DNA of 15,070 nt. It comes from Verrucomicrobiales bacterium (GTDB taxonomy: Bacteria > Verrucomicrobiota > Verrucomicrobiia > Verrucomicrobiales > SLCJ01). Below the pieces are notes generated by a model, which made no database searches, was not told the origin of the DNA, and worked only from the letters and a program-made list of their open reading frames with translations. The stretch is taken from positions 1 to 15,070 of the forward strand of contig JBJTQJ010000120.1 of NCBI GenBank assembly GCA_046075565.1. Reading direction: 5' to 3'. Made by a program: the position numbers and the translations under genes. This document shows, in pieces, positions 1 through 15,070 of this stretch; position 1 is the stretch's first letter, and each line of letters begins with the position of its first letter.

Positions 1-142
1 AGAGCGTGGGGTGGATCTGATGCTGGTCGCAGATGGCCGAGATCGGCTGGCCGTCAACCAGATGGAGTTTGAGCAGCCGGACTTTCTCCTCGGCGGAGTA
101 TTGGCGGCGGGTGCGGGTGGTCTTTTCGTCTTTCGGATTCAT
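1..142 (-). CDS. IS3-family transposase OrfA, N-terminal HTH (partial, runs off the window)
   Basis: Manual translation from the ATG at 142: MNPKDEKTTRTRRQYSAEEKVRLLKLHLVDGQPISAICDQHQIHPTL. This fits the HTH_Tnp_1 pattern RRxYSxEEK...xxSxICxxxxIxP. Not in the ORF track. Confidence 0.85.
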   Translation of the reverse strand, partial: MNPKDEKTTRTRRQYSAEEKVRLLKLHLVDGQPISAICDQHQIHPTL

Positions 143-212
143 GGTCGGGTCTGTTGCCCGGCCATAGCTTACATCACAGTGTCAATTCGGACATTCCGTC
201 GGGGGCGGGACA
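1..212 (-). mobile_element. Left end of an IS3-family-like insertion sequence (continues beyond the window start)
   Basis: The - strand read from 212 gives TGTCCCGCCCCCGACGGAATGTCC..., a 5'-TG terminus as expected for IS3-family IRL, 70 nt upstream of a transposase orfA start. The partner IR is outside the window, so the boundary is inferred. Confidence 0.7.
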
Positions 213-832
213 GTCTGAGTAGCGGGGCATCGGGGCTGCCCGACAGCAAATGGAATGAATCATGGTTAGATTACGTTCGCCATGCGCGTCGGTTGAAGAT
301 GTTGGACGACGGTAGCCTGGCGCCTCCGTTTGCTACGAGTGTTGGCGACTTCTATGGATTTATGCACGATAGGGGTTACTCCTTTTTTCACTGTTATGCA
401 CCCGAAAGGGATCTCTATTTTACGGTCTACTCCCGGCAACTGACGCCCGAACATATCAAAGATTTCGAAGCAATTTTATCGAGGGAAGAACTTCGGCTTG
501 CCGAATATATTGAAGCGGCCCGCGTCGCCGTCCGTAGGGAAATTCAGGCCAAATTGACAGGTGCGCGCTTTGCCGGTCTTGAGGTCGACTATGGTGATAA
601 TTTTGACGATCCGCGTCATGTTTACGTGGTTCTTAACGTGACTCACGAACCGGTGCCCGGCTATACGACTTGCGACTGCTTCAAGGTTGCTCTTCCGGCG
701 CAGCCCGGCGGTTTCCCCGGGAGTGACTCTCAAGGAGCCGACCATTCCTTCAAAATAGCCGGGCACAGTCGGCAAGGCGAGGCTCTGGGCAAACACTGGA
801 ACCTGTCCATTCGACAACTCCGGGCAGTCTGA
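213..832 (+). CDS. Hypothetical protein; possibly the 3' remnant of a gene interrupted by the IS (alternative start ATG 299, 177 aa)
   Basis: The frame is open from the IS boundary to TGA 832 and has globular-looking composition. No family recognised. The first ~67 aa of the listed 11..832 ORF are IS sequence. Confidence 0.5.
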
Positions 833-894
833 TGATGTGTGTCCCGCGTAATTTGCCGAGGATACCCACCGGCAAACGTCTCCGGTGAATGATT

Positions 895-922
895 TTGCCA
901 GCAAGCTTCGATATGATAAACT
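895..922 (+). promoter_or_regulatory. Putative sigma70 promoter of the protease gene (leaderless)
   Basis: TTGCCA (895-900), N16, TAAACT (917-922) with an extended TGn; 6 nt before ATG 929. Confidence 0.5.
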
Positions 923-928
923 TTACCG

Positions 929-2236
929 ATGAAAGGCTCTTGCATGTTTAGATTCGCCTGGGCGATTGGCCTCGCCATGGCACCGCAGGCGATGGGCGTC
1001 ATCGTCGGCGGCCCGAACGGGGATGGCCTCGGAAATGCGTCGGTGAGTGCCTTGCAAACCCATCTAGCTGGACAGGCACTTCCTGCGTTTCCGTTCTGGG
1101 ACAATCTCTTGCGTGTTTCAGACTCCAGCGGAGTCTACCTGGGTCGAAACGCCTCCACTGGCAGAGGCTGGGTGATAACAGCCGCCCACGTGACGACCTT
1201 GGCGGTCGGGAGTGGAACGGTGACTGTGGCGGGTCAGGCCTACACTGTGCGGGAAAGTCACATCATCAAACATCCGAACGCCAGTGGCACAGCGAACACC
1301 GACATTCGGCTGTATGGCATCGGCGGAAACATCGGAGATCCGGTCCTGCCCTCACTGCCAGCAGTGCCTATTCTGCAAAGCGCGGTGGTTGAAGGTGATG
1401 CGCTCGTTTTAACCGGTCGAGGACGTCGGCAGCAGTTGCCCTCCGAAGACATTACGGTTCCCTACGATTGGGACGGTGCTGCCGACGAGGCCAATCAACT
1501 CACCCGGCAAATGCGTTGGGGATCAAACCACGTTGGAATCTACACGCCGGCTGGGTCGGTATTATTTCCAGTAGCGTTTCCTGGACCACACGGAGTCACT
1601 TACTTCGCCAGCGTCTTCGATGACCCGAGCTTGGGTGGAACGGCCTTTGAAGGGCAGGTCGCCTTGTTAGACTCTGGCGGCGGATCATTCGTGAGACGCG
1701 GAGCCGCTTGGTTTCTTGCCGGGACGAACTCTTTGGTGGCTGATGGTCCGGATCCCGACAGTATCGCCAACCCCTGTGGCTACGGTGACTTCTCGATCAT
1801 GGCACATCTTCCCAGCTATCGCTTACAGATCGAAACGATCACCGGAGCCTTGGTGCCCAGATCCGCCGACCCGCTCGCTGACCTTGATGGGGATGGTATT
1901 TCCAATCTCATGGAATACGCCCTCAATCTTGATCCGCTGACCAACCAACAGGTGATCATGACACCCGATACCGGTCTCAGTGGTTTGCCGGTCATTCGCC
2001 TGGAAACGATTTCTGGAAGCAAGCGACTTACCATCGAATTTGTGCGACGGACTACGGCAAGTGGCGCTGGACTGGACTATACCCCTCAGTTTTCCTCGGG
2101 ACTGGATGACTGGTTTGCTGTTGGAACGGAAACGGTTACCTCCATCGACTCCCGTTGGGATCGTGTGAAGGTCGTCGACGTGCTGACAACAAACGATACC
2201 TCGAGGCGATTTGCCCGGTGCAAAGTGGAAGAATGA
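929..2236 (+). CDS. Secreted trypsin-like (S1/PA clan) serine protease with a verrucomicrobial C-terminal beta-rich domain
   Basis: Signal peptide; triad motifs WVITAAHV (His), TDIRLY (Asp) and LLDSGGG (Ser); C-terminal DLDGDGISNLMEYAL...RRFARCKVEE module. Confidence 0.85.
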   Translation: MKGSCMFRFAWAIGLAMAPQAMGVIVGGPNGDGLGNASVSALQTHLAGQALPAFPFWDNLLRVSDSSGVYLGRNASTGRGWVITAAHVTTLAVGSGTVTVAGQAYTVRESHIIKHPNASGTANTDIRLYGIGGNIGDPVLPSLPAVPILQSAVVEGDALVLTGRGRRQQLPSEDITVPYDWDGAADEANQLTRQMRWGSNHVGIYTPAGSVLFPVAFPGPHGVTYFASVFDDPSLGGTAFEGQVALLDSGGGSFVRRGAAWFLAGTNSLVADGPDPDSIANPCGYGDFSIMAHLPSYRLQIETITGALVPRSADPLADLDGDGISNLMEYALNLDPLTNQQVIMTPDTGLSGLPVIRLETISGSKRLTIEFVRRTTASGAGLDYTPQFSSGLDDWFAVGTETVTSIDSRWDRVKVVDVLTTNDTSRRFARCKVEE

Positions 2237-2269
2237 ATATTGACGTATGCGGCGGGTGAGATACTCGAG

Positions 2270-3016
2270 CTACTTCGCTTTAGCGGCGGCGTCGCGGGCG
2301 GCTTTGATTGCTTCCATGGATTCGGGGGAGAGTTTATCGAGCGGATAGACGGTTCGTTGGCCGTTGGGAAGAAGGAACGTCACGTTCTTGTCGTCCGCCG
2401 ATTGCACGGCCGCAGTGATTTCACGCCCATCGGCATTTTTCCAACCGCGGGATTCAAGGAGATTGCGCGGGCGGTCATTCAGCAAAGACGGTCGCTCGGA
2501 GTCTCCACCGGGCTTCTTCAATTTCTCCAGGGCCTTCTTCACGGTTTCTTTGAACCGCGGGTCATCGGAGTTTCCGTCGTAGATGCATTCACCCTCCTCA
2601 TCGAAGACGAAGACGTGGTTCGTCTCAACCTCCTCGGGTGGCCCCTGCGCCTTATCGGTGATGCTGTATCCGACTTTGTTTTTCTCCATCAAAGCCTTGA
2701 TGATGACTTTATCGGCGCCTGTTTTCTCGGCGCCGATGATCACAAGACCTAATGCGCGGTTTTCATTGTCCAGTTGCGCCATCTGGGGTAGCAGGGCCTC
2801 GCACTTCGGTGATCCAACAGCCCAGTAGTGGATTGCCACCACCTTGCCTTTCAGTCCTCTCGTCGTGATTTTCTCTCCGAACAAAGTGTCTCCGAATTCC
2901 CAATCTTTGAGCACCAACCGGAAGACGTCATCTTTGTCCACGACGATAGGCTCGGCGGTTGCAAGGCCGGCCAGCGCGAGGACCAGGAAGAGAAACGAGC
3001 GATGATGTCTTGCCAT
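2270..3016 (-). CDS. Exported TlpA/redoxin-like thioredoxin-fold protein (SxxC) with a C-terminal SHD1-like domain
   Basis: Signal peptide MARHHRSFLFLVLALAGLATA; LKGKVVAIHYWAVGSPKC redoxin signature; VFVFDEEGECIY; C-terminal SRGWKNADGREITA...YPLDKLSPES typical of SHD1. Start moved from 3202 to 3016. Confidence 0.8.
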   Translation of the reverse strand: MARHHRSFLFLVLALAGLATAEPIVVDKDDVFRLVLKDWEFGDTLFGEKITTRGLKGKVVAIHYWAVGSPKCEALLPQMAQLDNENRALGLVIIGAEKTGADKVIIKALMEKNKVGYSITDKAQGPPEEVETNHVFVFDEEGECIYDGNSDDPRFKETVKKALEKLKKPGGDSERPSLLNDRPRNLLESRGWKNADGREITAAVQSADDKNVTFLLPNGQRTVYPLDKLSPESMEAIKAARDAAAKAK

Positions 3017-3025
3017 GTCGAAACG

Positions 3026-3057
3026 AAGGTAACAGCCTTGACGAGGTATCGTCAAGG
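3026..3057 (-). promoter_or_regulatory. Putative promoter of the redoxin gene overlapped by a perfect 9-4-9 inverted repeat
   Basis: On the - strand TTGACG (3055-3050), N18, TACCTT (3031-3026) with TGn. Palindrome CCTTGACGA-GGTA-TCGTCAAGG at 3036-3057. Confidence 0.55.
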
Positions 3058-3405
3058 ATCCGTCCTTTCGGTTTCTTTGGTCCTGCCCGAACATGGTCTC
3101 CCTGGCGGCCGTCCAAAGGTAAAATCCCAGAAGCCGCAGTTTATTCTTCATCCCTTGTTCGTTGGCCGGAGCGGAGGCGAAAAAAGAATGTTGGCAAATC
3201 ACGGCAAAAATCTCAACTCGAATCCTCGATTACACTGGATATCCAACTTTTCCCCTATGGTTGAAGGAGAAGTAGAGGGAGACGGGAGGATTTGTTTTGG
3301 ATTTGTAGCGGCGTGTCCATGACCGACGCTATGTTTTTGGTATCGGCCCGCCAAGAGCACCATCATCGAATGAAACTCCCGTCCGGCCGGGCACGTTTTG
3401 TTCTC

Positions 3406-4377
3406 ATGCGTTTCCCCATCTTTGCCGTTGCTTCAATGATCTTCGCCACCGCGGCCAGTGCGGCCGAACCGGAGGCCCCATCCATCGAGCGGTTGGACCC
3501 AGCCCTCGACGAGTTGATCGAGCCCGGGACGACCGTCCGCGATCTCGGCGGGAAATTCCGTTGGGCCGAAGGACCGGTCTGGCAGCCCAAGACCGGAGAG
3601 CTGCTCTTCTCCGATGTTCCGGAGAATGTGATCCATGTGTGGAATCCGGAACACGGTTACCGCGAATACATGCGCCCGTCGGGAACAGCGGTTGCCGCTC
3701 CCGACTCGCGATCCGCCGGTTCGAACGGCCTTGCCTTCGATAAGGACGGCCATCTTTTGATCTGCGAACACGGAGACCGCCGCATCACCCGATTCGTCGC
3801 GGGTCAAGGGAAACAGGTCGTGGCCAATCGCTGGGACGGCAAACGCTTCAATAGCCCCAATGACCTCGTCGTGCATTCCAGCGGGGCCATTTATTTCACC
3901 GATCCGATCTACGGGCTCAAGGATGAGAATGATCCCACTCGCGAGATCGATTTTTGCGGTATTTTCCGGGTCGTGCCGGAAGGCCGGGTGGACTTGCTCG
4001 CCCGCGATCTCGAACGCCCGAATGGCATTGGTCTCTCGCCCGATGAAAAGACCCTCTATGTCGCCAACTCCCATCGTCCCCGTCCGATCATCATGGCGTA
4101 TCCGCTCGACGAAAAAGGTCTGGCCGGTGAGGGACGAGTCTTCTTCGATGCCAGTTCCCTCGAAGGAAAAGGTTCACAGGATGGATTGAAAGTCGATGCC
4201 AAGGGTAATGTCTGGGCGACCGGTCCGGGCGGTCTTCTCATCATCAATCCGGAAGGCAAATTGCTCGGGCGTGTGCTCGCCGGCCGCTCCGCCGCCAATA
4301 TCGGTTTCGGAGGAGCCGACGGGAAGGATGTGTTTCTCACCGCCACCGATCGCTTGCTGGTTTTCCGCAGGAAGTGA
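3406..4377 (+). CDS. SMP-30/gluconolactonase/LRE family protein (secreted beta-propeller lactonase)
   Basis: Signal peptide from M3406; motifs WAEGPVW, LLFSDVP, GSNGL, RFNSPNDL, IYFTDP, RPNGIGLSPDEKTLYV and DGLKVD. Confidence 0.95.
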   Translation: MRFPIFAVASMIFATAASAAEPEAPSIERLDPALDELIEPGTTVRDLGGKFRWAEGPVWQPKTGELLFSDVPENVIHVWNPEHGYREYMRPSGTAVAAPDSRSAGSNGLAFDKDGHLLICEHGDRRITRFVAGQGKQVVANRWDGKRFNSPNDLVVHSSGAIYFTDPIYGLKDENDPTREIDFCGIFRVVPEGRVDLLARDLERPNGIGLSPDEKTLYVANSHRPRPIIMAYPLDEKGLAGEGRVFFDASSLEGKGSQDGLKVDAKGNVWATGPGGLLIINPEGKLLGRVLAGRSAANIGFGGADGKDVFLTATDRLLVFRRK

Positions 4378-4466
4378 CCGCCAACACCTGTCATTAAACC
4401 CCTCCCGCTCGCTCGCGCTTGCGAGAACCTTGCCATACCGGAAAAACTCGCCAACTTTGCCACTCG

Positions 4467-5348
4467 ATGGGCCTGCAAGATCGAGATTATATCAAGGAAA
4501 AACAAAGCGGTGGCCTCCGGGGTCCACGAACGCTCACGGGCTGGTTGCTGCTGGCAAATGTCGTTATCGCCATCTTCGCGTGGGCGATTGCGGATCGGGG
4601 CGGGGTTCCCCTGCTTCACGCCTTGGGCAACTTCAACGTGGCCGAGGGGTTGCTGCGTTTTCAGATCTGGCGGCTGGTGAGTTATTCTTTCTTGCACGCG
4701 GATCTGCTGCATCTGATTTTCAACATGATGCTGCTCTGGTTTTGCGGACCATTGATCGAACGCGAACTCGGTGGGCGACGGATCCTTACATTCTGGGTTT
4801 TCTGCGCCACGGCCGGGGCATTGACCATGGCTGTCGTTTCATCGATCCCGGGTTTGTTGCCTTTCGGCATCCAAACACCGATGGTCGGGGCGTCGGCCGC
4901 CATCTACGGGATGCTTGCCGGTCTCGCCGCTCGTCTTCCCGGCATGCGGGTGCGCCTCTTTTTTCCGCCGGTGGAATTGACCATGCGGGCGCTTGCCGCC
5001 ATCAGCATCGGATTGAGTTTCCTGATGATGGTGTCGAGTTCCCGCAATATCGGCGGTGAAGCCAGTCATCTTGGAGGAGCCCTCGCCGGTTACTTCCTCG
5101 CGATGCGGCCATGGATGCTCGACCTGCCGAATTTCCTGCGCCCACGTCTGCGATTGCGCGCGATGGATGGTGGCAAATCCAAGGCTTCGCGTCACGGTGA
5201 TGGCACTTCGTCGGCGCCCGGGAAAAAGACCACGCCCACCCGCGACGAGATCGACCGCGTGCTCGACAAAATCGCCAGCCATGGGCTGCAGAGCCTGACC
5301 GCCGCCGAACGTCGCATCCTCGAAGCGGCGCGCGAAGACCTGAAATAG
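4467..5348 (+). CDS. Rhomboid family intramembrane serine protease with a C-terminal DUF6576-like tail
   Basis: MGLQDRDY N-terminus, QIWRLVSYSFLH, HLIFNM, catalytic GASAA and SHLGGA; tail EIDRVLDKIASHGLQSLTAAERRIL. Confidence 0.93.
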   Translation: MGLQDRDYIKEKQSGGLRGPRTLTGWLLLANVVIAIFAWAIADRGGVPLLHALGNFNVAEGLLRFQIWRLVSYSFLHADLLHLIFNMMLLWFCGPLIERELGGRRILTFWVFCATAGALTMAVVSSIPGLLPFGIQTPMVGASAAIYGMLAGLAARLPGMRVRLFFPPVELTMRALAAISIGLSFLMMVSSSRNIGGEASHLGGALAGYFLAMRPWMLDLPNFLRPRLRLRAMDGGKSKASRHGDGTSSAPGKKTTPTRDEIDRVLDKIASHGLQSLTAAERRILEAAREDLK

Positions 5349-5418
5349 TTGGGTTCACCAGGCGTCCTAGCGGCAAATCCGTTTGCTTTCCTTCCGGGTT
5401 GACGCACGATCCTCCGGC

Positions 5419-6879
5419 ATGTCGTCCGCATCCATTCCGACCACCGGCAAGGATCAACGTTCCGCCCTCGGGTGGATCGTGGGCTGTCTGGTGACCGGAC
5501 TCGCCCTCATTGCTCTCTACCCGGACAGCTACCAGCAGGATGGAGGATTCCATTTCGTCTATGCCCGGTGGGCATGGAAACATCCCGATCTGTTCATAGG
5601 TGTTTGGCAACGGCCGCTCTTCAGTGTGTTTCACGCCATTCCGGCTCTCGGAGGATATGAGGTTTCCCGGTTTTGGGCGGCGATCATCTCCACCGCCGGA
5701 GCGGCGATGTCGTGGCTCACCGCGCGCAAGCTGGGCATTGCCGGAAGCTGGCGGGCGATTCCGTTTTACCTGCTCCAACCAGCCCTTTTCCTGATGTGGA
5801 GTGACACCATGACGGAACCGCTTTTCGCCGCCGTTCTATCGGGCGCGCTGTTCGCCCATTATTCCGGACGCCGGATCCTCGGGGCCGTGCTCGCCTCCTT
5901 GTGTATCGGAGCGCGTCCGGAGGGAGCATTTGTCGCGCTCGTCTGGGGGCTCATGATGCTGGGAAGCCCGAACATCGGAAAAAACATTTTCACGCGCGGG
6001 CTGTGGAGCCTTGTTCTCGCCACCGGTCTGATCTCGTGGGTTGTCGCAGCCTGGATGATCAGTGGCGATCCGCTTTACATCAAGAACAACTGGCCGCCGG
6101 ATTGGAAGGCCGACGGCGCGGCTTACGGAAGAGGCCCGGTCTGGGAGTATGTGGTGCGTTTCGCGGAGATCGCCGGTCCATTGTTGATGATCCCGGTGGT
6201 GATCGGGCTCTGGTATGTGGTCAGGACTCCCGGATGGAGACTGATCGCGGCTTTGTTCCTGTTCACCTTTGCCGTGCACACCCTCATGAGAATGATCGGG
6301 GCCTTTGGCGCGGCCGGCTACGCGCGCTATTTTTCCGCATTCGCCCCCTGTCTCGCCATCGCCGGATGTGTGGGCTGGAACCATTTGGCGGATCGCCTGC
6401 CAAAAGTCTTCAATGGCAAAGTCTGGGTCGCGGTGGTGGTTTTCTCTTTTCTCAGCAACTGGTGGTTCGTCGATGGAGCAGCATGGAACCGCGATGCTCG
6501 AGCGGTTTACCAAATGAAGGACCATTTCGACGCGCATTACTCCGGACTTACCGTCAACCGCTTCATCTACAGCCAGGCCGCCATGAATATCGCATGGGAT
6601 CGTGATCCATGGGAAAGACCCGAGCTTCCCTTCGGCGACAAAGAAACTTCACTTCAGCAACTTCGCGATCTGCCTGCGGGAACCCTCGCTTGCTGGGATG
6701 AATTCACCGGTATCGCGCTCAAAAACATTTCGGCGGAGGACTTGCAAACCGTCGGCTTCCAACTGCTGCATAAACAAGAACACGTTCTGCATGGATGGTT
6801 CCCCGGCTACGGGCTCTTCGGTTGGGGCGGCCCGCGCCAACAGACCATGTATTTGCTCTACAAGGGCGAGGTCAAATAA
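5419..6879 (+). CDS. Polytopic membrane protein, probable GT-C fold glycosyltransferase (ArnT/PMT-like)
   Basis: Many hydrophobic helices; acidic residue in the first external loop (QQDGGFH); MTEPLFA, ARPEG and ARYF motifs; soluble C-terminal domain. Confidence 0.7.
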   Translation: MSSASIPTTGKDQRSALGWIVGCLVTGLALIALYPDSYQQDGGFHFVYARWAWKHPDLFIGVWQRPLFSVFHAIPALGGYEVSRFWAAIISTAGAAMSWLTARKLGIAGSWRAIPFYLLQPALFLMWSDTMTEPLFAAVLSGALFAHYSGRRILGAVLASLCIGARPEGAFVALVWGLMMLGSPNIGKNIFTRGLWSLVLATGLISWVVAAWMISGDPLYIKNNWPPDWKADGAAYGRGPVWEYVVRFAEIAGPLLMIPVVIGLWYVVRTPGWRLIAALFLFTFAVHTLMRMIGAFGAAGYARYFSAFAPCLAIAGCVGWNHLADRLPKVFNGKVWVAVVVFSFLSNWWFVDGAAWNRDARAVYQMKDHFDAHYSGLTVNRFIYSQAAMNIAWDRDPWERPELPFGDKETSLQQLRDLPAGTLACWDEFTGIALKNISAEDLQTVGFQLLHKQEHVLHGWFPGYGLFGWGGPRQQTMYLLYKGEVK

Positions 6880-6899
6880 GGAGCGTGGCGGCCGTGCCC

Positions 6900-6934
6900 A
6901 ATCGGAAATCCTCAATCCTCAATCTTCAATCCCC
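6900..6934 (+). repeat. Heptamer tandem repeat (AATCNNN x5)
   Basis: AATCGGA AATCCTC AATCCTC AATCTTC AATCCCC between two convergent stop codons. Confidence 0.8.
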
Positions 6935-6936
6935 TC

Positions 6937-7470
6937 TCACTTTCCCCACCGCCTCACGAAGGCCCGTAGCGTGCCTTCGTCTTCCGTCGTGGCGATGGGA
7001 AAGTCGAGCCCTTCGATGAGCCGCCAGTCGGGCAGGAAGGCGAGGATAGGTTTGCGGTAGGAACGGGCGAGTCGCACCTCCGAGCAGGTGCCCGCGCTGC
7101 CACCGAGAGCGATGATGGCTTTGCAGGCCAGCACATTGATATGGTTGCGTGAGAGTGTCGAAGTGCCGGTGATGCCGCTGAGCGGAAGATGGGTCGGAAT
7201 CGGGATCTCGATCCATGGGTTCGGATAACCGTCGGGAGCGAGCGCCGCGCCGTCCTCGACACTGCCGGGCAAGATGCCAATGCTGCGCCCGAGACGTTGC
7301 GGACCAACCGAAACAAACGCGCGCGCCACTTCGGCCATCGATCCCCCGCCACCTCCGGTCAACAAATGCACTCCTTCTTCGGCTAGCAGACGCCCGATGA
7401 TTCCGGCGCGCGCGACCTGGGGGTCGGAGCCGGAACCAATCACGCCGATGATGGGGAGGCGGGGAAACAT
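6937..7470 (-). CDS. LOG/SLOG superfamily Rossmann-fold protein (molybdenum cofactor carrier / TIGR00725-like)
   Basis: IIGVIGSG, LLTGGGGGSMAEV, SIGILPG, SRNHINVL and LGGSAGTCSEV motifs. Confidence 0.85.
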   Translation of the reverse strand: MFPRLPIIGVIGSGSDPQVARAGIIGRLLAEEGVHLLTGGGGGSMAEVARAFVSVGPQRLGRSIGILPGSVEDGAALAPDGYPNPWIEIPIPTHLPLSGITGTSTLSRNHINVLACKAIIALGGSAGTCSEVRLARSYRKPILAFLPDWRLIEGLDFPIATTEDEGTLRAFVRRWGK

Positions 7471-7477
7471 GGGAGGA

Positions 7478-8029
7478 TTACCAATTCACCGGCAGGTGTT
7501 GTTCCTGGCCGATGTTGTCGCGGTATTTCACATAGCCGCAGCGGCGGCCGAATTCATGCACGCGCATGGTGACCTTCACGTCGTAAGCGCAGTATTTGGC
7601 AATCTCGAGGAACTTGCCCTCGCGGAACCAGGCGATCGCTTGCAAACCCTCCGCCGTTTTGCCCACGCCGAGGGTGGTCATGGCCACGTCCTCGAGTTTC
7701 ATGCGTCGCCCCAGTGTCTTCTCGATCTCGAGCAAGAGATCAAGATTCCGGGTCTGCGAAGCGAGATCGAGGATGGTGTAGGCTTGGAGCACGCGGTAGT
7801 CGAAGTCGATGTGGTTGAAACCCACCACCAAATCAGCGCGCAGAAGTTGGCTGACCAGTTCATCGGCGTCCTTTTCTCCATAGATGCGGTATTCGCCCAG
7901 TTTCGTGCTGTAAGTGACCCCGATTGACATGCCCATGCGGTCCTTGTTGCCCCAACCGCCGACATCACCGGCCGAGCGCTGGGTCTCCAGATCAAAATAG
8001 ACAATGTCAGGGGCGGCGGAATCCATCAT
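7478..8029 (-). CDS. Stand-alone DEDDy 3'-5' exonuclease (RNase H-like, RNase_H_2/YprB-like)
   Basis: ExoI YFDLETQ, ExoII VGFNHIDFD, ExoIII YCAYDV. Start at 8029 or 8026 rather than 8305, which overlaps the upstream gene. Confidence 0.85.
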   Translation of the reverse strand: MMDSAAPDIVYFDLETQRSAGDVGGWGNKDRMGMSIGVTYSTKLGEYRIYGEKDADELVSQLLRADLVVGFNHIDFDYRVLQAYTILDLASQTRNLDLLLEIEKTLGRRMKLEDVAMTTLGVGKTAEGLQAIAWFREGKFLEIAKYCAYDVKVTMRVHEFGRRCGYVKYRDNIGQEQHLPVNW

Positions 8030-8087
8030 GTGCGAGCCGTTAGTGTAGCCCTGCTTCCGGCGCGTGCATTCCCAAGCTGAGAAAAAA

Positions 8088-8750
8088 TCATCCCGCGACC
8101 GGCGAAGCCAGCCAACCGAGGGCGAGCATACGTCCGGTGCAGCCTTTTTCCATGCGGTAGGAATAGAAACGGGCCAGGTCGCTGGCCGTGTCCAGCCGGC
8201 AGTCACGCTCGTTCTCCACTCCCACTTCGGCAAGCTGGGTGTGCAGCAAAGCCGGGATATCCACCTCGTAATGCGGCGGGCGAATGCAAGGACCAAAAAA
8301 CGCACGCAGGGCTCCCGGCTTGCATCCGGTGCGGGCCATCAATTTTTTTGCCGCTATCGCCGCGATGCCGCCTTCCGTGCCCTTGCGTCCGGCATGGACC
8401 ACCGAGATGGCGGAACCATCTTCGGTCCACAGCCAAACCGGACAACAATCGGCCACCGCGATGCCGATCACGAGTTGGCGGTTGCTGGTGAGCAAGCCAT
8501 CTACCACCGGAACCGGCTCGAAAGGATCGGTTTCCACTTCCTCGACCTCATTGCCGTGGGTCTGTTCGGCCGTCACGAGGGACAAACCGGCGGTCAGCGC
8601 TTCCACCCGAAGGCGGATCGGTTCATCCAACAACTCCATCGTTCGCGCTTTGTCCGTGCTCACCTCCACACCGGGCACACGGAGGGTGATGACCGCGCGG
8701 ATCGGCTCGCCCCGCAAAACGGGAAATTCCAACCAAGGGGCGGGGCTCAT
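8088..8750 (-). CDS. pgeF: YfiH/PgeF (laccase-domain, purine nucleoside phosphorylase-like) family protein
   Basis: EQTHG, ADCCPV, VHAGRKG, GPCI, FYSYR and TGRM motifs; His-Cys-His site intact. Start ATG 8750 or TTG 8765. Confidence 0.9.
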   Translation of the reverse strand: MSPAPWLEFPVLRGEPIRAVITLRVPGVEVSTDKARTMELLDEPIRLRVEALTAGLSLVTAEQTHGNEVEEVETDPFEPVPVVDGLLTSNRQLVIGIAVADCCPVWLWTEDGSAISVVHAGRKGTEGGIAAIAAKKLMARTGCKPGALRAFFGPCIRPPHYEVDIPALLHTQLAEVGVENERDCRLDTASDLARFYSYRMEKGCTGRMLALGWLASPVAG

Positions 8751-8767
8751 CGAACGACGAACCAATC

Positions 8768-9223
8768 TTAGCCCTGAACCGCCGAAAGCACCTGGCGGGC
8801 GCTGTCAGTCACGCCGCGGGCAGGTTTGCCATCCATTTGCACGAGCATTTTCGCCAGGCTGCTAGCGAGACCCTCGCGCATCTTGCGGATGATGCGGCGT
8901 CCTTTGTCGGTGATCATGACAAGAATCTTCCGGCGATCTTCCTCGGCGTGCATCCGGGCGACATATCCCAGTTTCTGCAAGCGATCCACCAAACCGGTGG
9001 CCGCCGCGGTGCTATGGCCCATCTTCTTGGCGATTTCGCTCATGGTCAGCGCCTCGGATTGGTCCAGGCAACCCAGAAGGAAAAGTTGGGCGTAGGAAAT
9101 GCGGCCCGCGTTGAGGTCTTTGGAAATCTCAAGGAAGCAGGACCTCTGCGCCAGCATGAGGAAATCAGCTAGTTGTTCGGCGGTTTCGCCGGAGGCACGG
9201 TTGGGAATGCGGTCGATGCTCAT
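8768..9223 (-). CDS. MarR family transcriptional regulator
   Basis: LTMSEIAKKMGHSTAAATGLVDRLQKLGYVAR...EDRRKILVMITDKG winged HTH. Confidence 0.95.
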   Translation of the reverse strand: MSIDRIPNRASGETAEQLADFLMLAQRSCFLEISKDLNAGRISYAQLFLLGCLDQSEALTMSEIAKKMGHSTAAATGLVDRLQKLGYVARMHAEEDRRKILVMITDKGRRIIRKMREGLASSLAKMLVQMDGKPARGVTDSARQVLSAVQG

Positions 9224-9282
9224 GGAATGCGGTGTTGTTTTGCTTTCCTATCATTAACCCCTCCCGGAACTTTCAGCAAGAC

Positions 9283-9299
9283 GAAAGTTTTAAACTTCC
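9283..9299. promoter_or_regulatory. AT-rich inverted repeat upstream of marR, candidate autoregulatory operator
   Basis: AAGTTT-T-AAACTT at 9285-9297, within an AT-rich intergenic region ~60-75 nt upstream of the marR start. Confidence 0.35.
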
Positions 9300-9387
9300 A
9301 TAGAGAGCAGACAAAAAACGGCAAAAATCAGGTCCTAAAACTAAAAAACTTCCTCTATTCGCACGAATGCGAATAAAATTTTATCGA

Positions 9388-9780
9388 TTATGGGGTCGGC
9401 GGAGCGGTTTTCTCGGTCTTCAGGCGGACGACCTCATACCCTTTTTCCATGGTTCCGGAAAGCACATCGGCGGCAACCATGCGGCTTTTCCGCTCCGGGG
9501 TGACCTTAACCTTGCCGACACTTGTCCCGGCGAATCGAACCTCCAGCTCCTCGCCCGTGGCGACCGACTCCCCGGCTTCGAGCTGGAAGACGACAAATGC
9601 GTTGTCGGCTCCGAGCACGAGGATACGCCCTACCACGGTCTCGGTCACGACCTCCGCGGGCAGGGTTTCGGTGGTGCCGGTGCCGGTTCCTCCGGGGCCC
9701 TCCGGCTTGTCTTTGCCATGTTTACAGGATGGACCAATGGTCATGGCCATCGCCGCGAGGAGTATGAAAGTCCGGCGCAT
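9388..9780 (-). CDS. Hypothetical lipoprotein with a small beta-barrel domain
   Basis: MRRTFILLAAMAMTIGPS-C lipobox-like signal, G/T/P-rich linker, beta-rich domain ending AADVLSGTMEKGYEV. Confidence 0.75.
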   Translation of the reverse strand: MRRTFILLAAMAMTIGPSCKHGKDKPEGPGGTGTGTTETLPAEVVTETVVGRILVLGADNAFVVFQLEAGESVATGEELEVRFAGTSVGKVKVTPERKSRMVAADVLSGTMEKGYEVVRLKTEKTAPPTP

Positions 9781-9832
9781 ATAGCAATGTTGGCCGAAGC
9801 CGAGCAATCCGGCAAGTCGCAAAGCAACACAG

Positions 9833-9861
9833 TTGACGCCTCCCCCCCCCTCGGTTAAAAT
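9833..9861 (+). promoter_or_regulatory. sigma70 promoter of tRNA-Ser
   Basis: TTGACG (9833-9838), N17, TAAAAT (9856-9861), 20 nt before the tRNA. The spacer contains a C9 tract. Confidence 0.85.
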
Positions 9862-9881
9862 CTCCGTCCCGCCACAACCAA

Positions 9882-9973
9882 GGAGAGTTGGCTGAGTGGT
9901 CGAAAGCAGCGCTTTGCTAAAGCGCCATACGGGTCAAACCGTATCGAGGGTTCGAATCCCTCACTCTCCGCCA
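9882..9973 (+). tRNA. trnS: tRNA-Ser (anticodon GCT)
   Basis: Acceptor stem GGAGAGT/ACTCTCC, discriminator G and encoded CCA; anticodon arm GCGCT-TTGCTAA-AGCGC; long variable arm ATACGG-GTCAAA-CCGTAT; T arm GAGGG-TTCGAAT-CCCTC. Confidence 0.98.
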
Positions 9974-10133
9974 TTCTTCGCTTCCTTACCGGAAGCTACG
10001 AATGGCAAGCCAGCACCCCTCCCCGCACCCTGGAGAAGGCCATCAATTCCCAAAAAGGAAGCGAAGAATGCCCTTCGAAGCTCGCAGAGCGAAGTAGGGC
10101 GGCGTAGAATGTCCATCGATGTTCTACGCCTAT
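9955..10133 (+). repeat. 179-bp direct repeat, copy 1 (tRNA 3' 19 nt + palindromes + first 5 codons of the GIY-YIG gene)
   Basis: Matches 10216-10394 at offset 261 with two mismatches (10066 G vs 10327 A; 10101 G vs 10362 C). Confidence 0.95.
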
Positions 10134-10215
10134 TTCCCGGGATTCGAACCCTTGATCTGGAAAATTCGGTTCGATTGCCGCGGCAGCGGCAAGGCCGCGA
10201 CCGCAGGGAGCGGAC
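10134..10215. repeat. 82-bp tRNA-T-arm-derived palindromic spacer module
   Basis: GGGATTCGAACCC (10139-10151) is the exact reverse complement of tRNA 9948-9960. Also GGTTCGA (10168-10174) and hairpins TTGCCGC-GGCA-GCGGCAA and CCGC...GCGG. Confidence 0.8.
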
Positions 10216-10394
10216 AATCCCTCACTCTCCGCCATTCTTCGCTTCCTTACCGGAAGCTACGAATGGCAAGCCAGCACCCCTCCCCGCACCCTGGAGAAGG
10301 CCATCAATTCCCAAAAAGGAAGCGAAAAATGCCCTTCGAAGCTCGCAGAGCGAAGTAGGGCCGCGTAGAATGTCCATCGATGTTCTACGCCTAT
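10216..10394 (+). repeat. 179-bp direct repeat, copy 2 (leads into the intact GIY-YIG gene)
   Basis: Begins AATCCCTCACTCTCCGCCA (tRNA 3' end duplicate, att-like) and ends in ATGTTCTACGCCTAT. Confidence 0.95.
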
Positions 10395-10628
10395 ATCCTC
10401 CACTCGGAAAAATTCCCAGGTACCCTTTATTATGGGTTCACCACCAACCTCAAGTCCCGCCTGATCGCACACAATGGAGGAGGAAATGATTCGACGCGGA
10501 ACATGCGTCCATGGAAGCTGGCCTGGTATGGCGCATTTCAGACAGAAAAAGCTGCCCGGGCCTTCGAAGACTATCTGAAAACCGCATCGGGCAAGGCATT
10601 TGCCCGAAAACGTTTGCTCCCTTCATGA
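10380..10628 (+). CDS. Small stand-alone GIY-YIG nuclease family protein (UPF0213/SLX1-like)
   Basis: FYAYIL...LYYGFTTNLKSRLIAHN...TRNMRPWKL...AFEDYLKTASG; conserved Tyr, Gly, Arg, His and Glu are present. Confidence 0.92.
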   Translation: MFYAYILHSEKFPGTLYYGFTTNLKSRLIAHNGGGNDSTRNMRPWKLAWYGAFQTEKAARAFEDYLKTASGKAFARKRLLPS

Positions 10629-10684
10629 GCGTGCCTCACCCGCCCGGCGGGACGGCCTCCGGATTCCTTGGATTTTCCCGATCT

Positions 10685-11608
10685 TCAACGGCAGTCGGTC
10701 GGAGTCTGGCCGAGAGCCTGCCGGTAAAAGACCCAGTTCGCCTCGCCCAGACCCTGGAGCAGCGCCAGCGTGTCGTGGCCTGCCTCCGGCACGATGGAGA
10801 AGGTGTGGTCGATCTTGAGCTTGGTGAGATGCTCGGAGTAGGCGCGATTCAGCGGGCCGGAGCTATCACGCGAACCGACCGCGATGCGCACGATCCCTTT
10901 GCCACGCACGGCAGCCGCCTGCTGTTCGGCGATGGTGATGGGATGCTGCGCGCGATAGTAATCCAAGTCTCCACCGAAGGCCTCCTTCAGGATGCGCTCG
11001 CGCCCGGCCGGATTCGCGGTGGCGCGTGGTCCGGAAAAATCCAGGTCCAGCGGACCGCCCGCGAGAATGGAGACCGCTCCGAAAAGTTGCGGATACTTGA
11101 ATCCCAGCCTCGCCGCGCCAAATCCGCCCATGCTGAATCCTTCAAGGATCCGGCCTTCGCGTGCGGCGACCGTGCGAAACGTGGCATCAACATGCGGGAT
11201 GAGTTCCTTGATGATCACGGTTTCGATGGGCGCGGTGCCGTCCTTCGAGTTGCACCACATGCTTCCGGTCAGCCCATTCGAAAAGACCACGAGCATGGGC
11301 GGGATCTTACCTTCCCGCATCGCTCGGTCGAACAACTCGGAAAGCCGCGGAATTCCCGGCAGTCCGCCGCCCGTGCCATGCAGCCAGTAGAGCACGGGAA
11401 AGCGCCGTTCTTTTTCGGTTTCGCAGATCTCCGGCGTGAAGACATGGCAGCTCACCTGTCGCCCCGCCGCCTTGCTGTCGAAGAGCACACGCTGAACACG
11501 CGGTGCATCCACCTCCGGCAGCACCCAGCGCGGGGCTTGTTGGGCGTGCAGCGGAGCCAGCGGCGTGAGCAGCAGGGCGGTTAGGAAGGTGCGGCACTGT
11601 TTCATCAT
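10685..11608 (-). CDS. Secreted esterase, alpha/beta hydrolase (Fes/XynZ feruloyl-esterase-like family)
   Basis: Signal peptide; RFPVLYWLHGTGG, ELIPHVDATFRT, nucleophile GFSMGG, VGSRD, AGHD. Start ATG 11608/11605, or TTG 11644 overlapping the upstream stop. Confidence 0.9.
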   Translation of the reverse strand: MMKQCRTFLTALLLTPLAPLHAQQAPRWVLPEVDAPRVQRVLFDSKAAGRQVSCHVFTPEICETEKERRFPVLYWLHGTGGGLPGIPRLSELFDRAMREGKIPPMLVVFSNGLTGSMWCNSKDGTAPIETVIIKELIPHVDATFRTVAAREGRILEGFSMGGFGAARLGFKYPQLFGAVSILAGGPLDLDFSGPRATANPAGRERILKEAFGGDLDYYRAQHPITIAEQQAAAVRGKGIVRIAVGSRDSSGPLNRAYSEHLTKLKIDHTFSIVPEAGHDTLALLQGLGEANWVFYRQALGQTPTDCR

Positions 11609-11640
11609 GGTCAGAAATCGCGTCAGCAGGGGAAATGTGC

Positions 11641-13596
11641 TCAAGGTTGTTTCGCGCCGTGCTTTTCAAACCACGCCCGGACCGCGGTGAACACTCGCTC
11701 GCGCTGGGTCTGGTCGATGGGGTGACCTTCGCCGTCGTAAACGGTGCGTTCATTGACCACGCGGTTTTTGTCGAGGATGGCTTTGAAGTCCGCCGACTGC
11801 TGTGGGCGCACGACCGCGTCCGCGCTGCCATGCAGGATAAGGAACGGCGTGCGGACCTGTTCCGCCTTCGCGGCGGACGGCGCGGGAAAACCTTCCTCCG
11901 GCGCGATGCCGCTGCCGGTGATCGCCGCCGCCTGCAAACTATCGGGTGCAATTGCCGCCAACCCGATCGTCACGAAGCCACCCATGCTGTGTCCGTAGCC
12001 AAAGAGGCGTTTGGTATTCACCTCAGGCATGCGGCTCACCAGATCAAGACACGTGCGCGCGCGCCGGAGGTTCTGCGCGCTTGCGCCGTAATCGGCAAGA
12101 TGTTGTCCGCTGTCAGCGCCTTTCGGTGGTGGGCCGGCTTTGGGTGCGCCCGGTCGGTCGCCCTGCGCGCCGGCGGAATGTGTATAAGAGGGGGCGATGC
12201 AGACGAAGCCCCACTTCACCATCTCGCGCGCCTTGGTCAGCCCGAAACTCTCCGCGCTGCCGCCGAGCCCGTGGCTGATGAGCACGGCGGGAAATGGCCC
12301 TTTGCCCTCGGGCTTGAGCAGGATGCCGTCCATCACGAAATCGCCGTCGCGATACGTCCAGCGCTCGCCATTGATCTGAAATTCCCCGGACCCGGTCGCG
12401 GGGTTCTTTGCCGCCGTGGCTGTGTTTGTCGCGGCAACGTCGTTGAAATCCTCTTTCGAAACGAAACCATCGCGATTTCGGTCGAGGCGGTCGAACATTG
12501 CGGCCGGGCCTTTGAACTGGTTGCGCGCCACCCGGCCATCGTCTTCGACGCCTTCGATGCCTCGGACTCGCTCCCAACTCATTTTGCCACCTCCCTTGGG
12601 CGTGCCGGCTTTGCCTTTGCCGGCTGCGGGCGCGGGCGCATCGTTGCTGTCCGAAGTCTTTGCCGGGCCGAGATTCGGCGGGAGCGGTTTGGTTTTGAGC
12701 ACGCGGTCGAAGAAGTCGGCCACCATCGGCTCGATCTCCGGTCCGCCGAAGCCCTGGCCGTGGCCCGCGCCCTTGATGGTGTGGAAATGCACGTTCACGC
12801 CCGCCTGTTTCAATGCATCATAGAGGAGTTGGCTTTGGTTGATCGGCACCAAGGGGTCCTTGTCGCCATGCACGATCAGAAATGCCGGATCGTCCTTGCT
12901 CACGTAGGTGATAGGATTCGCGCGCGCGGCACGGTCCTTGTTCTCCATCACCGCGCCGCCGATGAGTTTCGCCTCGGGCGAATTTGCCGTGGCGTGACTC
13001 TCGTATCCGGGCGTGGTGACGAACACCGTGAAATCGGTCGGCCCGAAGTAATCGCACACCGCCTGCACGCGGCTGGACTGTTCCAGATGCGCGCCGACAT
13101 CGAAAGCCTTCACGTCGCCGCTCGTGCCGGCCAGCGCGACGAGATGGCCCCCGGCGGAACTGCCCCAAACGCCAAAACGTTTCGGATCAAGACGGTATTC
13201 CTCCGCGTGCGCGCGCAGCCAGCGGATGGCGGCCTTGCAGTCCTCGATCTGCGCCGGAAACACCGCGTGGCCGCTGAGACGATAGTTGATGCTCGCCACC
13301 GCGTAGCCGCGTTCCGTGTAGCCGTTGCGCAACGGCGGGCAACCCTCCTTGCTGCCGTTCTGCCAGCCGCCGCCGTGAATCCAGATGATCAAGGGCAATG
13401 GTCCGTCCGCCTTCTCCGGCACGAACAAATCGAGTTTCTGCCGCTCGTGCCCGTTGACGACGTAGGCAAGGTCGCGATGCGCTTTCACTCCTTGCGCGAC
13501 GGGCGCGGAACCACCGGAACGGGGTTGAGCGGTGACAGGGAGCGCGGCCAGCGGCGCGAGCAGCAGGGCGGCGAGGAGGAAAATGAGATGATTCAT
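11641..13596 (-). CDS. Secreted tandem alpha/beta hydrolase: BD-FAE/HSL-like domain + EF-hand linker + dienelactone-hydrolase/S9-like domain
   Basis: Domain 1: HGGGW, GSSAGG, HGDKD, GAGHG. EF-hand: DRLDRNRDGFVSKEDF. Domain 2: SHGLGG, GHSMGG, HGSAD, GEGH. Confidence 0.88.
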   Translation of the reverse strand: MNHLIFLLAALLLAPLAALPVTAQPRSGGSAPVAQGVKAHRDLAYVVNGHERQKLDLFVPEKADGPLPLIIWIHGGGWQNGSKEGCPPLRNGYTERGYAVASINYRLSGHAVFPAQIEDCKAAIRWLRAHAEEYRLDPKRFGVWGSSAGGHLVALAGTSGDVKAFDVGAHLEQSSRVQAVCDYFGPTDFTVFVTTPGYESHATANSPEAKLIGGAVMENKDRAARANPITYVSKDDPAFLIVHGDKDPLVPINQSQLLYDALKQAGVNVHFHTIKGAGHGQGFGGPEIEPMVADFFDRVLKTKPLPPNLGPAKTSDSNDAPAPAAGKGKAGTPKGGGKMSWERVRGIEGVEDDGRVARNQFKGPAAMFDRLDRNRDGFVSKEDFNDVAATNTATAAKNPATGSGEFQINGERWTYRDGDFVMDGILLKPEGKGPFPAVLISHGLGGSAESFGLTKAREMVKWGFVCIAPSYTHSAGAQGDRPGAPKAGPPPKGADSGQHLADYGASAQNLRRARTCLDLVSRMPEVNTKRLFGYGHSMGGFVTIGLAAIAPDSLQAAAITGSGIAPEEGFPAPSAAKAEQVRTPFLILHGSADAVVRPQQSADFKAILDKNRVVNERTVYDGEGHPIDQTQRERVFTAVRAWFEKHGAKQP

Positions 13597-13608
13597 GATT
13601 CAGATGAG

Positions 13609-15070
13609 TCAGTCGGCCATCACGCGCAGCCGCACAAATTTCGACGGATTGGCCGCGGAGATCGCCGGGAGGATTCGCACGGTGACGAGTTGCGTCACGC
13701 CGTCACCGGTCGAGGTGGCACCGATTTCCTGGGTGAATCCGGCCCCACTTTTCCATGGGCCGAGTGTGTCGCTCACCTCTACGGTGTAGGTGAGCTGCGG
13801 GGCATCGGTGCGGCGCAGGTATTGGTAGTGCAGATACCTCAGACCATCGCCTGGATTCACGGCGGTGGTGCTTGTGGGAAGTCCGGCGATGCTCATGGCG
13901 ATTGGCGATTGATTGAGGGCGTATTCGAGCAGGAGGGGAATACCGTCGTGCTCAAGGTCATCATTCGGGTCGTTCGCAATTGTAGGGTTGAGGCCGAACT
14001 GCTGCTCCCAGACGAACGGGAGGTTGTCGCCGTCCTCATCACTGCTCGGGCTGGTGGTGGCGGCGGTGGCGTAGAAGTCGTGCCAGCGTTGCAGCGCGGG
14101 TTGGAAGGCGGCATTGTCGATGTCGCCGATGTAAACCTCGTGATACTCGGCGCGGTAGGTGTTGTAGGCGAACTCGATAGCGTCGTTGGGCGTGCCGTAG
14201 CTGGTGTTGGTGACGTGACCGTCATTGAAGGGCCGTGTCCAACTGCCGAGCATTTGAAAACCATTCCATGTCGCATCACGTGAGTTGAAAAGCGCGCTGC
14301 CAAACCCGGTGACGGGGGTGGCGCTGTAGGGATCGAGCAGCGGCCCGTTGCGCTTGGCGGCAAGGTTTTCCATGAAGAAACCGACGCGCGGACGGATGAG
14401 GTCGTTGAACTCCGCGAGCAGTTGCTGCCTGATCCAGTCGGCAGCGGCGACACCGCCGTAGCTGGTGTTTTCATTGTCCGTGATGGGCCAGAAGCCGATC
14501 TGCACGAACTTGCCGGGGAACTCGTCTTGGAAGGCACGCAACTCGGTCTGCACGGCCTGCAGCATCTTCTGGCGCGTGTAGCCTGGCATGTTGCGGAGCT
14601 GGGTGGAATTGGGATCGCGGACGCCGGTGAAGCCGCCGGGCAAATACGGATCGAGCAGATCAAGACGGGGATCATTTCGAAGCGCGATGCCATTCGTGAT
14701 GAGACTTCCCATCGCGGCGAGAAAGGCGCGGCGACGCTGCTGCACATACGGATCCCAGGGCGTGGCGCGTGCGGTGCCGGCGTCGCTCCAGGTCTCGACG
14801 CCGGAGGTGGCGGCGATGTAGTCCGGCTCGCTGGGCACGATGATGAGTGAGAGTTTCTGGCCTGCGGGCAGCTTGTTGAGCGCGTTCTGGATGATGAAGA
14901 AGTCATACGCACCGGGCGTGGTGCTGCTCTCCACGTCATTCCACGCGACACGCAGCGTGAAGCCATCGACGAAGCTGTGGCTGCGGATGTTGGCATCACG
15001 CAGGGAGATCGCCTTGCCAAAGCTCGTCGTGTAGTTCGTAGCGCCCCCGCTATCGAGCACGAAAAGGCCA
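13609..15070 (-). CDS. Glycoside-hydrolase-like (GH42/clan A-like TIM barrel) protein with a verrucomicrobial C-terminal domain; 5' end outside the window
   Basis: The frame stays open to the window edge (...GLFVLDSGG). Motifs VDGFTLRVAWNDVE...PGAYDF and PWDPY; C-terminal DEDGDNLP...LLEYAL...KFVRLRVMAD. Confidence 0.6.
   Translation of the reverse strand, partial: GLFVLDSGGATNYTTSFGKAISLRDANIRSHSFVDGFTLRVAWNDVESSTTPGAYDFFIIQNALNKLPAGQKLSLIIVPSEPDYIAATSGVETWSDAGTARATPWDPYVQQRRRAFLAAMGSLITNGIALRNDPRLDLLDPYLPGGFTGVRDPNSTQLRNMPGYTRQKMLQAVQTELRAFQDEFPGKFVQIGFWPITDNENTSYGGVAAADWIRQQLLAEFNDLIRPRVGFFMENLAAKRNGPLLDPYSATPVTGFGSALFNSRDATWNGFQMLGSWTRPFNDGHVTNTSYGTPNDAIEFAYNTYRAEYHEVYIGDIDNAAFQPALQRWHDFYATAATTSPSSDEDGDNLPFVWEQQFGLNPTIANDPNDDLEHDGIPLLLEYALNQSPIAMSIAGLPTSTTAVNPGDGLRYLHYQYLRRTDAPQLTYTVEVSDTLGPWKSGAGFTQEIGATSTGDGVTQLVTVRILPAISAANPSKFVRLRVMAD

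Follow-up and report, generated by a model that had tools for sequence, protein, structure and literature searches.

The window analysed here, a stretch of 15,070 nt of contig DNA, carries behind its tRNA-Ser(gct) gene what are probably two tandem minimal homing-like selfish cassettes, which encode an Ssn-like hairpin nuclease and live at tRNA 3′ ends. This reading is drawn from comparison of sequences, and we hold it with somewhat better than even confidence. The cassette family to which the locus belongs is widespread at tRNA 3′ ends and apparently undescribed, as a literature search found no description of a tRNA-end GIY-YIG cassette. Besides an intact gene and its cognate hairpins, the window offers a partner cassette that lacks the ORF and a locus that exists naturally in one-unit and two-unit forms.

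Organization of the tRNA-Ser(gct) locus

ARAGORN called tRNA-Ser(gct) at 9882–9973, and the Rfam tRNA model matched it with 60 bits. A repeat search identified a 183-nt direct repeat (9955–10137 and 10216–10398; 98% identity, spacing 261), and BLAST aligned the two copies over 179 nt with 98.9% identity. Copies 1 and 2 mismatch at positions 10066/10327, 10101/10362 and 10134/10395. The left repeat boundary, AATCCCTCACTCTCCGCCA, lies within the T-loop of tRNA-Ser, and the right boundary falls directly past ATG TTC TAC GCC TAT (MFYAY): copy 1 contains five GIY-YIG codons only (ATG at 10119), and copy 2 continues into an 82-aa ORF at 10380–10628. An earlier note on this DNA had described the same arrangement, a repeat of period 261 that follows tRNA-Ser and runs from the T-loop through codon 5 of the GIY-YIG gene, and our analysis confirmed it together with all the palindromes claimed within the repeat. 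Its description as a 261-bp-period duplication stands for the period only, since 183 nt are repeated and the other 78 nt (10138–10215) constitute a distinct module, X. The features are as follows (+, forward strand).

9833..9861, +, promoter-like site (TTGACG, 17 nt, TAAAAT) upstream of the tRNA, from a consensus scan only
9882..9973, +, tRNA-Ser(GCT), intact, the only tRNA-Ser(GCT) of the assembly (ARAGORN, Rfam)
9955..9973, +, T3′ copy 1, final 19 nt of the tRNA (T-loop A58 through CCA)
9955..10137, +, direct repeat copy 1, composed of T3′, hairpin M, leader and five codons
9970..10006, +, hairpin M of cassette A (GCCATTCTTCGCTTCC..GGAAGCTACGAATGGC; arms 9970–9985 and 9991–10006), which bridges the tRNA/cassette junction and is conserved across phyla
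10055..10070, +, perfect 16-nt complement to the left arm of M (pairing with 9972–9987), an alternative long-range pairing
10070..10100, +, hairpin M′ of cassette A (GCCCTTCGAAGC-loop-GCGAAGTAGGGC)
10101..10130, +, hairpin around the start codon (GGCGTAGAA..TTCTACGCC)
10119..10133, +, GIY-YIG ORF stump (MFYAY) of cassette A
10138..10215, +, X, right-end module of cassette A, with an inverted copy of the tRNA T-arm (10139–10156), GGTTCGATTGCC and a hairpin (10175–10192)
10205..10222, +, T-stem mimic at the end of X, continuing into the next T3′
10216..10234, +, T3′ copy 2 (again the tRNA's final 19 nt)
10216..10398, +, direct repeat copy 2
10231..10267, +, hairpin M of cassette B
10331..10361, +, hairpin M′ of cassette B
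10380..10628, +, intact 82-aa single-domain GIY-YIG gene, the only copy in the assembly
10629..10684, no strand, short spacer before the esterase gene, without X and without a third T3′
10685..11644, −, esterase gene

Folded as single-stranded DNA, the unit outperformed 200 of 200 shuffles on either strand (z of −3.9 and −3.6). The motif of hairpin M′ is the inverted motif of M and is also that of a repeat dispersed in the genome. A permissive-threshold Rfam search of 9700–10800 returned the tRNA and its antisense look-alikes only, with X, M and M′ unmatched. The promoter-like site upstream of the tRNA is the sole one in 9600–10900 (1 found vs. 0.3 expected); the GIY-YIG gene lacks one and probably depends on the tRNA promoter for its transcription.

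Module X was compared with the loci of homologous genes. In the closest relative (L114, 80% amino acid identity), the gene likewise lies behind tRNA-Ser(gct), in the order tRNA-M-leader-ORF-X-AATCCC, and its post-ORF flank aligned with X at a score of 76, which 0 of 500 shuffles reached. X was also alignable with the post-ORF flanks of L040, L033 and L030. An intact cassette, as represented by the closest relative, thus consists of M, placed directly after CCA and pairing with the last bases of the tRNA, a leader with inverted M′, an ORF of ~80 aa, X and T3′. Because X matches the right flank of the relatives' intact cassettes, the locus can be read as two tandem cassettes. Judged by this module order, cassette A is a cassette whose ORF was deleted after codon 5 with X and T3′ kept, and cassette B is one whose ORF is intact and whose X and distal T3′ were lost. 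On the same comparison, the 261-bp unit is an ORF-deleted cassette (left end, leader, five codons, X and T3′) standing before a second cassette; the 261-bp period as such is not supported as the mobile unit.

A search for X 3′ of the window's intact ORF gave no significant match (313 and 45 of 500 shuffles did as well or better), and only a 15-nt remnant at 10663–10677 resembles the post-ORF flank of L114. At the start of X, an inverted copy of the tRNA end was clear in 5 of 14 loci; in 7 its length did not exceed that in shuffles, and in 2 there was none. Both orders, ORF-X-T3′ and X-T3′-M-ORF, were found among the loci, the latter being left unexplained by a simple "insert after CCA" model. 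The two-cassette history requires two deletions.

The head-to-tail layout and the 98–99% identity of the copies would also be expected from a plain 261-bp tandem duplication by replication slippage, with X as local sequence and no element involved, and a one-unit form of the locus does exist (see below). Slippage, however, is unable to create X, which is missing from the one-unit form and from the post-ORF flank and is homologous both to the right ends of cassettes from other genomes and to the units that contigs C23 and C73 carry. We therefore consider a plain duplication improbable.

The GIY-YIG protein and its association with tRNA 3′ ends

The 82-aa protein matched a single Pfam domain, GIY-YIG (PF01541; residues 2–72; 46.7 bits vs. 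a cut-off of 22.6, E 3.9e-12), and consists of the nuclease domain alone, with a separate DNA-binding domain absent; an NCBIfam search with the protein assigned no family. Its AF2 model (pLDDT 95.2) adopts the GIY-YIG fold with the element order b-b-a-b-a-a. The best Foldseek matches to the model in the PDB were SLX1, At-HIGLE and UPF0213, and a PDB profile search returned UPF0213 (BH0048, EF2693) and SLX1 only. The nearest solved folds are thus SLX1-type nucleases, which bears out the comparison with SLX1 made from the sequence earlier. SLX1 differs, however, in being longer (249–298 residues in the matched chains) and in working with SLX4, and the UPF0213 proteins are named solely as "hypothetical" in their PDB entries. 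Across 34 sequences, residues Y5, Y17, G19, R27 and N32 were invariant, with H31 and E63 nearly so. Cluster representatives matching at E 1e-10 or better numbered 2,681, and cross-phylum identity for this ~80-aa protein was 50–70%. Haloferula helveola and Haloferula chungangensis are among the carriers in culture.

We scored a homologue as tRNA-linked when a same-strand tRNA or tmRNA gene ended ≤400 nt upstream. This applied to 43 of 80 genome loci and 34 of 74 metagenome loci, totals that include 7 and 8 loci without upstream DNA, respectively, vs. a chance expectation of ~0.25% per locus (48 such genes in 3.9 Mb). In 24 of the 43 tRNA-linked genome loci, the final 12–21 nt of the tRNA recurred ≤400 nt after the ORF. 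The targets occupied comprised at least 14 tRNA species and tmRNA. Sufficient upstream DNA without a full tRNA was present at 28 of the 80 genome loci; several nominally tRNA-negative loci actually show X-T3′-M or CCA running directly into M, and two cassettes were found within an IS91-like ORF. The junction hairpin spanning the tRNA and the cassette covaries: its pairing was in register in 59/70 and 75/85 cells, vs. 13–35 with a shifted partner, and one pair was seen as AT, CG and TA. The proposal that the nuclease gene and its structured flanks form a tRNA-3′-end cassette is thereby upheld across the family.

Integrase-type integration classically leaves direct repeats of a tRNA 3′ end. Such repeats are present here, bracketing the insert and leaving the tRNA intact as in integrase tRNA islands, and relatives show rearrangements downstream of the tRNA at their tRNA-Ser loci, so the cassettes could be viewed as scars of integrase-driven islands or prophages, with the tRNA ends as attL/attR and the GIY-YIG gene as leftover cargo. 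Such an origin is nevertheless very unlikely. A Pfam scan of 24 ORFs on the 15-kb contig detected no integrase or transposase domain (0/24), in line with the previous remark that no recombinase lies nearby, the bracketed units of just 140–570 nt are too small for an integrase gene, and dozens of loci from different phyla show this compact layout. The inserts, of 0.14–0.6 kb and not kilobases, also differ from integrase tRNA islands in having a repeat that begins within the T-loop, with a conserved hairpin behind it.

Polymorphism, distribution and dispersed hairpins

Public contigs contain both forms of the locus. A 142-nt contig aligned to 10104–10245 with 0 differences and runs from the repeat end through X into the repeat start, and a 690-nt contig from another sample has the one-unit form, in which exactly 261 nt are skipped with 0 other differences. 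Copy number, which the earlier note had suggested comparing across related genomes, thus varies between samples. That note had also raised misassembly as a threat to its claim. The source assembly is of a metagenome type with 129 contigs, and in run X1 the contig depths (repeat 19.4, X 12.1, flanks 20–21) do not sum as a two-copy repeat should, depth being an unreliable copy measure here. The two-unit form is nevertheless supported by the independent 142-nt contig, and an architecture like that of the window recurs in L016, L139, L117 and L146; we find it hardly credible that the duplication is an assembly artefact.

Similar changes of whole units were found elsewhere. L138 and L139 differ from L140 solely in a 201-nt T3′-D-X piece between GGGTTCG and AATCCC. 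The unit polymorphisms, both in these loci and in the contigs that differ by 261 nt, equally fit passive recombination or slippage between direct repeats. In the window's genome, two M-X units stand behind tRNA-Ser(gga), each closing with that tRNA's own 3′ end, and a third ORF-less M-X unit occupies a non-tRNA site. Two different tRNA-Ser loci of one MAG share ~870 nt at 85% identity, a stretch that comprises the cassette, a gga-type T3′ and ~330 nt of flank. Homologues occurred in only 6 of 41 related genomes, with 48% identity or less. The check for empty sites in relatives, suggested from the sequence beforehand, showed the syntenic tRNA-Ser(gct) locus to be empty in G003 and to hold X-only tandem units in G001.

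The leader hairpin motif, CTTCGWAGC-loop-GCGAAGTAGG, had 18 matches in the window's genome, 16 of them outside the locus, while the reversed pattern and the genomes of 40 relatives gave 0 matches each. Of these 16 dispersed hairpins, 13 do not fall within an open frame of ≥150 aa. Counts in ten other GIY-bearing genomes, which include the copies at the GIY genes themselves, were 3, 7, 6, 13, 1, 1, 8, 1, 1 and 0. The second genome batch, which gave the last five values (1, 8, 1, 1, 0), had little dispersal, so this is not a general trait. The analogy with REP/RAYT systems drawn in the earlier note gains indirect support from the 16 dispersed copies of the hairpin and its absence from the 40 relatives, but it is no longer new, as the Ssn family was published in 2025.

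Dispersed, mostly intergenic REP-like hairpins would also suit a domesticated host gene. Its product would then be an Ssn-like hairpin nuclease working for the cell, e.g., by controlling DNA uptake or recombination at REP-like repeats, and the gene would stand behind tRNAs only to borrow their promoter, the repeats arising from passive slippage or unequal crossing-over. The GIY-YIG gene is single-copy in the window's genome, its residues are strongly conserved across phyla, the sole promoter-like site is upstream of the tRNA, and the loss of a unit between direct repeats is possible without a nuclease; SsnA of Neisseria has a host-level role in transformation (PMC11893778). A host gene accords poorly with the patchy presence in relatives and the empty locus in G003, with the range of tRNA species and tmRNA occupied, and with cassettes bracketed by duplicated tRNA 3′ ends. 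ORF-less derivatives at other tRNAs and the copying of a cassette plus flank between two tRNA-Ser loci speak against it as well, and the cross-phylum identity suggests transfer between lineages. Overall, we regard domestication as unlikely and continue with the reading of the locus as two selfish cassettes.

Known systems and a proposed mechanism

The Ssn nucleases are a GIY-YIG family that cuts single-stranded DNA beside flanking hairpin repeats (Chenal et al. 2025, PMC11893778); SsnA of Neisseria meningitidis belongs to CDD cd10448, and the authors noted that the hairpin-gene-hairpin layout resembles an insertion sequence (PMC11893778). The protein described here is similarly a single-domain GIY-YIG protein (82 aa vs. 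~80–95 aa), its gene has a cognate hairpin repeat alongside it with further copies scattered over the genome, and the catalytic Tyr/Tyr/Glu residues occupy matching positions (Y6, Y17 and E64 in SsnA; Y5, Y17 and E63 here). The hairpin sequence, in contrast, differs from the published SRM: the pattern HGTCWY..RNCYNB had 0 matches in the window and 39 in the genome, which is chance level (24, 31 and 46 in shuffles). The nearest solved relatives by sequence and fold are also different, being UPF0213 and SLX1. The main text of PMC11893778 contains 0 mentions of tRNA and describes neither tRNA-end duplication nor ORF-less derivatives. Within 12 of its 14 supplementary files, a few genera of Verrucomicrobia are listed as being without an ssnA homologue, and none of the carrier species is listed.

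Seg-type proteins have a DNA-binding part besides the nuclease domain. SegB is a phage protein, unlike the nuclease-domain-only protein of cellular chromosomes found here. According to PMC13096335, the activity of this GIY-YIG enzyme of T-even phages drives tandem amplification of a 718-bp unit, which consists of tRNA and a truncated segB and is joined at microhomology. The window resembles this case in that the GIY-YIG gene lies among or behind tRNA genes and in that its unit of a tRNA end and a truncated gene mirrors the amplified one. A spread through break repair that co-converts the flanks, as for SegB, would also fit the ~870-nt stretch shared by two loci. Duplication of the tRNA 3′ end and a junction hairpin are not described for SegB in the passages of PMC13096335 consulted. 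For a Seg-type homing gene, variable presence in collinear genomes and joint copying with flanks would be expected; what bears on this here is patchy presence and one empty locus (G003), which may reflect gain or loss, and one flank-copied cassette.

REP/RAYT (Y1 HUH) and IS200/IS605 systems share with the cassette a single-copy nuclease gene that adjoins dispersed, mostly intergenic hairpin repeats, and action on single-stranded hairpins is the chemistry proposed for both. The enzyme here is, however, of the GIY-YIG and not the HUH Y1 transposase type, and the cassette targets tRNA ends and duplicates the target end.

We propose that the Ssn-like nuclease would recognize its own hairpins in single-stranded DNA and probably also the similar TTCGAA-containing T-arm of tRNA genes, and that it would nick or cut at these sites. 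Repair copying from a cassette-bearing template would then spread the cassette in the manner of a free-standing homing endonuclease gene, and insertion would rebuild the tRNA 3′ end on both sides. With the end regenerated on both sides, the site would stay open to new events. Tandem arrays and ORF-less mini-cassettes would follow from this, as would the differences by entire units, gained or lost.

A bolder version, which we consider doubtful, is that the 80-aa GIY-YIG protein could be the sole protein of an autonomous element: it would recognize T-loop-like TTCGWA hairpins in single-stranded DNA, cut tRNA genes at the T-loop, install the cassette with host repair rebuilding both tRNA ends, mobilize M-X units and seed REP-like hairpins over the genome. 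If so, it would parallel IS200/IS605 TnpA and RAYT with a GIY-YIG protein, and no smaller self-propagating DNA element would be known from bacteria. If mobile, the homing-like cassettes, at ~0.35–0.6 kb and with one 80-aa protein, would rank among the smallest protein-coding selfish elements in bacteria. They would then account for a pattern that recurs at the tRNA loci of Verrucomicrobiota, Patescibacteria, Gammaproteobacteria and others and has gone unannotated until now: tRNA 3′ ends in duplicate, short tandem arrays, and contigs that break off behind tRNA genes. Ssn-type hairpin nucleases would gain a concrete genomic lifestyle and target, and the family could offer compact, possibly programmable single-strand nucleases with new specificities.

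The TTCGWA motif matched 23 times in the whole window vs. 15.6 expected, a number reached by 17 of 200 shuffles and hence no enrichment. Within the window, the matches cluster at 9951–10568, a pattern spotted post hoc.

Anatomy of the tRNA-Ser(gct) locus

The window is the entire 15,070-bp contig of a 3.9 Mb assembly in 129 contigs (genome G000). The assembly has 47 tRNAs and one tmRNA, and no tRNA-Ser(gct) other than the one in the window. The locus is laid out as follows:

9882–9973: tRNA-Ser(gct), the sole tRNA in the window (ARAGORN; Rfam, 60 bits)
9955–10137 and 10216–10398: 183-nt direct repeat, 98% identity, start-to-start spacing 261 nt
10138–10215: X, a 78-nt module between the repeat copies
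10380–10628: GIY-YIG ORF, 82 aa, continuing repeat copy 2 (Pfam GIY-YIG, E 3.9e-12)

The first bases of the repeat, AATCCCTCACTCTCCGCCA, span the T-loop interior to the CCA end, and the last ~19 nt of the tRNA (T3') are thereby duplicated. Its last bases directly follow ATG TTC TAC GCC TAT, and the gene-like sequence in copy 1 breaks off after these five codons. An earlier note had read the locus as a tRNA-Ser-anchored repeat running from the T-loop to codon 5 of a GIY-YIG gene, with paired palindromes and no adjacent integrase or transposase. ARAGORN, Rfam, a repeat search and Pfam bore out the first part, an inverted-repeat search recovered the palindromes, and Pfam scans of 24 ORFs of the contig detected neither an integrase nor a transposase domain. 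When folded as single-stranded DNA, the unit outdid 200 of 200 shuffles on both strands.

X is also present elsewhere in G000: contig C23 has two tandem copies behind tRNA-Ser(gga), contig C73 has one distant from any tRNA, and contig C52 has a fragment. The C23 units have the order T3'-M-X, where M is a hairpin spanning the tRNA/cassette junction, and each terminates in the 3' end of tRNA-Ser(gga) itself (ATCCCTCCCCATCCGCCA), not in that of the GCT tRNA; the first unit of the window reads T3'-M-leader-five codons-X. The closest homologue retrievable with DNA (80% amino acid identity), on metagenome contig L114, also lies behind a tRNA-Ser(gct), in the order tRNA, M, leader, ORF, stop, X-like sequence, with AATCCC at the contig edge. 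Its post-ORF sequence aligned to X with a score of 76, which none of 500 shuffles reached, and X could also be aligned to the post-ORF flanks of homologue loci L040, L033 and L030. By these alignments, X is the right end of an intact cassette. Since BLAST and alignment against shuffles found neither X nor a third T3' downstream of the window's own ORF, the locus very probably consists of two tandem cassettes: A, lacking the ORF from codon 6 on, and B, with the ORF but without the right end. The start of X is an inverted copy of the T-arm/3' part of the local tRNA, over 17–19 nt in 5 of 14 loci, more weakly in 7 and not at all in 2. Two orders, ORF-X-T3' and X-T3'-M-ORF, coexist among the loci.

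The stump frame of cassette A meets no stop codon in X, in the repeated tRNA end or in hairpin M, which is why a 79-aa chimeric frame at 10119–10358 appears in the ORF listing; it is probably meaningless. At 10327 the assembly has A; the sole contig of public sequencing run X1 that covers the position reads G, like copy 1. Of the three sites at which the repeat copies differ, one may therefore reflect a minor variant or an error.

Hairpin M (TTCTTCGCT-loop-AGCTACGAATGGCAAGCCAT) directly follows CCA and is kept at the DNA level across Verrucomicrobiota, Patescibacteria and Gammaproteobacteria MAGs (90 distinct instances gathered). In its outer stem, the last bases of the tRNA pair with the cassette and covary: among 38 short-form copies, pairing held in 59/70 and 75/85 cells in register and in 13–35 with the partner shifted, and one pair was found as AT, CG and TA. 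The inner stem carries compensating changes (TCC/GGA, TTC/GAA, TCA/TGA). This pattern supports M as a real hairpin, in DNA or in RNA. Its inverted form, M', follows the ORF in Patescibacteria-type cassettes and sits in the leader in Verrucomicrobiota (window: 10070–10100 and 10331–10361). Partial tandem duplications surround M and M' in L114, L035, L125 and L133; the one at L114:655–905 (~125 nt) begins inside M and covers the leader.

A cassette family at tRNA 3' ends

The expected tRNA association of homologues of the 82-aa protein was recovered on tabulation. A same-strand tRNA or tmRNA ended no more than 400 nt ahead of the GIY start in 43 of 80 genome loci (from one-genome-per-species contigs; 7 with <150 nt of upstream DNA) and in 34 of 74 metagenome loci (8 without upstream DNA), against a chance expectation of ~0.25% per locus based on 48 tRNA/tmRNA genes in 3.9 Mb. 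The family targets tRNA 3' ends, mostly of Ser isoacceptors and Gln, and also of Asn, Leu, His, Tyr, Pro, Asp, Glu, Ala, Arg, Val, Thr and tmRNA. A copy of the last 12–21 nt of the tRNA (≤2 mismatches) followed within 400 nt of the ORF in 24 of the 43 tRNA-linked genome loci. In Patescibacteria-type loci the distal copy begins GATAC/C versus GAATC/C in the tRNA, which places the junction in the T-loop, as in the window. There were 28 loci with sufficient upstream DNA and no tRNA call; several of the 16 inspected had X-T3'-M, or M immediately behind CCA, and therefore a partial tRNA end.

Within the related genomes, 6 of 41 (the window's own counted) carried a homologue at E ≤0.001, none above 48% identity, and in three of these six loci a tRNA lay 116–333 nt upstream of the gene. 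Both empty sites and copy-number variation, which the earlier note had raised, were encountered. The upstream neighbours of tRNA-Ser(gct), a MarR gene and a hypothetical gene, are kept in the same-family genomes G001 and G003; in G003 nothing cassette-like stands behind the tRNA. In G001 (L098:1575–2085) it is followed by 2.6 tandem ~190-nt units, each combining T3' (19 nt) with a terminator-like hairpin and X-like module; these units contain no GIY gene, and the genome has no GIY homologue at E ≤0.001. Such X-only units also stand behind tRNA-Ser(gct) in G002, G010 and G012.

The two-unit form is represented in public run X1 by a 142-nt contig that matched 10104–10245 with 0 differences. Run X2, from the same study, has a 690-nt contig in which 10066 is followed directly by 10328; this jump of exactly 261 nt is its only difference, and no X2 contig covered 10112–10162. 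This is a one-unit form with the tRNA and a single full cassette, without X. Contig depths in run X1 were inconsistent with the sums expected of the repeat. A cleaner case is provided by metagenome contigs L138 and L139 versus L140, whose sole difference is a 201-nt T3'-D-X piece bordered precisely by the GGGTTCG and the AATCCC of tRNA-Ser(tga). Passive recombination between repeats accounts for these T3'-bounded polymorphisms equally well as an active process. A cassette has also been copied together with its flank: in one MAG, ~870 nt at 85% identity are common to loci L024:2285–3150 and L040:315–1180, one of them behind tRNA-Ser(cga) and the other behind tRNA-Ser(gga). Besides the cassette, the stretch takes in a gga-type T3' and ~330 nt of flank downstream, so the copy at the cga tRNA originated from the gga locus, flank included.

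At L019:2356–2760 and L022:2357–2760, two of the 16 inspected loci, a cassette lies away from a tRNA, inside a probably IS91-like transposase ORF, directly after GCCGCCA; the surrounding frame reads ..FKAPDFIAA / cassette / VRYYGLYSNKTRGQ... A second, more distant GIY-YIG paralogue (38–48% identity) was seen at L065:2153–2380, L070:2142–2375 and L041:3816–4043. It stops 6–15 nt short of a tRNA 5' end: in L065 and L070 this is the tRNA whose 3' end carries the cassette, in L041 a nearby tRNA-Ala. Some tRNAs thus have nuclease genes on both sides. Many homologue loci, L017, L029, L031, L042, L046, L049, L059, L072, L073, L080, L086 and others, sit no more than a few hundred bases from where their contig ends, which fits cassettes or repeats breaking short-read assemblies.

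The nuclease and its dispersed hairpin

The AF2 model of the 82-aa protein reached a pLDDT of 95.2, with At-HIGLE, Slx1 and UPF0213 as the best solved matches. Across 34 homologues, Y5, Y17, G19, R27 and N32 never vary and H31 and E63 hardly do, and a C-terminal YLKTASGKAFARKRLL helix is a family signature; a profile search at E ≤1e-10 recovered 2,681 cluster representatives. The one promoter-like site within 9600–10900 lies upstream of the tRNA, making co-transcription of the gene with the tRNA likely.

The M' hairpin is dispersed in the genome. The pattern CTTCGWAGC-N3-9-GCGAAGTAGG, which describes M', had 18 matches in G000, 16 of them outside the locus, and none in 40 relatives; a reversed-pattern control gave 0. 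The dispersed copies are embedded in larger composite palindromes, and 13 of the 16 fall outside any open frame of at least 150 aa. With a slightly looser pattern, ten other close-homologue genomes had 3, 7, 6, 13, 1, 1, 8, 1, 1 and 0 matches (controls 0). The motif therefore travels with the GIY-YIG gene and has spread genome-wide in some hosts, not all.

The composite repeat of ~100–150 nt is mainly intergenic in G000 and forms at least two subfamilies (C9:6828, C31:41259, C37:50794, C73:20580, C82:58106, C115:34477, C119:54227 and others). Its first hairpin is GCAAGAGCGAGACGCTCTTGC; the core of the second, GCAAGACCG..CCTTCGAAGCCTTGGCGAAGTAGGCCCGGTCTTGC, is the GIY leader hairpin.

A possible homing-like route and known systems

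A route by which the cassettes spread may be outlined. In single-stranded DNA, the nuclease would cut at its own hairpins and at the T-arm, which resembles them. The T-loop, M, M' and X all contain TTCGWA, and of the 13 such sites in the window, 7 lie within 9951–10568, a clustering spotted post hoc. Repair of the break would copy from cassette-bearing templates, and the target would be regenerated, so that events could recur and arrays, including ORF-less derivatives, build up. Taken by itself this homing-like route is tentative, somewhat less probable than its negation; the whole package of anatomy and route is moderately probable. That the nuclease instead has a domesticated host role appears unlikely.

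Full-text literature searches gave, among the matches listed, no account of GIY-YIG cassettes at the 3' ends of bacterial tRNAs. Like the window, the Ssn family of GIY-YIG single-stranded DNA nucleases, as far as the available text describes it, has a single-domain nuclease with catalytic residues at corresponding positions, and a hairpin repeat that both flanks the gene and is dispersed; its member SsnA binds the hairpin in single-stranded DNA only, cleaving a few bases upstream (PMC11893778). The main text of the Ssn paper contains zero mention of tRNA, and the Ssn hairpin repeat pattern (SRM) described there is absent from the window (PMC11893778). REP elements and their RAYT transposases follow a similar logic with a different enzyme, and the sole likeness of integrase islands to the cassettes is the duplicated tRNA end. 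New in the window are the tandem pair of one full and one ORF-less cassette, the one-unit/two-unit polymorphism, the M-X mini-cassettes, and the genome-wide hairpin, which links the family to Ssn and REP logic. The nearest experimental parallel to the window's array is SegB, in the available text a free-standing GIY-YIG nuclease within a tRNA cluster, whose activity leads to tandem amplification of a microhomology-joined unit of tRNA and truncated segB (PMC13096335).
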